From Crocinitomicaceae bacterium (GTDB lineage: Bacteria; Bacteroidota; Bacteroidia; Flavobacteriales_D; Crocinitomicaceae), in NCBI GenBank assembly GCA_031409255.1, contig JANNWW010000074.1, positions 18,042 to 82,041 on the forward strand: a DNA stretch of 64,000 nucleotides, given 5' to 3'. A program made the position numbers and the translations under genes. A model generated the notes under the pieces. That model worked only from the letters and a program-made list of their open reading frames with translations, was not told the DNA's origin and searched no databases. Positions 1-64,000 of the stretch are shown here, piece after piece (positions within the stretch are counted from its first letter, which is position 1; each line of letters opens with the position of its first letter).

Positions 1-1
1 C

Positions 2-907
2 TACTTAGCAGCGCGTGAAATGCAGGAGAAAAATCTAGATAGAAGTTTTCTTACCCAATGTTTTGAAGACTTGCGTGCTTCTCGTCCAACAGCAGTGAAC
101 TTATTTTGGGCTTTAGATCGGATGAGTAAAGCGTTAGAAAACGGAGATAATTTAGTGCAAATTGCTTGGGAAGAAGCAGGGAAAATTGTGGAGGATGATA
201 TTGAAACCTGTCGCATGATTGGAGTTCACGGTCTGCCTTTAATTGAAGAAATTTCAAAAAGGAAACAAGGAGAAGTTGTCAATATATTAACTCATTGTAA
301 TGCAGGAATGCTTGGTTGTATTGAATGGGGAACAATTTCTTCGCCCATTTATCAAGCGGTTCAAAAAGGAATTAATTTACATGTTTGGGTAGATGAAACC
401 CGCCCGCGCCTCCAGGGTGCTAATTTGACAGCATATGAGTTAACGCGTCACAATGTGCCTCATACCTTAATTGTTGATAATCAAGGCGGACATTTAATGC
501 AGCACGGAATGGTTGATATGTGTATTGTTGGAACCGATAGAACTACTCGTCAGGGAGATGTGGCAAACAAAATCGGAACCTATTTAAAAGCATTGGCTGC
601 TCATGATAATAACATTCCTTTTTACGTTGCTTTGCCTTCCACAACTTTAGATTGGACAATTAAAGATGGATTGAAAGAAATACCAATCGAACAGCGAAAT
701 CAAGACGAAGTAAGATGGGTAGTTGGAAAAAGTAAGGCAACTGGTAAAATGGATGAAGTATTGATTTGTCCAGAAACAACTAATGCTAGTAATTATGGCT
801 TTGATGTCACTCCAGCAAGGTTGGTTACTGCATTGATAACTGAAAGAGGCGTTTGCGCAGCTAGTGAGGAAGGTTTAATAAATTTATTTCCAGAAAATAA
901 AGTGTAA
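2..907 (+). CDS. mtnA: S-methyl-5-thioribose-1-phosphate isomerase (5' end runs off the window)
   Basis: RPTAVNLFWA, LTHCNAG, WVDETRPRLQGA, DVANKIGTY, FDVTP motifs. The frame is open from base 2; the ORF track starts at internal ATG 20. Confidence 0.93.
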   Translation, partial: YLAAREMQEKNLDRSFLTQCFEDLRASRPTAVNLFWALDRMSKALENGDNLVQIAWEEAGKIVEDDIETCRMIGVHGLPLIEEISKRKQGEVVNILTHCNAGMLGCIEWGTISSPIYQAVQKGINLHVWVDETRPRLQGANLTAYELTRHNVPHTLIVDNQGGHLMQHGMVDMCIVGTDRTTRQGDVANKIGTYLKALAAHDNNIPFYVALPSTTLDWTIKDGLKEIPIEQRNQDEVRWVVGKSKATGKMDEVLICPETTNASNYGFDVTPARLVTALITERGVCAASEEGLINLFPENKV

Positions 908-915
908 TTTTTTTT

Positions 916-1057
916 GGTGGCAATTCCGCCTACGTTTGCAATTCCACTTTCAATAAAAGAGCTCACATCAATTTAAAAGAACTTCCTTCGGTCGTTTTTT
1001 AAATGTGTGTTCACTTTACTTTTTTTGAAGCGTTTCATTTTCACCTTCGTCGGGCCA
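916..1057. repeat. Dispersed structured intergenic element, copy 1 (copy 2 at 38734-38875)
   Basis: Near-identical blocks GGCAATTCCGCC, TTTAAAAGAACTTCC..GGTCGTTTTTT and CATTTTCA.CTTCGTCGGGCCA occur in the same order in both 142-nt copies. Confidence 0.85.
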
Positions 1058-1346
1058 AGAAGTCGTTTTAAGAACTGATTACTAGTTAAAGTATTTTAGG
1101 CTTCGCTAAATGAATTCACATTAAAAAGTACGATTCATGAGTTACTAACACGCCTCCAATTGAAAATCTTAACTGTTACAATCCGATCGTAACGGATAAG
1201 AATCAAACAAACCAGTACATTTCTTAACAACCAAAAAATCGATCATTTTTTTTGTTAAATTTAAATTGATCAAAAATATGGTTATTTTTCCATCAAAATT
1301 TGGTTAATAAAATGTTTTTCATTAATTTCATTCTCAATCAAAAAAT

Positions 1347-1842
1347 ATGTTTAGAATGAATCAAACAAATAACCCTTGTAAACAACTAAAATGTATTCAA
1401 CGTGAAATGGTAATTACTGGAAGATTCTTTAAAGTTTTCTGTGGAATAAATTGCAAAAACAATTACCATAAAACTCAACGCGCATATAAAAAAGACAACA
1501 TTCAACACATAGAAGATATTCTACACAAAAATTATTTCATACGCGAAGGTCTGCTTGAAAGTAAAAGCATGCCTATTAGAAATAGATTCTTCAACCTTGT
1601 TTAAATTAGGTTATTCTACAAACATTATCGCAAATACAAACAAAGAAGGAAACGCATGTTGTTTTGATTATTTTTTAAAATTTATAAATCAAACTAAAAT
1701 TACCATTTATTTGCCTGAAAACAGAAAAAAACACAACCGAATTTTTTACACTAGATGGCATTTCCGCTTTCGACATCTTTATACAAACCTAATTGATACT
1801 CCCAATTTAATTCCAAAATCGTATGCTACCAAAAATGAATGA
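1347..1842 (+). pseudogene. Frameshifted Bacteroidota Zn-ribbon-type hypothetical protein (ORFs 1347-1604 and 1555-1842)
   Basis: ORF1 has C..ITGR..K.FC...CKN.YH..IL.KNY. ORF2 continues L.KLGY..G..CCFDY. Removing one A from AAAA at 1563-1566 joins them. Confidence 0.55.
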
Positions 1843-3061
1843 AAAATACCTCCATCTTATTTGGAAAACAAAACGTTTGCCTTTTCATTTACTAAAAACA
1901 ACAAATAATGAAAAAATATCAATTTTAAATACGGGCGTCTATAACCTAGCTTCAGGACCAGATTTTTTTAATGGCCAAATCGAAATTGAAGACATTAAAA
2001 TTTCAGGAAACATTGAGTTACATGTAAAAAGTTCAGATTGGTTTTTGCATAAACATCAATTTGATTCAACTTACAACAACGTTATACTTCATGTGGTTTA
2101 TGAAAACGATAGAGACTTAGAAATAAATGAACGCAAAATCCCTACCTTAGAATTAAAAAATTTTATTGATTGGGATCATTTTCAACTCATTAACACATCT
2201 GTTTTTTCAAATAAAATTCCCTGTGAGAATAGTTTTCAACTTGCAAACGAAGTGCTTATATGGTCCCAATTCGAACAAGCTTTACTAGAGCGTATAACTC
2301 GAAAAGTAAACGATTTGGATAAATTAAATACGCATTTGAATAATCCTAAAAAAGTATTTTTAGTATCTTTAGCTCAAACTTTTGGGATGAAAGTGAACGC
2401 GTTTCCTTTTGTTGAACTTGCATTTCGACTTCCCATAGAAACATGGCTCAATTTACCAATCGAAAACAAAATAATTTCTGCAATAGGAATAGCAGGCTTA
2501 GAAAACAATCTCTCCGCTTCTGCCTTGAATGAATGGAAATTCACTCAGCATAAATTCTTAGTTTTAGAAATGAATGTTCAAACCTGGAAATTCAAAGGAT
2601 TAAGGCCTGCTGGTTTTCCAATTAACAGAATTATTCAATTTGCACTTTTTTGTCATTTTTTCTCCTGGGATTTCACTATTTTTAATCAATCAGCTAACAG
2701 TATTGTAGAAACTTTTAAAAGTATTAAACGAATTCCTTTAGACGATTACAGCCATTTATTCAATCAAAAAATAGACATAAAAATTAATGATTCATTAATA
2801 GATTTAGTATTAATAAACACAATTTCTCCATTTATTCAACTATATAAAAGCTACTTAGGCGAGAATTATGACTTTTCAAATTCAATAAGCTTACTCGAAA
2901 ACATTAAACAAGAAACTAACTCTATTACTAAATATTGGGAGAAAATAGGTGTAAAAATCAACTCTGCAGCAGATTCACAAAGCTTAATTGAACAATACAA
3001 CAACAAATGCGTTATGAAAAAATGCATGAATTGTCAAATTTCAAGTGTCATTTTAAACTAA
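1835..3061 (+). CDS. DUF2851 family protein
   Basis: MNEKYLHLIW, GPDFFN, GNIELHVKSSDWFLHKH, YNNVILHVV motifs. ATG 1835 preferred over 1823. Confidence 0.88.
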   Translation: MNEKYLHLIWKTKRLPFHLLKTTNNEKISILNTGVYNLASGPDFFNGQIEIEDIKISGNIELHVKSSDWFLHKHQFDSTYNNVILHVVYENDRDLEINERKIPTLELKNFIDWDHFQLINTSVFSNKIPCENSFQLANEVLIWSQFEQALLERITRKVNDLDKLNTHLNNPKKVFLVSLAQTFGMKVNAFPFVELAFRLPIETWLNLPIENKIISAIGIAGLENNLSASALNEWKFTQHKFLVLEMNVQTWKFKGLRPAGFPINRIIQFALFCHFFSWDFTIFNQSANSIVETFKSIKRIPLDDYSHLFNQKIDIKINDSLIDLVLINTISPFIQLYKSYLGENYDFSNSISLLENIKQETNSITKYWEKIGVKINSAADSQSLIEQYNNKCVMKKCMNCQISSVILN

Positions 3062-3090
3062 AAGTGTAAATTCGAAACAGAATTCAAAAA

Positions 3091-3330
3091 ATGAAAAGAA
3101 TCTTACAAAAAATTGCTTTTTATTTCGAGCTTCGTTCATTCGGAGTGTGTTCTTGGATTGCCCGAAAAATGGGAATTCAACTAAACAAAGTGCGTTTAGG
3201 ATTTATTTATGCCACAATTATTGGATTAGGTTCACCACTAATTGTTTATTTAATTCTCGCTTGGCTTTTAGAACACAAACACTACTTTCAATTTAAACCA
3301 AGAAAACGCAAAACAATCTGGGAACTGTGA
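3091..3330 (+). CDS. PspC domain-containing membrane protein
   Basis: FGVCSWIARKMGI..KVRLGFIY..GSPLIVYLILA pattern. Confidence 0.8.
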   Translation: MKRILQKIAFYFELRSFGVCSWIARKMGIQLNKVRLGFIYATIIGLGSPLIVYLILAWLLEHKHYFQFKPRKRKTIWEL

Positions 3331-4226
3331 ATAAAATACTTATAACAGGTGCAAATGGTTTGTTGGGACAAAAAATTGTGAAACGTTGTTTGAAGCACAA
3401 CATTCCCTTTTTAGCAAGTTCTCTTGGTGTAAACAGAAATTCAAATTGCCCAAATGAACATTACCAATCAATAGATATTTGTTCTGAGAAAGACCTGATT
3501 TTTCTCTTTTCAACTCATTCATTTAGTGCTATAATTCACACTGCCGCATTAACTAATGTTGATTATTGTGAACTTCATCCAGATGAATGCCACCAGGTAA
3601 ATGTAATGGCAACTGAACAACTCTTCACCTATTCTCAAAAGCAAAATTGCCACTTTCAATTATTGTCTACTGATTTCGTATTCGATGGCGAAAAAGGAAA
3701 TTACATAGAAACAGACAACGTTCATCCGCTTTCCATTTACGCAGAATCAAAAGTGAACGCAGAGAAAATACTATTAAACTCAACTTATAAAAACTGGTCA
3801 ATTGCAAGAACAATAATAGTTTATGGCACTGCACAAGAACTTTCTAGGTCGAACCTCATTCTTTGGGCTATACAAGCACTTCCCAAAAACGATTCTATGC
3901 GTTTAGTGAATGATCAATTTAGAGCACCCACTTGGGCAGATGATTTGGCTTATGGATGTTTGGAGATTATTTTGAGAAATAAAGCTGGAATTTACCACTT
4001 GTCGGGTCCAGTTGTTCGTTCTGTTGACCAAATTGTTAGAGTAGTTGCCAGTGAATTGAGTATAGATTCCCCAATAATAGAAATTATTTCTTCTGTTCTT
4101 TTAAATCAACCGGCAAAACGACCGCCGAAAACTGGCTTTAATCTTAGTAAAGCGACCTTAGATCTAGATTATAATCCAAAAGATATTCGTGAAGCAGTTA
4201 AATTGTTAATAGAAGAATTAAAGTAG
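3327..4226 (+). CDS. dTDP-4-dehydrorhamnose reductase (RmlD/RfbD)-like SDR
   Basis: ITGANGLLG, HTAALTNVDYCE, STDFVFDG, YAESK, DQFRAPT, RP motif. Confidence 0.85.
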   Translation: MNKILITGANGLLGQKIVKRCLKHNIPFLASSLGVNRNSNCPNEHYQSIDICSEKDLIFLFSTHSFSAIIHTAALTNVDYCELHPDECHQVNVMATEQLFTYSQKQNCHFQLLSTDFVFDGEKGNYIETDNVHPLSIYAESKVNAEKILLNSTYKNWSIARTIIVYGTAQELSRSNLILWAIQALPKNDSMRLVNDQFRAPTWADDLAYGCLEIILRNKAGIYHLSGPVVRSVDQIVRVVASELSIDSPIIEIISSVLLNQPAKRPPKTGFNLSKATLDLDYNPKDIREAVKLLIEELK

Positions 4227-5099
4227 ATGGATTTTTTCAATACACCTACAAAAAGAACTACTCGTGGCATACTTTTATTTTTGCTAATACTTGTAGTTTG
4301 TTTTATTTTTCCTGATATAGTTCGATTTTTTCAAAAAGAAGAATCGTTTGTGCTTCATCAAATGAATGTAAAGCAAGAAGAAAAAATTAACCGATTAACC
4401 AACTTCAAATCACGTAGTTTTTCCTTCTCTAAAAAAAAACAAAAACTAAAGGCTCCTCCCTCAAAATTTAATCCAAATGAATATTCAATAAAAGATTGGA
4501 TGTATATAGGTTTGTCTGAAAAACAAGCTGCTGTGGTTTTGAAATTCACAAAATACCGCTTGAAATCAAATGCAGATCTAAAGAAAATTTTTATTATATC
4601 AGATGAATTATATGAGCTAATTAAAGATTCAACAATTTACCCTGAAACAAATTTTAAGAATGAATATCCCAAAAATGAATATGCAGTGGTTGAAACTAAG
4701 ATTCAGAAATACGATTTAAATTCCGTTACAGAAGAAGAGCTACTCAAAATTAGAGGAATAGGCCCGTTTTTCGCTAAACAGATTATTAAAAAAAGAGATC
4801 AATTAGGTGGTTTTTATCGCTACGACCAATTAATTGAAGTATGGAAAGTTACGGAAGAAAACATGGTAATTTGGTCGCCAAGTTTAGAAATTGATTTAGC
4901 GCAAATCCGAAAAATAAACATCAACACTGTTAGTGCTGAAGAATTAACTAAACACCCCTATTTTTCATGGAATGTAGCTAATTCAGTTGTTAAAATACGC
5001 GAACAAAACGGGCGGTTTTTAAAAATCGAAAGCATAAAAAAATCACATTTAATTACCGAAGAATTGTTTGAAAAACTAAAACCCTATTTAACTTTGTGA
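4227..5099 (+). CDS. ComEA-like helix-hairpin-helix DNA-binding protein with N-terminal TM anchor
   Basis: DLNSVTEEELLKIRGIGPFFAKQI and ININTVSAEELTKHPY HhH repeats. Confidence 0.85.
   Translation: MDFFNTPTKRTTRGILLFLLILVVCFIFPDIVRFFQKEESFVLHQMNVKQEEKINRLTNFKSRSFSFSKKKQKLKAPPSKFNPNEYSIKDWMYIGLSEKQAAVVLKFTKYRLKSNADLKKIFIISDELYELIKDSTIYPETNFKNEYPKNEYAVVETKIQKYDLNSVTEEELLKIRGIGPFFAKQIIKKRDQLGGFYRYDQLIEVWKVTEENMVIWSPSLEIDLAQIRKININTVSAEELTKHPYFSWNVANSVVKIREQNGRFLKIESIKKSHLITEELFEKLKPYLTL
5089..5096 (+). promoter_or_regulatory. Candidate Bacteroidota -7 promoter element upstream of apt
   Basis: TAACTTTG (TAnnTTTG) ends 5 nt before ATG 5102. Confidence 0.4.
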
Positions 5100-5101
5100 A
5101 T

Positions 5102-5629
5102 ATGATAGAAGAAAAAATAAAATCCGTAATTCGCGATGTTCCTGATTTTCCAAAAGAAGGAATTGTTTTTAAAGATATTAGTCCGATTATGTTGGATGCA
5201 GAATTGTCCAACGAAATTGTTGAACATTTAGCAACAGAATATAGAAATATGGGCATTACAAAAATTGCTGGAATTGAAAGTAGAGGTTTTTTATTCGGCT
5301 ATCCTTTGGCAATGAAACTTGGAATTCCATTTATTTTAATTCGTAAAGCAGGTAAACTACCATACCATAAAATTAGTCATTCATACGATTTGGAATACGG
5401 TTCTGCGACCATAGAAATGCACACTGACGCAATTGAAAAAGGGGATAAGGTTTTGATTCACGACGACCTCCTCGCCACAGGCGGATCTGCTAGCGCTGCA
5501 GCTGAATTGATTCAAAAATGTGGCGGTGAAATTGCTGGTTTTAGCTTTTTAGTTGGATTAAGTTTTCTAGAAGGTCAGTCGAAATTAACGAATTACTCTA
5601 AAAATATCACTAATTTAGTGAACTATTAA
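5102..5629 (+). CDS. apt: Adenine phosphoribosyltransferase
   Basis: DFPKEGIVFKDI, IESRGFLFG, RKAGKLP, LEYG, HDDLLATGGS. Confidence 0.96.
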   Translation: MIEEKIKSVIRDVPDFPKEGIVFKDISPIMLDAELSNEIVEHLATEYRNMGITKIAGIESRGFLFGYPLAMKLGIPFILIRKAGKLPYHKISHSYDLEYGSATIEMHTDAIEKGDKVLIHDDLLATGGSASAAAELIQKCGGEIAGFSFLVGLSFLEGQSKLTNYSKNITNLVNY

Positions 5630-5682
5630 CAAATGATTTATTTACTACACTGTTTTAACTGACATTACAATTACTGTTAAAA

Positions 5683-6822
5683 ATGAATTTTGAATACAAC
5701 GAAAATCAAAAAATGATTGCGCAAATGGTGCGTGATTTTGCTGAGAAGGAAATTCGTCCGAATATGAAAAAATGGGACGATGAAGAGTTTTTTCCGGTAG
5801 ATGTGATGAAGAAAATGGGTGACTTAGGATTACTAGGAATTTACATCCCAGAAACTTACGGAGGAAGTGGGTTTACCTATTTCGAGTATGCTACCGCACT
5901 TATGGAATTAGGAAAAGTGTGTGGGGGAATTGGCTTATCAGTTGCTGCGCACAATTCATTATGTACAGGCCACATTTATTATCATGGTTCTGAAGAACAA
6001 AAGAAAAAATATTTACCCAAATTATCGAGTGGTGAATGGATAGGTGCTTGGGGTTTAACAGAGCCAAACACCGGGTCAGACGCAATGCGCATGAAATGTA
6101 CAGCCGTAAAAGACGGAGATTATTGGGTAATCAACGGTGCGAAAAACTGGATTACTCACGGTTTGTCTGGAGATGTAGCTGTAGTTTTAATTCGTACTGG
6201 TGAATTGTTGGATTCCAATGGAATCTCAGCATTTATTATTGAAAAAGGAACACCAGGTTTTTCTGCTGTTAAAATAAAAGATAAATTAGGTGTGCGTGCT
6301 TCCGAAACTGCTGAATTGATTTTTGAAAACGTTCGCGTACACGAATCTCAAATTATTGGCGAAGTTGGTCAAGGTTTCAAACAAGCTATGCATATTTTAG
6401 ACGGAGGTAGAATTTCAATTGCTGCACTTTCTTGTGGAATTGCACGTGGAGCTTATGAAGCTTCAGTTAAGTACGCTAAAGAGCGCGAACAGTTCGGTCA
6501 GCCAATTGGTAAATTCCAAGCAATCGGATTCAAATTAGCAGACATGGCAACAGAAGTTGAAGCTGCAGAATTATTGACTTTTCAGGCCGCATATTTAAAA
6601 AATGAAGGAAAGAAAATGACAAGTGAAGGCGCCTATGCAAAATATTTCGCTTCAGAAGTTTCAGTGAAATGTGGAAACGAAGCTGTACAAATAATGGGTG
6701 GATATGGCTACACAAAAGAGTATCCAGCTGAAAAATTCCTTCGAGATGCAAAACTTATGACCATCGGTGAAGGAACATCAGAAATTCAAAAAGTAGTTAT
6801 TTCGAGAGAAATTTTTAAATAA
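5683..6822 (+). CDS. Acyl-CoA dehydrogenase
   Basis: LTEPNTGSDA, NGAKNWIT, KLGVRASET, YGYTKEYPAEKFLRDAKLMTIGEGTSEIQ. Confidence 0.95.
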   Translation: MNFEYNENQKMIAQMVRDFAEKEIRPNMKKWDDEEFFPVDVMKKMGDLGLLGIYIPETYGGSGFTYFEYATALMELGKVCGGIGLSVAAHNSLCTGHIYYHGSEEQKKKYLPKLSSGEWIGAWGLTEPNTGSDAMRMKCTAVKDGDYWVINGAKNWITHGLSGDVAVVLIRTGELLDSNGISAFIIEKGTPGFSAVKIKDKLGVRASETAELIFENVRVHESQIIGEVGQGFKQAMHILDGGRISIAALSCGIARGAYEASVKYAKEREQFGQPIGKFQAIGFKLADMATEVEAAELLTFQAAYLKNEGKKMTSEGAYAKYFASEVSVKCGNEAVQIMGGYGYTKEYPAEKFLRDAKLMTIGEGTSEIQKVVISREIFK

Positions 6823-6846
6823 ATAGTGTGTAAAAAAAAAAGTGTT

Positions 6847-6854
6847 TATATTTG
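6847..6854 (+). promoter_or_regulatory. Bacteroidota -7 promoter element of rpsU
   Basis: TATATTTG followed by CACCC, 35 nt upstream of the rpsU ATG. Confidence 0.7.
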
Positions 6855-6888
6855 CACCCCGTAATAAAGCAATAAATAGAATTATAAT

Positions 6889-7080
6889 ATGTTAATTATT
6901 CCAGTAAAAGAAGGCGAAAACATCGAGAAAGCGCTTAAGAAGTACAAGAAAAAGTACGACAAAACTAACGTGATGAAAGAATTACGTAGAAGAAAAGAAT
7001 TTGTAAAGTCTTCAGTGACATTACGACAGTCTAACATCAAGGCAGCTTACGCTCAAAAGATGAAGTCGCTTGATATGTAA
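6889..7080 (+). CDS. rpsU: 30S ribosomal protein bS21
   Basis: MLIIPVKEGENIEKALKKYKKK..ELRRRKEFVKSSV. Confidence 0.97.
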   Translation: MLIIPVKEGENIEKALKKYKKKYDKTNVMKELRRRKEFVKSSVTLRQSNIKAAYAQKMKSLDM

Positions 7081-7103
7081 GAAATAATTTCCTAAAAATA
7101 GTG

Positions 7104-7132
7104 AAGGAATCCATTTTGGGTTCCTTTTTTTT
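7104..7132 (+). terminator. Intrinsic terminator after rpsU
   Basis: AAGGAATCC/GGGTTCCTT stem followed by a T run. Confidence 0.7.
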
Positions 7133-7154
7133 GTACTTTTCCTCAAAGTTTAAA

Positions 7155-8033
7155 ATGAACTACGTCGAAGAATTTATTCAGTATTTAGAAGTTGAAAAAC
7201 GATTTTCGAAACATACTGTCGTTGCGTACAAAAATGACTTGTCCGATTTTGAACTTTTTGCTGAATTAAAATTAAATTCAGATTGGACAGATGTAAATCA
7301 CCAATTAATTAGAGCTTGGATGGTTGATTTGTTAGAGAAAAAATTAACCAACAAAACCGTCAATCGAAAAATATCTTCTCTTCGCTCTTTATATAAGTGG
7401 TTAAAAAACTCCAATCAAATTGAAAACAATCCGCTTCAAAAAATACGTGCTCCAAAAGTTGAAAAACGCTTGCCTCAATTTGTAAAAACAAGTGAATTGG
7501 AAGTTAAGCAGTTAAATGAGTTGTTCTCAAATTCATTCGATGGTCAGCGCGATCGATTAATGCTGGAGGTGTTTTACCAAACAGGCATTCGATTATCTGA
7601 ATTAATAGAATTAAAAGAGATAAACGTGCTTGAGCAACAAATTAAAGTTTTGGGAAAACGAAACAAAGAACGATTAATTCCTATTTCTTCCGAATTAAAT
7701 GTGTTAATAAATCAATACAGAGAAGTTAAACCGCTAAATGATGCGGCAGAAATTTTTCTTTTTTGCCAAAAAAACGGAAAAAAAATCAACCCAATGTTTG
7801 TCTACAGAAAAATAACGAGCTATTTAGGAACGGTTTCAAATGTTCAAAAGAAAAGTCCACACGTTTTGAGACACACCTTTGCAACTCATTTACTAAACAA
7901 TGGAGCAGGATTAGAAACTTTAAAAGAATTGTTAGGCCACTCTAATCTTTCGGCAACACAAGTTTACACACACAATTCTTTCACTCAAATTAACGCTATA
8001 TATTCAGAAGCTCATCCTAGAGCGAAGAAATAG
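7155..8033 (+). CDS. xerC: Tyrosine recombinase XerC-type
   Basis: TGIRLSEL, VLGKRNKERLIP, PHVLRHTFATHLL, LGHSNLSATQVYT (R-K-H-R-H-Y). Conserved rpsU-xer-hpf context. ATG 7155 preferred. Confidence 0.8.
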   Translation: MNYVEEFIQYLEVEKRFSKHTVVAYKNDLSDFELFAELKLNSDWTDVNHQLIRAWMVDLLEKKLTNKTVNRKISSLRSLYKWLKNSNQIENNPLQKIRAPKVEKRLPQFVKTSELEVKQLNELFSNSFDGQRDRLMLEVFYQTGIRLSELIELKEINVLEQQIKVLGKRNKERLIPISSELNVLINQYREVKPLNDAAEIFLFCQKNGKKINPMFVYRKITSYLGTVSNVQKKSPHVLRHTFATHLLNNGAGLETLKELLGHSNLSATQVYTHNSFTQINAIYSEAHPRAKK

Positions 8034-8243
8034 TTTCAATTTTTCAAATAGATTAATTGCTACTTAATTCTTAAATTACTATTTCGAATTCATTTTTTTT
8101 CTTTTGCTTTTACTATTGCAAAAAAATGTTATTTTTTTTGGTGTTTTTAAATTATATAATTACTTTAGAACTGGTTCAATTTTAATTGCATCAAATTCTA
8201 GTTATTCACCCGCTCACTCTTGTGCGCACAAAAGTAATAAGTC

Positions 8244-8540
8244 ATGGACGTAAAAGTGCATTCTATTCATTTTAAAGCAGATCAAAAATTGCTCGACTTT
8301 GTAAATGAAAAATTAGGAAAATTACAGGTTCAATTTGATCAAATTATTGTCAGTGAAGTTTTTTTAAGGTTAGACAATGATTCTGATAAAGAAAACAAGA
8401 TCGCTGAGGTTAAAATTTTGATTCCTGGAAAAGAGCTTTTTGCTAAGAAACAGTGTAAATCCTTCGAGGAAGCAACAGATTTGTGCATTGATGCACTCAA
8501 AACACAGATTCAAAAATACAAATCTAAAATAGCAAGTTAG
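8244..8540 (+). CDS. hpf: Ribosome hibernation promoting factor / RaiA
   Basis: HFKADQKL, ENKIAEVKILIPGKELFAKKQCKSFEEATD. Confidence 0.9.
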   Translation: MDVKVHSIHFKADQKLLDFVNEKLGKLQVQFDQIIVSEVFLRLDNDSDKENKIAEVKILIPGKELFAKKQCKSFEEATDLCIDALKTQIQKYKSKIAS

Positions 8541-8562
8541 TCTGATTATTAACTATTTATTG

Positions 8563-8593
8563 TGAGCAACTTTATGAGTTGCTCATTTTTTTT
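8563..8593 (+). terminator. Intrinsic terminator after hpf
   Basis: TGAGCAACT/AGTTGCTCA stem plus 8 T. Confidence 0.8.
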
Positions 8594-8614
8594 AGATTTT
8601 TTTTAACTGAAGTG

Positions 8615-8644
8615 TTGTGCATATCCAAAAAGTCACTACATTTG
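8615..8644 (+). promoter_or_regulatory. Bacteroidota primary-sigma promoter of the tRNA-tuf operon
   Basis: TTG (8615-8617), 19-nt spacer, TACATTTG (8637-8644): consensus -33/-7 geometry. Confidence 0.8.
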
Positions 8645-8704
8645 CAAACCCAAACGGGAAAAACACAGAAAAACGTTCTTTTACATTAAAATATCAAAAT
8701 TATT

Positions 8705-8778
8705 GCCGGTGTAGCTCAGTTGGCTAGAGCAGCTGATTTGTAATCAGCAGGTCGGAGGTTCGAGTCCCTCCACCGGCT
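8705..8778 (+). tRNA. trnT: tRNA-Thr(TGT)
   Basis: Acceptor GCCGGTG/CACCGGC, anticodon arm GCTGA-TT-TGT-AA-TCAGC, T loop GTTCGAG. Confidence 0.97.
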
Positions 8779-8784
8779 CTTTTT

Positions 8785-8866
8785 GGGAGTGTCGCATAGT
8801 GGCTATTGCAGTAGACTGTAAATCTATCACCTTTCGGTATCACTGGTTCGAGTCCAGTCACTCCCA
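8785..8866 (+). tRNA. trnY: tRNA-Tyr(GTA)
   Basis: Acceptor GGGAGTG/CACTCCC, anticodon arm GTAGA-CT-GTA-AA-TCTAT, long variable arm. Confidence 0.96.
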
Positions 8867-8884
8867 CAACAATAATTTTTAAAA

Positions 8885-8957
8885 GCGGGAGTAGCTCAGT
8901 TGGTAGAGCGTCAGCCTTCCAAGCTGAGGGTCGCGAGTTCGAGTCTCGTCTCCCGCT
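8885..8957 (+). tRNA. trnG: tRNA-Gly(TCC)
   Basis: Acceptor GCGGGAG/CTCCCGC, anticodon arm TCAGC-CT-TCC-AA-GCTGA. Confidence 0.97.
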
Positions 8958-8994
8958 CTTTTAAAGAAAATATTTTAATATAAAAGGATTGTTT

Positions 8995-9066
8995 GCCGGT
9001 GTAGCTCAGGGGTAGAGCGCTTTCTTGGTAAGGAAGAGGTCACGAGTTCAATTCTCGTCATTGGCT
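8995..9066 (+). tRNA. trnT: tRNA-Thr(GGT)
   Basis: Acceptor GCCGGTG/CATTGGC, anticodon arm CTTTC-TT-GGT-AA-GGAAG. Confidence 0.95.
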
Positions 9067-9153
9067 CACAAAAAAAACTTCACTCATAAGTATGGGTGAA
9101 ATTTTGTATTAGATAGGAATATAGTTTTATTAACTCGTAACAAATAAGAACAA

Positions 9154-10338
9154 ATGGCTAAGGAAAATTTTAATCGTTCCAAACCGCACGTTAACATCGG
9201 TACAATTGGTCACGTTGACCACGGAAAAACTACGTTAACTGCTGCAATTTCAAGTGTGTTAGCAGCAAAAGGATTGGCTGCTGTTCGTGATTTCTCTTCA
9301 ATTGACAACGCTCCTGAAGAAAAAGAACGTGGTATTACAATTAATACTTCACACATTGAGTATGAAACACTAGTTCGTCACTACGCTCACGTTGACTGTC
9401 CAGGTCACGCGGATTACGTTAAGAACATGGTAACAGGTGCTGCTCAAATGGATGGGGCTATTCTAGTTGTAGCTGCAACAGATGGTCCAATGCCACAAAC
9501 ACGTGAGCACATCCTCTTAGGAAAACAAGTTGGTGTTCCTCGTTTAGTTGTATTCATGAATAAAGTGGATATGGTTGACGATGCTGAATTATTAGAGCTT
9601 GTAGAAATGGAAGTTCGTGAATTGTTGTCTTTCTATGATTATGATGGTGACAATGCTCCGGTTATTCAAGGTTCTGCATTAGGTGCATTGAACGGAGAGC
9701 CAGAGTGGACTGCAAAAATCGATGAATTGATGGACGCAGTTGATACTTATATTGAGTTACCTCCACGTGATGTTGATAAGCCTTTCTTGATGCCAGTTGA
9801 AGATGTATTTACGATCACAGGTCGTGGAACAGTAGCTACAGGTCGTATCGAAACTGGTGTAATCAATTCAGGAGAAGGTGTTGAAATTTTAGGAATGGGT
9901 GATGAGAAATTAACATCAACTGTTACTGGAGTAGAGATGTTCCGTAAGATCTTGGATCGTGGTGAAGCTGGAGATAACGTTGGATTATTATTACGTGGTA
10001 TTGAGAAATCTCAAATCAAACGTGGTATGGTTATTTGTAAGCCAGGATCGGTTAAGCCGCATGCTGACTTCAAAGCTGAAATCTATGTATTGAAGAAAGA
10101 AGAAGGTGGTCGTCACACACCATTTCATAACAAATACCGTCCTCAGTTTTACTTCCGCACAACGGATGTAACAGGAGAAATTTTCTTGACTGACGGTCGT
10201 GAAATGGTTATGCCAGGTGATAACGTAACAATTACAGTTAAATTGATTGTTCCTGTAGCTATGGACAAAGGTCTTCGTTTCGCTATCCGTGAGGGTGGTC
10301 GTACTGTAGGAGCTGGTCAGGTTACTGAAATCATTTAG
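9154..10338 (+). CDS. tuf: Elongation factor Tu
   Basis: [45 protein letters not shown]. Confidence 0.99.
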
Positions 10339-10358
10339 TCTATAATAAATTATGAGGG

Positions 10359-10385
10359 ATAGGGGAGGTAACTCCCCTATTTTTT
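10359..10385 (+). terminator. Intrinsic terminator hairpin after tuf
   Basis: ATAGGGGAG-GTAA-CTCCCCTAT followed by a T run. Confidence 0.8.
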
Positions 10386-10458
10386 ACGGGCGTAGCTCAG
10401 CTGGTAGAGTAGTGGTCTCCAAAACCATTGGCCGTGGGTTCGAATCCTACCGCCCGTG
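10386..10458 (+). tRNA. trnW: tRNA-Trp(CCA)
   Basis: Acceptor ACGGGCG/CGCCCGT, anticodon arm GTGGT-CT-CCA-AA-ACCAT. Canonical tuf-trnW-secE position. Confidence 0.96.
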
Positions 10459-10479
10459 CAACACTTAATATATATTGTC

Positions 10480-10698
10480 GTGTCAAAGTTTAGAAATTAT
10501 ATAAGCGAAACAGTTACGGAAATGACCCAAAACGTTTCGTGGCCAACATGGAAGGAATTACAAAGTAATGCGTTACTTGTAGTTGTAGCTTCTGTGATTT
10601 TTTCATTAATCGTTTTCGTTATGGATACATTAGTTGGAATTTCACCTAAAGAAAGTGTTTGGAAAGGCGTTGTTGGTTTTATTTATTCTTTCTTATAA
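10480..10698 (+). CDS. secE: Preprotein translocase subunit SecE
   Basis: VSWPTWKELQS motif plus TM helix. GTG 10480 preferred because the ORF-track start overlaps the tRNA. Confidence 0.92.
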   Translation: MSKFRNYISETVTEMTQNVSWPTWKELQSNALLVVVASVIFSLIVFVMDTLVGISPKESVWKGVVGFIYSFL

Positions 10699-10701
10699 GT
10701 A

Positions 10702-11253
10702 ATGAGCGACATTAAAAAACGTTGGTACGTAGTTCGTGCTGTAAGTGGTAAAGAAAAAAAAGTTAAAGAATATCTTGACTTAGAAATTTCTCGTCTTAAA
10801 TTAGACGACTACGTAGCGCAAGTTCTTATTCCAACAGAAAAAGTATTTCAAATCAAAAATGGTAAGAAAATCTCGAAAGAGAAAGCTTACCTACCTGGTT
10901 ATGTATTAATTGAGGCTGCTCTTTTAGGAGAAGTTCCTCACGTAATTAAAGGAATTCCAAATGTAATCGGTTTTCTTGGTGCGGAAAAAGGAGGTGAACC
11001 ACTTCCAATGCGTATCGCTGAAGTGAATCGTATATTAGGAAAAGTAGATGAACTTCTAGAAACGGAAGAAGAAGTTAAAATTCCATTCGTAGTTGGAGAG
11101 TCTGTTAAAGTTATTGACGGACCTTTCAATAATTTCTCTGGTGTAGTTGACGAAATCAATGAAGACAAAAAGAAGTTAAAAGTAATGGTGAAAATCTTCG
11201 GACGTAAAAACTTGCTTGAATTAAGTTACATGCAAGTTGAAAAAGAAGGGTAA
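10702..11253 (+). CDS. nusG: Transcription termination/antitermination factor NusG
   Basis: WYVVRAVSGKE, LPGYVLIE, KOW motif VKVIDGPFNNFSG. Confidence 0.98.
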   Translation: MSDIKKRWYVVRAVSGKEKKVKEYLDLEISRLKLDDYVAQVLIPTEKVFQIKNGKKISKEKAYLPGYVLIEAALLGEVPHVIKGIPNVIGFLGAEKGGEPLPMRIAEVNRILGKVDELLETEEEVKIPFVVGESVKVIDGPFNNFSGVVDEINEDKKKLKVMVKIFGRKNLLELSYMQVEKEG

Positions 11254-11337
11254 AAATGTATTAACCGCAGAAGCGTGTATGATGATTAAAGCTTCCCATC
11301 AAAAGTACACGTGTTTGACTGCATAATTTAAATAACA

Positions 11338-11784
11338 ATGGCTAAAGAAGTAGCAGCAATGATCAAATTACAGATCAAAGGTGGTGCAGCTAACCCAGCT
11401 CCTCCAGTTGGTCCTGCACTCGGTGCGAAAGGGGTCAACATCATGGAATTCTGCAAGCAATATAACGCTAGAACGCAGGATAAGCCAGGTAAGGTGTTAC
11501 CATGTGTGATTACTGTTTACGGTGACAAGTCGTTTGACTTCGTTATTAAAACTCCTCCAGCAGCAATCCAAATTATGGAAACTGTAAAGCTTAAAAAAGG
11601 TTCTTCTGAATCTAATAAAAGCAAAGTAGGTACGATGACTTGGGATCAAGTTCGTACAATCGCAGAAGACAAAATGCCAGACATGAACTGTTTTACAGTT
11701 GATTCTGCTATGTCAATGGTTGCTGGAACAGCACGAAGTATGGGTGTAATCGTTAAAGGTGGTAATGCACCAGTAACTAATTAA
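11338..11784 (+). CDS. rplK: 50S ribosomal protein L11
   Basis: [28 protein letters not shown]. Confidence 0.98.
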
Positions 11785-11795
11785 TCGTTTGTATC

Positions 11796-12494
11796 ATGGG
11801 AAGAATTTCTAAAAAAAGAAAAGAGGTTTTAGCTAAATTTGATTTGGCAAAACCATACACCTTGGTAGAAGCGTGTAATTTAGTTAAACAAATTACAACT
11901 ACTAAGTTTGATGCATCTGTTGATATATCTGTGCGCTTAGGAGTAGATCCACGTAAAGCGAACCAAATGGTGCGCGGTACGGTGGCTTTGCCTCATGGAA
12001 CTGGTAAGGACGTTAAAGTACTTGTACTTTGTACTCCTGACAAAGAAGCTGAAGCAATAGCTGCTGGTGCAGAATACGTTGGATTAGACGAATACATCGA
12101 CAAAATCAAAAATGGTTGGACAGACATCGACGTAATTATTACAATGCCATCTTGTATGGGTAAGGTTGGAGCTCTAGGTCGCGTTTTGGGACCTCGTGGT
12201 TTAATGCCAAATCCAAAGACTGGAACTGTAACAATGGAAGTTGGTAAAGCTGTTGAAGAAGTAAAAGCTGGAAAGATCGACTTTAAAGTTGATAAATACG
12301 GTAATATTCATTCATCTGTTGGGAAAGCTTCTTTCGAAGGAGAGAAAATTCGTGACAATGCATTTGAATTAATTCAACAGTTAATCAAATTGAAACCGTC
12401 TGCAGCAAAAGGAACGTATATCAAAAGTATTTACCTGAGCTCTACAATGTCTCCAAGTATCCATATTGATGCTAAGTCTGTTGTAGCTTTATAA
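11796..12494 (+). CDS. rplA: 50S ribosomal protein L1
   Basis: [33 protein letters not shown]. Confidence 0.98.
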
Positions 12495-12503
12495 TCTTGA
12501 ACT

Positions 12504-13025
12504 ATGAATAAAGATCAAAAACAAGAGTACATTGACGGTCTTGCTCAAGATTTATCTCAAGCAAACGTCTTTTATTTGGCAGATACAGCTGGACTTACAG
12601 TAGAAACTATTAACCAATTTCGTCGTCGTTGTTTCCAATCAGGAATCAAATTGCGTGTTGTGAAAAACGCGCTTCTAGCGAAAGCAATGGATAAAGTTGA
12701 AGGAAGAAATTATGGTGCTTTAACGGAAGTGTTAGCAGGACCAACATCAATCCTTTTTGCTGAAGTAGGTAATCTTCCTGCAAAATTAATCAAAGAATTC
12801 CGTAAGAAAAATGATAAACCTCTATTAAAAGGAGCTTATATTGATGAAGCAATCTTCGTTGGTGATAACCAACTAGATATGTTAGAAGCTATTAAGTCTC
12901 GTGAAGAATTGATTGGTGATATCATTGGCTTACTTCAAAGTCCTGCTAAGAATGTTATTTCTGGACTTACAGGTGGTGGTCAAAAAATTGCTGGAATCCT
13001 TAAAACGCTCTCTGAAAGAGCATAA
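12504..13025 (+). CDS. rplJ: 50S ribosomal protein L10
   Basis: VVKNALL, SREELIGDIIGLLQSP. Confidence 0.97.
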   Translation: MNKDQKQEYIDGLAQDLSQANVFYLADTAGLTVETINQFRRRCFQSGIKLRVVKNALLAKAMDKVEGRNYGALTEVLAGPTSILFAEVGNLPAKLIKEFRKKNDKPLLKGAYIDEAIFVGDNQLDMLEAIKSREELIGDIIGLLQSPAKNVISGLTGGGQKIAGILKTLSERA

Positions 13026-13063
13026 TTAAACAAATAGTAAAAACCTTTTTAAATTAAAATAAA

Positions 13064-13438
13064 ATGGCTGATTTAAAACAAATCGCGGAAACGTTAGTAA
13101 ACTTAACAGTTAAACAAGTTAATGAACTTGCAACTATTTTGAAAGATGAGTATGGTATAGAACCAGCTGCTGCAGCTCCTGTTATGGTTGCTGGTGGTGG
13201 CGGTGGTGCTGAAGCTGCTGCAGAACAAACTGAATTCGATGTAATATTGAAAGCAGGTGGTCCTAACAAATTAGCTGTTGTGAAGTTAGTGAAAGAATTA
13301 ACTGGTAATGGATTGAAAGAGTCGAAAGACTTAGTTGATGGAGCTCCTACAACTTTGAAAGAAGGTGTTTCTAAAGACGAAGCTAGTGCTTTGAAAACTC
13401 AGCTTGAAGAAGCGGGTGCTGAAGTAGAGATTAAGTAA
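13064..13438 (+). CDS. rplL: 50S ribosomal protein L7/L12
   Basis: [31 protein letters not shown]. Confidence 0.98.
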
Positions 13439-13452
13439 TTAATACCAATTAC

Positions 13453-13498
13453 ACAGGAAAGGTGTCCCGGTTTTATCGGGATACCTATTCTTGTTTTT
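13453..13498 (+). terminator. Terminator/attenuator hairpin between rplL and rpoB
   Basis: GGTGTCCCG/CGGGATACC stem, extended by ACAGGAA/TTCTTGT, then T run. Confidence 0.7.
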
Positions 13499-13547
13499 CG
13501 GCGTTTACGCCAAACAAAAGTCCTTTTCAAAATTAAATTTTAGATCC

Positions 13548-16500
13548 TTGGCAACAACAAGCAATACACCAACAAGAATTAATTTTGCCTCAAGCAAAAA
13601 TCAGTTCGCCTATCCAGATTTCTTGGATATCCAGCTTAAATCATTCCAAGAGTTTTTCCAATTAGAGACAACTCCTGAAAACCGCGAAAGCGAAGGATTG
13701 TTCAAAGTTTTTGCAGAGAATTTCCCAATCACTGATACGCGTAATCAGTTCGTTTTGGAATTCCTCGATTACTTTATTGATCCACCTCGTTATACAATAG
13801 AAGAATGTATCGAACGTGGTTTAACGTATAGTGTTCCTCTTAAAGCAAAATTGAAATTGTATTGTACTGATCCTGAACATGAGGATTTTGAAACAATCGT
13901 TCAAGATGTTTATTTAGGAACAATTCCTTACATGACTCCAAAAGGATCATTCGTGATCAACGGTGCTGAGCGCGTTATCGTTTCTCAATTACACCGTTCT
14001 CCGGGTGTTTTCTTCGGACAAAGCCGCCATGCAAATGGTACAAAATTGTATTCTGCTCGTGTAATTCCTTTCAAGGGTTCTTGGATAGAATTTGCAACAG
14101 ATATTAACAACGTAATGTATGCTTACATCGACCGTAAGAAGAAATTACCCGTTACAACATTGTTCCGTGCAATCGGTTATGAAACTGATAAAGATATTTT
14201 AGAAATATTTGGTTTAGCTGACGAAATTAAGTCGAGTAAAGCTAATCTGAAAAAATGTGTTGGTAGACGCCTTGCTGCACGTGTATTGAAGTCTTGGATT
14301 GAGGACTTTGGAGACGAAGATACAGGTGAAATGGTTTCTATCGAACGAAATGAAGTAATCCTAGAGCGTGAAACACTTCTAGAAGATCACCACATTGATG
14401 CAATCATTGATGCAGGTGTGAAAACAGTTATCTTCCACAAAGAAGATGCAAATGCTGCAGATTACACAATTATTTATAATACATTACAAAAAGATACTTC
14501 CAACTCTGAAAAAGAAGCTTTGGAACATATCTACAGACAGTTACGTAACGCTGAACCGCCAGATTTTGAAACGGCTAAAGGTGTATTCGATAAATTATTC
14601 TTCTCTGACGCACGTTACGATCTTGGTGAGGTTGGGCGTTACAGAATGAACAAAAAATTGAATCTAGATAGCAATGAAGCTTCGCGTGTTCTCACGAAAA
14701 ACGATATTCTTTGTATCATTAAATATTTAATAGAATTAATCAACTCCAAAGCAGATGTAGATGATATCGACCACTTGTCGAATCGTCGTGTACGAACTGT
14801 TGGTGAACAATTGTTTTCTCAGTTTGGAGTTGGTCTTGCACGTATGGCGCGAACTATTCGTGAGCGTATGAACGTTCGTGACAATGAGGTCTTTACTCCA
14901 ATCGATTTGATCAATGCGAAAACACTTTCGTCTGTAATTAATTCGTTCTTTGGAACAAACCAATTGTCTCAGTTCATGGATCAAACAAATCCGCTTTCTG
15001 AAGTAACGCACAAGCGTCGACTTTCGGCACTCGGACCAGGTGGACTTTCACGTGAAAGAGCAGGTTTTGAAGTGCGAGATGTTCACTATACGCACTACGG
15101 TCGTTTGTGTACTATCGAAACTCCCGAAGGACCAAATATTGGTCTAATTTCTTCACTTTGTGTATTCGCAAAAGTGAATAAATTAGGTTTCATCGAAACT
15201 CCTTACCGGAAAGTGGATAAAGGAATTGTTGACGTGAAAAACGAACCAATTTACCTTTCTGCTGAAGAAGAAGACGCTCAAACTATTGCACAAGCAAATG
15301 CAATACTAGATGATAAAGGTAATTTCCTTTCTGGTCTAGTAAAAGCAAGATACGAAGGAGATTTTCCTTTAGTTGATCCTAAGAAATTAACGTTGATGGA
15401 TGTAGGTGCAAATCAAATTGCATCAATTGCAGCATCTTCCATTCCTTTCTTAGAGCATGATGATGCCAATCGCGCCCTAATGGGATCGAATATGCAGCGC
15501 CAAGCAGTGCCACTATTGCGTCCTGAATCTCCAGTAGTTGGAACAGGAATTGAACAGTTAGTTGCGCGTGATTCTCGCGTATTAATTAATGCAGAAGGAA
15601 CGGGTACTGTTGAATATGTTGATGCGAATGAAATTGTTATTCGCTACGACTGGTCAAACGACGACCGTTTGGTGTCTTTTGATTCAGAAGTGAGAAAATA
15701 TTCATTGACGAAATTCAAGAAAACAAATCAAAGTACAACTATGAACTTAAAACCTATCGTTAAGAAAGGTGATAGAGTTGAAAAAGGACAAGTGCTTTGT
15801 GAAGGATACGCTACGCAAGGAGGTGAATTAGCTCTCGGACAAAACTTAATGGTGGCGTTCATGCCATGGAAAGGGTACAACTTCGAGGATGCAATCGTTA
15901 TTTCTGAGAAAGTTGTTCGTCAAGACATCTTTACTTCTATTCACATCGATGAATATGCTTTAGAAGTGCGCGACACAAAACGTGGAATGGAAGAATTAAC
16001 TTCAGATATTCCAAACGTTTCTGAAGAAGCTACTAAAGATTTAGATGAAAACGGTTTAATCCGCATTGGTGCTGAAATCAAAGAAGGTGATATCTTAATT
16101 GGTAAAATCACACCAAAAGGGGAAACTGATCCATCTCCAGAAGAGAAACTTTTACGTGCAATCTTTGGAGACAAAGCAGGCGATGTAAAAGATGCTTCTT
16201 TGAAAGCTGGACCTTCTTTACGTGGGGTTGTTGTGAACAAGAAATTGTTCTCAAGAGCAAACAAAGACCGTAAAACTAAAGCACAAGACAAACCAATTTT
16301 GGAAGTCTTAGATGCTGATTTTGAAAAAGATACCGCTTTGTTAAAAGAAGCATTAGTTGATAAATTAATTACCATTTTAGGTGAAACTAAATCTGCTGGA
16401 GTTTTCAATAACTTCAAAGAAGAAGTCATCAAAAAAGGAATGAAATTTTCTGCTAAAAACTTGTTAGCAATCGATTATTCAATAATCAATCCTACAAATT

Positions 16501-17360
16501 GGACGGGTGAATCTGGAATGAATGCCCTAATTTCACGTTTGTTGCACAACTACACAATCAAAGCAAACGATATTCTTGGTTCTTACAAACGTAAAAAAAT
16601 TCATATTTCAGTTGGTGATGAATTGCCAACAGGAATCATGAAAATGGCCAAAGTATATGTTGCTCAAAAACGTAAGTTGAAAGTAGGTGATAAAATGGCA
16701 GGTCGCCATGGTAATAAAGGTATTGTTGCAAACATAGTTCGCGCTGAAGACATGCCGTTCTTAGAAGATGGAACGCCTGTTGATATCGTTTTGAATCCGC
16801 TTGGTGTACCTTCTCGTATGAACTTAGGTCAGATTTATGAAACCGTTCTCGGATGGGCTGGTCAAAAATTAGGAGTTAAGTTCGCTACGCCAATTTTTGA
16901 TGGTGCAAAACCATCTGAAATTGACGAATGGACTGAAAAAGCAGGTGTTCCACGTTCAGGTAAAACTTACCTTTATGATGGCGGAACCGGTGAACGTTTC
17001 CATCAACCTGCAACCGTTGGAGTAATCTACATGTTGAAATTATCTCACATGGTTGATGACAAAATGCACGGTCGTTCAATCGGTCCATACTCACTTATTA
17101 CACAACAACCACTTGGAGGTAAAGCTCAGTTTGGTGGACAACGTTTTGGTGAAATGGAGGTTTGGGCATTGGAAGCATTTGGTGCTGCAAATATCCTACA
17201 AGAAATTTTGACAGTTAAATCTGATGACGTGATGGGTCGTGCGAAAGCTTATGAAGCTATCGTTAAAGGCGATAACATTCCTGAGCCAGGTATTCCTGAA
17301 TCATTCAACGTATTGTTGCATGAATTAAGAGGTCTTGGATTGAGTATTTCAATGGACTAA
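13548..17360 (+). CDS. rpoB: RNA polymerase beta subunit
   Basis: [56 protein letters not shown] 13548 preferred over 13491. Confidence 0.99.
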
Positions 17361-17406
17361 CAAACGAATCAGATTATTTTGACAATTATTTTAAAGAAAT
17401 AAAAAA

Positions 17407-20400
17407 ATGGCTTTTAGAAAAGAAACACCGAAAAAACAAAGTAGCTTCAACAGGATAACTATCTCGTTGGCTTCTCCAGAGGTGATTAGCGACAACTCCA
17501 GTGGAGAAGTCCTTAAGCCGGAAACAATTAATTACCGTACTTACAAACCGGAACGTGATGGTTTGTTTTGTGAACGTATTTTCGGACCTGTTAAAGATTA
17601 CGAATGTCACTGTGGAAAATACAAACGTATCCGATACAAAGGAATCGTATGTGACCGTTGTGGTGTAGAAGTTACAGAGAAAAAAGTGCGCCGCGAGCGT
17701 ATGGGGCACATTGCTTTAGTTGTTCCAGTTGCACACATCTGGTATTTCCGTTCTTTGCCAAATAAAATTGGTTATTTACTTGGTTTGCCAACTAAAAAGT
17801 TGGATCAAATCATTTATTATGAGCGTTACGTGGTTATTCAAATCGGTATTGCTACCAAATTGGATGGCTCTTCACTTACTGAAAAAGAATTCCTAACAGA
17901 AGAAGAATACATTGATATTTTGGAGACACTTCCACGTGAAAACCAAATGTTAGATGATTCAGATCCAAACAAATTTGTTGCAAAAATGGGTGCAGAAGCA
18001 CTTTATGATTTGTTGAAAAAAATGAATTTGGAGAACTTGGCTGCAGATTTACGTCACCAAGCAAATAACGAAACATCTGTTCAACGTAAACACGACGCAT
18101 TGAAGCGCCTTCAAGTAGTTGAGCAAATGCGCGAATCTCAAACACGTATCGATAACCGTCCAGAGTGGATGATTATTCGTGTTGTACCTGTTATTCCACC
18201 TGAATTGCGTCCACTCGTTCCATTAGATGGAGGACGTTTCGCAACTTCAGATTTAAATGACCTTTACCGCCGTGTAATTATTCGCAACAACCGTTTGAAG
18301 CGCTTGATCGAAATCAAAGCTCCAGAGGTTATCTTGCGTAATGAGAAACGTATGCTTCAAGAGTCTGTCGATTCATTATTCGATAACTCGCGTAAAGCAT
18401 CTGCTGTAAAAACAGAATCAAATCGTCCGTTGAAATCTCTTTCAGATTCATTGAAAGGTAAACAAGGTCGTTTCCGTCAAAATTTACTTGGAAAACGTGT
18501 AGATTATTCAGCACGTTCAGTAATTGTTGTTGGTCCAGATTTAAAATTACATGAATGTGGTTTACCAAAAGATATGGCTGCGGAATTATACAAACCGTTC
18601 ATTATTCGTAAGATGATTGAGCGTGGTATCGTAAAAACAGTTAAATCAGCTAAGAAAATTGTTGACCGCAAAGAACCAGTTGTTTGGGATATCTTAGAAA
18701 ACGTATTGAAAGGTCACCCAGTTCTTTTGAACCGTGCACCAACACTTCACCGTTTAGGTATCCAAGCATTTCAGCCAAAATTAATTGAAGGAAAAGCGAT
18801 TCGTTTGCACCCGTTGGTAACAACAGCATTCAAAGCCGATTTTGATGGTGACCAAATGGCAGTTCACTTACCTTTAGGTAACGCTGCAATTTTGGAAGCG
18901 CAATTATTAATGTTGGCATCGCACAATATTTTGAATCCAGCTAACGGAGCTCCAATTGCCGTTCCTTCTCAGGATATGGTCTTGGGTCTTTATTACATTA
19001 CTAAAGGTCGCAGAACAACAGACGAACAAGTAATGAAAGGTCAAGATTCAACGTTTTATTCTCCAAAAGAGGTAAACATTGCTTACAATGAAGGAAAGTT
19101 AGATTTACATTCGCATATCAAGGTCAAAACTTATGATTTAGATGCTGAATCTGGTGTTCCTACAATTCAACTTATTGAAACAACTTGTGGAAAAGTATTG
19201 TTCAATGAATTGGTTCCGCGTGAAGTTGGTTTCATCAATCAAGTATTGACTAAAAAAGCATTGCGCGATATTATCGGACATGTATTGAAAATATGTGGAA
19301 CCGTTAAAACTGCAAAATTCTTAGATGATATCAAAGAATTAGGTTACAGTATGGCCTTCCGTGGTGGATTGTCTTTCAACTTGGATCATATTATTATTCC
19401 TAAAGAAAAAGAAATTTTAGTTGCCAAAGCTGAAGAGCAAGTGAAAGAAGTAATGGAAAATTATAACCTTGGTTTGTTAACAAACAACGAGCGTTATAAT
19501 CAAATTATTGATATTTGGACAAAAACAAATAACCGTCTAACTGCAACCCTAATGGATCAGTTAGAAAACGACAATCAAGGTTTCAACTCAATTTACATGA
19601 TGTTTGATTCTGGAGCGCGTGGTTCGAAAGAACAAATTCGTCAGTTGTCTGGTATGCGTGGTTTGATGGCAAAACCTCAAAAATCTGGAGCCTCAGCTCA
19701 AGAAATTATTGAGAACCCAATTCTTTCCAACTTTAAAGAAGGTTTGTCTATCTTAGAATATTTTATCTCTACTCACGGTGCGCGTAAAGGTTTGGCCGAT
19801 ACAGCATTGAAAACAGCTGATGCTGGTTACTTGACACGTCGTTTAGTTGACGTTGCACAAGATGTTGTCATCAATGTTGTTGATTGTGGAACTTTGCGTG
19901 GTCTTGTGGCTACAGCATTGAAGAAAAACGACGATGTTGTTGAACCATTATATGATCGTATTTTAGGAAGAACAACAGTTCATGACGTATACAACCCTGA
20001 TACCGAAGAGTTAATCGTTTCTGCTGGTGAATTAATTTCTGAAGCTGTTGCAGATGCAATCGGTAAAGCAGGAATTGAAGAAGTAGAAATTCGCTCAGTA
20101 TTAACATGTGAAATGCGCCGAGGTGTATGTTCCAAATGTTACGGGCGAAACTTAGCAACCCACAGAAGCGCTCAAGAAGGTGATGCAGTTGGTGTTATTG
20201 CTGCACAATCAATTGGTGAACCAGGAACTCAGTTAACATTACGTACTTTCCACGTTGGGGGTACAGCATCTAATATTGCAGATGTATCTGACTTAAAAGC
20301 GAAAGCATCAGGACGTTTAGAAATCGATGAGTTGCGAACAATTGTTCGAAAAGCAGCTGATGGAACTGAAAAAGTGATTGTTGTTGGACGTTCTGCTGAA

Positions 20401-21690
20401 TTGAAAATCGTTGAAAAGAAAACTGGCGTTGCTTTAATGACATCAAACGTTCCTTACGGTTCTGAGATGTTGGTTAACAGTAGCGCAGATATCAAAAAAG
20501 GAGACGTTATTTGTAAATGGGATCCATACAATGCCGTTATCATCACGGAAGTGAAAGGAAAGGTGTTGTTTGAAAGCATAGTTGAGGGAATTACATTCCG
20601 CGAGGAAGTTGATGAGCAAACTGGATTTACAGAGAAAGTAATCATCGAGTCTCGCGATAAGAAAAGAAACCCTGCAATTCACATCATCGATCCTAAAACA
20701 AAAGAAGTGTTACGCGAATACAACATTCCTGTTGATTCACACATTTCTGTTGCAGAAGGTGACATGGTTGATTTAGGTGTAATCTTAGTTAAAATCCCGC
20801 GTGTAGCTGGAAAAACTGGAGATATTACCGGAGGTCTTCCACGTGTAACTGAGTTATTCGAAGCACGTAACCCATCGAACCCTGCAGTTGTTTCTGCAAT
20901 TGATGGAATCGTTGAATTTGGAAAAATCAAACGTGGTAATCGTGAAATTCAAGTAACATCTAAAGGTGGAGACGTTCACAAATACTTAGTTCCTTTATCG
21001 AAACACATCTTGGTACAAGAGAATGATTTCGTTCGTGCTGGTCAACCATTGTCTGATGGAGCAATCACTCCAAATGATATATTGAATATTCAAGGACCGA
21101 CGAAAGTTCAGGAATATATTGTGAATGAAATCCAAGAGGTTTACCGTTTGCAAGGGGTGAAAATCAACGACAAACATTTCGAAGTAATTGTTCGTCAAAT
21201 GATGTTGAAAGTTGAAATCATTGATGCTGGAGATACTCGTTTCTTGGAAGGACAATCTGTTCACAAAGCAGATTTCATGGAAGAAAACGATTCAATATAC
21301 GGAATGCGTGTAGTTGTTGACTCAGGTGATGCAGAAACGCTTCGTCCTGGTGCAATTGTTTCAGCGCGTAAGTTACGTGACGAAAATTCACAATTGAAAC
21401 GCGCAGACAAACGCTTGATCGAATCTCGTGATGCGGTTCCTGCAACTTCAACACCTTTACTTCAAGGAATTACGCGTGCTTCACTTCAAACACAATCGTT
21501 TATTTCTGCGGCATCGTTCCAGGAAACTACGAAAGTATTGAACGAAGCTGCTATCTCAGGAAAAGTGGATCACTTGTTAGGTTTGAAAGAAAATGTAATC
21601 GTTGGTCACTTAATTCCAGCGGGAACAGGTGTTCGCAAATTCCAACAAGTAATTGTTACAAATAAAGAAGAATTAGAGTCGCTTTCTTAA
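17407..21690 (+). CDS. rpoC: RNA polymerase beta' subunit
   Basis: Zn finger, [36 protein letters not shown]. The catalytic motif reads KADFDGD. Confidence 0.99.
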
Positions 21691-21714
21691 TTGAAAACAC
21701 TTTCTATAAATCAG

Positions 21715-21746
21715 AAATCCCCGTTCAGTTGAGCGGGGATTTTTTT
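21715..21746 (+). terminator. Intrinsic terminator after rpoC
   Basis: AAATCCCCGTTCA/TGAGCGGGGATTT stem plus T run. Confidence 0.85.
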
Positions 21747-21971
21747 GTAAATAATTCTTCGAGAAGATCCTAAAACTTTCTGAAAAAGGTCTGTGAAAAA
21801 CAATCGAATTGATTCGCCAAACATTTTTTTCTATTAAATTAGAATAGTTTATTCATAATTTGAAGTGAATTAGTAAGTAAACTTAAGTTCATAGGATTTC
21901 AACTTTACTTGTTTTTTAATTCTCATTTCATCATTTAATTAATTAAATTTAGAATCTAAACGTTAACAACT

Positions 21972-24197
21972 ATGAAATTAAAACTCTCCTTATTTTCTGC
22001 TTTTTTCATCTTTTTTGGAGTAAAAGCTCAAGATTTTCAATTATTGAATTCAAATGAAAATGGTTTGGAATTCAAACATTCAACCGAAATCATTCCATTT
22101 CAATTTACAACTATAAATGGAAAACAATATGTTCAATTTTCAAAAACAAATCGATTAAACACAAATGAAGTTGGAGCTCCTGAATTACCAATTTATTCAG
22201 TAAATATTGAATTGCCAGATAACGGAAATCCTACTTTATTGGTAACTTATGGTTCAAATTTTCAAGAATTCACGAATATTCTTGTAGCTCCTTCAAAGGG
22301 AAATTTAAAACGAAATATTGATCCGGCGAATGTTTCTTTTACTTTTAATTCGATTTATGCTCTAAATTCAACATATCCAGCAAGTGGAGCTGAATCTTTT
22401 GAACCATTTGTTTTTCGATCAAGTCGTGGAATGACTATTCAAGTTGCACCTTATCAATACAATCCGGTTACAAAAGTACTTCGTGTTTATACAGATATGA
22501 ATGTAACAGTCAATTTTAATCGAACTGAAAATGGAATCAATGAATTAAAGAAAAAATGGAATGATCCTGTTTCTCAAATTGTTGCAAATGATTTATATTT
22601 AAATCACCAGAATTTAAAATACACAGTTAAAAATGAAGAAGGTGAAATGTTAATTGTTACAACACCAGAATTTGAAGATGAAATAACTTCTTTTGCTAAC
22701 TGGAAAAATCAAAAGGGAATTAAAACTACAGTAGTTAATACTATAACTACTGGTTCAACAGCAGCTGAAATCAAACAATATATCGAAACATTCTATGCAG
22801 CTAATCCGAATACTCTTTACTTAGTTATAGTAGGTGATCATCAACAAATTCCTTCGCATACTTATGGACTTGCTGGTTCAGAACAATTGTGGTCGGATTC
22901 ATATTACGGTCAACTTGCAGGAAGTGATTATTATCCAGAACTTTTTGTTGGTCGTTTTTCCGGTCAAAATTCTTCTGAAATTCTTACGCAAGTTAATCGA
23001 ACATTAGAATACGAAAAAAATCCGCAGGGAGGAAATTGGATGGAAAAAGCGGTTGGAATTGGATCTGACGAAGGAGAAGGTTACGGTAATTTAGGTTTAG
23101 CAGATTGGGACCACATGCGCCAGATGAGAACAAAATTGATGACTTTTGGCTACACAACTGTACATGAACTTTATGATGGAAGTCATGGGGGTGAGGATGC
23201 AACAGGTAATCCAACTCCAGAAATGTTACAAACTGCATTAAACGAGGGTTTAGGATTATGGAATTATTCTGGTCATGGTTGGGGTGATGGAATTTCAACA
23301 TGTAATTTCACAAGTACTGATGCAAATACGGCAACAAACTTTGGAATGTATCCTTTAGTTATTTCTGTGGCGTGTAATAACGGAACATTTACGGATGCAA
23401 CATGCGTTGGCGAAATTTTCATGCAAGCTAATTCTGGGGGAATTAAAGGAGCAATTGGTTTTACAGGTTCAACAATTTTAATGGCTTGGGCTCCTCCAAT
23501 GCAGACACAATGGGAAATGACAAATATTTTGACAGAACAAGACCCAGCAAATCTTAAAAAAACTACTGGTGGATTGTTTTACAACGGTCAAATTTCAATG
23601 ATGACTGATTATCCTAGTGAAACAGGAATTGAAATTATGCAAACTTGGGCCTATTTTGGAGACCCATCTACTTTATTTCGACACAAGCAAACAATGCCTT
23701 TGTCATTCGTTAGTCAAGCTCAAGTTCCAGACGGAACCAACTCTATTTCTGTAACTTCATCTGCGGAAGGCGCAAGAATTGCTGTTTCACAAAATAATGT
23801 TTTACTCGGATATGGTTTTGTTTCGGGCGGAACGGTTACAATCAATTTCACTGCATTAACTACTAATGATCCACTTTTAATTACAGCTACAAAACAAAAT
23901 CATGCTGCAACTCAAATGTCTGTTCAAGTTGGAACTGGTGCTTTGAACTTAAATGAGCAAACAATAGATGTGAGCATGTACCCAAATCCATCTACAGATA
24001 AAATTTACTTTAATGTAAACACAAATGAAAAAGTGAATTTTGAAGTTGTTTCGGCTCTTGGACAGGTAATTAGCTCTTCAGTTGTTGAAGCAAATTCGTG
24101 GACATATTCTGTAAGTGATCTTCCACAAGGGCTTTATTATGTTAGAATTGAACATTCAAACGGAGTTCAAACACGTTCATTCCAAGTTCTTAGATAA
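21972..24197 (+). CDS. Gingipain-like C25 cysteine peptidase (signal peptide, propeptide, catalytic domain, Ig-like domain, T9SS CTD)
   Basis: SDSYYGQLAG.DYYPELFVGRFS, NYSGHG (His), SVACNNG (Cys), YFGDPS, C-terminal MYPNPS CTD. Confidence 0.88.
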   Translation: MKLKLSLFSAFFIFFGVKAQDFQLLNSNENGLEFKHSTEIIPFQFTTINGKQYVQFSKTNRLNTNEVGAPELPIYSVNIELPDNGNPTLLVTYGSNFQEFTNILVAPSKGNLKRNIDPANVSFTFNSIYALNSTYPASGAESFEPFVFRSSRGMTIQVAPYQYNPVTKVLRVYTDMNVTVNFNRTENGINELKKKWNDPVSQIVANDLYLNHQNLKYTVKNEEGEMLIVTTPEFEDEITSFANWKNQKGIKTTVVNTITTGSTAAEIKQYIETFYAANPNTLYLVIVGDHQQIPSHTYGLAGSEQLWSDSYYGQLAGSDYYPELFVGRFSGQNSSEILTQVNRTLEYEKNPQGGNWMEKAVGIGSDEGEGYGNLGLADWDHMRQMRTKLMTFGYTTVHELYDGSHGGEDATGNPTPEMLQTALNEGLGLWNYSGHGWGDGISTCNFTSTDANTATNFGMYPLVISVACNNGTFTDATCVGEIFMQANSGGIKGAIGFTGSTILMAWAPPMQTQWEMTNILTEQDPANLKKTTGGLFYNGQISMMTDYPSETGIEIMQTWAYFGDPSTLFRHKQTMPLSFVSQAQVPDGTNSISVTSSAEGARIAVSQNNVLLGYGFVSGGTVTINFTALTTNDPLLITATKQNHAATQMSVQVGTGALNLNEQTIDVSMYPNPSTDKIYFNVNTNEKVNFEVVSALGQVISSSVVEANSWTYSVSDLPQGLYYVRIEHSNGVQTRSFQVLR

Positions 24198-24203
24198 ATT
24201 TCA

Positions 24204-24539
24204 ATGAAAAGTATTCTTTTACTCTTGTTTTCCACAGTTCTTTTGTTGAGCTGTGGAAACAGTAAAAAAACAACTGAAAATACAGTAATACAAAGTAATA
24301 TTGAAATTGCTGTTGAAATTTTATATGTGGGAGTTGTAGAAATTGATACCATATGTGGACCAATTATTAAAGTGCAAACAGCAACTGAAACCAAATCTTT
24401 TGCCCCCTCTAATTTTGATGAACGTTACAAAAAATCTGGTATGAAAATTCGTTTCGGAACTGAAGATAAATTAGAATTCGCTAAAAAATGTGGGGAACAC
24501 TTTATTGTAAAAGTAACTAGAATGACTCCTTTGAGATAA
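24204..24539 (+). CDS. Hypothetical lipoprotein
   Basis: Lipobox LLLSC after a hydrophobic leader; CG pairs. Confidence 0.7.
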   Translation: MKSILLLLFSTVLLLSCGNSKKTTENTVIQSNIEIAVEILYVGVVEIDTICGPIIKVQTATETKSFAPSNFDERYKKSGMKIRFGTEDKLEFAKKCGEHFIVKVTRMTPLR

Positions 24540-24550
24540 TTTCAAAATTT

Positions 24551-25810
24551 TTACTTCAAAACTTTTCCGCTTAACACTTTTCCATCATCAAAATAGACTT
24601 TGAAAAAATAGACGCCTTTAGCTAAATCAGCAATGTTTGCCGTGAGTTGATTTGTACCTTCTTTGATTGATAGATCATTCGTAGTAAGGAGCGAACTTCC
24701 TGAAATACTATAAATCACTAATTTCGCACTTGTTTTTTTCTTTGAATTAATTTTCACTTGTAAATTTTCATCTGCAACTGAATTAGATATTAACGTGTAA
24801 AGACTACTATTTGCAGAACTCGGGTCGATAGAAATGACATTTGAAAAAGAAAAAGAACCATCGTTATCCTTCATTTTCAAACGATAGAACGTTAATTCAC
24901 TGTGTGAAACATCAGTGTATGAATAGGAACAAGCTTCTGAACCTTGGCAGTTTCCGGGTTTTGAATAGATTCGTTCAAATAGCACTCCGTCTTTTGAACT
25001 TTCTAATTCATAATTTGAAAAATTTGTTTCGTGTTGCGACTTCCATTTAATGAGTGTTCCTGAAGTTTTCTTTTCGGCTTCGAAGGAAAGTAAATCTAAT
25101 GACAAAGGAACTGGGGCAGTAATACGAATATCATCAACTGCAATAGCTGGATCAGTTCCAGAACCGTTGCCATTGTTTCTCCAATGAAAACCTACGCGAA
25201 TGTTGGGGTTGTTATTGAAAGCCGCTGGTAAAGCCAGTGTGTAAGTTGTCCATTGACCTTGACTGTAGCCATTGCACGCACCACAGCAAACACTTGTTAA
25301 GCAATATTGTAAACCAACTGGCCAAGTGGCTCCACCATCTGTGCTTAAGCGCAATTGCCCACGGTCGTCGGCGCAAGCAGCACTTCCAAAGGCAATAAAA
25401 TCAAAAGACAAGGTCAGAGTTGAGTTTCCTGTAGAATTAATTAATGGAGAAACTGCCATTCGAAAAGTAGCATTAGCTGCACCCGTTTCATTAAAACTAG
25501 CCCCTAAGTCGCCACCTCCGCTTGCTCCTGAGCCAATGTGAAGTGTTGCATCACCAATACAAGACGAACCGCAACCAGGAGGAACAATTCCTTCTTCAGC
25601 GCAACTCACATACCAAATGTTTGGGTCGCCACCATCTGCTCCTCCTACATTGTTTTGAACCGTCCAGGAAGCATAACCAGTAGCAGCACAACCAGATGCG
25701 CACCCATTGTTGAAATTTTCAGTATAGATAGTTACTTGAGAAAAAGATAATTGACCGAAAATTAAACTCAAAAAGAGTAAAATAAATTGTACTAGTTTAA
25801 TTTTTTTCAT
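24551..25810 (-). CDS. Cys-rich T9SS type A sorting domain protein
   Basis: Signal peptide, YTENF..AIAVDDI adhesin/MAM-like beta-sandwich, PLSLDLLSF Ig-like segment, LAKGVYF CTD. Confidence 0.8.
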   Translation of the reverse strand: MKKIKLVQFILLFLSLIFGQLSFSQVTIYTENFNNGCASGCAATGYASWTVQNNVGGADGGDPNIWYVSCAEEGIVPPGCGSSCIGDATLHIGSGASGGGDLGASFNETGAANATFRMAVSPLINSTGNSTLTLSFDFIAFGSAACADDRGQLRLSTDGGATWPVGLQYCLTSVCCGACNGYSQGQWTTYTLALPAAFNNNPNIRVGFHWRNNGNGSGTDPAIAVDDIRITAPVPLSLDLLSFEAEKKTSGTLIKWKSQHETNFSNYELESSKDGVLFERIYSKPGNCQGSEACSYSYTDVSHSELTFYRLKMKDNDGSFSFSNVISIDPSSANSSLYTLISNSVADENLQVKINSKKKTSAKLVIYSISGSSLLTTNDLSIKEGTNQLTANIADLAKGVYFFKVYFDDGKVLSGKVLK

Positions 25811-27020
25811 GGCGCAATTTGAATTTTCTATAGTTGAAGTATAAATATACTGAAAATGAAGTAATTAATAAGTAAAAAAGTAAATTTGTTGGAATTCCGA
25901 TTAAAGGAGCCCCAAAGCTCAAAAACCCCATTAATAGAATCGAAACAGTCAAAAGGGCATTAAAAAAAGCTAATAGAAACGGAATTCGATAGAAAAAAAG
26001 TGGAGCTTCATATAGAAAAAACAACAACCCCCAGACAATCATGGAAGCGAAACAAGTGTAAAAACTGACACACGAGCTCGTGAAAAACACAAGAAAAAAC
26101 AGGGCAGTTTGTTTGTGGTAGTTTTTTGTATGAAATTGGTTTGTTTTTCCCAGATTTTCGTAAATCCACAAGAAAATTAGCGTCAAGAAAAGCAATGGAA
26201 AATAATAAATGGTTGTTGGATTAACGGACCAATTTTCGGGATAATTTTTCTGCGCCAAATAGGCTCCAAACGAAAATATACCCAGTCCAAAAAGGAAACG
26301 AATGATAGAAATTAATTTTATTCCGAATGTAATTCTGTGTTTTGAATAACGGTAAATTAAGGTTAAAAACAACAATAAATCGAGTAAATACAATAAGTAA
26401 ATCGAAGATTGATCGTTCGAACCATAATTTAAACCCAATGCGGTGTTCAATTTTCCTAAGAAAAAAGGAATTGCGCCAGATAGAAACAGAACAGTATAAA
26501 TAGAAATGGTTCCAATAAGGGAACGCATTAGAGATTGAGTTTTCGTAAAAATGTAGTTGAAACTCGCAAAAACAAGCAAAATAATTTCAATACGAATTCC
26601 TAAAGTTGCTCCTCTGCTGAGGCTTGCCCCACCAATTGTTATGTATGACCAAAGTAGGTCTGAAAAAGAGTTTATTGCCAAATAATTCATTTTTGAAAGC
26701 TTGCCTTGCGAAACAATCATATCAATTATTGGTGCAGTTAAAGCAATTGAAAAACAGCAAACAACCAACCGAATAATTTTTGCTACTTTTTCTTTCGAGT
26801 AAAAATGAAGTTGCACCATAAATGCTCCAACGATGAAAATAAACCACAAACCAATATGTAAAACATCTTCACTTTTAAACAAACGTTGATTCGAGAAAAA
26901 TTCTAAGCACAAACGAACACTTAAAATTGCTAGAAACAAGAAAAGATAACGGTGCAATGGAATGTCGACACCCTCAATTTTGTTTACTATATGTTGAAAC
27001 ACGCGATTGAACTTTTTCAT
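25797..27020 (-). CDS. Polytopic membrane protein with degenerate UbiA-like C-terminal half
   Basis: About 10 or more TM segments. LYEAPLFFYRIPFLL..MGFLSFG parallels IYSCKPFRFKRFV..AGFSSAG of the neighbouring UbiA. Confidence 0.6.
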   Translation of the reverse strand: MKKFNRVFQHIVNKIEGVDIPLHRYLFLFLAILSVRLCLEFFSNQRLFKSEDVLHIGLWFIFIVGAFMVQLHFYSKEKVAKIIRLVVCCFSIALTAPIIDMIVSQGKLSKMNYLAINSFSDLLWSYITIGGASLSRGATLGIRIEIILLVFASFNYIFTKTQSLMRSLIGTISIYTVLFLSGAIPFFLGKLNTALGLNYGSNDQSSIYLLYLLDLLLFLTLIYRYSKHRITFGIKLISIIRFLFGLGIFSFGAYLAQKNYPENWSVNPTTIYYFPLLFLTLIFLWIYENLGKTNQFHTKNYHKQTALFFLVFFTSSCVSFYTCFASMIVWGLLFFLYEAPLFFYRIPFLLAFFNALLTVSILLMGFLSFGAPLIGIPTNLLFYLLITSFSVYLYFNYRKFKLRHEKN

Positions 27021-27021
27021 G

Positions 27022-27888
27022 TTATAATTGATAAATCAGGTAATTCCCGATCACTTCAAGCTGCTTGTTTCGTATGTCGTTCGTTTGAATCAGGTATGGT
27101 TCAGAAAATGTTTCAGATTTTAAATTAATTGAAAATGTTGAACTTTCATTAACGGAAAATTCAATAAATTGATTTTCAAAAACGTATTCTCCATTGAAAT
27201 CAGAATACAAAACTTCGTAACTTCCGTTTGGTAAAACTTTACAATAAAAGCAATACCGCAAAGATGGAAACAAATTCAATTCAATAAAACAAAAATGGGA
27301 GTTGGGTTCTCTGTTGAATAAATAATCTGGTTGATCTAAAATTCGTAAGCTAAAAAAAGTTTCTACTTGAGAGTTCTTCGTTTTTAAATTAGCAGAAAAG
27401 GGTTCAAAATTCAAAAGAAATTGATTGGAGTCGATTAAACTAAACTTTCTTTTTTCAAAACTTAGGCTGTAAAATTCGGGTGTTTTGGTTTTCACTTCTC
27501 GAGCTTTAAATTCTATCGATTCCCGTTCAAGCTGGAAAGTGAAATTTTCTACATCTTTACCATCTGAAAAAAACAACGGAAATCTGACTCTACCAAAATC
27601 TGCTAATGAATCTACAAAAAAGTGGTCTTTTGAAATAACTTCATGATTCATTTTGTTGAATTGTGTGAATGCATTGAGCTGAAACCGGTTGTTCTTTTTA
27701 GAAGTTAAAATAATTGTGCTCAAGTATTGTGCGTCTTCTTGTGCAAATTGTATTGGTAAAGCAGTAAGTATATAAATCTTCTGTTCGCTTAAGGAGTAAT
27801 TGAATTCTTTTTCTGAATTCAATAATCGATTCGTAGTGCAAGCGCCAAAGAGAATTAAAGCGAAAAGTGATAAAAGTAACTTACTCAT
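27022..27888 (-). CDS. Hypothetical lipoprotein
   Basis: Lipobox LFGAC at residue 17; no recognised domain. Confidence 0.7.
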   Translation of the reverse strand: MSKLLLSLFALILFGACTTNRLLNSEKEFNYSLSEQKIYILTALPIQFAQEDAQYLSTIILTSKKNNRFQLNAFTQFNKMNHEVISKDHFFVDSLADFGRVRFPLFFSDGKDVENFTFQLERESIEFKAREVKTKTPEFYSLSFEKRKFSLIDSNQFLLNFEPFSANLKTKNSQVETFFSLRILDQPDYLFNREPNSHFCFIELNLFPSLRYCFYCKVLPNGSYEVLYSDFNGEYVFENQFIEFSVNESSTFSINLKSETFSEPYLIQTNDIRNKQLEVIGNYLIYQL

Positions 27889-28891
27889 TTCTAATTAGAC
27901 TTTGATACAATTTTAAGTCCTCAACAATAAGTGAAGTAGCAACTAGGTATTCTTTTTTCTTGTAGCGTTGATTTGGAATTGGGAAGAATCCGCCGTTCCA
28001 TCCGCCATTAGTTAATTGTTGCCCGATTAAAAATTGAATGCCTTTTTCAATATTTTTACGGTTTTCTTTGCGATTTATCTTCAACAATGCATTTAAAACA
28101 AAAGCAGTTTCTAATTCAATTGAAATACAATTCTTTGAACGGTCTTGCTGAAAATTCCAAGCGCCATTTGCAAGTTGTTGACCTATAATCCAGCTAATTA
28201 AACTGTCACACAAAGTTCTGTTTTTTTCCTCACGAGCTAATGCAGGAAGCGCCTGCCAAAGTGTGTATGACTCGCTTCCATAGTATTCCCAAGAACTTCC
28301 CCAAAGTTGATTAGGTATTAATTTTGAAATCAAAAATGCGCTGGCTTTTTCAGTATTCAAATTTAGATCAGTTTGTTGAGTTGAAAAATTCAACACAAAA
28401 GCAGTAACCGAAGGATAGTTGAAATCGAATTGAACATCCGGATTTTGAACTTTCCAAGAACCGTCTTCCTCCTGAAGTTTTTCCAAATATAGCATTTCAT
28501 TAGTGAATTGAAAAGTTGGGTCAATTTTTCTTTTTAAATCCAAATAAAGCATTGAAGTTTCAACACAAAAATCAGTAATGCATTTTTCATTGTGGCAAAT
28601 TAGCCCAGAACTATGTTCGTTCGAACTTAACCAGTTTAGGGCTTTTTGTATATTAATATTTGTTTGAATTGCAGATTCATTTACGACCAAAGCTTTTGTG
28701 CAAATAATGGTTTCCCATACATTAAACATATGGTCAGTAGAATCTTGAAAACTGCCAGATTCTTTTTGTTGAGAAAGTAAAAAAGTAACTCCTCTACTTA
28801 AGGATTGGTTCAGTTTATCCGATTTAATTTGCGCCACACTTAATTTAGGAGCAAAACAAAAAAAGACACAAATAGTAAGTAGATTTTTCAA
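27881..28891 (-). CDS. Exported prenyltransferase/squalene-cyclase repeat (alpha-toroid) protein
   Basis: QW-like repeats LLSQQKESGSF, EKLQEEDGSW, IIGQQLANGAW, LIGQQLTNGGW; N-terminal signal peptide. Confidence 0.75.
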   Translation of the reverse strand: MKNLLTICVFFCFAPKLSVAQIKSDKLNQSLSRGVTFLLSQQKESGSFQDSTDHMFNVWETIICTKALVVNESAIQTNINIQKALNWLSSNEHSSGLICHNEKCITDFCVETSMLYLDLKRKIDPTFQFTNEMLYLEKLQEEDGSWKVQNPDVQFDFNYPSVTAFVLNFSTQQTDLNLNTEKASAFLISKLIPNQLWGSSWEYYGSESYTLWQALPALAREEKNRTLCDSLISWIIGQQLANGAWNFQQDRSKNCISIELETAFVLNALLKINRKENRKNIEKGIQFLIGQQLTNGGWNGGFFPIPNQRYKKKEYLVATSLIVEDLKLYQSLIRNE

Positions 28892-28895
28892 TTTC

Positions 28896-29816
28896 TTATT
28901 TTGAAATTAAAAGTAATGCAATCAATCCTAAAAACAAGAAATTATGCAAATAAAATAGTGGTTTTTCGTTATAAGGTTTGCGAAGTAATAGGAACAAATG
29001 AAAAATGGAACTTGGAATTAAGAGTCCTAAAAACCAATAATAATTGAAATAGAAATAAACAGAAATGTAACAAGAAAGAATGCATAGACTTATAAATTGA
29101 AATGCTTTTTTTTCTCCGAAAATTACTGGAATTGTTCTAATACCTGCTTTTCCATCACCTTCAACATCTTTTAAATCGATAAAATTTGCCAATAATGCAA
29201 TTGGAACCAAAATGAATATTGTCCAAAAAAGCGGAAAATCGAGAATATTTCCTCCAGCACTACTGAACCCCGCCAAAGCGCAAACGAAGGTGTTTATTCC
29301 AATCAAAAATTTTGCAAAAATCACGAAGCGTTTGAAGCGAAACGGTTTGCAGGAATAAATAAAATAAATTGCTGAAAGTCCGATAACACACATGAAATAA
29401 GGCAGCCCTAAAACTGCCGACAAAACCAATGCGAGAAGCAAGCTTGTGTAAGAAATGACACGGTATTGTTTAATCGGAATGCTTTCTCGTACGAGTGGCC
29501 TGTTGGAATTAGATATTTTATCAATTTCTAAATCTGCTTCATTGTTAGAGGCAATCGCAAAAACTGCAGCATAACTTAAGCAGAAGAAAAAAGCGAGTAT
29601 TTTAAAAATTAATTCCCAACTAATTTCTAATGGAATAGCTGTTTCTTTAAAGAAAAGAACAAAGCCAAAAAGGAACAATATAAAATAATGAAGAATACGC
29701 TCAATTCGTATGTCTTTAAGAAGTTCAATGCTAAGTTTGAAACGAATCGCCAGGCAAAAAACAACTGGAATTACTGAACAAACAAAGAGAAGAATATTTT
29801 TTTCAAGTCCACTCAT
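28896..29816 (-). CDS. UbiA family prenyltransferase
   Basis: Asp-rich motifs NNEADLEIDKISNSNRPL and IDLKDVEGDGKAGIRTIP; multiple TM helices. Confidence 0.88.
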   Translation of the reverse strand: MSGLEKNILLFVCSVIPVVFCLAIRFKLSIELLKDIRIERILHYFILFLFGFVLFFKETAIPLEISWELIFKILAFFFCLSYAAVFAIASNNEADLEIDKISNSNRPLVRESIPIKQYRVISYTSLLLALVLSAVLGLPYFMCVIGLSAIYFIYSCKPFRFKRFVIFAKFLIGINTFVCALAGFSSAGGNILDFPLFWTIFILVPIALLANFIDLKDVEGDGKAGIRTIPVIFGEKKAFQFISLCILSCYISVYFYFNYYWFLGLLIPSSIFHLFLLLRKPYNEKPLFYLHNFLFLGLIALLLISK

Positions 29817-29846
29817 TCTTTAATTACATCTGAGTTGCTCGAATGT

Positions 29847-30284
29847 TTAGGTAATTTTCCCATCGGGAAGCATTTTAATAAAATGAAAACCTTTTGGCGC
29901 AAATCCTTGATTGTAATAAAAACGATGAGCGTTGAAATTGTTAACGTATGCATCTAAAACTAAAATATTACAATCTGCAGCTTTTGCTTTTTCTTCTAGG
30001 TAGTTTTGCATCATTTTACCGGCTCCAGTTCCTCTTTTAGATTCTGAAACAATCACATTGTCGAGTTCTAAGTATTTTCCACACCACAATTTCGTGCTCA
30101 TCCAATAACCAGCAACTGCTAAGCAAGTTGTGCCATCAAAAACTGCAACCTGACCATAGTTATGCCCTAACATATTGTCTAACATTTCTGCGTAATACTC
30201 TAAATTAAGTGCTGGATATAACTCGCGCATAAGTTCAATTTGTTCCAACATTTTGCTTTTGCTTTTTAACTCGCGAATTTCCAT
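29847..30284 (-). CDS. GNAT family N-acetyltransferase
   Basis: LELDNVIVSESKRGTGAG, AHRFYYNQGF. Confidence 0.88.
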   Translation of the reverse strand: MEIRELKSKSKMLEQIELMRELYPALNLEYYAEMLDNMLGHNYGQVAVFDGTTCLAVAGYWMSTKLWCGKYLELDNVIVSESKRGTGAGKMMQNYLEEKAKAADCNILVLDAYVNNFNAHRFYYNQGFAPKGFHFIKMLPDGKIT

Positions 30285-30300
30285 TTTTAATCGTTTTCTT

Positions 30301-30308
30301 CAAAAATA
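30301..30308 (-). promoter_or_regulatory. Candidate -7 promoter for the GNAT-UbiA operon
   Basis: Reverse complement TATTTTTG 17 nt upstream of the GNAT start. Confidence 0.5.
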
Positions 30309-30350
30309 CAAAGTATTTTAAATCACTCGCATTCTTCTACTTAAATTAGC

Positions 30351-30358
30351 TAACTTTG
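30351..30358 (+). promoter_or_regulatory. -7 promoter element for the osmC-rlmB operon
   Basis: TAACTTTG 17 nt upstream of ATG 30375. Confidence 0.65.
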
Positions 30359-30374
30359 CTCAAAATAGTTCACA

Positions 30375-30779
30375 ATGGCAACAGCTACAGTAAAATACTT
30401 GGGCAATTTACGAACAGAATGCACGCACATTCAGTCTGGAACAGTAATCAAAACAGACGCTCCGGTTGATAATAGGGGCAAAGGAGAACTATTTTCGCCA
30501 ACTGATTTAGTGGCAACAGCTTATGCATCTTGCCTTTTTACATTTATTGGAATCTATTGCAACGACAATAATATTCCATTTACGCATGGCGAAGCTAGTG
30601 TAACAAAAATAATGTCTGCAAGTCCACGCAGAATAGCAAAATTAGAAATAACACTCGATTTATCGGAAAATAAGTGGGACGAAAAAACAGCAAAAAAACT
30701 CATAAAAGTGGGTAAAGCATGTCCGGTTGCACTAACAGTCGGTAAAGACACAGAAATTGACATCACATTCAATGTATAA
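30375..30779 (+). CDS. OsmC family protein
   Basis: TDAPVDNRGKGELFSPTDL..ASC, ACPV. Confidence 0.9.
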   Translation: MATATVKYLGNLRTECTHIQSGTVIKTDAPVDNRGKGELFSPTDLVATAYASCLFTFIGIYCNDNNIPFTHGEASVTKIMSASPRRIAKLEITLDLSENKWDEKTAKKLIKVGKACPVALTVGKDTEIDITFNV

Positions 30780-31614
30780 TAAAAAAGACGAACGCCGCGA
30801 GAATGATTTTCGCAAAAAAGATTCCGATTCAAGAGATTTTGACGGAGGTAAAACCTATGAGCGTAAACCGAAGAAAGATGCTGAAGACATCATTTACGGT
30901 ATTCGTTCAGTAATTGAGGCTGTTAAAAATGAAGTTGAAATCAACAAAATTTTGATTCAAAAAGGAATAGATAAAGATTTGTTTGAAGAATTGCGTACAA
31001 TTTTAACAGGTAAAGAATACCACTTGCAATTTGTTCCGGTTGAAAAGCTGAATAAATTAACGATCAATAACCACCAAGGAGTTGTAGCGTTTGTTTCTCC
31101 GCTTGAATATCAGAACATCGAAGAATTGTGTGATAAATGGCTTTCGGAAGGAAAAGAACCTTGTATTTTGGTTTTAGACCGAATTACAGACGTGCGAAAT
31201 TTTGGTGGAATTGCTAGAACTGCTGCTTGCATGGGAGTTGATGCTATTTTAATTCCTTCTTCTGGAGGTGCCTTGGTTTCTTCAGATGCAATTAAAACTT
31301 CAGCAGGTGCTTTGAATGCAATTCCTGTTTGTAAAACAGATTTGTTGAAAGAGAGTTTATTTTACTTGCAACAGAGCGGTTTCCAATTAGTTTCTTGTAC
31401 GGAAAAATCAAAAATTAGTGTTGAAAATTATGCTTTCTTTGGTTCTACAGCAATAATTGTTGGTTCTGAAGAAGATGGAATTTCACACGATTTATTGAAA
31501 ATGTCAGACGCACGCTTATCTGTTCCAATGGCTGGTTCAATTTCATCACTCAATGTAGGTGTTGCAACTGGAATGATTTTATTTGAACGCTTGCGCCAGA
31601 TCAAATCTAACTAA
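30772..31614 (+). CDS. rlmB: 23S rRNA (G2251-2'-O)-methyltransferase
   Basis: NHQGVVA, LDRITDVRNFGGIART, GSEEDG, SLNVGVA SPOUT motifs. ATG 30772 preferred. Confidence 0.92.
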   Translation: MYNKKDERRENDFRKKDSDSRDFDGGKTYERKPKKDAEDIIYGIRSVIEAVKNEVEINKILIQKGIDKDLFEELRTILTGKEYHLQFVPVEKLNKLTINNHQGVVAFVSPLEYQNIEELCDKWLSEGKEPCILVLDRITDVRNFGGIARTAACMGVDAILIPSSGGALVSSDAIKTSAGALNAIPVCKTDLLKESLFYLQQSGFQLVSCTEKSKISVENYAFFGSTAIIVGSEEDGISHDLLKMSDARLSVPMAGSISSLNVGVATGMILFERLRQIKSN

Positions 31615-31620
31615 AATTCC

Positions 31621-33345
31621 ATGTGGAGCCGAATGCGTAAAAACGCCTTTTTCATCGTTTTTTTCGCAGTTTTCACGTTTATCTTATTTTCAGATCAAGA
31701 AAGAAATTCGCCATATAATCGGATAATAATTGGCGATGCGAAAGCATACTATGCCTATTTGCCAGCTGTTTTCGTGTATCAAGATGCAAGTTTTGAATTC
31801 GTTAATAAAATTGAAAAGAAGTATTATCCTGCAGATGGAAGCTTAGCGAAAAACTTTATGAACGAGCTCCCAAGCGGAGAAAAAGTTAATAAAACTTTTC
31901 CGGGGTTAGCTATTTTATATGCTCCGTTCTTTTTCTTAGCATGGGTGTTTTCGGCTTTATTTGGGTATAGCACTGATGGGTATAGTTCTCCTTTTCAATT
32001 CGCAATTGCTTTATCACACATTTTTTATTTCACACTTGCTTTGCGAATTCTATGGTCAATTTTGACATCTTTCCAGATCAAATCAGTTCCCATTTTTTTC
32101 GCATTCCTTGTCTTAACCTTTGGAACAAATTGTTGGTATTATTTAGTCTATGATTTCTCTGTCAGTCATATACATCTGTTTTTCTTAGTCTCGCTTACAT
32201 TTTCTATTTTCATGAAATGGCTTCAGTTCCGAAAACCACACTTATTGGGTTGTGTTGCTGTTTTACTAGCATTAATTGCAATCGTTCGGCCAACAACCGT
32301 TCTGCTGGTGTTGTTTTTACCATTCGTCTTATTGTTAACGAAATCTAAAATATATTGGTCGCCAAAATTAATGTTTGGTCAAATCAGGCATTTAATTCCA
32401 TTCGTTCTAGCTTTAAGTTTTGTTTTATTTATTCCACTTCTTCTCTGGAAATGGCAAACAGGAAATTGGTTCGTTTATTCTTATTCAAATGAGCGCTTCG
32501 ATTTCTCAAAACCTCATTTTTTAGATTTTCTATTTTCATTCAGAAAAGGATGGCTGTTGTGGTCGCCAGCTATTTTACTCGCATTTATTCTATTGTTTTT
32601 TTGTGTTAAAAAAGACAATTTCAAAACAGTTGTTTCGTTAGTTTTTCCTTTCCTATTTATTGCTTTTGTTTTTTCTTGTTGGTGGATTTGGACTTTTGGA
32701 ATGGGTTTCGGACAGCGACCAATGATCGAGTTTTTGCCCTTTCTTTTAATTGGAACTCTGGTAATTTTGAATAAATTCAAACACAATTTTATTCTTTTAT
32801 TTGCCTTTGTTCCGCTACTGCTTTTATCACTCGTTCAAGGTTATCAAGTGGCTAATTTCATTCACATTGGCGGAAATACAACGCGTGAAGAATACGAACG
32901 AAGATTTTTTCAATTCAAGCAAGATGCCCCTACTTTTAAAGTCACTAAAAATTTCGAATTATTAGTTCGGAAAACTACAGGAAAAACTGAAGTAAACGAA
33001 TTTTCACCTTATTCAAAATCAGTAAAAGTTTCGGTTCAAAATTCAACCTATCAAGTAATAAAAATAGTCACGAAAGTGAAAAGTGCTGAGAAAAAGCCTA
33101 ACTTGCAATTGGTGGTTAGTTCCATCTCTGGCCTCTTTTATAAGCAATTCTCATTGTCGGAACATGTTGATTTGGATTTTGTTGAGTTAGAATTCGGAGC
33201 CAAATTAACAAAGCTAGCTTCCACCGATACTTTACTCGTTTATGTGTGGAATGGAAATTCTAAATCGATTGCCCAAATTAAAAGAATTGAAGTAGAATTT
33301 TTTAGAGAAAGAAAGCTAAGTTCAAATCGGAAACTGCTCAATTAA
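31621..33345 (+). CDS. Polytopic membrane protein, GT-C-like putative glycosyltransferase
   Basis: DAKAYYAYLPA N-terminal loop, many TMs, FSFRKGWLLWSP, FGQRPMIE. Confidence 0.6.
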   Translation: MWSRMRKNAFFIVFFAVFTFILFSDQERNSPYNRIIIGDAKAYYAYLPAVFVYQDASFEFVNKIEKKYYPADGSLAKNFMNELPSGEKVNKTFPGLAILYAPFFFLAWVFSALFGYSTDGYSSPFQFAIALSHIFYFTLALRILWSILTSFQIKSVPIFFAFLVLTFGTNCWYYLVYDFSVSHIHLFFLVSLTFSIFMKWLQFRKPHLLGCVAVLLALIAIVRPTTVLLVLFLPFVLLLTKSKIYWSPKLMFGQIRHLIPFVLALSFVLFIPLLLWKWQTGNWFVYSYSNERFDFSKPHFLDFLFSFRKGWLLWSPAILLAFILLFFCVKKDNFKTVVSLVFPFLFIAFVFSCWWIWTFGMGFGQRPMIEFLPFLLIGTLVILNKFKHNFILLFAFVPLLLLSLVQGYQVANFIHIGGNTTREEYERRFFQFKQDAPTFKVTKNFELLVRKTTGKTEVNEFSPYSKSVKVSVQNSTYQVIKIVTKVKSAEKKPNLQLVVSSISGLFYKQFSLSEHVDLDFVELEFGAKLTKLASTDTLLVYVWNGNSKSIAQIKRIEVEFFRERKLSSNRKLLN

Positions 33346-34029
33346 ATCGGGAAGCTCACTTAAATCACGAATTCGGGAAACGGTTCCGTCTGATCGGTAT
33401 CTTTTTTGCGGGTCGAAATGAATGGCCGTCCAACCAGCATTTAATGCGCCGGTAATATCTGCTTTAAAATCGTCGCCAATCATAAATGCATTTTTCGGAG
33501 TGCAGTTTGTCAGATTTTCAGCAGTGCGAAAAATTTCTCGATTGGGTTTAGAAAATCCAACCTCTTCGGAACACAATATGACATCAAAAAACGACAATAA
33601 ACCACTTTTTTCTAATTTAATAAATTGCACTTCTTTAAATCCATTTGTGATCAAATGCATGCGGTAATTGTTTTTTGCAAAGTCTTCCAAAACTTCGAGC
33701 GCATTCGGAAGCAGTTCTGTTTGATAAGGAGAAGTTGAAATGTATCCGTTACTCAATTTCATCGCTAAAGCAGAATTATTGATTCCTAATTTGTTGAGTG
33801 TAATTTCAAAACGCTTGTTTCGAAGCTCGTCTTTTGTAATTTTCTTTTTACCATATTTCTGCCATAAATCAGCATTCACTTTAGTATATGTATAGTGAAA
33901 ATGAATAAAATGTTCAATTTCGTCGTTCAACTTTAACTCGTGAAATAGCTGAAACAATGCATTCTTCGAATTGGTCTCAAAATCCCAAAGAGTTCGGTCT
34001 AGATCAAAAAAAAGTTGACGTTCTTTCAC
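33322..34029 (-). CDS. yjjG: Noncanonical pyrimidine nucleotidase (HAD superfamily)
   Basis: FFDLDRTLWDF, ITNGFKEVQ, KPNREIF, MIGDD..DI.GA. Confidence 0.9.
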   Translation of the reverse strand: MKERQLFFDLDRTLWDFETNSKNALFQLFHELKLNDEIEHFIHFHYTYTKVNADLWQKYGKKKITKDELRNKRFEITLNKLGINNSALAMKLSNGYISTSPYQTELLPNALEVLEDFAKNNYRMHLITNGFKEVQFIKLEKSGLLSFFDVILCSEEVGFSKPNREIFRTAENLTNCTPKNAFMIGDDFKADITGALNAGWTAIHFDPQKRYRSDGTVSRIRDLSELPDLIEQFPI

Positions 34030-34034
34030 CCTAA

Positions 34035-34502
34035 TTAGAAAAACTTAGCAATCAGAAAAGCAATTCCGGTAGTTAAAAAACCATTAATTCCAATTCCGAT
34101 AACAATCAGCGGAAAAGTACGTTTGTCTTTTCCGAAGAACTTTGCAGAAATTATGGAACCTACTGGAACAGAAAGAAATAAGGGGGCATAAAAACTAATA
34201 CCAACAATTCCAAGTCGCTTCATGCGAACAATTGCTTTATTGGTTTTGGTAAAAGCTTTTTTACGTTTTAATTCGATTCCCTTTTCTTTTGCATCTGAGA
34301 TTAATTTCTTCTTTTTCTTGTGTGCTCGAATCATAAAAAATTCTGCTGAAAAGTAAAAAATAACCGCACAAAAAATAGCTCCCGAAATACAACTTAAATA
34401 AGTTTCAAAGAAGGTTAGTTTTGCCGCCGGACCACCAAAAGGAGCGAACAAAAATTTGATCATTGCCAGTCCGAAAAACCCAAAATACAATCCCCACTTC
34501 AT
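34035..34502 (-). CDS. Small membrane protein (small multi-drug export-like)
   Basis: TM helices flanking a Lys-rich loop; PLFLSVPVGS. Confidence 0.6.
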   Translation of the reverse strand: MKWGLYFGFFGLAMIKFLFAPFGGPAAKLTFFETYLSCISGAIFCAVIFYFSAEFFMIRAHKKKKKLISDAKEKGIELKRKKAFTKTNKAIVRMKRLGIVGISFYAPLFLSVPVGSIISAKFFGKDKRTFPLIVIGIGINGFLTTGIAFLIAKFF

Positions 34503-34512
34503 AATTTACAAT

Positions 34513-35160
34513 TTAACATTTTGGGCCAAAAGCCAAATCACCTGCGTCGCCTAAGCCAGGAACAATATATGCTTGAGCCGTTAACTCACGGTCAATTGCT
34601 CCCACCCAAATAGTAACTGTTTCTGGTAAATGTGCTTTAATAAATTCTAATGCTTCTGGAGCAGCTATTGCAGAAACGATGTGCACTTTTGCAGGTTTTC
34701 CATGTTGCAATAGAGCTTTGTAAACCATTACCATTGAACTTCCGGTTGCTAACATGGGGTCAGAAATAATCAATGTTTTGCCATTAATGTCTGGCGCAGC
34801 TAAATATTCAACATGTATATCAAAATCTTCTGCAGTTGTATGACGTCTGTATGCAGAAATGAATGCACTTTCTGCTCTGTCAAAATAATTTAGCAACCCT
34901 TGATGCATGGGCAAGCCAGCACGAAGAATTGTTGCTAAAACGGGTTGTTGTTTTAATAAAAAACATTCTGCTTCTCCAAGTGGAGTAGTGATTGCTTTAC
35001 TTTCATACGTTAATGATTTACTGATTTCATAAGCAGCAACTTCAGCAATTCGCTCCAAATTACGACGAAAACGTATTGGGTCTTTTTGAATTTCAAAATC
35101 GCGTAATTCTGCTAGGAAAGTTCCGAAAATGGATGTTGTTTGACTAAGATTGTGAATCAT
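34513..35160 (-). CDS. upp: Uracil phosphoribosyltransferase
   Basis: ILRAGLPM, DPMLATG, YIVPGLGDAGD. Confidence 0.96.
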   Translation of the reverse strand: MIHNLSQTTSIFGTFLAELRDFEIQKDPIRFRRNLERIAEVAAYEISKSLTYESKAITTPLGEAECFLLKQQPVLATILRAGLPMHQGLLNYFDRAESAFISAYRRHTTAEDFDIHVEYLAAPDINGKTLIISDPMLATGSSMVMVYKALLQHGKPAKVHIVSAIAAPEALEFIKAHLPETVTIWVGAIDRELTAQAYIVPGLGDAGDLAFGPKC

Positions 35161-35275
35161 GGGTAAAAATTTACTTCATCGCAAAGTAAATCAATGATAT
35201 GCTATTAAAAAACTGTTTGTGTTGTTTTTTTTGAATTTTTAATTTTTTTATAGATTTAACACGCCTAGAAAGTAG

Positions 35276-35283
35276 TAAATTTG
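35276..35283 (+). promoter_or_regulatory. -7 promoter element for the ABC transporter
   Basis: TAAATTTG ends 8 nt before ATG 35291. Confidence 0.6.
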
Positions 35284-35290
35284 CAGCGAA

Positions 35291-37051
35291 ATGTCTAAAA
35301 AAGGAAAAATAGATTCGCGTATTTTTTTACGTCTTTTAAAATTCGCTAAACCTTATCGAAAGTTATTGATTTTCGCTATTGTTTTCACTGTTACTCTAGC
35401 TGTGATAACTCCTTTGCGTCCTTATTTAATTTCTCAAAGTATTCAGAAATATGTAATTGACGAACCAAATCCGCAGTTGTTTTTAGTGTTTATTGCTTTC
35501 ATTTTTGGAATGCTTTTGCTCGAAACTATTTTACAGTTTTTCACCACATATTTATCGAATTTATTAGCACAAAGTATTATTCGCGACATACGTATTCGCG
35601 TTTTTAATCATATTAGCGAGTTTCGTGTAAATTATTTCGATAAAACTCCTGTAGGATCTCTCGTTACTCGTGTAGTTGCAGATATTGAAGCAATTTCAGA
35701 AGTTTTTTCAGCCGGATTAATTGAATTGGTTGGCGATTTACTAATGTTAATTGTAGTAGTTACTTGCATGTTTGTTACAAATTGGAAACTTTGTTTAATG
35801 ACACTTGCACCGGTTCCAATTCTCATTATCGCTACCCGAATTTTTGCTAAAGCAATGCGAAAATCTTTTCAACAGGAAAGTTCGGCAGTGAATAGATTAA
35901 ACACGTTCGTTCAAGAGCATTTAACAGGAATGAACATTGTTCAACTTTTTGGACGGGAAAAACAAGTAAAAGCAGCTTTCGAGGAAGTAAACAAATCGCA
36001 CAGAACGGCACACATTAATGCTGTTTGGGCTTTTTCAATTTTCTTTCCTGTTGTAGAATTATTGAGTTCATTTTCTGTTGCTTTAATTTTAGTTTGGGCT
36101 GGTTTAGCTCTTACTGGCGACACTATTGAACCAGAGAAACACTTTAAAGAAATTATTGGATTTGTTTTTTGGACTCAAATGATGTATCGTCCAATTCGTC
36201 AATTAGCAGATAAATTTAATGTACTTCAACGCGGAATTGTGCGTTCTGAGCGCGTTTTCGAAATCATTGACACCAATGAGAACGTGCAAGATACAGGAAC
36301 AAATTCAAATGTAGATTTCGATAAAGAAATTAAATTAGATCAGGTTCATTTTGCCTACAGCGAAGAAAATTGGGTGCTGAAAGGAATAGATTTAAGTATT
36401 CAGCCTGGGCAGTTAGTTGCTTTTGTTGGTGCAACAGGTGCTGGTAAAACTTCTATAGTGAATTTACTTTCACGTTTTTATGAGTTTCAAAAAGGAACAA
36501 TTCATATTGGCGACGTTGAACTGCGCGATATTGAACTCAATCATTTACGTAGAAACATTGCGGTTGTTTTACAAGATGTTTTCCTCTTTTCAGATTCTCT
36601 TCACAACAATATTACACTCGGAAATCCTGAGATAACTCGCGAAGAAGTAATTGCAGCGGCACATAAAATTGGCGCCCATGAATTTATTGAAAAATTACCA
36701 GGTGCATATGATTATCAGTTGCAAGAAAGAGGAGGAGTTCTTTCTGTTGGTCAGCGGCAAATTCTCGCTTTTATTAGAGCATACGTTTACAATCCGCATA
36801 TTCTGATTTTAGATGAGGCCACTTCTAGTGTCGATTCAGAATCTGAACAAATGATTCAACGTGCAACCGAGGAATTAACCAAAGGACGAACATCTATCGT
36901 AATTGCGCACAGATTATCTACTATTCAATCTGCTGATAAAATTGTTGTTCTCGACAAGGGAATGGTTGTTGAAAGCGGAAATCATGCCGAATTAGTAGAA
37001 AAAAATGGCTTTTACAAGCGTTTATACGATATGCAATTCAAGCACAATTAA
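35291..37051 (+). CDS. ABC exporter, fused permease/ATPase (MsbA/MdlB-like)
   Basis: TMD plus GATGAGKT Walker A, LSVGQRQ, LILDEATS, IAHRLSTI. Confidence 0.94.
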   Translation: MSKKGKIDSRIFLRLLKFAKPYRKLLIFAIVFTVTLAVITPLRPYLISQSIQKYVIDEPNPQLFLVFIAFIFGMLLLETILQFFTTYLSNLLAQSIIRDIRIRVFNHISEFRVNYFDKTPVGSLVTRVVADIEAISEVFSAGLIELVGDLLMLIVVVTCMFVTNWKLCLMTLAPVPILIIATRIFAKAMRKSFQQESSAVNRLNTFVQEHLTGMNIVQLFGREKQVKAAFEEVNKSHRTAHINAVWAFSIFFPVVELLSSFSVALILVWAGLALTGDTIEPEKHFKEIIGFVFWTQMMYRPIRQLADKFNVLQRGIVRSERVFEIIDTNENVQDTGTNSNVDFDKEIKLDQVHFAYSEENWVLKGIDLSIQPGQLVAFVGATGAGKTSIVNLLSRFYEFQKGTIHIGDVELRDIELNHLRRNIAVVLQDVFLFSDSLHNNITLGNPEITREEVIAAAHKIGAHEFIEKLPGAYDYQLQERGGVLSVGQRQILAFIRAYVYNPHILILDEATSSVDSESEQMIQRATEELTKGRTSIVIAHRLSTIQSADKIVVLDKGMVVESGNHAELVEKNGFYKRLYDMQFKHN

Positions 37052-37053
37052 GA

Positions 37054-37917
37054 ATGAATGAAATTGGATTAAAAATAGGTGGCGTTCCAGAGCATTTTAA
37101 TTTGCCTTGGCGCTTAGCTATTGAGGAAGGAAAATTTAGAGATATTGGTTTAAATTTGCATTGGTCAGATATGAGTGGAGGAACTGGTCAAATGTTACGC
37201 GGACTAGAAACAGGTTCAATTGACATTGCAGTTTTATTAACTGAGGGAATAACGAAATCAATTTTAGAAGGTTTAGACGCAAAAATTTTGCAAGTTTATG
37301 TTGTTTCTCCTTTGTCGTGGGGAATTCACGTTCCAGCAAATCAAGCCATCGATTCAAGTGAGCAGATAACAGACAAAACCTTTGCTATTTCACGCTTTGG
37401 TTCGGGTTCACACCTCATGTCTTATGTAATGGCAGACCAAAACGGATGGTCGCTCAGTGATTTGAAATTTAATGTTGTGGGCGATATTTATGGCGGTTTG
37501 TGGGCGTTAGAAAATAAAGAAGCAGCTGTTTTTTTATGGGAGAAATACACTACTTTTCCGTATGTTGAGCAAGGAAAATGTAAATATATTGGAGATGTTG
37601 TCACTCCTTGGCCGTGTTTTGTGATTGCAGTTCGAAATGAAATTATTGCAGACCATGCCCAACTTTTAGATCAAATGTGTGCTTTGGTGAATCAAAAAGC
37701 TTGGGAGGTTAAAAACGATCCAGATGCAGTTGAGATTATTTCGTGGCGATACAATTTACGTCATGACCAAGTAGAAAAATGGCTTTCTGAAATTGAATGG
37801 AATTACAAAGGAATTGCTTATCCTTTAGCTTTTGAAAAAACAACACATTATTTAAAGAAATTGAATTTACTTTCAGAAGAACATGCCGGAAACTGGCGCG
37901 AAAAGCTGTTCGTCTAA
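37054..37917 (+). CDS. Periplasmic-binding-protein-fold (SsuA/THI5-like) protein
   Basis: GGVPEHFNLPW, GGTGQM, SRFGSGSHLM, TPWPCFVIA. Confidence 0.8.
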   Translation: MNEIGLKIGGVPEHFNLPWRLAIEEGKFRDIGLNLHWSDMSGGTGQMLRGLETGSIDIAVLLTEGITKSILEGLDAKILQVYVVSPLSWGIHVPANQAIDSSEQITDKTFAISRFGSGSHLMSYVMADQNGWSLSDLKFNVVGDIYGGLWALENKEAAVFLWEKYTTFPYVEQGKCKYIGDVVTPWPCFVIAVRNEIIADHAQLLDQMCALVNQKAWEVKNDPDAVEIISWRYNLRHDQVEKWLSEIEWNYKGIAYPLAFEKTTHYLKKLNLLSEEHAGNWREKLFV

Positions 37918-37983
37918 AGAAAACAAGCAATATTAATTCTTTTTATTTCTAAAGATTACAGATTCTTTTCTCTTGTTTCCCGT

Positions 37984-38250
37984 CTATTTCTTCCTAGCCG
38001 CCTTCTTCTGTCTGCGCGCATTCTTCTTTACACTCTTTTTAGCTTCTTTACTTTGGCGTTTCCAATATGCTTTTTGTGATTGTTTCTTCGCTTTTTTAGC
38101 AATTTTCGCCTCTTTTTTTCTTCGTTTAGCAATTTTTTTTTCTGCTTCTTCAACTGATGCAGCTTCTTGGGCATAGCTTGTTTGAGTGACAGGTGTCAAA
38201 ATAAAAAACAAGCACAATATCCAGGTAATCAATTTCGTTTGTATCTTCAT
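37984..38250 (-). CDS. Small exported Lys/Arg/Ala-rich hypothetical protein
   Basis: Signal peptide ending SYA/Q; highly basic helical mature part. Confidence 0.65.
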   Translation of the reverse strand: MKIQTKLITWILCLFFILTPVTQTSYAQEAASVEEAEKKIAKRRKKEAKIAKKAKKQSQKAYWKRQSKEAKKSVKKNARRQKKAARKK

Positions 38251-38290
38251 GGCAATGTTTTTGAGTCAAAAGGATAATTCTAGTTTATAT

Positions 38291-38719
38291 ATGTCGATTT
38301 CGAAAGTACTTATTTTTTTTCTTTTTACAAGTGTGTTTTTTTCCTGCAATAAAAACAACGAATATCCACTGCCCTCCATTCCATTCGATTTCACTATAGA
38401 TTTGTCTTTGCCTTCTTATCAAGAAATCAATGCAGTTGGTGGTTGGTGTTACGTTGCTGGAGGTTTAAAGGGAATTGTTATTTACAGAAAAGGGATTGAT
38501 GAATTTGTAGTCTGGGAACGTCAATCTCCGCTCGATCCACAAGGGACATGCGCAGAGGGGGTTTCACCTAAGAGTACTAATTTTTTAGAATTAGATGATC
38601 CTTGTTCTGAGGCGGTTTTTTCTTTGTATGATGGTTCTCCGATTCAAAATTCTGATTGGGGACTTCGCCAATACCGTTACGATTGGAACGGATCAAATCT
38701 TTTGCGGATTTATAATTAA
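38291..38719 (+). CDS. Hypothetical lipoprotein, degenerate Rieske-like family
   Basis: Lipobox VFFSC; GIVIYR..WER.SP..C..DPCS..FSL.DG.P..L.QY. ATG 38291 avoids overlap with the divergent gene. Confidence 0.55.
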   Translation: MSISKVLIFFLFTSVFFSCNKNNEYPLPSIPFDFTIDLSLPSYQEINAVGGWCYVAGGLKGIVIYRKGIDEFVVWERQSPLDPQGTCAEGVSPKSTNFLELDDPCSEAVFSLYDGSPIQNSDWGLRQYRYDWNGSNLLRIYN

Positions 38720-38733
38720 TATCGAACTATTTT

Positions 38734-38875
38734 GGCTGGCAATTCCGCCTGCGTTTTCAATTCCATTCTTAAAAAAAGCGTCAACTTGCTTTAAAAGAAC
38801 TTCCGTTGGTCGTTTTTTTAAGCTAAGTTCACGTTACTTTTTTTAGTTAATTCCATTTTCATCTTCGTCGGGCCA
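38734..38875. repeat. Dispersed structured intergenic element, copy 2
   Basis: Same blocks, order, length (142 nt) and orientation as 916-1057. Confidence 0.85.
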
Positions 38876-39096
38876 GAATAACTGCTTCACTGCATTTTAT
38901 AAATTGGTATTAAGTAAGGTTTCTGGTGAACATAATCGATATTAGCCGTAGTTAACCATTATTAACGGTTAAACAACAGCTCAAACGGATAAAATAAAAT
39001 GTTAGTATCTTTCCCACTTGCGCTAATTTCATACCATATTCGCTAAGCTAATTATTACTTTAGCTACTTTTCACTAACTTCGCAGAAAAACATATA

Positions 39097-40308
39097 ATGA
39101 TTCCATTTTCGCCCCCAAGAATAGACCAAAAAGTGATCGACGAAGTAACAGCGGCTTTAAAATCCGGATGGATTACGACAGGACCACGAACGAAACTTTT
39201 TGAGAAAAAATTAACTGAATATTGCGGAAATAAATGCACTGTAGCAGTTAATTCATGGACGGCAGGAATGGAATTACTCCTTCGTTGGTGGGGAATTGGT
39301 GAAGGTGATGAGGTAATTCTGCCTCCATATACCTATTGTGCAAGTGCAAACGTAATCGTTCACATTGGCGCAAAACCTGTTTTTGTTGACATAAATTCAG
39401 ATGACTTTAATATCAATATTAACAACATTCGAAAAGCCATAACTCCCAGAACTAAAGCAATAATGCCGGTAGATATTGCAGGTTTTCCGTGTGATTATGA
39501 GGCAATATTTGCATTGATAAATGAACCAGAAATAAAAGCTCTTTTTAAAGCAAACTCTGAAAAACAAGAAAAATTAGGACGAATTCTAGTTGCTGCAGAT
39601 GCCGCACATAGCTTTGGAGCAAATTATAAAGGCAAAAAATCTGGTGCGTTAGCCGACGTTAGTTCTTTTTCCTTCCATGCGGTAAAAAACTTAACAACAG
39701 CCGAAGGTGGAACAATGTCAATAAACCTCCCAGAGCAGTTCGATCACGAAGAAATTTATAAAGATTTGTGTATCCAAATTTTACATGGTCAATCAAAAGA
39801 CGCACTTGCCAAAGCTCAAAAAGGTGCTTGGAGATACGATGTTTTGTCTGCCGGTTTCAAATGCAACATGACCGATCTTCAGGCGGCAATTGGTTTAATT
39901 GAATTAGAGCGTTTTCACGAAAATGTAGACAGAAGAAAAACAATTTGTGAAGCATATAATTCAGCCTTTGAAAACGAATCGTGGGCACTGCTTCCCAAAA
40001 TGAAAGATGAATTTAGAGAAACATGTTATCATTTATATCTCTTGCGAATAGAAGGGATTACTGAAGCGCAAAGAGATGCAATTATCCAAATTATTTTTGA
40101 TCAAGATGTTTCTGTAAATGTTCATTTTCAACCGCTTCCAATTTTAACAGCATACAAGAATTTGGGCTACAAAATAGAAGATTATCCCGAAACTTGGAAC
40201 AAATATTCCAATGAAATAACTCTCCCGGTTTATTACGATTTGTCTGATGAACAAGTTCAAACGGTAATAAGTGCAGTTAAACTTGCAGTCAAATCAGTCA
40301 TTGGATGA
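39097..40308 (+). CDS. DegT/DnrJ/EryC1/StrS PLP aminotransferase
   Basis: GWITTGP, DAAHSFGA, FSFHAVKNLTTAEGG, GFKCNMTD. Confidence 0.93.
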   Translation: MIPFSPPRIDQKVIDEVTAALKSGWITTGPRTKLFEKKLTEYCGNKCTVAVNSWTAGMELLLRWWGIGEGDEVILPPYTYCASANVIVHIGAKPVFVDINSDDFNININNIRKAITPRTKAIMPVDIAGFPCDYEAIFALINEPEIKALFKANSEKQEKLGRILVAADAAHSFGANYKGKKSGALADVSSFSFHAVKNLTTAEGGTMSINLPEQFDHEEIYKDLCIQILHGQSKDALAKAQKGAWRYDVLSAGFKCNMTDLQAAIGLIELERFHENVDRRKTICEAYNSAFENESWALLPKMKDEFRETCYHLYLLRIEGITEAQRDAIIQIIFDQDVSVNVHFQPLPILTAYKNLGYKIEDYPETWNKYSNEITLPVYYDLSDEQVQTVISAVKLAVKSVIG

Positions 40309-40892
40309 AACGCGTGTTTGATTGGGTTGTTTCATCAATTATTCTAATTTGTTTTTTTCCCGTTGGAATAATTCTCACTTTGTGTATCGCAATTGAAAGT
40401 AGAGGAGGCATTTTTTATCGCCAAGAACGAATTGGTAAAAATGAAATACCTTTCAAATTATGGAAGTTTAGAACAATGCGAAAAGACGCAGATAAATTTG
40501 GGAAATTAACAGTTGGCATGCGCGACCCCCGAATTACGCGTGTTGGTTATTTCATTCGGAAATCTAAATTAGACGAGTTTCCACAGTTTTTAAATGTTTG
40601 GATCGGACAAATGTCGATTGTTGGACCAAGGCCAGAAGTAAAAGAATACGTTGATCTATATTCAAAAACCCAACGCGAAATATTAAAAGTTAAACCCGGA
40701 ATAACAGATTTGGCGTCACTCGAATATTTCAATGAAAATGAATTACTTGGAAAATCTTTTAATCCGCGCAAAACCTACATTGAAGAAATTATGCCCGCAA
40801 AAATTGAACTAAATAAAAAGTATCTTCAAAACCCAAGTTTGGCAACAGATGTAAAAATTATGTGGCGTACTTTTTTAAAAATAATTAGTTAA
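40305..40892 (+). CDS. Initiating sugar transferase (bacterial sugar transferase family)
   Basis: MKRVFD, YRQERIGK, KFRTM, LDEFPQ, SIVGPRPE, KPGIT. Confidence 0.92.
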   Translation: MKRVFDWVVSSIILICFFPVGIILTLCIAIESRGGIFYRQERIGKNEIPFKLWKFRTMRKDADKFGKLTVGMRDPRITRVGYFIRKSKLDEFPQFLNVWIGQMSIVGPRPEVKEYVDLYSKTQREILKVKPGITDLASLEYFNENELLGKSFNPRKTYIEEIMPAKIELNKKYLQNPSLATDVKIMWRTFLKIIS

Positions 40893-40923
40893 TTAACATC
40901 CAATCAAGAAATTAAAAGTCAAT

Positions 40924-41238
40924 CTAATTTGTTTTAAAAACATTCTTTTTAATAATATCTCCAGTTTTGTTTTCAATGTAAACAAAAATCCAACCAGCAG
41001 GAATATCACTCAAAGAATAACACCAGTTTGGGAGTGGGTTTAATTTGAGCACTTCGCCATTTAAATTAATCAAAGTCACACTTTTAATTTCATCCGAAGA
41101 TTCAATTACAAGTAAATCGCTCGTTGGATTAGGATAGCAACTAACCTTCCATAAATCAGTTAGTTCAGAGTTCAATTCTTCTTGTGCAGTTAGTTGAAAC
41201 GATAAAATCGCAACAACTAAAATTAATAATGCTTTCAT
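40924..41238 (-). CDS. Small T9SS cargo consisting almost only of a CTD
   Basis: Signal peptide, about 12-aa linker, then CYPNPTSD...IPAGWIFV...K.FK CTD. Confidence 0.7.
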   Translation of the reverse strand: MKALLILVVAILSFQLTAQEELNSELTDLWKVSCYPNPTSDLLVIESSDEIKSVTLINLNGEVLKLNPLPNWCYSLSDIPAGWIFVYIENKTGDIIKKNVFKTN

Positions 41239-41291
41239 TTTTTTTTGGTTTTTGGTTAAATCTATAACTAGAAGTTAGTTTCTTTGTTACA

Positions 41292-41648
41292 ATGAAAACA
41301 GTAAAAATTTCGGAACAAAGCGCAGATTTTTTTGATCGTGTATATGAAGTTGTAAAACTAATTCCTTCAGGAAGAGCAACTTCTTACGGTGCAATTGCGA
41401 ATTATTTGGGAGCGAAAAGATCGAGTAGAATGGTAGGTTGGGCAATGAATGCAGCGCATGGAGAACCCCAAATTCCGGCGCATAGAGTAGTAAATAGAAA
41501 CGGAATGTTAACTGGTAAAACACACTTTCAATCTCCTTCAATGATGGAAGATTTATTGAAAAATGAAGGAATAAAAGTGGAAGAAGATGTTATTGTAGAT
41601 TGGAAAAATGTTTTTTGGAATCCTACTCTTGAATTAGAATTCTTTTAA
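41292..41648 (+). CDS. MGMT-family alkyltransferase-like (ATL) protein
   Basis: IPSGRATSYG.IA, RMVGWAM, PAHRV (no catalytic Cys). Confidence 0.88.
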   Translation: MKTVKISEQSADFFDRVYEVVKLIPSGRATSYGAIANYLGAKRSSRMVGWAMNAAHGEPQIPAHRVVNRNGMLTGKTHFQSPSMMEDLLKNEGIKVEEDVIVDWKNVFWNPTLELEFF

Positions 41649-41923
41649 GGAAACTTTGTAATCAATCTTTTGTTCGGATCATTTTGTGCTAATTGAATAC
41701 GATAAGTTTTAATATCTGAATTAAAAACAGTTTCATTTCCAGATAAATGAGCACATTTTTTTAATTCTTGAACTAGTTCTTGTCTTTTTGTAGATTTCAA
41801 CGAAAGCATCATCTCTTTTCGAGCCAATTCTCTTCCATTTGTGACTTGTTTCTCATATTCAGATTGACAAGAAGCAAAAGTCATCAGTAGGATTAGTAGT
41901 ACAAAAAATTTCCTTTTCAACAT
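41645..41923 (-). CDS. Hypothetical lipoprotein
   Basis: Lipobox FASC; preceded by TAACTTTG on the minus strand (41928-41935). Confidence 0.65.
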   Translation of the reverse strand: MLKRKFFVLLILLMTFASCQSEYEKQVTNGRELARKEMMLSLKSTKRQELVQELKKCAHLSGNETVFNSDIKTYRIQLAQNDPNKRLITKFP

Positions 41924-42139
41924 ATCACAAAGTTATTCTATATGTTTGTTTTTAACAAAATATATGTTTTTTGAAAAACGATATATATTCATTAATATGC
42001 ATAGAATATTCAATGAGCGCAATTTGAGTGCTTTTTTCAACAGTTCAATAACTGTTTTATGTCATTTAAATAATTCGTGAATTAAGCATGAAAAAATATC
42101 TAGGTGTACTTTACTTCTAATTGATTATTTTTATACCGT

Positions 42140-43150
42140 ATGATTTTAATAACAGGGGCAACAGGTTTACTTGGTTCTCAAATAACACTTGATTTAATTA
42201 AAACAGGAAGAAATCTTCGCTTGTTTTATCATTCTAGTCCGTCGAAAGATAAGTTAATTCGTTATTTAACTCATTTTGGGGTAGATAATCAACTGATTCA
42301 ATCTCAATTAGATTGGTTTCAAGGAGATATTCGCTCGCTTCACGATGTAAAAGATGCGATTGTAGGGTGTGATGAAATTATTCATTGCGCGGCTTTGGTT
42401 TCTTTTGAAAAAAAACATTTCAACTTGCTTTTTCAAATTAACCGAGAAGGAACCGCTAACTGCGTTAATATTGCACTTAAACTTGGGGTGAAAAGAATGA
42501 TTTACATTTCATCTACCGCTGCTATTGGTTCAGATTCGCTTTTAAATGAACACATTAAACGCGAAACAAATGGTTGGAATGGAAATGAAGATGTATCTAA
42601 TTATTCACTTTCAAAATACAGCGCAGAAAAAGAAGTTTGGCGCGGAATTGAGGAAGGTTTGAATGCAGTAATCGTAAATCCAAGTGTGATTTTTGGAGCA
42701 GGCTCGTGGAACGATTCATCATTGAAAATTTTTAGATCAATAAAAAATGGCTTGAAATATTATACTCGAGGAGAAAATGCTTTTGTTGATTCGCGTGATG
42801 TATCTGAAATAGTTTCAATGCTTCTTCATTCAGATATTTCGGCAGAACGATTTTTAGTAACAGGAACGAATTCTTCTTTCAAAAATTTATTTGATTTAAT
42901 TTCAGAGAAATTGAAGGTGAAAAAAACCTACAAATTAGCCGGAACTTTTTTAACTTCTTTGGCTTGGCGACTAGACTCGTTTAAATCATTTTTCACATCA
43001 AAATCTCCAACAATTACAAAAGAATCTGCACGAAGTTCTCAATCTATACAACACTATTCTTCTGAAAAACTTTTAAAACAATTTCCTGATTTTCGATTCA
43101 GAGATTTAAAAGAAACGATCGAGTTTGCAGTTGAAAACCGTTTAGACTAG
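42140..43150 (+). CDS. NAD-dependent epimerase/dehydratase
   Basis: [31 protein letters not shown]. Confidence 0.9.
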
Positions 43151-43741
43151 AGAAGAGTTTATTGTTTCAATATAGTTCAGGATCTTTTCACGACCAAATT
43201 TAGATTCACTCGAAGTTGTAAAAACCGGTGGAAGTGCTTCCCAAAGTTTCAACATTTCTTTTTTGTATGCAGCAAGATTTTTTTGAAGTACAGAACTCGA
43301 AATTTTATCGATTTTCGTAAAAATCATTGAGAAGGGCAAGCCGTTTTCGCCACACCAACCCATAAATTCGATGTCTATTTTTTGAGGTGGAATTCGAGAA
43401 TCAAGTAAAACAAAAATATTCACCAAAGATTCGCGCTTCGTTAAATATTCTGAAATAAATTTTTCCCAACTTATCCGATTCGCTTTAGATGTTTTGGCAT
43501 AACCATAGCCCGGCAAATCTACCAAATACCAATTGTCGTTAATTACAAAATGATTGATAAGTTGTGTTTTACCCGGAGTTCCAGATGTTTTGGCTAAATC
43601 TTTTCGCTCTGTGAGCATGTTAATTAATGAAGATTTACCTACGTTAGATCTACCAATAAATGCGTATTCAGGTTTTCCGTCTATTGGACATAAATTAATA
43701 TCGGTGTTTGAAACAACGAATAAAGCACTTTTAATATTCAT
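43142..43741 (-). CDS. yihA: Ribosome biogenesis GTPase YihA/YsxC/EngB
   Basis: [28 protein letters not shown]. Upstream TAACTTTG at 43755-43762 (-). Confidence 0.96.
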
Positions 43742-43810
43742 CTACTTTTTTCTGCAAAGTTAATGGTCTTTACTTAGAAACAGCATCATTTTTTTTCACT
43801 TGGATTAATC

Positions 43811-44272
43811 TTGTTTTTAGTTTTTTTTAATAACCTTTTACCATTAATCACTTTTGGAGGGTTTTTCATGGTTCATCCAATTTATGAAGGTGATTTTTCG
43901 AATAATTCAAAAAGTTTTCTGTTTGAAACAAATGAATTCAAATCGAAAGATAAAAAGTTATACATCGTAGCAATCCTTGGTTGCCCATTTTGTATGGATG
44001 CTTTGCAAAGAATGGTGGCGATTCAGAAAAAGAATCAAAAGATAAAAATTGAATTTATTGTTTGTTCTTTAAATCATAAAAGCATTGATCTATACAAACG
44101 AATTGCACCAAAAGGAGTTGAATTTTCAGTTTCTCAAAATGAAAAGTTGATGAACGATGTGGCAGGAGGAACTTTTCCTACGTTTGTTTATTCTGATGGA
44201 AAATCTTTAAAGATACGGAAAAACGATTATTTTGGAGTAATTGCCTTGGATGAGATCGTTTCTGAATTTTGA
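43811..44272 (+). CDS. Membrane-anchored thioredoxin-like protein (CPFC); possibly 5'-disrupted
   Basis: GCPFC motif, FPTF cis-Pro loop. An upstream in-frame ATG (43763) is followed by TAG at 43775. Confidence 0.55.
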   Translation: MFLVFFNNLLPLITFGGFFMVHPIYEGDFSNNSKSFLFETNEFKSKDKKLYIVAILGCPFCMDALQRMVAIQKKNQKIKIEFIVCSLNHKSIDLYKRIAPKGVEFSVSQNEKLMNDVAGGTFPTFVYSDGKSLKIRKNDYFGVIALDEIVSEF

Positions 44273-44363
44273 ATTAATGAATTTTAGATCCGCCAACAAA
44301 TAAGAGTTCCTTGGGAGGCTCAATACACCAAAATTATTAGTACCCAAATAGTTCTTCTTTTTC

Positions 44364-44391
44364 ACAGATGTCTAGATATCTAGACATCTGT
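44364..44391. repeat. Perfect 28-bp palindrome
   Basis: ACAGATGTCTAGAT-ATCTAGACATCTGT is its own reverse complement. Confidence 0.95.
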
Positions 44392-44400
44392 CAAATTTCA

Positions 44401-44706
44401 CTAACCTAAAATCGTGTCGCTCAGATAATCTCTGGCTATTTTCAATGGTAGTTCATCTAAATACAACAAATAATGATGTGTCCCATATTCATATTTTACA
44501 ATGCCATGTTCTTTCAAAATATCTAAATGATATAAAATTGAAGTTCTTGATAGTTCCAAATTTTTTTCTAATTCTTTGGCGCGTATAAAACTTGATGAAC
44601 GAATATTTTCTATCATTTGTAGTCGTGCAGGATGAGAAATTGCCAAGTAAAGTTCCGAAACTTTGTTTTTTTCTTTGTTGAATTGAGTCATTTTTTTTGC
44701 GCCCAT
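44401..44706 (-). CDS. ArsR/SmtB-family HTH regulator
   Basis: AISHPARLQM, LSRTSILYHLDILKEHGIV. Confidence 0.8.
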   Translation of the reverse strand: MGAKKMTQFNKEKNKVSELYLAISHPARLQMIENIRSSSFIRAKELEKNLELSRTSILYHLDILKEHGIVKYEYGTHHYLLYLDELPLKIARDYLSDTILG

Positions 44707-44808
44707 AATTGCTGTTTTGAATCTAATATTTACTTTAAGTTAGTCAAAAAGTTGATTTTTAAAAAGTTTCAACTCATTTTTCTTCTGATGAATAACTATT
44801 TTTACAGA

Positions 44809-45492
44809 ATGGAGATTCCCATATTGTATGAAGACGATTATTGTTTTGTAGTTAACAAACCCGCCAACTTAATCGTTCATCATTCGTATTATGCACGCAA
44901 CATTCAAGAAACTTCTTTGACAGATTTAATTCGGGAACAAGGTTATGAAACCGCTTCGCCTGTTCACCGTTTAGATCGAAAAACAAGTGGATGTCTTCTA
45001 TTTGCCAAAAAAAACGAATTCGTTTCCAGTTTTCAACAACTTTTTGATTCCAACTTAATTGATAAAAAATACCATGCGCTCTTACGCGGATGGGTAGCTG
45101 AAAATGGCATTATTGATTCACCAGTTAAAAATGAACGCGGAAATTACAAAGACGCCTTAAGCCATTATGCGCTTATCGAAAAGCTGGAATTGCCCTTTGC
45201 CTTTTCAAAATATGAAACCCAGCGCTATTCTTTAATCGAATTAAGTCCTAAAACAGGGAGGCAACATCAATTGCGAATTCATTGCGCCAAAATCGGACAT
45301 CCAATTATCAATGATCCAAAATATGGCGACCGACACCACAATCATTTTTTTGAACAACAATTGGGAATAAATAAGTTGTATTTACATGCTTTTTCACTTT
45401 CATTTATTCATCCTTTTGAAACTAAAAATTGTTTAATTGAAACAGAATGTTTAGAAAGTTGGAAAGTACAACTTTTCAGTTTATCGACTTAA
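44809..45492 (+). CDS. RluA/TruC-family pseudouridine synthase
   Basis: VNKPANL, HRLDRKTSG, GRQHQLRIH, LYLHA. ATG 44809 preferred over 44632. Confidence 0.9.
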   Translation: MEIPILYEDDYCFVVNKPANLIVHHSYYARNIQETSLTDLIREQGYETASPVHRLDRKTSGCLLFAKKNEFVSSFQQLFDSNLIDKKYHALLRGWVAENGIIDSPVKNERGNYKDALSHYALIEKLELPFAFSKYETQRYSLIELSPKTGRQHQLRIHCAKIGHPIINDPKYGDRHHNHFFEQQLGINKLYLHAFSLSFIHPFETKNCLIETECLESWKVQLFSLST

Positions 45493-46482
45493 CTCCTTGT
45501 TCTTTTCAGATGGTTTTTTATTCAGTAAAACGAATTGAAAGATTCCATTCAAGTAGCCTAAACCATAACTCACATGAAGAATTGGAAAAGTATATACCAT
45601 TTTGGTTGAACTTCTGAAAGAAATGAAAAAATCCAATAATAAATATAGAATAAGTGGGGCTGAGTAAATTGCACCAATTAAGAGTGAAATCAAATAGGTG
45701 AATGGTAGAATTAAGAGATAGATAACAAAAAGTGGAGGAACGAGCTGTCGAAGTGTTGTAACTGCCTTATGTTTCTTGTTAACATAAACTTTCCAGTACC
45801 CATATTGAAAAAATTGTTTTGCAACATTTTTATAGCTCGCACGCACATAATATTTTAAATTGATATCCGCTTCAAACCAAATTTCACCCCCAGCATTTGT
45901 TAATCTGAAATTGAAATCATCGTCTTGGTTGCGAATCAATTCTTCATCAAAATAACCAATCTTTTCAAAAACCCACATGGGGTAAAGCGGGCTTGTAACT
46001 GTGTCTGTGAAACCTGACTTAGTGAGTGTTCTAAAGTTGCCTATTCCCATTCCAAAACTCGAACCCATTGCTTTCGAAATAACTTCACTCGTTTCATTCG
46101 AATATTCATTAATAATTTTCCCGCCAACACACCAAACAGATGCATCTTTTTGAAGAATGGCTAAACTTTTTGAAATATAATTGTTACTTATGATATGTCG
46201 TGCACCAACAATTTGAATGAAATCTGCTTTTGAATTTTGATGAATACCGAGGTTAAAAGCAAAAGGCGTTAATTTCTTTGTGTTGTCGATTAACTGTAAG
46301 CTATGAAATTCTTTACTTAAATTCAAAACAATTTCTCTTGTTGAATCATCAGACATTCCGTCTACAACGTATACATCAAAACGAATTTCAGAATCTATTT
46401 TAGATGCATAAATTGCCCGAATACATTCTTCGATGTACTTTTCTTCGTTTCTACAAGGTATAACAACTGAAATTAATTTCAT
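45481..46482 (-). CDS. Glycosyltransferase family 2 (ExoA-like)
   Basis: SVVIPCRNEE, VDGMSDD, FDEELIRNQDDDFNFR. Confidence 0.92.
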   Translation of the reverse strand: MKLISVVIPCRNEEKYIEECIRAIYASKIDSEIRFDVYVVDGMSDDSTREIVLNLSKEFHSLQLIDNTKKLTPFAFNLGIHQNSKADFIQIVGARHIISNNYISKSLAILQKDASVWCVGGKIINEYSNETSEVISKAMGSSFGMGIGNFRTLTKSGFTDTVTSPLYPMWVFEKIGYFDEELIRNQDDDFNFRLTNAGGEIWFEADINLKYYVRASYKNVAKQFFQYGYWKVYVNKKHKAVTTLRQLVPPLFVIYLLILPFTYLISLLIGAIYSAPLILYLLLDFFISFRSSTKMVYTFPILHVSYGLGYLNGIFQFVLLNKKPSEKNKELSR

Positions 46483-47543
46483 TTCGTAAAAGTAGTAAGG
46501 ATTTTAACAATTTGCTCTGCTGCATTTCCTGCACCAAAGTAACTTTTGCGCTCAATTGTTGGGTTGAAATTCGTAATTGCATCAATAATTTTCGTAGAAT
46601 CAGCTCCAACAATTACATTCCAGCCATTTTGAACGGTTTCCACCCATTCGGTTTCATCACGCATCGTAATACAAGGTTTTGCTAAGAAAAATGCTTCTTT
46701 TTGAACGCCACCCGAATCTGTTACGATTTTTTTACAAGCAGATTCCAAACGTACCATGTCTAAATAACCAACAGGTTCAATCACTCGCACATTTTCTCCT
46801 AATTGAATTCCATAATCTGAAATGAATTTTTGCGTTCGAGGGTGCAATGGCAAAATAATTTGCTCACCAGATTCACTCAAACCTTTGCAAATTGCTTTCA
46901 ATCGCACTGGATCATTCGTGTTTTCTGCTCGGTGAATTGTACAAAGCAAAAAGGAATTTTCCTCTAAATTCAGTTGCTTTAGAATCGTACTTTTCGCTTT
47001 TGCAATTTCAGTGAAATGTAGAATTCCATCATACATTACATCGCCTACCTGATGAACTCCCTTTCGAATTCCTTCTGAAATGAGATTATCTACAGCAGTT
47101 TGAGTTGGAACGAACAATAAATCAGAAATATGATCGGTTAAAATACGGTTTTGTTCTTCTGGCATTGCTTTGTTAAACGAACGCAAGCCCGCTTCCACAT
47201 GAATTACTGGAATCAATAATTTTGAAGCAGCCAAAGCGCCAGCAAGTGTTGAGTTTGTATCACCATAAACAAGTACAAAATCAGGTTTCTCTTCCAACAA
47301 TACCTTTTCAATTTCAGCTAACATTGCACCTGTCATTGCGCCATGTGAACCAGAACCCACATTTAAATGATATTTTGGCTTTGGAATCCCCAACTCATCA
47401 AAAAACACATCCGACATGTTTGCATCGTAATGCTGACCAGTGTGAACTAAAATTTCATTAAACTCTTTTGAAAATAATGCTGAAACTGCCGCCGCTTTTA
47501 TGAATTGCGGTCGCGCACCAAGTATTGTGATGATTTTTTTCAT
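46479..47543 (-). CDS. wecB: UDP-GlcNAc 2-epimerase (non-hydrolysing)
   Basis: GARPQFIK, HTGQHYD, HVEAGLRS, TDSGGVQKEA. Confidence 0.95.
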   Translation of the reverse strand: MKKIITILGARPQFIKAAAVSALFSKEFNEILVHTGQHYDANMSDVFFDELGIPKPKYHLNVGSGSHGAMTGAMLAEIEKVLLEEKPDFVLVYGDTNSTLAGALAASKLLIPVIHVEAGLRSFNKAMPEEQNRILTDHISDLLFVPTQTAVDNLISEGIRKGVHQVGDVMYDGILHFTEIAKAKSTILKQLNLEENSFLLCTIHRAENTNDPVRLKAICKGLSESGEQIILPLHPRTQKFISDYGIQLGENVRVIEPVGYLDMVRLESACKKIVTDSGGVQKEAFFLAKPCITMRDETEWVETVQNGWNVIVGADSTKIIDAITNFNPTIERKSYFGAGNAAEQIVKILTTFTK

Positions 47544-47708
47544 GAAGTAAAGTTAGTTATTATAAAGAATTTAGAAATATTTGTTCTTTTGGAAACATTA
47601 TCAAACATAAAAGGCAAATTAATAAATAATAACAACCAATTAGTAGAAATAAGCCACTTGTGCTTGTGCATGAAAGGTTTTAAATATATTTTTGAAAAAA
47701 TAATAATT

Positions 47709-50379
47709 ATGAAACTAACACATCTAATATACATGTCTACTTTGACATGTTTTGGTCAACATGTAAATTCACAAGTTGAACTTACTCTAATTCCCACAAA
47801 TATTAATGCTTTTGAAAAGCAAGAAAATGTTTATGGGTTAATTCACTTTTCTACATTACCTTCTGTTGAGGATTTAATATCAAAAAAAATTGACGTATTA
47901 AATTTTGTGAATAACACAACTTTATATGTGAGTTTTAATTCAAACACTAACTTCAAATCAATAGAAAACTTCGTTTCATTTGAAGAATTAAATCCTAAGT
48001 TCAAGTTGCAAAATTCAGTGCAGGAATATATCAATTCAGTTGATGAAGAATCTAAAACAGTCTTGTTATATTTGCCAAGTAATTTTCAAAAAAATGATGT
48101 TGATAGATTTTTGGAAATGAATAAGCTAACTTCTCTCCCAAATAAGTATTTGCCAATATTTGTTAGAGTTGTTAATCTATCTAAAGAAGGAATTATTAAG
48201 TTATCGAATAATGAATTGGTGTCATGGATTTCTGTTGCTCCAGATTACATTAAAGAAAATAAACCTTTTCATTTGTGACTTGGTGCAGATACTGAGTATG
48301 GACACATGGCTGAGTTTTCGTCAAATATTGAAGGTTCTGAAAAATACCTTGCTGCAACTCAGGGTTGGGAAGGTGCAGGTCAAAATTGTCATAACTTAAA
48401 TTATCATTTCAAAAATGGGACACCTGATATCACAGGGAATGATGAACGAATTGCTGTTCTAAATGCAATTAATACTTGGCAAAAGTATGTTTCTATTAAT
48501 TTCTATGAAATCAGTACAGCAGGTCAGCCTAATTGCATCGACATAAGTTGGGAGCCAATATCTCATGGTGATGGGAATAACTTTGGACCCAGTACTTTGG
48601 CGCATGCATATTACAATAATAATGGAGATATTCATTTCAATGAAACATATACTTGGTGTTTACAGTCGGCAACAGGAGGTACAGATTTATATTCTGTTGC
48701 ACTTCATGAATTGGGACACTCACTCGGGTTAAATCATTCTTCATTATCAACAGCAGTAATGTACGCTTCATATAACGGAGTACCAGTTACAGATTTATCT
48801 CAAGATGATATAGATGGAATTAGAAGTATTTATAAATATAGAAGTGCAGGAACGAATACTTGGGACAAAACGTTTGTAGGAAATGTTACAAAAGAAGGAT
48901 CAAATAAACAAATTGTAATGGTTAATACAGACTATGTTCAAGGTGCGATTAGAGTAGATGATTTAATTTCAGGTGCAAACCTTCATTGGTATTATCATTG
49001 TAATTTTCAAGGATGGATGGATAATACCGATAAAATGTTTCTTGCCGATGCAAATGGAGATGGAAAAAAAGACTTAATTCTTGTTAACACAGATTATGCT
49101 CAAGGTGCAATACGAGTTATTAACTTATCAAATGGATTAGATAAGTTGGATAAATTATAATGCCGTAACGCCAAACCTAAATGGGTGGATGGATGCAACT
49201 GATCAAATGTTTGTGGGAGATATTAATGGAGATAACTCTGAAGAATTAATTTTAGTAAATACAGACTATACTGGCGGTGCAATTAGAGCTGTTAATATGA
49301 TTACTGGATTAAGTGTTTCCTATTTTAATAATGGTGGCACACCAAGTTACAATGGTTGGATGGACGCAAGTGATAGGATGCTCATAGGTGATATGAATAA
49401 CGATAATAAGGTGGATTTGGTTTTGGTTAATACTTCATATACTGGTGGGGCAATTAGAACGGTAGATTTGAGTACAGGATTAAATTTAGGGTCAATTAAT
49501 CACGGGGGGGCTCCAAGCTTTAACGGGTGGATGGATGCCACTGATAAAATTGCATTAGCAGATGTTAATAATGATGGAAGTGATGAAGTTGTTTTAGTAA
49601 ATACTGGATATACTGGTGGTGCAATTCGTTCTGTTAATTCTATTACTGGTGCTAATGTTTCTTGGTTAAATCATGGTGGCTCACCAAATTATAATGGCTG
49701 GATGGACGTTTGCGATCGCTTATTTGCTGCTGATGCAAATAATGATGGCACTGAAGATTTGATTTTAGTTAATACTGACTATGCTGGTGGAGCAATTCGA
49801 GCAGTAAATATAATGAATGGCTCAAGTATTTCATGGTTAAATCACGGAACATATAGTGGATGGATGGATGGATCTGATAGAATGTACTGTGAAGATGTTA
49901 ATTCTAATGGAAGTGCAGAATTAATTTTAGTAAACACTGGATATACTGGTGGTGCAGTGCGTGCACTTTCACTTCTAAATGGGGTTAACCTATCACTCAC
50001 AAATCATACTGGGACATATAATGGATGGATGGATGGCACTAGTGTTGATCAAAATTGTTATAACTCTCCAATTTTTAAAATGAGTGGTTTAAATGATGAC
50101 GAAAACCCAAATTATACTACAGAGCAACTTGACAAACAAGAAGTTAGCGTATACCCTATACCTACAGCTAACGAACTAAAGCTATTAGTTAATAATTTAG
50201 AGAAGTCTAATTATTCATTTTTTATTACTGATTTACTTGGTAAGAATGTTTTTCAATTGACAAATTTGAATCAAGGTGTAAACACGATTGATGTCAGTTC
50301 AATAAAATCAGGTTTTTATTTTGTTAACATTGTTGATGGGGGAAAAATAAATAAAGTTAAAATTCAAATTAATAGATAA
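47709..50379 (+). pseudogene. Disrupted T9SS matrixin (M10) metalloprotease with propeptide and 7-repeat FG-GAP-like propeller
   Basis: In-frame TGA at 48276-48278 and a frameshift near 49140. HELGHSLGLNH plus Met-turn VMY, seven GWMD/GAIR repeats, C-terminal VYPIP CTD. Confidence 0.8.
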
Positions 50380-50397
50380 CTATTGAAAATTAGTTAC

Positions 50398-50429
50398 AAA
50401 GGGTTCTGTCTTAATTGCGGAACCCTTTT
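50398..50429 (+). terminator. Terminator after the metalloprotease gene
   Basis: AAAGGGTTCTG/CGGAACCCTTT stem. Confidence 0.7.
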
Positions 50430-50466
50430 ATATTTTAGAATAATAAAGAAACTATAATTTTGTTGG

Positions 50467-50474
50467 TATCTTTG
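50467..50474 (+). promoter_or_regulatory. -7 promoter element of the leg operon
   Basis: TATCTTTG 18 nt upstream of ATG 50492. Confidence 0.65.
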
Positions 50475-50491
50475 AGCTACAAATTATTTCA

Positions 50492-51490
50492 ATGCGTTTA
50501 AAAGACAAACGAGTATTAGTTACAGGTGCAGACGGATTCATTGGATCTCACCTCGTAGAAGCTTTAATTAATGAAGGTGCAATTGTGCGCGCTTTTTGCT
50601 ACTACAATTCCTTTAATAGATGGGGTTGGTTGGATACCTTACCTCAAGATAAATTGAATCAAATTGATATTTTTACTGGCGATGTGCGTGATCCAAATGG
50701 TGTGCGTACAGCAATGAAAGACATCGATATTGTTTATCATTTGGCAGCATTAATTGCAATTCCTTATTCTTACCATTCGCCTGATGCATACGTTGATACA
50801 AATGTAAAAGGCACTTTAAATATTGTTCAGGCAGCTAAAGATTTGGGAACGGAACGCGTTTTGATCACTTCAACAAGTGAAGTTTATGGAACAGCAAACT
50901 ATGTTCCAATTGATGAAAAACACCCACGTCAAGGGCAATCTCCCTATTCAGCTACAAAAATTGGCGCTGATTCAATTGCTGAGTCTTTTTACAGAAGTTT
51001 TGATTTGCCAATCACAATCGTTCGACCATTTAATACCTTTGGACCAAGACAGTCTGCTCGCGCAATTATCCCAACAATTATTTCACAATTATTGAATGAT
51101 TACAATGAAATAAATTTAGGTGATTTAACTCCAACGCGTGATTTAGTTTTCGTAAAAGATACTGCACGTGGCTTCGTTGAAATTTCACTTTGTGATAAAT
51201 TAATTGGACATGAAGTCAATATCGCAACTCATAATGAAATTAGCATAGGCGATTTAGCGAATGAATTAATTGCTCAAATCAAACCAGCAGCTACAATTAA
51301 ACAACAAGAAGAGCGTATGCGCCCTGAAAAATCCGAAGTATTTCGCTTATATGGAGACAATACTAAATTGAAAGAATTTACTGGGTGGGCTCCTGAAACT
51401 TCCCTTTCGGATGGTTTGAAAGAAACAATTGAATGGTTCAGAAATCCAGAGAATTTGAAAAACTACAAAGCAAATATTTACAATATTTAA
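50492..51490 (+). CDS. legB: NDP-GlcNAc 4,6-dehydratase (LegB-type)
   Basis: VTGADGFIGSHL, AALIAIPYSY, QSPYSATK, RPEKSEV.RL. Confidence 0.88.
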   Translation: MRLKDKRVLVTGADGFIGSHLVEALINEGAIVRAFCYYNSFNRWGWLDTLPQDKLNQIDIFTGDVRDPNGVRTAMKDIDIVYHLAALIAIPYSYHSPDAYVDTNVKGTLNIVQAAKDLGTERVLITSTSEVYGTANYVPIDEKHPRQGQSPYSATKIGADSIAESFYRSFDLPITIVRPFNTFGPRQSARAIIPTIISQLLNDYNEINLGDLTPTRDLVFVKDTARGFVEISLCDKLIGHEVNIATHNEISIGDLANELIAQIKPAATIKQQEERMRPEKSEVFRLYGDNTKLKEFTGWAPETSLSDGLKETIEWFRNPENLKNYKANIYNI

Positions 51491-51499
51491 TGTTCCGAA

Positions 51500-52660
51500 A
51501 TGAGTATGCCTGATAAATTTGCACAAATTGTCACCATTGTAAAAGAAAGATACGGTAAAACTGATTTCATTCCACTACATGTTCCTTATTTTGGAGGTAA
51601 TGAAAAAGAATATTTGATAGAGTGTATTGATTCAACTTTCGTTTCTTCCGTTGGAGAATTTGTTAATCGATTTGAGGAAGAAATGGCCAAATTTACTGGA
51701 GCAAAACATGCTGTTGCAACGGTAAATGGAACTGCAGCATTGCACATGGCTTTACTAATTGCAGGTGTAAAACGCGAAGACGAAGTGATTTCGCAAGCAT
51801 TAACCTTTGTAGCCACTGCAAATGCAATTTCATATATCGGTGCGAGTCCTATTTTTTTAGATGTAAGTAAAGAAACGCTAGGTTTATGTCCAAAAGCAGT
51901 TTCAAGATTTTTGGAAGAAAACACGTTTCAAAACGAAGCTGGTTTCTGTGTAAATAAAACTACTGGAAAAGTCATTCGTGCTTGTGTTCCAATGCATTCT
52001 TTTGGTTTTGCTGCAGAAATTGAAGAATTAATGACTATTTGCGAAAAACACAATATTGTTTTGGTTGAAGATGCCGCTGAATCTCTTGGAACATATGTGA
52101 ATGGAAAACATACTGGAACTATTGGTCACATTGCAGCTTTCAGTTTTAATGGAAATAAAACCATTACTTCTGGTGCTGGCGGAGCAATTATAACAAATAA
52201 CCCAGATTGGGCGAAAAGAGCCAAACATTTGACAACTACGGCTAAAGTAGCGCATCCTTGGGATTTTTTCCACGATGAAGTGGCCTACAATTACAGGATG
52301 CCAAATGTGAATGCAGCATTATTGTGCGCGCAACTAGAACAATTGAATACTATTTTAGAAAACAAAAGAGAAACAGCGCATTATTATGCTGATGCTTTTT
52401 CAAAAATTGGCGTTTCTTTCGTAACTGAACGAGAAAACACAAAAGCGAATTATTGGTTAAATACAATTGTTTTGGAAAACAAAGAGCAACGAGATGCATT
52501 CTTGAAATATTCAAATGAAAACAATGTAATGTCCCGTCCTGTTTGGAAATTAATGACTGATTTACCTGCTTTTAAATCGTTTCAAAAAGACAGTTTGGAA
52601 AACTCAAAATGGTTGGATGAACGTTTGGTAAATATTCCAAGTTCGGTAATTCTTAAATAA
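51500..52660 (+). CDS. legC: LegC-family aminotransferase
   Basis: FIPLHVP, STFVSSVG, SFNGNKTIT, YNYRMPNVNAAL. Confidence 0.88.
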   Translation: MSMPDKFAQIVTIVKERYGKTDFIPLHVPYFGGNEKEYLIECIDSTFVSSVGEFVNRFEEEMAKFTGAKHAVATVNGTAALHMALLIAGVKREDEVISQALTFVATANAISYIGASPIFLDVSKETLGLCPKAVSRFLEENTFQNEAGFCVNKTTGKVIRACVPMHSFGFAAEIEELMTICEKHNIVLVEDAAESLGTYVNGKHTGTIGHIAAFSFNGNKTITSGAGGAIITNNPDWAKRAKHLTTTAKVAHPWDFFHDEVAYNYRMPNVNAALLCAQLEQLNTILENKRETAHYYADAFSKIGVSFVTERENTKANYWLNTIVLENKEQRDAFLKYSNENNVMSRPVWKLMTDLPAFKSFQKDSLENSKWLDERLVNIPSSVILK

Positions 52661-52668
52661 GTAAATAC

Positions 52669-53691
52669 ATGTTTGAAGATAAAATATATATTATTGCTGA
52701 AGCGGGTGTCAATCACAATGGAAGTTTAGAATTGGCTAAACAGTTAATCGCAACTGGAAAGAAAGCTGGAGTAGATTGTGTAAAATTTCAAACATGGAAA
52801 ACGGAGGAATTATTGACCGAAGACGCTCCAAAAGCTGACTATCAATTGAAAAATGATGGAGACAGTTCTCAGTTTGAAATGTTGAAAAAATTAGAACTCA
52901 GTTATGCTGATTTCAAAGAATTAAAAGCTTATTCCGAATCCATTGGTGTTGACTTTTTATCTACTCCTGATGAGAAAAAAAGCCTCGATTTTTTAGTTGA
53001 CGAAATAAATATCAAATTAATAAAAGTTGGTTCTGGTGAAGTTTCAAACTTGTTATACCTGAAACAAATAGCACAGAAAAAACTTCCAGTAATACTTTCG
53101 ACAGGCATGTCAAACATGGCTGATGTGGAAAGAGCCTATTACACTTTAATCGACAATGGAGCTCCTGAAGTTGCATTATTACACTGTACTTCAGAATATC
53201 CAGCACCATTAAACACGGTGAATCTGAAAGCAATGGATACTTTGAAATCTGTTTTTCTTACAACAGTTGGTTATTCAGATCACACAGAGGGAATTGCAAT
53301 TTCATTAGCTGCCGCTGCAAGAGGTGCACGAATTATTGAAAAGCACTTTACTTTAGATAAAACAATGGAAGGTCCTGATCATGTTGCATCCATTGACCCA
53401 ATTGAATTAAAAGCATTGGTTGACGGAGTTCGTTCAATTGAACTTTCAATGGGTGACGGTATTAAACGCATTCAATCGGTTGAAAAAGGAACTCAAAAAG
53501 TGGTGCAAAAAGGAATTTACACGACTCAAGATCTTAAAGTAGGAACTGTGATTACTGAAGAAATGCTTGTTGGAAAAAGACCAGTAGTTGATTTATCTAT
53601 CGACGAATACGAAAAATTGATTGGAAAGAAAATTATAACTGATTTATCTAAAAATCAAGCAATCAAATTAAGTGACATTGATTTTAACTAA
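52669..53691 (+). CDS. neuB: Nonulosonic acid synthase (NeuB/LegI)
   Basis: IAEAGVNHNG, LHCTSEYP, GYSDHT, EKHFTLD, C-terminal AFL domain. Confidence 0.93.
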   Translation: MFEDKIYIIAEAGVNHNGSLELAKQLIATGKKAGVDCVKFQTWKTEELLTEDAPKADYQLKNDGDSSQFEMLKKLELSYADFKELKAYSESIGVDFLSTPDEKKSLDFLVDEINIKLIKVGSGEVSNLLYLKQIAQKKLPVILSTGMSNMADVERAYYTLIDNGAPEVALLHCTSEYPAPLNTVNLKAMDTLKSVFLTTVGYSDHTEGIAISLAAAARGARIIEKHFTLDKTMEGPDHVASIDPIELKALVDGVRSIELSMGDGIKRIQSVEKGTQKVVQKGIYTTQDLKVGTVITEEMLVGKRPVVDLSIDEYEKLIGKKIITDLSKNQAIKLSDIDFN

Positions 53692-54837
53692 ATGAAAAAG
53701 ATAGCTGTTTTTACTGGAGCACGATCAGAATATGGTTTATTAAAACCTTTGATTTTGGAATTAATGAAAACTGATTTTAAGTTTGAGTTAATTGTTTCTG
53801 GTGGACATCTAGACAAATCTCAAGGTTACACAATCAATGAAATCATAAAAGACGGAATTCCAATTACAGCAGAAATTCACACTACTGTTGACGATTTCGG
53901 ATTTCATGCAATAAACACTTCAAACGCAAAATTACAAATTGGTTTTTCTGAATATTTACAAAAAAATAAACCTGATTTAGTTCTTGTTCTGGGTGATCGC
54001 TCAGAATTAATTTCAGTTGTTTCATCGTGTTTGTTTGCTTCCATCCCAGTTGCACATATTTCAGGCGGTGAAGTAACAGAAGGCGCTACAGATAATCAAG
54101 TGCGGCATGCAGTCACGAAAATGAGTCATATTCATTTCCCAGCGACTGAAATCTACAAACAAAATATTCTTCGAATGGGTGAAGAGGAATGGAGGATATG
54201 TGTTTCTGGTGAACCTGGATTGGACGATGTTTTGTCTACGATTCTCCCTTCAAAAGAAGAATTTTATGAGCGTTTTTCAATTCCAAATGACAAAGAATTA
54301 GTCATTGCTACGTTCCACAGTGAAACAATTAGACAAACAATCAACAAACAATTTCTAACTGAACTGATTGAAGCTTTAGAAAAAAACTTTAGTAGTCATT
54401 TTTTATTTACTGCAGCTAATTTAGATGTGGGTGGAGAAGAAATTAATCAGACATTAATTGAAATTTCTCAAAAACATGAAAACTCTTCTTTTGTTGCTAG
54501 TCTTGGAAAAGTGAATTACTATGCAGCTCAAAAATATGCAATTGCAATGCTTGGAAATTCTTCCAGTGGAATTGTTGAAGCTATGAGTTTTTATTTACCA
54601 GTTGTAAATGTTGGACAGCGACAAGAAGGAAGATTAAGAAACGTAAATTGCATTGATGTCCCAGTTAATGTCTCTGAAATAGTTGAAGCATTAGAAAAAG
54701 CAACCAATCCTGATTTTAAAAAAAATCTAAAAAATAAGCCCAATATTTATGGCGACGGAAATGGTTCTCAAAGAATTGTTGAATTTCTTAAGGGAATTGA
54801 TTGGAACGCATTGATTCATAAAAAATCTACCTTTTGA
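53692..54837 (+). CDS. neuC: Hydrolysing UDP/GDP-sugar 2-epimerase (NeuC/LegG)
   Basis: TGARSEYG, GDRSE, HISGGE, GNSSSGIVEA, YGDG. Confidence 0.92.
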   Translation: MKKIAVFTGARSEYGLLKPLILELMKTDFKFELIVSGGHLDKSQGYTINEIIKDGIPITAEIHTTVDDFGFHAINTSNAKLQIGFSEYLQKNKPDLVLVLGDRSELISVVSSCLFASIPVAHISGGEVTEGATDNQVRHAVTKMSHIHFPATEIYKQNILRMGEEEWRICVSGEPGLDDVLSTILPSKEEFYERFSIPNDKELVIATFHSETIRQTINKQFLTELIEALEKNFSSHFLFTAANLDVGGEEINQTLIEISQKHENSSFVASLGKVNYYAAQKYAIAMLGNSSSGIVEAMSFYLPVVNVGQRQEGRLRNVNCIDVPVNVSEIVEALEKATNPDFKKNLKNKPNIYGDGNGSQRIVEFLKGIDWNALIHKKSTF

Positions 54838-55814
54838 GTCTTTCAAAATACATAGGAGGAAGTTATTCATCAACTGATTCATCCCGTTTTTACTCGGAAG
54901 ATCATTCTTTTTTCCCTGATAATTTAAACAATCTTTTATTGTCAAAATTTGAAACTGGAGCAGATGCACTAGCCTTTCTTTTAGTCAATCTAAGTCCAGA
55001 ATTTTCAAAAGTATATTTCCCAAAGCATTACTGTTTTGAAACAATTGAACGTGTAAAATTAAAAGCCTGTTCTTACGAATTTTGTACTTACACATTTGAA
55101 GACTTAGACACACTAAATGACGCAGTAATTGTTTGGAATCATTTCAATGGATACCAAGAAATTCCTGAAATACTAATTCAAAATAAAACAATTAAAGTTC
55201 TTGAGGACTGCGTTCAAAGTATTCAGTCCATAGAAAAAATAAAAGGTTTTGCAACGTTTACAAGCTTGCGTAAATGGTCGGAAATTGATTGTGCACTTGT
55301 TTATTCTCCCTTTCAAAATTCGAATGACTTTAGTAATTCAAATTATTTGCAATTAAAGAAAAAAGCAATGGACTTGAAAACTGAATGGCAAAAAAATGGA
55401 ACGAATGAATTAGAATCGGAATTTTTAAACTTGTTTTCTGAAGCCGAGAAAAGCCTTAAGAATCAAGCCATATTCACAGCAAATGAAAATCACTACAAAC
55501 GATTAAACTGGAAAGAAATTTGTACAACAAGAGAAGCAAATGCACAAGTATTAATTTCTGGTTTAAAAAAATTGAATATTGAACTTTTAGCGAGCTCTGA
55601 ACTGTTTGTAATGATTCAAATCGACAACCGAGATTCAATTAGAAAGTATTTGGCAAGCAATGGAATATTTGCTCCAATTCATTGGCTCGACTCACAAGAT
55701 GAGCCGCTCCGTAAATCCTTACTATCTTTGCCCATCGATCAGCGATACAGGGAAGAGGATATGCAGCAAATTTTGCTCACATTAAAAGAGGCAATTGAAA
55801 ATAACATTTTATAA
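54834..55814 (+). CDS. Divergent DegT-like PLP-fold protein
   Basis: VLEDCVQS (PLP Asp), TSLRKW (Lys), GIFAPIHW, LSLPIDQRY; TTG start overlaps the neuC stop. Confidence 0.6.
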   Translation: MSLSKYIGGSYSSTDSSRFYSEDHSFFPDNLNNLLLSKFETGADALAFLLVNLSPEFSKVYFPKHYCFETIERVKLKACSYEFCTYTFEDLDTLNDAVIVWNHFNGYQEIPEILIQNKTIKVLEDCVQSIQSIEKIKGFATFTSLRKWSEIDCALVYSPFQNSNDFSNSNYLQLKKKAMDLKTEWQKNGTNELESEFLNLFSEAEKSLKNQAIFTANENHYKRLNWKEICTTREANAQVLISGLKKLNIELLASSELFVMIQIDNRDSIRKYLASNGIFAPIHWLDSQDEPLRKSLLSLPIDQRYREEDMQQILLTLKEAIENNIL

Positions 55815-56835
55815 TAAAGAAACAGTTTCTGAATTTCAAAAAGCAAATTCTGATCTTTTTGATCAATTAGACATCTATTTTCAACCTTCTTTTCTTCAAT
55901 GTGAAGCAGAAATGCAAAATGGAGAATACGAAATCGCTGTAGTTCAGTCAGAAACTAATCGTTGGATTTACCCCTATATTTTAGTTCCAATTGAAGACAA
56001 TTACCTTTTTGACATTACAGCGCCATACGGCTATTGTGGACCGTTTTCAATAGATTCGTCTTTGCATTTGGTTGCTGAAAAATTGTTTATAGAAAGCATT
56101 CGTTCTAGAGGGAATGTAGTTACTGAATTTATTCGTTATCATTACGATCCCATATTACATTTCACAGAAAAATGTACGAATCTTCTTAATCGAAGAATTG
56201 TATTAACTGATGTATCTCAAACTTCTGAGCATATCTGGGAAAAACAATTTTCTGGAACAAACAGAAATATCGTTCGAAAACTAAAAAAAGAAGGATTCGA
56301 GTATTCTATTTCTGATTTCGTAATTGAAAATGTAACTTTCTTTCAAGTGTTTTATAATGAAACAATGAAAAACGCACAGGCTACAGATTTTTATTACTTT
56401 GACGAAGCTTTTTACATACAACTCATTCGTGAGTTAGGGACGAAAATAAAATTGGCAAAAGTGCATAAAGAAGGTATTGTTTACGCTGCTGCACTTTTCT
56501 TTGTCTCAGGAAAACATGTCACCTACTATCTTTCAGCGCGAAATTTAAATTTTCCAAAAGTAAGTGCAAGTAATCTCCTTTTAAGTGAAACTATTTTTTG
56601 GGCAAATGAAAACCAGTTCGAAGTTGTTAATCTTGGTGGTGGACTTTCATTAAACGAAGACGATCGATTATTCAAATTTAAATCTAACTTTGGAATAAAG
56701 TATGCTGATTTTTATATTGGAAAACGTATTTTAAACGATGAAAAATACGCTCAACTTCAAGCTGATTTTATCCAAAAAAATGGACAAGAAAAATTCAATT
56801 CAGTTCAACATATTTTACAATTTTACCGTGATTAA
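55795..56835 (+). CDS. FemAB-like GNAT protein
   Basis: DITAPYGYCGP, YYLSA, NLGGG, LFKFKSNFG double-GNAT pattern. Confidence 0.7.
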   Translation: MKITFYNKETVSEFQKANSDLFDQLDIYFQPSFLQCEAEMQNGEYEIAVVQSETNRWIYPYILVPIEDNYLFDITAPYGYCGPFSIDSSLHLVAEKLFIESIRSRGNVVTEFIRYHYDPILHFTEKCTNLLNRRIVLTDVSQTSEHIWEKQFSGTNRNIVRKLKKEGFEYSISDFVIENVTFFQVFYNETMKNAQATDFYYFDEAFYIQLIRELGTKIKLAKVHKEGIVYAAALFFVSGKHVTYYLSARNLNFPKVSASNLLLSETIFWANENQFEVVNLGGGLSLNEDDRLFKFKSNFGIKYADFYIGKRILNDEKYAQLQADFIQKNGQEKFNSVQHILQFYRD

Positions 56836-56838
56836 AAA

Positions 56839-57882
56839 ATGATTGAAATTTCAAAATATACATTACCAAGCTCAGCGACAATTCGTCAAGGATTAGAACG
56901 AATCAATGAGGTGAATGGTGACGCAGTTTTTGTTGTCGATGCTGATGAAAAAATGGTGGGAGCATTAACAGATGGAGATATACGTCGTGCTTTACTCGAA
57001 AATTATTCATTGGAATCGCTTGTTGAACAAATCATGTTTCGTTCATTCCGTTATTTGAATCAAAACGAATATAGCTTAGAAAAAATTGATGAATTCAAAG
57101 CCAAAATGATCGATTTACTTCCTGTTTTAGATGATGAGAAGCGTATCGTAAAGATTTTGAATTTAAATGAATTACGTTCTGTCTTACCTTTCGAAGTTTT
57201 ATTAATGGCTGGAGGAAGAGGCGAACGTTTACGCCCATTAACTGATGAGGTTCCAAAACCAATGTTAAAAGTTGGAGATAAACCAATCATCGAACACAAT
57301 ATCGATCGTTTAGCACTTTATGGTATCGAAAAAATGTCGATTTCTGTAAAATACAAAGCTGAACAAATTGAAGATTGCTTCGGTACAGGCGAATCCAAAG
57401 GTCTAAAAATTGAGTATATCCATGAAGATGAACCTCTAGGAACTTTGGGGGCAATTAAGCTTATAGATCACATTTCCACACCCGTTATTTTGGTAATGAA
57501 CAGTGATTTATTGACCAACATCGATTTTGAAGATTTTTACCGTTTCTTTGAGAACCATCAAGCAGATATGGCTGTTGCCAGTACTTCCTACCGTGTGAAA
57601 GTTCCATATGGCGTGTTGGAAACTTCTGGAAGTGCAATTACATCGCTTCAAGAGAAACCGACATACACTTATTTCTCAAATGCTGGAATTTATCTAATTA
57701 AAACTGAATTATTGGATCGAATTCCGAAACATACCCATTACAATGCAACCGATTTAATGGATCAATTGATCAAAGAAAACAAAAAGATTGTCAATTACCC
57801 GATTGTTCATTATTGGTTAGATATTGGAAATCCAACTGATTTTGAACGGGCACAGGAAGATGTCAAACATATTAAATTCTAA
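56839..57882 (+). CDS. CBS-domain nucleotidyltransferase (PtmE-like)
   Basis: N-terminal CBS pair (LTDGDIRRALL), MAGGRGERLRPLT..PKPML, WLDIG. Confidence 0.88.
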   Translation: MIEISKYTLPSSATIRQGLERINEVNGDAVFVVDADEKMVGALTDGDIRRALLENYSLESLVEQIMFRSFRYLNQNEYSLEKIDEFKAKMIDLLPVLDDEKRIVKILNLNELRSVLPFEVLLMAGGRGERLRPLTDEVPKPMLKVGDKPIIEHNIDRLALYGIEKMSISVKYKAEQIEDCFGTGESKGLKIEYIHEDEPLGTLGAIKLIDHISTPVILVMNSDLLTNIDFEDFYRFFENHQADMAVASTSYRVKVPYGVLETSGSAITSLQEKPTYTYFSNAGIYLIKTELLDRIPKHTHYNATDLMDQLIKENKKIVNYPIVHYWLDIGNPTDFERAQEDVKHIKF

Positions 57883-58565
57883 TGAAAGCATCACGTGAAA
57901 ATACTTTTGTATTGATTCCAGCACGCAAAGGATCGAAAGGAGTTCCAGGAAAAAATTCAAAACCGTTTGCTAATGGAATTTCACTTACTGAACGAGCAAT
58001 TCAAACTGCACTAGAAGTTTTTCATTCAAAATCTATTGTTTTAAGTACAGATGATGAAACTTTGTACCCTTTGACTGAAAAATATGGTATTCAATTGATT
58101 CAACGAGCTGAAAATCTTGCAAAAGATACTGTTGGAATGTTAGAAGTAATGTTAGATGTAGTCGAAAAACAAAGCTATCAACTTGAATATTTGCTATTAT
58201 TGCAACCAACAAGTCCTTTTAGAACCGCTGAACATTTAAAAAAAGCATTCGAACTTTTTGAAGAAAATGACCAAGCTCTTGTTTCCGTTAATGAACCCGC
58301 TGGAAATCCGTTTTATACTTTATTTGAAGAAAAAGAAGGATTTATATCAAAATGGGCGAAAAACAATGTGGTTCGAAGACAAGACTTGGCTCCTATGTAT
58401 GATGTAAACGGATTGTTATACATTTTTGAAATCGAAAGTTTAAAAAAGAAATCATGGGTAGAATTTGACAGAATTCGTCCTTTAGTTGTCTCTAAATGGG
58501 AAGCAATTGATATCGACCATCAAGAAGATTGGGACTTTGCTGTTCGTTTGGCTGAAAGCAAATAA
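57882..58565 (+). CDS. neuA: CMP-nonulosonic acid synthetase (NeuA/LegF)
   Basis: IPARKGSKGVPGKN, LLQPTSPFR, IDID..DW. Confidence 0.9.
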   Translation: MKASRENTFVLIPARKGSKGVPGKNSKPFANGISLTERAIQTALEVFHSKSIVLSTDDETLYPLTEKYGIQLIQRAENLAKDTVGMLEVMLDVVEKQSYQLEYLLLLQPTSPFRTAEHLKKAFELFEENDQALVSVNEPAGNPFYTLFEEKEGFISKWAKNNVVRRQDLAPMYDVNGLLYIFEIESLKKKSWVEFDRIRPLVVSKWEAIDIDHQEDWDFAVRLAESK

Positions 58566-59764
58566 AGACTCGTTAATAATGCAAATGGAATGATTCCAGC
58601 TTGGGATTCTACAAAAGATTCAAACAACATCGAAAAAGCAAATCCAAAGGCCAAAAGTTTCATTTCAAAATTCGAAGTCGCTTTAAATTGATAGAAAATA
58701 ATCATACACAAAGCGATAAAACCAAATAAACCAATTTGCACCCAAGTATTCAAAAATTGATTGTGCGCGTTGAGGTTGTGTTTAACAACTCCTGTATTTC
58801 CAAGTTTACTGTTTTTGGCTTTTAAAGCATCTTTCACATCGCCCGAACCAACTCCAAGAACAAAGTTTTCTTTGATCAACTTTGTTGAAGTTGACCACAT
58901 AATTAAACGAGAAGCATTGCTTTCATCAGAAGGATTGTTTTCAGTTTTAAAAGTTGAAAATGCGTTAAAAATCTCGTTGAAACGACTGCTCAAGGGATTG
59001 TTTGAGAATAGCATTAAACTGAAAATGAGAAGTAAAGACCCGATGCTTAACAATTTAAACTTCAACGATAACTTTTTTAAAATAAATTGAAGAAAAACTA
59101 CTGAAATCAATATAATTAACAACAATGCTCCCGCCTTCGATAAAGTCAGCAAACTAACAAGTGTTAAAATCAAAAAGGCTCCACTATTAATCCATCGAAA
59201 GTGTTTGTATTCAATTGCAAAATATAGCGAGATTGCACTAAAAATCGAAAGGTAAGTCGACCAATATCCTCTATGATAGAACAATGAAACTTCGTTTTCT
59301 AAAATATAATTTATTTTGAAAAACCCTTCGTAATAAAACATTCTGCCCAAAGCAAAACTAAAAATTGAGAAAGCTGCGAGCGAAAGCGTTACAGTTAAAA
59401 ATTGAAACAATGATTTTAAACTAAAGTCAAATCGTGCGAAAGAGAATAAAACTGGAAAAAGTAAAAAGGATGCTTTCATTCCTAAATCTGAAAAAGCAAA
59501 GTTGTAATTCGTTGTGTAAAGTAAACCTAAAACGTGAACAAAATAAAAAGCAATTAACCAAAACACGGGTGATTTTAATTGAATAAGAGACTTAAATCGT
59601 GTTTTTGTGTTTTTAAAATCAATAGCAAGTAAGCATCCAAAAACAACTGATATTGGAGCAAACTTAATAAAAGTAATTGAAAGCAAAAAACCTAAAAACA
59701 GGAAGTACTCGCCAATTTTAAATCGGGACCATTTTTCTATTGTATGTGAGTTTAATTTTTCCAT
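58520..59764 (-). CDS. O-antigen ligase family membrane protein
   Basis: Many TMs; RLIMW..GVGSG and AHNQFL..GLFG. Confidence 0.85.
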   Translation of the reverse strand: MEKLNSHTIEKWSRFKIGEYFLFLGFLLSITFIKFAPISVVFGCLLAIDFKNTKTRFKSLIQLKSPVFWLIAFYFVHVLGLLYTTNYNFAFSDLGMKASFLLFPVLFSFARFDFSLKSLFQFLTVTLSLAAFSIFSFALGRMFYYEGFFKINYILENEVSLFYHRGYWSTYLSIFSAISLYFAIEYKHFRWINSGAFLILTLVSLLTLSKAGALLLIILISVVFLQFILKKLSLKFKLLSIGSLLLIFSLMLFSNNPLSSRFNEIFNAFSTFKTENNPSDESNASRLIMWSTSTKLIKENFVLGVGSGDVKDALKAKNSKLGNTGVVKHNLNAHNQFLNTWVQIGLFGFIALCMIIFYQFKATSNFEMKLLAFGFAFSMLFESFVESQAGIIPFALLTSLYLLSAKRTAKSQSS

Positions 59765-61023
59765 TTCTTCACATTAAACCAGGGCATTTTATACACTTTG
59801 TAAGTATACGCCCAAGTAAATAAAAATTGTGATAAAAACGCCGTCATTGTAGAAATTGCAGCTCCAAAAAACGAATATTTTGGAATTAAATACAAGGCCA
59901 AAAGAATATTTACGACAGCTGAAAAAGTTGAAACGATTGCAATAAAAATAGTTTTTTCAAAGTAGAAAAAATAAACACTGACCATTTTGTACATTCCATT
60001 GAAAGCAAATCCAAGCGCAATCCAGAAAACCATACTTATACCAACTTGATAACTTTTTCCAAGGAAGTAGAAAATAAAAGGAGTAAATAAATAGAATAAA
60101 AGTACCAAAACCAAAATACCGATGAAATAAATGTATGTCCATTTTATTAGCGCTACTTTATCTTTAAGTTCACCATTTTTTAAGCGTTTGTATGCATAAG
60201 GAACCCAAACTAAATTAAAAGAATTTTGAAATAAGCCAATAACTTGTCCGACCATAAAACCAACACTGTAAATTCCATTTGAACCTAAGCCATGAAACTT
60301 TGTCAATAAAACTTTATCTGTATATAAAATCACCACACTCGACAACACATGAGGAATCAAAGGTATACCGTAACGAAAAATATGTTGCACATGCCCTTTA
60401 TTCAAATTCTTAGTAATAAAACCATCTTTCCACAAAATAAATATTGAAATCAAAGAAAAGAAACCGTACGAATAATTCAAACCATTGATCGATCCTTCAA
60501 AATCCTGACGAAATCCAATTACGAGAATTAAAGTGATTGACAATTCCACAACTGTTCTACCGATTCGAAAAACACCATAAGATTTCACACGATCTTCCAT
60601 TCGCCAAATCGATAGAATTACTTCAAATACATTTTGATAAAAACAATATATACCAGTGAATACGACAAAGTGCTTTGGCACTTGAATTAGGTCTGAAATT
60701 GAATCAGAAAATATAAACAGCAAGCCACTGACAAGAATTGACATAATCAACATTGTTAGCATCCCAGTTGAAACATAAGAAGGGAAAATTTCTTTATCCT
60801 TCACATATACTACTTGTAGAGCAGTCATAAAGTTGATGCTTGTAATTGGAATTAACAAAGTCAATAACGAATTGAAATTGGTTAGCTTTCCGTATTCTTC
60901 TGGAGCCAAATAATTTGTAAATAGAGGCAACAACAAAAATGGAATACCCGAATTAATTACATTCGACAAGGTATATATACCGAATGACTGAAAGGTTTTA
61001 TTTTTCAAAAAGCCCTTAATCAT
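59752..61023 (-). CDS. Wzx-like polysaccharide flippase
   Basis: LLLPLFTNYLAPEEYG, YGIPLIPH, GIYSVG, about 12 TMs. Confidence 0.88.
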   Translation of the reverse strand: MIKGFLKNKTFQSFGIYTLSNVINSGIPFLLLPLFTNYLAPEEYGKLTNFNSLLTLLIPITSINFMTALQVVYVKDKEIFPSYVSTGMLTMLIMSILVSGLLFIFSDSISDLIQVPKHFVVFTGIYCFYQNVFEVILSIWRMEDRVKSYGVFRIGRTVVELSITLILVIGFRQDFEGSINGLNYSYGFFSLISIFILWKDGFITKNLNKGHVQHIFRYGIPLIPHVLSSVVILYTDKVLLTKFHGLGSNGIYSVGFMVGQVIGLFQNSFNLVWVPYAYKRLKNGELKDKVALIKWTYIYFIGILVLVLLFYLFTPFIFYFLGKSYQVGISMVFWIALGFAFNGMYKMVSVYFFYFEKTIFIAIVSTFSAVVNILLALYLIPKYSFFGAAISTMTAFLSQFLFTWAYTYKVYKMPWFNVKKWKN

Positions 61024-62380
61024 TCAGTAAATTTTTTTGAATATTTTGCACATAATCTACTGCGAAATTAGAACAATTAGCTGCGGCAACTTTATTTTTA
61101 GCTATGTTTTTTAGTTTCGAAACATGAGCTAAGAATTCAAATGAATTATCAATGATTTGTACAAATGGATTTCCTTTTACAGATTCGCCTAAATACATTT
61201 TAGCTGCATTGTCAAAATTAAATAACACAACAGCTTTACCAATAGATAATGCTTCTATTGCTGTAGTTGAAAAAATGGTCAAATGCAGATCTGTTTTAGC
61301 AATACACTCGTAAATATTCTCTTTTTCGAACTCGAAATTTTCCGGAAAATCAAATTGTTGAAGATAATTTTCAATGGGTGTGCGACGTGTTTTAATTTTC
61401 CAGAGAAACTTTTTTGGGCTCAATTTGTCAACTTCTAAGATGAATTTCAATAACTCGATGCTCCAAAGCTCATCTTGAAGTGCAACAGATATGGATTTAA
61501 CTTCTACAACTTCAGATATGGATTTTTTTAGGTATAAATCCAATACATAACGTCCAACTGGGATAATTTTTTTTACAGGGAAAGAGGAAGAAACTTTAAA
61601 ATAGTCAACATCATTTTTGCCGAAAACGAGAATTGTATCAGGGAATTGAATCGGATTTTGTGTTTTTTCGAAGTGGTATCCATGATGCTGCGTTCCAATA
61701 AGTCCATGTTGTAGTTCAACGACTTTAATATTTTTTTCTTTTAAAGCAATGATATAACCGAAATTTGCATATGAAACGGTGTGAAACACAATTTTAGGAT
61801 TTGGAAATATTTTCAGTAATAAGCGCATCATTTTGTATTGCGACAGGTATTTTTTTAAAACTACTTGAGTATCAATTTTTACTTCTAATTCAGCTTCAAT
61901 TTGTTTTAAAACTTCATCGCCTTCCAATTCGATTTTTCTTAAAAACAGACGTTGATAGATTTCTTCTAAAATCAATAAGATGCTTTTCGCGACTAAGTAT
62001 TTCGATGACACTTGTGAGCGTTTGTAATAATTAAATACACGGTTTTCAATGACTAAGACTTTTAAATTTTGAATTTCCTCAAGTGGATCGAATAACTTGT
62101 CAAAATATTTGCCGTTAATTAAGGTACGTTCCGAACTATTGGTAAAAGCCCATGCGTCATATTTTCGAAACCAATTTCGAAACCCATAAAAAATAGAAGA
62201 AAGTTGTTTTAAAAGGATACCACTCGTCTTAGCTTGTAAGACTTCTTTGCCCATTAAAAATTTGTGAAAAATCCGACTTTTTATCCATGGATAAACATCA
62301 AATTCTTTTCCAAATTTTCGAACTTTCAACTTTTCAGTTGAGAAAGCTTCAATTTTCGCTATTCGTTCTGTTACGTTCAA
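61016..62380 (-). CDS. Soluble glycan-locus protein, candidate GT-B transferase
   Basis: VVELQHG, FG..D, TIFSTTAIEALSIGK pattern. Confidence 0.55.
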   Translation of the reverse strand: MNVTERIAKIEAFSTEKLKVRKFGKEFDVYPWIKSRIFHKFLMGKEVLQAKTSGILLKQLSSIFYGFRNWFRKYDAWAFTNSSERTLINGKYFDKLFDPLEEIQNLKVLVIENRVFNYYKRSQVSSKYLVAKSILLILEEIYQRLFLRKIELEGDEVLKQIEAELEVKIDTQVVLKKYLSQYKMMRLLLKIFPNPKIVFHTVSYANFGYIIALKEKNIKVVELQHGLIGTQHHGYHFEKTQNPIQFPDTILVFGKNDVDYFKVSSSFPVKKIIPVGRYVLDLYLKKSISEVVEVKSISVALQDELWSIELLKFILEVDKLSPKKFLWKIKTRRTPIENYLQQFDFPENFEFEKENIYECIAKTDLHLTIFSTTAIEALSIGKAVVLFNFDNAAKMYLGESVKGNPFVQIIDNSFEFLAHVSKLKNIAKNKVAAANCSNFAVDYVQNIQKNLLND

Positions 62381-63710
62381 AGGATAAACTGTTTTTTGTA
62401 CTGCAAATTAAGTAAATAAAATAGATGTCGAGTAATGAAATTCCCCATAGAATTCCATATTGCAACTGGGAGTATATGACAACACAGAGAATCAGTATAC
62501 TGTTTTTCCGTTTCCATTTAAATACAAATAGAAATAAAACCAAAATCGTTAAAATTAATCCATTCGTTGCGGCATATTGAATGAAACTGTTGTGCGCGTG
62601 TAAATAGTCAAAATGACCTTTTTTGTTATCAATTCGAAGCATTATTTTGGATGTGCGATTTCCTTTTATAGGATGATTGTAGATGTAACTTAGATAGTTC
62701 ATCCAGATAATTGTTCTTCCTGATGAATTGATATTTGCAGCTGCAGCGACTAATTTTTCTTTTATGAATTCTGGTAAAATCAGTTCGCCTGGTTCTTTGA
62801 TAGCAATCGTATTTAAATACGAACAACTATAAACTGGTGGTTTGCTTGAATTCTTCCAGGAATCTGGAACTTCAGTTACCTCTGTTTGATCTCCTTTAGT
62901 GAAACTATCTTTGAACTTTGGAATTTGTATACAAATAAACACAATTAACGCAATGCTTATATATTGAATAAAAAGAGGGTCTTTGAAGTTTATTTTTTTT
63001 GATATTAAAACAGCGACTAGACTTTTTATACTTGTGAAAAACACCAAAGCAAGAAAAACTAGTAGTATTGTTCTATTAAAAGTTATCGTTAGTCCAATAA
63101 GCAATAAAACACTTAAAATCAGATTAATTCTTAATCGGATTTTTAATTGAAACAAAAAGGTAAGTGCAATAAAAACGCGAAGTGCAAAGATGGGTGAATT
63201 ACTTGCTAAGCCATATACTCTAGATGTGTAAAATGAGTCGTGATTGAAGTCAGATATGATTAGCTCTTTGAAAAAGAATGTGCGAACGCTTAGGCAATAT
63301 TCAAGGATTCCAATTCCAATTTCAACAAGTACAAAAGCAATAAAGATTTTCTTTGTTTGTTCCGTGAAAAAGTTTTTTCCTATGATTAGTAAGAAGGGTA
63401 GAAGCATGAATGCGGAATAGTAATCACGCAGGCTGCATATAGTTATAGGTTGAGAAAATTTCAAAACAAAACCTATAATTAAAATAAGCAAAACTAGCCA
63501 AATTGAAATCAAATAATGTTGAGAAAATGGGTTTTTACGAAAATCAATTAAACTTGATTTTAGTTCAGTCTGTTTTAAATAAAGAACAATAGGAATTAAA
63601 AATAAATAGTGAAATTCATTGCCGAAAAAATAACCAGGTAGTAGTAGAAATACAACTTTAAGTAATTCGAATACGATACTTTTTTTAGTGCTAATTTGAA
63701 GTTGATTCAA
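62349..63710 (-). CDS. Wzy/O-antigen ligase-like membrane protein
   Basis: Many TMs; TFNRT, SGRTIIW, HAHNSFIQ. Confidence 0.7.
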   Translation of the reverse strand: MNQLQISTKKSIVFELLKVVFLLLPGYFFGNEFHYLFLIPIVLYLKQTELKSSLIDFRKNPFSQHYLISIWLVLLILIIGFVLKFSQPITICSLRDYYSAFMLLPFLLIIGKNFFTEQTKKIFIAFVLVEIGIGILEYCLSVRTFFFKELIISDFNHDSFYTSRVYGLASNSPIFALRVFIALTFLFQLKIRLRINLILSVLLLIGLTITFNRTILLVFLALVFFTSIKSLVAVLISKKINFKDPLFIQYISIALIVFICIQIPKFKDSFTKGDQTEVTEVPDSWKNSSKPPVYSCSYLNTIAIKEPGELILPEFIKEKLVAAAANINSSGRTIIWMNYLSYIYNHPIKGNRTSKIMLRIDNKKGHFDYLHAHNSFIQYAATNGLILTILVLFLFVFKWKRKNSILILCVVIYSQLQYGILWGISLLDIYFIYLICSTKNSLSFERNRTNSEN

Positions 63711-63729
63711 TTTATTTTTTTCTTTAAAG

Positions 63730-63999
63730 TTAATAGCTAGTTAGAATAGTTTGGTCGTGAACTCGAATAAATTTCCAATAGAGAAGTAAAGCAAACAGCG
63801 TAATTACAATCATACCAATTGAATAGATTGTCAAAATGTTTTCAAATTCAGCAACACTGTGGTTTAAAAAAACCAATTTTGGAATAAAATAAAATAGCAC
63901 TAATTGAAAAAGAGAAGAAAACAATCCGAGTAAAAATAAGGGAAATTGTTTCTTAAACGTTATGCCGACATAGCTTAGTGAAGAAACTACAAAATTTAT
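63730..63999 (-). CDS. C-terminus of a membrane protein, probably a second flippase (runs off the window)
   Basis: The frame is open to the window edge (INFVVSSLSYVGITFKKQFPLFLLG...); hydrophobic helices in a glycan cluster. Confidence 0.55.
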   Translation of the reverse strand: MNFVVSSLSYVGITFKKQFPLFLLGLFSSLFQLVLFYFIPKLVFLNHSVAEFENILTIYSIGMIVITLFALLLYWKFIRVHDQTILTSY

Positions 64000-64000
64000 A

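Follow-up and report, generated by a model that had tools for sequence, protein, structure and literature searches.

The locus analyzed here raises the question of what kind of element is represented by two similar 142-nt stretches, at 916–1057 and 38734–38875 of the window, that is, the 64,000-nt stretch of a Crocinitomicaceae genome (G000) that corresponds to C74:18042–82041 of the assembly. The original prediction described these stretches as copies of a long rod-like hairpin with conserved internal loops, selected for pairing, and offered three options for its identity: a multicopy non-coding RNA, a REP-like repeat or a 3′-UTR processing element. The two co-oriented stretches near stop codons are indeed present, with 80% identity over 146 nt, on the same strand and with two single-base gaps; they start 9 nt past the stop codon of ORF 20–907 (copy 1) and 15 nt past that of ORF 38186–38719 (copy 2), and all three sequence blocks said to be shared are found in both. 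The gene upstream of copy 1 (20–907, plus strand, from the ORF list, cut by the window start) encodes a protein that, from reading the sequence, we take to be methylthioribose-1-phosphate isomerase-like (MtnA-like), with orthologs of 81–85% identity in 12 congeners. The ORF upstream of copy 2 (38186–38719, plus strand) encodes a hypothetical protein (154 aa without a Pfam family in an outside gene call) and is kept, at 71% DNA identity, in the congener G013. The only coding overlap at copy 1 is a 57-aa minus-strand ORF that extends into the upstream gene. The window also contains, at 1062–1822, some 760 nt of additional DNA that separates the MtnA-like gene from the conserved gene after it and includes a Cys-rich ORF of 85 aa; in five congeners, the matching spacer is only 60–150 nt long. 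Four clustered tRNA genes are located at 8705–9066, and a fifth lies 1.3 kb further on, at 10386–10458.

Structure was assessed with two covariance models, R1, built from seven copies, and R2, built from 20 copies that came only from this genome and one congener. In an alignment of 63 copies from many genomes to R2, standard pairs occupy 88% of the cells, compared with 63% in column shuffles, both partners vary in all 31 of the tested pairs, and covariation scores 0.59, where the shuffles reach 0.17 and slid partners at most 0.11; this alignment was fitted to R2, so that these values are biased toward the structure of the model. A plain MAFFT alignment of seven paralogs shows double changes in 13 of 22 pairs. 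In the 63-copy alignment, both-side changes occur in 10 of 10 pairs of the A-run/T-run helix. The predicted selection for pairing is thus upheld by covariation across the 63 copies, and the case for structure rests on this covariation and not on folding energy because, folded as single sequences, copy 1 does not stand out (z −0.4) and copy 2 does so only modestly (z −2.8). Among the individual pairings proposed earlier, CACAT/ATGTG versus AACTT/AAGTT and the A-run/T-run arms are paired in the minimum-energy folds. The proposed pairing of ACG or GCG with CGT has to be abandoned, with only 55% of the cells paired family-wide; the register supported by the family consists instead of one C–G pair and a 3-bp mini-helix.

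Proceeding from the ends of the element inward, a T-rich tract with TGG leads into an outer helix of 5 bp; after an A/T bulge of 4 nt come a CNG/CNG helix, a pyrimidine–pyrimidine opposition with one C–G pair, a 9-by-9 region, an AAG/CUU helix and a long variable rod with an apical hairpin, the loop of which is usually UUC-N4-GGUC. The full copy 1, of subtype A, spans 914–1061 (without strand assignment; the Rfam Flavo-1 orientation, discussed below, is minus) and matches all 149 model positions, with 147 bits for R1 and 128 bits for R2. Its 5′ flank, delimited by comparison of the flanks of 50 copies, is the T-rich tract with TGG that abuts the outer helix (908–916). The first arm of the basal module (917–942), delineated by pair counts in the 63 copies, includes P1 (917–921, GTGGC), the bulge (922–925), P2 (926–928, CCG), C930, which is paired with G1049, two UNC triplets within 931–939 around the mini-helix at 934–936, and P3 (940–942). 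The variable long stem (943–1036) contains the A-run/T-run helix, 950–959 with 1019–1028, and, according to the folds, an apical hairpin at 972–1003 with the loop 983–993 (TTCCTTCGGTC). The second arm (1037–1058, from the same pair counts) includes P3′ (1037–1039), the segment 1040–1048 (TTCACCTTC) with the mini-helix partners at 1043–1045, G1049, P2′ (1051–1053, CGG) and P1′ (1054–1058, GCCAA). Copy 2, also of subtype A and without strand assignment, spans 38733–38879 (142 bits for R1, 126 bits for R2). Alignment and pair counts place its first arm at 38736–38761, with P1 at 38736–38740 (CTGGC), the bulge at 38741–38744, P2 at 38745–38747, C38749, the segment 38750–38758 and P3 at 38759–38761; the second arm, at 38855–38876, consists of P3′ (38855–38857), 38858–38866 (TTCATCTTC), G38867, P2′ (38869–38871) and P1′ (38872–38876, GCCAG).

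The compensatory character of the changes is apparent in the pair counts across the 63 copies: two P1 pairs are CG 40/UA 15/GC 4/AU 3 and CG 49/GC 10, and the middle pair of P2 is CG 37/UA 13/GC 7/AU 3. The 9-by-9 region is made up of two UNC-opposite-UNC triplets that flank the 3-bp helix (GC 25/AU 21, CG 31/UA 23), and the U·C and C·U oppositions, which on the opposite strand are G·A and A·G, are kept in 55–61 of the 63 copies. The result is a pair of dyad-symmetric 3×3 loops around a 2–3-bp helix, UNC/UNC on the plus strand and GNA/GNA on the minus strand. The dimensions of the element are similarly stable: the spacing between the basal arms is 95–99 nt in 23 of the 27 measured copies, and the overall length is 145–151 nt across copies of 32–70% G+C; short forms of 79–87 nt lack the rod. 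A T-rich run followed by TGG, TTG or AGG precedes most copies (50 flanks compared).

Within this genome, R2 detects 14 copies (69–128 bits), so that the anticipated multicopy character is confirmed, with a family size of no fewer than 14; BLAST and nhmmer searches of the whole assembly likewise recovered a third close copy and several diverged ones. The copies belong to three subtypes that differ chiefly in the apical loop, and the similarity between any two of them does not exceed 80%. Two elements of different subtypes are positioned face to face, 31 nt apart, at G000:C7:16320–16642, just upstream of the Rho gene (C7:14118–16169), the N-terminal half of which is a very long Q/N/P-rich low-complexity insert. 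At G000:C85:14062–14098, an isolated 37-nt remnant of the 3′ arm, a decayed copy, immediately follows a 117-aa ORF.

The distribution across genomes is patchy. A scan of 36 genomes of the genus with R2 yielded 14 copies in this genome, 9 in G013, one each in G015 and G040, and none in the others. In a sample of 401 genomes of the order, with seven candidates scored per genome, matches were found in 28 genomes that represent 12 of 101 genera and three families. A scan of named genomes for an exact pattern produced mostly chance matches, and the model confirmed 20 of the 80 listed loci; the confirmed carriers include Lishizhenia, Taishania, three Brumimicrobium records and metagenome-assembled genomes (MAGs) of Crocinitomicaceae and other Flavobacteriales, along with MAGs labeled Bacteroidales or Bacteroidia and one Competibacteraceae MAG. 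In the latter (CAZJFM01, labeled Candidatus Competibacteraceae, Gammaproteobacteria), there are two model-verified copies, L143 and L144, of 66 and 44 bits; their presence in this bin is a matter of mis-binning or transfer. The distribution of confirmed copies indicates that Crocinitomicaceae is the home family. With regard to a phage origin, none of the 9 pattern matches in viral contigs was confirmed by the model, with a pattern that detects only about 18% of the known copies.

The affinity of the element became apparent outside its home family. In a sample of 401 genomes of the phylum, R2 matches occurred in 12 genomes, all from a single low-GC genus of another order (g104), which, from its G+C content and the literature, is probably Flavobacterium. 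All 12 sampled genomes of this genus contain matches of 45–80 bits, as many as 7 of the 7 candidates scored in a genome are positive, and the copies are 146–151 nt long. Each of the 12 scanned loci of this genus also matches, over the same coordinates but in the other strand, the Rfam family Flavo-1 (RF01705), a hairpin element present in many copies in flavobacteria, one with 59.8 bits and eleven with 35–42 bits (E values of 1e-5 to 5e-4; the gathering score is 42), and all 12 carry a 60–75-nt insertion in the terminal stem relative to RF01705. The Rfam check suggested in the original prediction thus gave a divided answer: these related loci match the family, but the window copies themselves have no Flavo-1 match at the gathering score and, on 186-nt stretches at E ≤ 10, no match to any Rfam model. 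Similarly, the other copies from G000 and G013 match no Rfam family at E ≤ 1 or E ≤ 10, and the short forms match none either. The link of the window copies to Flavo-1 is therefore transitive. A register shift of one base, combined with the long stem, accounts for the lack of an RF01705 score for the G000 and G013 copies.

Comparison of the two architectures supports the link. The Rfam consensus consists of a 3-bp CNG helix, GaA opposite GgA, a 2-bp helix, GGA opposite guA, another helix and a variable stem; the UNC/UNC triplets of R2, read on the minus strand, are the GNA/GNA loops of this consensus. Both elements come from the same phylum, are multicopy and intergenic, occur in either orientation and are not tied to any gene class, and both combine a CNG/CNG helix, two 3×3 GNA/GNA loops around a short helix, a variable terminal stem, an A/T bulge and a flanking T-run. 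They differ in three respects. The helices around the first loop comprise 1+3 bp here and 2+2 bp in Rfam, which is the one-base register shift; the Rfam consensus shows no pairing at the outer 5-bp helix, which covaries here; and the terminal stem is about 95 nt long here, compared with about 25 nt in the canonical 76–80-nt form. In the original description, Flavo-1 was represented by 239 sequences with covariation and variable-length stems, was not deemed cis-regulatory and was given no function (Weinberg et al. 2010, PMC2864571 and supplements); Rfam classifies RF01705 as "Gene; sRNA", and a review lists Flavo-1 among the most abundant Rfam sRNA families (PMC9029176). Canonical copies of about 76–80 nt, detected with RF01705, number 40–127 per genome in four genomes of g104, 133 in one Crocinitomicaceae genome and 97 in a genome of another family. 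The present genome has three canonical matches, one of them at G000:C198:~946–1035, and the T-rich tract with TGG is also found ahead of a canonical copy in this genome. Judging by these sequence comparisons, both window sequences very probably represent a diverged, long-stem branch of the Flavo-1 superfamily. The feature is real and strongly structured, yet it is a branch of an already catalogued family and not a new kind of element; the presumed novelty is lost, and the sequence that had been declared unassignable belongs with the very motif that the original prediction mentioned in passing.

The assignment to Flavo-1 also bears on the strand. The plus strand had been assumed, whereas the Rfam orientation of Flavo-1 corresponds to the minus strand of the window. 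The evidence on this point is contradictory, and the wobble pairs disagree between helices. The minus strand is favored by the Rfam orientation and the conserved G·A-type oppositions, by the folding of the minus-strand RNA, which is better in 55 of the 63 copies, by about 5.5 kcal/mol on average and whatever the context, and, in the basal helices, by A·C intermediates (20 versus 2 G·U). The plus strand is favored in the apical stem, with G·U pairs in 32 and 17 copies. Given that the minus-strand folds are steadier in any gene orientation, selection for whichever strand is transcribed is not supported; a single-stranded DNA form, or the use of both strands, may be involved.

The genomic context helps to discriminate among the functional interpretations. 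The genes beside the copies are unrelated to one another; those that we read from sequence as housekeeping genes presumably encode an MtnA-like isomerase, a DegT-type aminotransferase, Rho, DapA, FabF, PrfC and RpsP. With respect to the flanking genes of 50 copies, the element lies with both genes in the sense orientation in 16 cases, with both antisense in 15, between convergent genes in 9 and between divergent genes in 5. One side is usually 4–60 nt from a stop codon, in either orientation of the element, and the side toward a gene start keeps about 100–200 nt; several antisense copies fill the spacers between co-directional genes, leaving only 15–35 nt free at either end. A Bacteroidota −7 box (TAnnTTTG) was found in 1 of 50 copies on each strand, at inconsistent positions. 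No intrinsic terminator is predicted at the two window copies, and neither orientation of the element is terminator-like, since on one strand the T-rich tract comes ahead of the hairpin and the other strand finishes with an A-run. Taken together, the random orientation, the tight spacers and the lack of a promoter box or terminator argue against independent genes as well as against a strand-specific role in the 3′-UTR. Of the three options offered originally, the REP-like intergenic repeat fits best, on account of the random orientation and the absence of a promoter box at a fixed distance; 3′-UTR processing fails as stated because half of the copies are antisense to the upstream gene. As to a bias in replication strand, the 22 listed matches in G753, which is a single contig, are divided into 13 on the plus and 9 on the minus strand, with no obvious switch from one half to the other, a comparison of low power.

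These data weigh on the two main rivals of the repeat interpretation, an sRNA family and a selected 3′-end hairpin. Under the former, the copies would be independently transcribed, trans-acting sRNAs, with the conserved loops binding a protein or pairing with targets. The strong covariation, the invariant loop residues and the constancy of length over a wide range of G+C are all compatible with this possibility, as are the conservation of two copies at orthologous sites (see below) and the context-independent advantage of the minus-strand fold, which fits a strand-specific RNA with G·A-closed loops; indeed, conserved loops and fixed length could equally denote a dedicated RNA with a cellular function. 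However, the −7 box is nearly absent and not at a fixed distance, there is no terminator-like site, orientation is random, some copies are squeezed between co-directional genes, and more than 100 copies per genome would be unusual for an sRNA gene. Furthermore, Flavo-1 matches in F. psychrophilum occur "indistinctly" in sense and antisense of transcribed regions, many are untranscribed, and no functional clue was obtained (Guérin et al. 2021, PMC9723704). On this evidence, we regard an sRNA family as an unlikely explanation.

We consider the second rival similarly improbable. It holds that the element is a cis-acting 3′-end hairpin, selected at each site, that stops or insulates transcription or shields the mRNA from 3′ exonucleases in either orientation. 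The positions of the copies speak for it: most are close to a stop codon and well removed from the next start, they are underrepresented between divergent genes (5 of 45), and no other terminator is predicted beside the two window copies. Nevertheless, such a role leaves the invariant mismatched loop residues and the fixed length unexplained, the arrangement of the T-tract and the A-run is not that of an intrinsic terminator, and the same genes manage without the element elsewhere, given that no element is present downstream of the gene orthologous to that at the copy-1 site in 12 congeners.

The comparison with G013, which differs from this genome by about 20–25% in coding DNA, provides insight into the evolution of the element. 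Three copies in G013 share site and orientation with copies here (sites C241, C189 and C135), and those at C189 and C135 align between the two genomes at 75–78%, in alignments that run into the flanking genes. An ordinary spacer compared between the two genomes is unalignable, save near the start of the next gene; that the elements remain alignable indicates that they are constrained. Other sites show turnover. At C164, after a tryptophan-dioxygenase-like gene, a subtype B copy lies antisense in this genome and a subtype A copy lies sense in G013, the latter being, by eye, about 90% similar to another G013 copy; at the copy-2 site, G013 has the orthologous spacer without the element. In a Lishizhenia genome, near-identical copies share about 70 nt of identical 3′ sequence. 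The copies of the present genome are at most 80% alike and thus give no indication of recent movement. Among the compared genomes, all of about 75–80% DNA identity and thus too diverged to show one, no clean empty site was found, and neither a target-site duplication nor a flanking direct repeat was detected across 50 copies or beside three young copies of G013. The element thus does not show the conserved terminal inverted repeats and target-site duplication of a MITE: its terminal helix P1 covaries, and no fixed terminal sequence was seen.

Several other repeats were observed in these genomes. A high-copy repeat of about 300 nt is located at the ends of at least 25 G000 contigs (e.g., C128:17535–17817, C152:1–281, C84:1–275 and C154:1–214) and adjoins one element copy in G013 (L054, 535–834); it is probably an IS or a MITE that breaks the assembly. 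At three G013 loci (L054, L055 and L056), composite repeat clusters are found 3′ of subtype A copies, with several modules common to the loci that include tandem 13-mers (GAGAGCGGRGAAY)n, a shared block with a small palindrome, TCCCGATTATTCGGGA, and (CGGATAATAA)n arrays.

On balance, the interpretation that we favor, as likely although by no means certain, is that of an intergenic palindromic repeat of about 147 nt, similar in kind to REP, ERIC or BOX, that belongs to a diverged long-stem branch of Flavo-1. Such a repeat would sit, in either orientation, in the non-coding spacer immediately after a stop codon, would have no promoter of its own and would be transcribed only on read-through from the neighboring gene. 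Inheritance would be mostly vertical, with occasional re-seeding at new or already used spacers. The preservation of the stems by compensatory change suggests that the element has to fold in single-stranded form, as RNA or DNA, and the symmetric purine/pyrimidine loops would be a likely docking site of a putative, probably dimeric, protein; any effect on the host would most likely be local, at the 3′ end of the neighboring transcript. Against this interpretation stands the observation that, in the genomes compared, no target-site duplication, clean empty site or mobilizing enzyme was seen.

The enzyme that was sought is a Y1 transposase. A palindromic sequence, many copies, an intergenic location, conserved ends around a variable middle and vertical persistence over long times are typical of REPINs, and the element shares all these properties. 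The search for a cognate Y1/RAYT gene was negative: the genome has no match to Y1_Tnp (PF01797), and the high-copy genomes G332 (133 copies), G465 (127 copies), G561 and G601 have none or only weak matches. Moreover, in 63 kb around 20 strong Y1 genes, a single Flavo-1 match was found, over 1 kb away from the gene; this is approximately the background density. Because Y1 is absent and, elsewhere, not flanked by Flavo-1, and with arms that are not simple inverted copies of one REP, mobilization of a REPIN-type element by a RAYT/IS200-family Y1 transposase is rejected as highly improbable.

The favored interpretation, a REP/ERIC/BOX-like repeat, can be set against known systems. REP/REPIN sequences with RAYT are likewise hairpin repeats kept by structure and persisting vertically, but the present genome lacks a cognate Y1 gene, and elsewhere Y1 genes occur without a flanking repeat. 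The ERIC/IRU sequences of enterobacteria are imperfect intergenic palindromes of about 127–150 nt that occur in both orientations, some at orthologous sites, with size variants produced by internal insertion; to our knowledge, they have no dedicated transposase. They resemble the present element in size, palindromic form, intergenic location in both orientations, occasional orthologous sites, size variants and the lack of a known dedicated transposase, although sequence and host phylum are unrelated and ERIC has no dyad-symmetric loop module. The BOX elements of Streptococcus pneumoniae are modular, with pairing, conserved terminal modules and an optional or variable middle, comparable to the 79–87-nt and ~147-nt forms here; unlike BOX, which varies by the number of boxB units, the long form here is of one tightly fixed length. 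Integron attC sites also lie just after stop codons, preserve structure over sequence and combine a basal part containing unpaired residues with a variable terminal stem; however, on reading, no RYYYAAC/GTTRRRY cores are present at the ends of the copies, and these are single and scattered, in contrast to the same-orientation arrays of attC.

More speculatively, and at present this is an improbable proposition, the Flavo-1 superfamily, including its long forms, could be a folded single-strand recognition site of a putative dimeric protein, with GNA/GNA docking and the ~147-nt rod as a length ruler, in the service of either hairpin-repeat mobilization without Y1/RAYT or an abundant ribonucleoprotein of Bacteroidota.

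For the Flavo-1 family, these findings imply that the RF01705 model misses a diverged branch that accounts for 14 copies in this genome and 9 in a congener, with further ones across Crocinitomicaceae, and that the motif gains an outer covarying helix and a fixed-length long form that are absent from the Rfam consensus. RAYT, the obvious candidate for a mobilizer of Flavo-1, is disfavored. The genomic behavior of the branch, with its random orientation, adjacency to stop codons, lack of promoters and one re-occupied site, is closer to that of a REP/ERIC-type repeat than to that of an sRNA gene, and in genome annotation, such loci should be labeled as Flavo-1-like repeats and not as new non-coding RNA genes or 3′-UTR elements.

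Follow-up and report, generated by a model that had tools for sequence, protein, structure and literature searches.

Within the window, by which we mean the whole 64,000-nucleotide stretch of Crocinitomicaceae DNA that was analysed, five adjacent genes (g2 to g6) form a rare unit that is kept together across bacterial phyla and inherited as one. The unit combines a UbiA-superfamily prenyltransferase (g2), an exported toroid related to squalene-hopene cyclase (SHC; g3), a lipoprotein (g4), a polytopic membrane protein (g5) and a surface protein secreted by the type IX secretion system (T9SS; g6). Its role is probably to make an isoprenoid lipid at the cell envelope and to handle it there. Tentatively, we propose that it may well be a conserved envelope-spanning isoprenoid-lipid module, with g2 and g5 at the inner membrane, g3 and g4 exported and g6 on the surface. 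We found no description of this cassette, nor of any matching pathway, in the literature.

A unit of five genes

An earlier note on this DNA had described six co-oriented genes beginning with a GNAT acetyltransferase, and the coordinates of the ORFs, all on the minus strand, confirm the order and the spacing that it gave (30, 4, -8, 1 and -14 bp for GNAT-g2-g3-g4-g5-g6; Table 1). Profile searches upheld its domain calls for the GNAT, the UbiA, the exported QW protein, the lipoprotein and the Cys-rich T9SS cargo, and, as it said, no quinone or heme genes are adjacent; nor does the cassette contain a polyprenyl synthase or acceptor-biosynthesis gene. The GNAT itself was ruled out as part of the conserved module. 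It has no homologue at any of 20 related loci, so that five genes, not six, make up the conserved unit, and four of them (g2, g3, g5 and the head of g6) its core. Here the GNAT adjoins the cassette and is probably co-transcribed with it, the 30-bp gap before g2 holding no terminator-like site. A possible -7 element 25 nt upstream of the GNAT start codon fits TAnnTTTG, which we take to be the Bacteroidetes promoter consensus; a scan for sigma-70-type promoters returned 22 sites against 21.1 in shuffled sequence, with no excess.

Table 1. Positions of the cassette genes and neighbouring features within the window.
Feature	Position	Strand	Basis
GNAT acetyltransferase, 145 aa	29847..30284	-	PF00583, 2.7e-13
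g2, catalytic UbiA-superfamily prenyltransferase, 306 aa	28896..29816	-	PF01040, 8.9e-33
g3, exported single-domain (alpha/alpha)6 toroid with QW repeats, squalene-hopene cyclase-related, 336 aa	27881..28891	-	SQHop_cyclase_C, 3.2e-11
g4, lipoprotein, 288 aa	27022..27888	-	Invariant lipobox Cys; Lipocalin_9 positional orthologues
g5, polytopic membrane protein, 407 aa	25797..27020	-	Alignment and fold match; no Pfam/NCBIfam match
g6, T9SS-secreted Cys-rich surface protein, 419 aa	24551..25810	-	TIGR04183 and Por_Secre_tail above cut-offs
g6 jelly-roll head	residues 25-232, nt 25115-25738	-	Cys-rich
Possible Bacteroidota -7 promoter element TACTTTG (fits TAnnTTTG)	30309..30315	-	Read from sequence; low confidence

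The order g2-g3-(g4)-g5-g6 is unchanged in all 20 of the related loci checked, which come from Fluviicola, Ferruginibacter, Chitinophagaceae and other Bacteroidia. Furthermore, g3, g5 and cassette-type g6 occur together in the same nine of 40 related genomes and are missing from the other 31. Given this constant order and identical pattern of presence and absence, the arrangement is far beyond chance. The four-gene core is found also outside T9SS-bearing lineages. Two loci (L051 and L052) have four-gene versions in which g4 is absent and the g6 head sits on other surface anchors, and a genome of Ahniella (Gammaproteobacteria) has all four core components with g6 unlinked. Across phyla the cassette enzymes are 30-45% identical.

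The membrane proteins g2 and g5

Membership of the UbiA superfamily was judged by a Pfam score above cut-off together with the Asp-rich motifs NxxxDxxxD and DxxDxxxD. On both counts g2 belongs: it scores 114.1 bits against PF01040 (gathering cut-off 34.2) and its motifs, NNEADLEID and DLKDVEGD, are intact. It lies below the cut-off of every NCBIfam equivalog, with only 17-38 bits against the housekeeping models MenA, UbiA/4-HB, CyoE/CtaB and MqnP (cut-offs 210-555). The closest solved relative is the archaeal ether-lipid enzyme DGGGP synthase of M. jannaschii (6m31; 1.5e-12), with which g2 has the second Asp motif in common (KDVEGD in g2). However, g2 was rejected as a DGGGP synthase, since its top equivalog match, PRK12884, reaches 73.5 bits against a cut-off of 269; over the DGGGPS-type models it scores 45-73 bits against cut-offs of 269-353, its own genome holds a separate, closer DGGGPS-like paralog, and no GGGP synthase adjoins it. 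That paralog, MenA (beside MenC) and heme O synthase are all encoded elsewhere in the genome, the latter two on other contigs. In the tree g2 is far from all three and groups with a family of ~510-aa single-chain proteins, with whose UbiA half it aligns over its full length. Thus, g2 is the genome's fourth UbiA and is non-housekeeping; since its neighbours are also co-conserved, the proposal of a dedicated pathway survives the objection that the earlier note had itself raised, that of a housekeeping enzyme among genes of no constant association. An ordinary housekeeping UbiA, serving quinone, heme O or ether-lipid synthesis beside unrelated neighbours, would agree with the JGI autoannotation of g2 homologues as '4-hydroxybenzoate polyprenyltransferase', but it is refuted by the equivalog scores, by the great distance of the genome's own paralogs in the tree, by the strict co-conservation of the neighbours and by the carriage of the cassette in only nine of 24 congeners, and we give it next to no probability.

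No Pfam or NCBIfam match was found for g5. Its C-terminal part (about residues 236-407) is a truncated UbiA half: in alignment A3 the first Asp motif is deleted and the chain stops before the second. When the AF2 model (pLDDT 94.9) was searched with Foldseek, this half alone found a match, to the A. fulgidus UbiA homologue (4tq3-4tq6; probability 0.9-1.0, ~170-187 aligned columns). Alignment with the ~510-aa family and this fold match bear out the earlier description of g5 as a UbiA-like membrane protein in the sense of a degenerate half. As a full member of the superfamily g5 was rejected, having no Pfam match, neither Asp motif and a partial fold as against nine TM helices. To judge from its sequence, the UbiA half is a catalytically dead pseudo-enzyme remnant. 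The N-terminal domain (about residues 1-225, ~220 aa, six TM helices) has no Foldseek match in the PDB and is a new, undescribed and strongly conserved membrane domain; among 93 family members R36, D100, Y113, G141 and Y175 are invariant and E40, H55 and E145 almost so.

The ~510-aa family, with N-domain and UbiA in a single chain, counts 829 cluster representatives from DPANN archaea, Patescibacteria and others, and sequence comparison places the origin of both g2 and g5 in it. One member (P0157) joins the N-domain, UbiA, CrtC_N and Lipocalin_9 in one chain, and at another locus (L057) full-length paralogs stand in tandem. One tandem pair has a Caroten_synth (PF04240) gene ~3 kb away and a polyprenyl synthase nearby.

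The exported proteins

The later components are extracytoplasmic, as the earlier note had held: g3 has a signal peptide, g4 a lipobox and g6 a T9SS C-terminal domain. With 43.3 bits against SQHop_cyclase_C (cut-off 26.1) and weaker Pfam matches to TED and Prenyltrans, g3 has the (alpha/alpha)6 barrel with QW repeats of class II terpene cyclases (SHC, OSC and MstE). It departs from their cytoplasmic or membrane-monotopic location in that it bears a secretion signal, the predicted signal peptide ending SVA/Q; N-terminal signal peptides were likewise read from the sequences of Bacteroidota and non-Bacteroidota orthologues. None of the acid motifs DxDD, DxD and DCTAE is present in g3 (12+9 orthologues). 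The term 'terpene-cyclase-like' therefore holds for the exported SHC-superfamily toroid but not for the class II general acid, and 'meroterpenoid' is unsupported because aromatic-acceptor genes are absent. What the orthologues do hold invariant is a cluster, CHNxxCxxxxCxET, and across phyla the invariant residues include D50, W59, E60, C99, H100, N101, C104, C109, E111, T112, W201, E202, Y204, K312 and E314.

These residues bear on whether g3 is in truth a periplasmic cyclase of class II type, one that would use Glu111 as its non-canonical acid and, like MstE, cyclise the prenyl chain carried by the g2 product. Its SHC-superfamily score above the Pfam cut-off and its profile matches in the PDB (SHC 1.3e-19, MstE 2.3e-5) point that way, although the latter run through the QW repeats only and TIGR01787 gives 61 bits against a cut-off of 322. 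The invariant aromatic and acidic residues would suit a carbocation-stabilising pocket. Read without gaps against a congeneric OSC, E111 lies 15 residues from a conserved Gly, exactly as does the acid Asp of VTDCTSE, but MAFFT sets a 19-residue deletion over that acid, and the alignment is ambiguous between a Glu in its place and a deleted acid loop. CrtC, to which the lipocalin partner is related, likewise protonates the double bond of a terminal isoprene; on the other hand, g3 is exported and we know of no exported class II cyclase. Given that the acid motif is missing and the alignment ambiguous, cyclisation is conjecture and g3 may only bind. We regard periplasmic cyclisation by g3 as possible, and a true class II-type cyclase working through Glu111 as unlikely.

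The lipoprotein g4 evolves fast, and its lipobox Cys is invariant in 13 orthologues. It has no Pfam match of its own at E<=0.1; three of the 13 positional orthologues match PF17186 (Lipocalin_9; best 6.4e-11), and in alignment A5 they have a C-terminal motif in common. We consider g4 a putative positional orthologue of Lipocalin_9 lipoproteins (CrtC/AttH-type; PF07143, PF17186) and an accessory part in Bacteroidota, dispensable in some lineages.

The surface protein g6 consists of a signal peptide, the Cys-rich jelly-roll head, a middle domain of Ig-like type and a C-terminal sorting domain of type A (TIGR04183, 30.7 bits against 23; PF18962, 28 against 27). In the head ten Cys are invariant, and there is an Asp-box, STDGGATW. 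Identity to the head does not fall below 71% among the 120 best database matches, and outside Bacteroidota the head is joined to other anchors (CLIPPER/DUF11, TSP_3). Foldseek searches with the AF2 model (pLDDT 77.5) found the jelly rolls of gingipain cleaved-adhesin, Eph LBD, MAM and CBM domains (probability 1.0, TM 0.5-0.6); this likeness to the cleaved-adhesin, MAM and Reelin-subrepeat families is at fold level only, Reelin_subrepeat-B reaching 18.5 bits against 27. Paralogous g6-type heads occur on SprB/PKD adhesin-like proteins.

A proposed envelope pathway and its alternatives

We propose that g2 and g5 act as a heteromer at the inner membrane, where g2, at the cytoplasmic face, would take a prenyl chain off a prenyl diphosphate and pass it to an acceptor. 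The N-domain of g5 has conserved residues (Arg, Glu, His, Asp and Glu) at the predicted periplasmic ends of TM1-4, so that at the outer face it may present the lipid or carry its processing further. In the periplasm, g3 and, where present, the lipocalin-type g4 would bind the prenyl chain and possibly protonate, cyclise or hydrate it. On the surface, the jelly-roll head of g6 would be the final partner of the product, as carrier, receptor or user, although a role as simple carrier accounts poorly for its very slow evolution. Contact between g2 and g5, and between lipid and g6, is part of the proposal. The parts are linked by fusions, in the N-domain and UbiA single chain and in the lipocalin-bearing P0157, and a UbiA C-terminus outside the cytoplasm, as UbiA topology suggests, would fit both a C-terminal lipocalin fusion and g4 as a lipoprotein.

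Several known systems resemble parts of this pathway. The merosterolic acid pathway of Scytonema likewise has a UbiA gene beside that of a ~340-aa single-domain SHC-superfamily barrel, MstE (PDB 6sbb), whose acid motif is DxD (PMC12414744). In contrast, g3 lacks the DxD and is exported, the cassette lacks aromatic-acceptor genes, and nothing there corresponds to the pseudo-UbiA/N-domain protein, the lipocalin or the surface protein. A UbiA enzyme is also central to the ebo operon, in which EboC is a UbiA-like farnesyltransferase of thallusin biosynthesis and the cyclisation step has no assigned cyclase (bioRxiv 10.64898/2026.05.21.724671). However, no EboC model is among the NCBIfam matches of g2, the g5 and g6 components are unique to the cassette, and no counterpart of eboA/B/D/E/F, that is no TatD-like, DHQS-like, xylose-isomerase-like or alkaline-phosphatase-family gene, lies within ~5 kb. 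The end-group chemistry of C50 carotenoids (LyeJ/CrtEb with CruF/CrtC) couples a UbiA enzyme to a CrtC-type lipocalin, which recalls the P0157 fusion and PF17186 at the g4 position. The apparent link is one of domain kinship only: the cassette has neither crtB nor crtI, its lipocalin would be a periplasmic lipoprotein, and the family extends to DPANN archaea and Patescibacteria.

The flow might also run from outside in, with g6 binding a hydrophobic or aromatic compound from the surroundings, g4 and g3 ferrying it through the periplasm, and g5 and g2 re-prenylating or remodelling it at the inner membrane. The adhesin/CBM/MAM-type ligand-binding fold of the g6 head and its paralogs on adhesin-like proteins would suit such a capture or salvage role, as would the lack of acceptor-biosynthesis genes; the single-chain relatives, moreover, are named mainly in DPANN archaea and Patescibacteria, which scavenge host lipids. 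However, neither a TonB-dependent nor another outer-membrane transporter is conserved with the cassette at the related loci, the extreme conservation of the head argues against a variable environmental ligand, and the direction of flow is purely inferential. We think this quite unlikely.

A further alternative is that the cassette lipidates a protein: g2 and g5 would supply a prenyl-lipid donor, which the periplasmic site of the g5 N-domain and g3 would attach covalently to the g6 head before display. The head is constant whatever its anchor and co-occurs perfectly with g3 and g5, and at non-Bacteroidota loci it has changed far more slowly than the enzymes (~66-69% identity against 31-42%), as expected of a multiply recognised substrate. 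The invariant CHNxxCxxxxC cluster of g3 recalls the zinc sites of protein prenyltransferase beta subunits and LanC, g3 has its weak Prenyltrans match, and the conserved polar residues of the g5 N-domain are predicted to face the periplasm. Yet all ten cysteines of the head are invariant, an even number that suggests five disulfides and no free thiol, and near the single-chain relatives in DPANN archaea and Patescibacteria there is neither a g6 nor a g3 partner. To our knowledge, there is neither UbiA-dependent nor extracytoplasmic protein prenylation, nor a prenyl-diphosphate donor in the periplasm. We consider protein lipidation rather improbable. Its working analogy would be Lgt and archaeal AliA, membrane enzymes of polytopic build that take a lipid donor from the membrane and modify exported proteins on its outer side (PMC12462473). 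The likeness would be one of mode of working; AliA is arCOG02177, not UbiA, and the g6 head has no lipobox.

Four things had gone unseen in the earlier note: the new membrane domain, the apparent descent of g2 and g5 from a split enzyme, the tie to lipocalins and how extremely well the surface protein is conserved. In the most far-reaching form of protein lipidation, which we consider decidedly improbable, the cassette would be the first extracytoplasmic protein-prenylation or prenyl-lipid-anchoring machine, in which the split UbiA supplies the lipid and the g5 N-domain and the Cys/His-bearing g3 toroid transfer it to g6. If this were true, the ~510-aa single-chain relatives of DPANN archaea and Patescibacteria would represent the ancestral version of this chemistry, complete in itself.

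Gene content and distribution of the cassette

The earlier note described six same-direction open reading frames with spacings of 30, 4, -8, 1 and -14 bp, which we recovered exactly, and read them as a six-gene operon joining a UbiA prenyltransferase to an exported terpene-cyclase-like protein. The observation itself holds, but the unit consists of five genes: the GNAT gene is missing from 20/20 related loci and is therefore rejected as part of the system. In those same 20 loci, fetched from Fluviicola, Ferruginibacter, Chitinophagaceae and other Bacteroidia MAGs, the order g2-g3-(g4)-g5-g6 is retained without exception.

Genes of the 24551-30284 region, with family matches (Pfam/NCBIfam), and further features for which coordinates are available
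Feature	Position	Strand	Match or character
GNAT		-	2.7e-13
g2, UbiA prenyltransferase		-	8.9e-33
g3, 336 aa, predicted signal peptide		-	SQHop_cyclase_C 3.2e-11, above cut-off; TED and Prenyltrans weaker
g4, lipoprotein		-	no family match
g5, polytopic, 407 aa		-	no family match
g6, Cys-rich		-	C-terminal T9SS type A sorting domain
C25 (gingipain-type) peptidase and 111-aa ORF	window 21972-24539		peptidase with T9SS C-terminal domain; between rpoC and g6
Second jelly-roll head, own genome	G000:C200:7753-8340 (L053 1274-4108)		40% identical to g6 head
g5 orthologue in two ORFs	L027 11275-12790		Bacteroidia MAG

Names of database matches put the window's genome in Fluviicola. The exported toroid g3 was found in 9/24 Fluviicola congeners and in 0/16 genomes of other families in the order, and when g5 or the g6 head served as query against these 40 relatives, the identical nine genomes came back. 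Within the 40, cassette-type heads are 68-81% identical, whereas unrelated paralogous heads reach at most 46%, with a clean gap between. An evenly drawn set of 400 Bacteroidota genomes yielded no further cassette-type head, and the module is therefore rare. Outside the Bacteroidota, two loci (L051 and L052) carry a four-gene core of UbiA, toroid, g5-like protein and g6 head, without the lipocalin; their heads are joined to CLIPPER/DUF11 or TSP_3 stalks in place of the T9SS domain, CLIPPER being a surface-stalk domain that carries isopeptide bonds (10.1101/2025.04.25.650565). In Ahniella sp. (Gammaproteobacteria), UbiA, toroid and g5 share one contig and the head gene lies on another. The cassette, whose carriers are mostly MAGs, is a real, rare module that is conserved across phyla and inherited as a unit. 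Full-text searches returned no literature on this gene combination, and we found no published description of the cassette.

At one end the cassette borders a C25 peptidase and rpoC, and at the other OsmC and a SpoU methylase; no quinone, heme or carotenoid genes lie in its neighbourhood in the window. Scans of the region for sigma-70 promoters and terminators gave site numbers no higher than in shuffled sequence. In four congener loci (L019, L021, L022 and L018), rpoC and g6 are ~100-300 bp apart, or 1.8 kb in the case of L018, and no homologue of the C25 peptidase turned up there by tblastn; the peptidase and the adjoining 111-aa ORF look like a local insertion in the window.

The UbiA pair and its single-chain relatives

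Both Asp-rich motifs (NNEADLEID and DLKDVEGD) are present in g2, whose closest solved relative is the M. jannaschii DGGGP synthase (1.5e-12). Given that no NCBIfam UbiA model scores g2 above its cut-off (best PRK12884, 73.5 bits vs 269), that the window's genome has separate genes for heme O synthase, MenA (beside MenC) and a DGGGPS-like UbiA, and that the branches leading to housekeeping paralogs are very long in our tree, a housekeeping UbiA is rejected, which answers the earlier note's question of whether g2 belongs to such a clade. The gene for the DGGGPS-like paralog (L002, G000:C173) runs in the same direction as a PorE-like OmpA-family T9SS gene, whose 3' end it overlaps.

For g5, assignment to a known family was rejected: Pfam and NCBIfam gave no match, a PDB profile search was empty and Foldseek recognised the UbiA half only. 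A profile of g5 orthologues, run against 1.84 billion representatives at E<=0.001, retrieved 829 cluster representatives, mostly of ~500-530 aa and matched over their first ~400 residues. In 64/93 aligned members of this ~510-aa family, Pfam recognises UbiA in the C-terminal half, and the first ~220 residues of the 93, the N-domain, match no Pfam/NCBIfam family. In alignment A3, g2 spans the entire UbiA half; g5 covers the N-domain and the first UbiA helices, has the first Asp motif (NNIxDxxIDKISNxxRPL) deleted and ends short of the second (NFIDxKDxxGD). The AF2 model of g5 (pLDDT 94.9) matched an A. fulgidus UbiA homologue through its C-terminal half only (Foldseek probability 0.9-1.0), and its N-domain found no match in the PDB. 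The sequences show g5 as a pseudo-enzyme with a new conserved membrane domain and g2 as an intact prenyltransferase, and the cassette is built around a putative split UbiA enzyme.

The g2 orthologues and the g5 halves form separate clades in the tree (support 89/98 and 99/99, respectively), both inside an unresolved ~510-aa family, and the g2/g5 sister relation is not resolved. The simplest history is duplication of a single-chain enzyme, one copy being now without the N-domain (g2) and the other without catalysis (g5); such an origin suggests that g2 and g5 may form a heteromer. With topology anchored on the known orientation of UbiA, the N-domain of g5 would have six TM helices, and its conserved residues R36, E40, H55, D100 and E145 would cluster where TM1-4 meet the periplasm, beside a conserved 35-residue outer loop. 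One g5 orthologue is split in two ORFs and that of G016 (L023/L048, G016:C70) contains an in-frame TGA, representing either assembly errors or decay of a pseudo-enzyme gene in some carriers.

Named sources of the ~510-aa family include DPANN archaea (Nano-, Woese- and Aenigmatarchaeota), Thermoplasmata, Patescibacteria, Omnitrophica and Aminicenantes, and its single-chain genes had no consistent neighbours in the loci examined. On a JGI metagenome contig (L057), two full-length N-domain+UbiA paralogs stand in tandem; a Caroten_synth (PF04240) gene precedes them by ~3 kb and a polyprenyl synthase gene follows ~5 kb downstream, a possible hint at the ancestral substrate. On an ENA contig (L029), a 519-aa member lies directly downstream of a FAD_binding_4 (PF01565) gene, a pair that recalls a prenyl-phosphate-sugar oxidase and UbiA-type transferase.

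The exported proteins

Against the PDB, the g3 profile matched SHC (1.3e-19), MstE (2.3e-5) and other class II cyclases, through the QW-repeat half only. Fifteen residues are invariant across phyla (D50, W59, E60, C99, H100, N101, C104, C109, E111, T112, W201, E202, Y204, K312 and E314), and DxDD, DxD and DCTAE are absent from the orthologues over the same range. MstE, whose meroterpenoid pathway is a near published analogy, has DxD as its general-acid motif (PMC12414744), which g3 lacks. A MAFFT alignment with a congeneric oxidosqualene cyclase places a 19-residue deletion over the acid, whereas a gap-free reading puts E111 on it; a 138-aa piece of g3, searched against the PDB for the class II acid, found no match. 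Since the two alignments conflict, we do not claim catalysis for g3 or assert E111 as the acid: g3, like g4, is a predicted periplasmic protein of lipid-handling fold, and it may be catalyst or carrier. The oxidosqualene cyclase, noticed as weak g3 matches to 743-753-aa ORFs, occurs with VTDCTSE in about ten Fluviicola congeners (~670-750 aa; e.g. L015, G018:C20) and is apparently missing from the window's own genome, which suggests patchy carriage of sterol-type cyclases within Fluviicola.

The lipoprotein g4 is fast-evolving and its profile found nothing in the PDB. Positional orthologues in other Bacteroidota match Lipocalin_9 (PF17186, 6.4e-11). An ~800-aa marine protein (P0157) holds N-domain, UbiA, CrtC_N and Lipocalin_9 in one chain and so ties the lipocalin to the UbiA enzyme. 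The C-terminus of UbiA proteins is extracytoplasmic, with which the C-terminal lipocalin of this fusion is consistent.

The head of g6 spans residues 25-232 and includes an Asp-box and ten invariant Cys. Among the best 120 database matches, the Ahniella sequence included, its identity never falls below 71%; in the non-Bacteroidota loci the head is ~66-69% identical vs 31-42% for g2, g3 and g5. The g6 profile found nothing in the PDB. The AF2 model of g6 (pLDDT 77.5) resembles gingipain cleaved-adhesin, Eph ligand-binding and MAM domains and several CBMs, and the head is of binding type and predicted to be displayed on the surface. Distant paralogous heads (46% identity or less) cap SprB/PKD/CHU_C and HYR surface proteins, and the g6 head belongs to a wider family of surface-protein tips. 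The second head in the window's own genome caps a 944-aa SprB-repeat/PKD/CHU_C protein (type B T9SS). The upstream gene in L045 and L049 that looked like a g6 'paralog' was rejected, as it has only Ig-like and C-terminal sorting parts in common with g6.

Proposed working and significance

We tentatively propose that g2 and g5 would act at the inner membrane to produce a prenylated lipid, whose prenyl chain would be handled or modified from the periplasm by the g5 N-domain, g3 and g4, and that the g6 head would be the surface partner of the product. The rivals partly overlap this scheme. True periplasmic cyclisation by g3, to which the SHC-like fold points and the missing acid motifs do not, is unlikely; covalent lipidation of g6 is improbable, as is capture or salvage running from outside to in, and a housekeeping role is effectively refuted. 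None of these, our scheme included, accounts for the slow evolution of the g6 head. The earlier note's interpretation is supported in part: the UbiA is not housekeeping and its neighbours are co-conserved, but the GNAT is no part of the system and g3 has no canonical acid.

Besides the MstE pathway, near analogies are archaeal DGGGP synthase, UbiA/CrtC-type carotenoid end-group chemistry and the ebo thallusin pathway, in which the UbiA enzyme EboC attaches a farnesyl group to a quinoline and no cyclase has been assigned (10.64898/2026.05.21.724671). The cassette lacks a defining feature of each of the four.

The products of UbiA enzymes include quinones, hemes, chlorophylls, archaeal lipids and meroterpenoids. 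In this cassette such an enzyme has constant partners, namely a putative pseudo-enzyme, a membrane domain that is new and three proteins that are exported, and for none of them do we know of a role in isoprenoid chemistry. The cassette is a test case for two questions: does an extracytoplasmic SHC-fold protein that lacks the canonical acid act as catalyst or as carrier, and why does a surface protein head stay ~70% identical across phyla? If our proposal is true, freshwater and sludge Bacteroidota, and some Proteobacteria, would make an undescribed envelope lipid or lipid-protein conjugate, and the cassette would open a first way into the function of a large UbiA subfamily that is so far unannotated.
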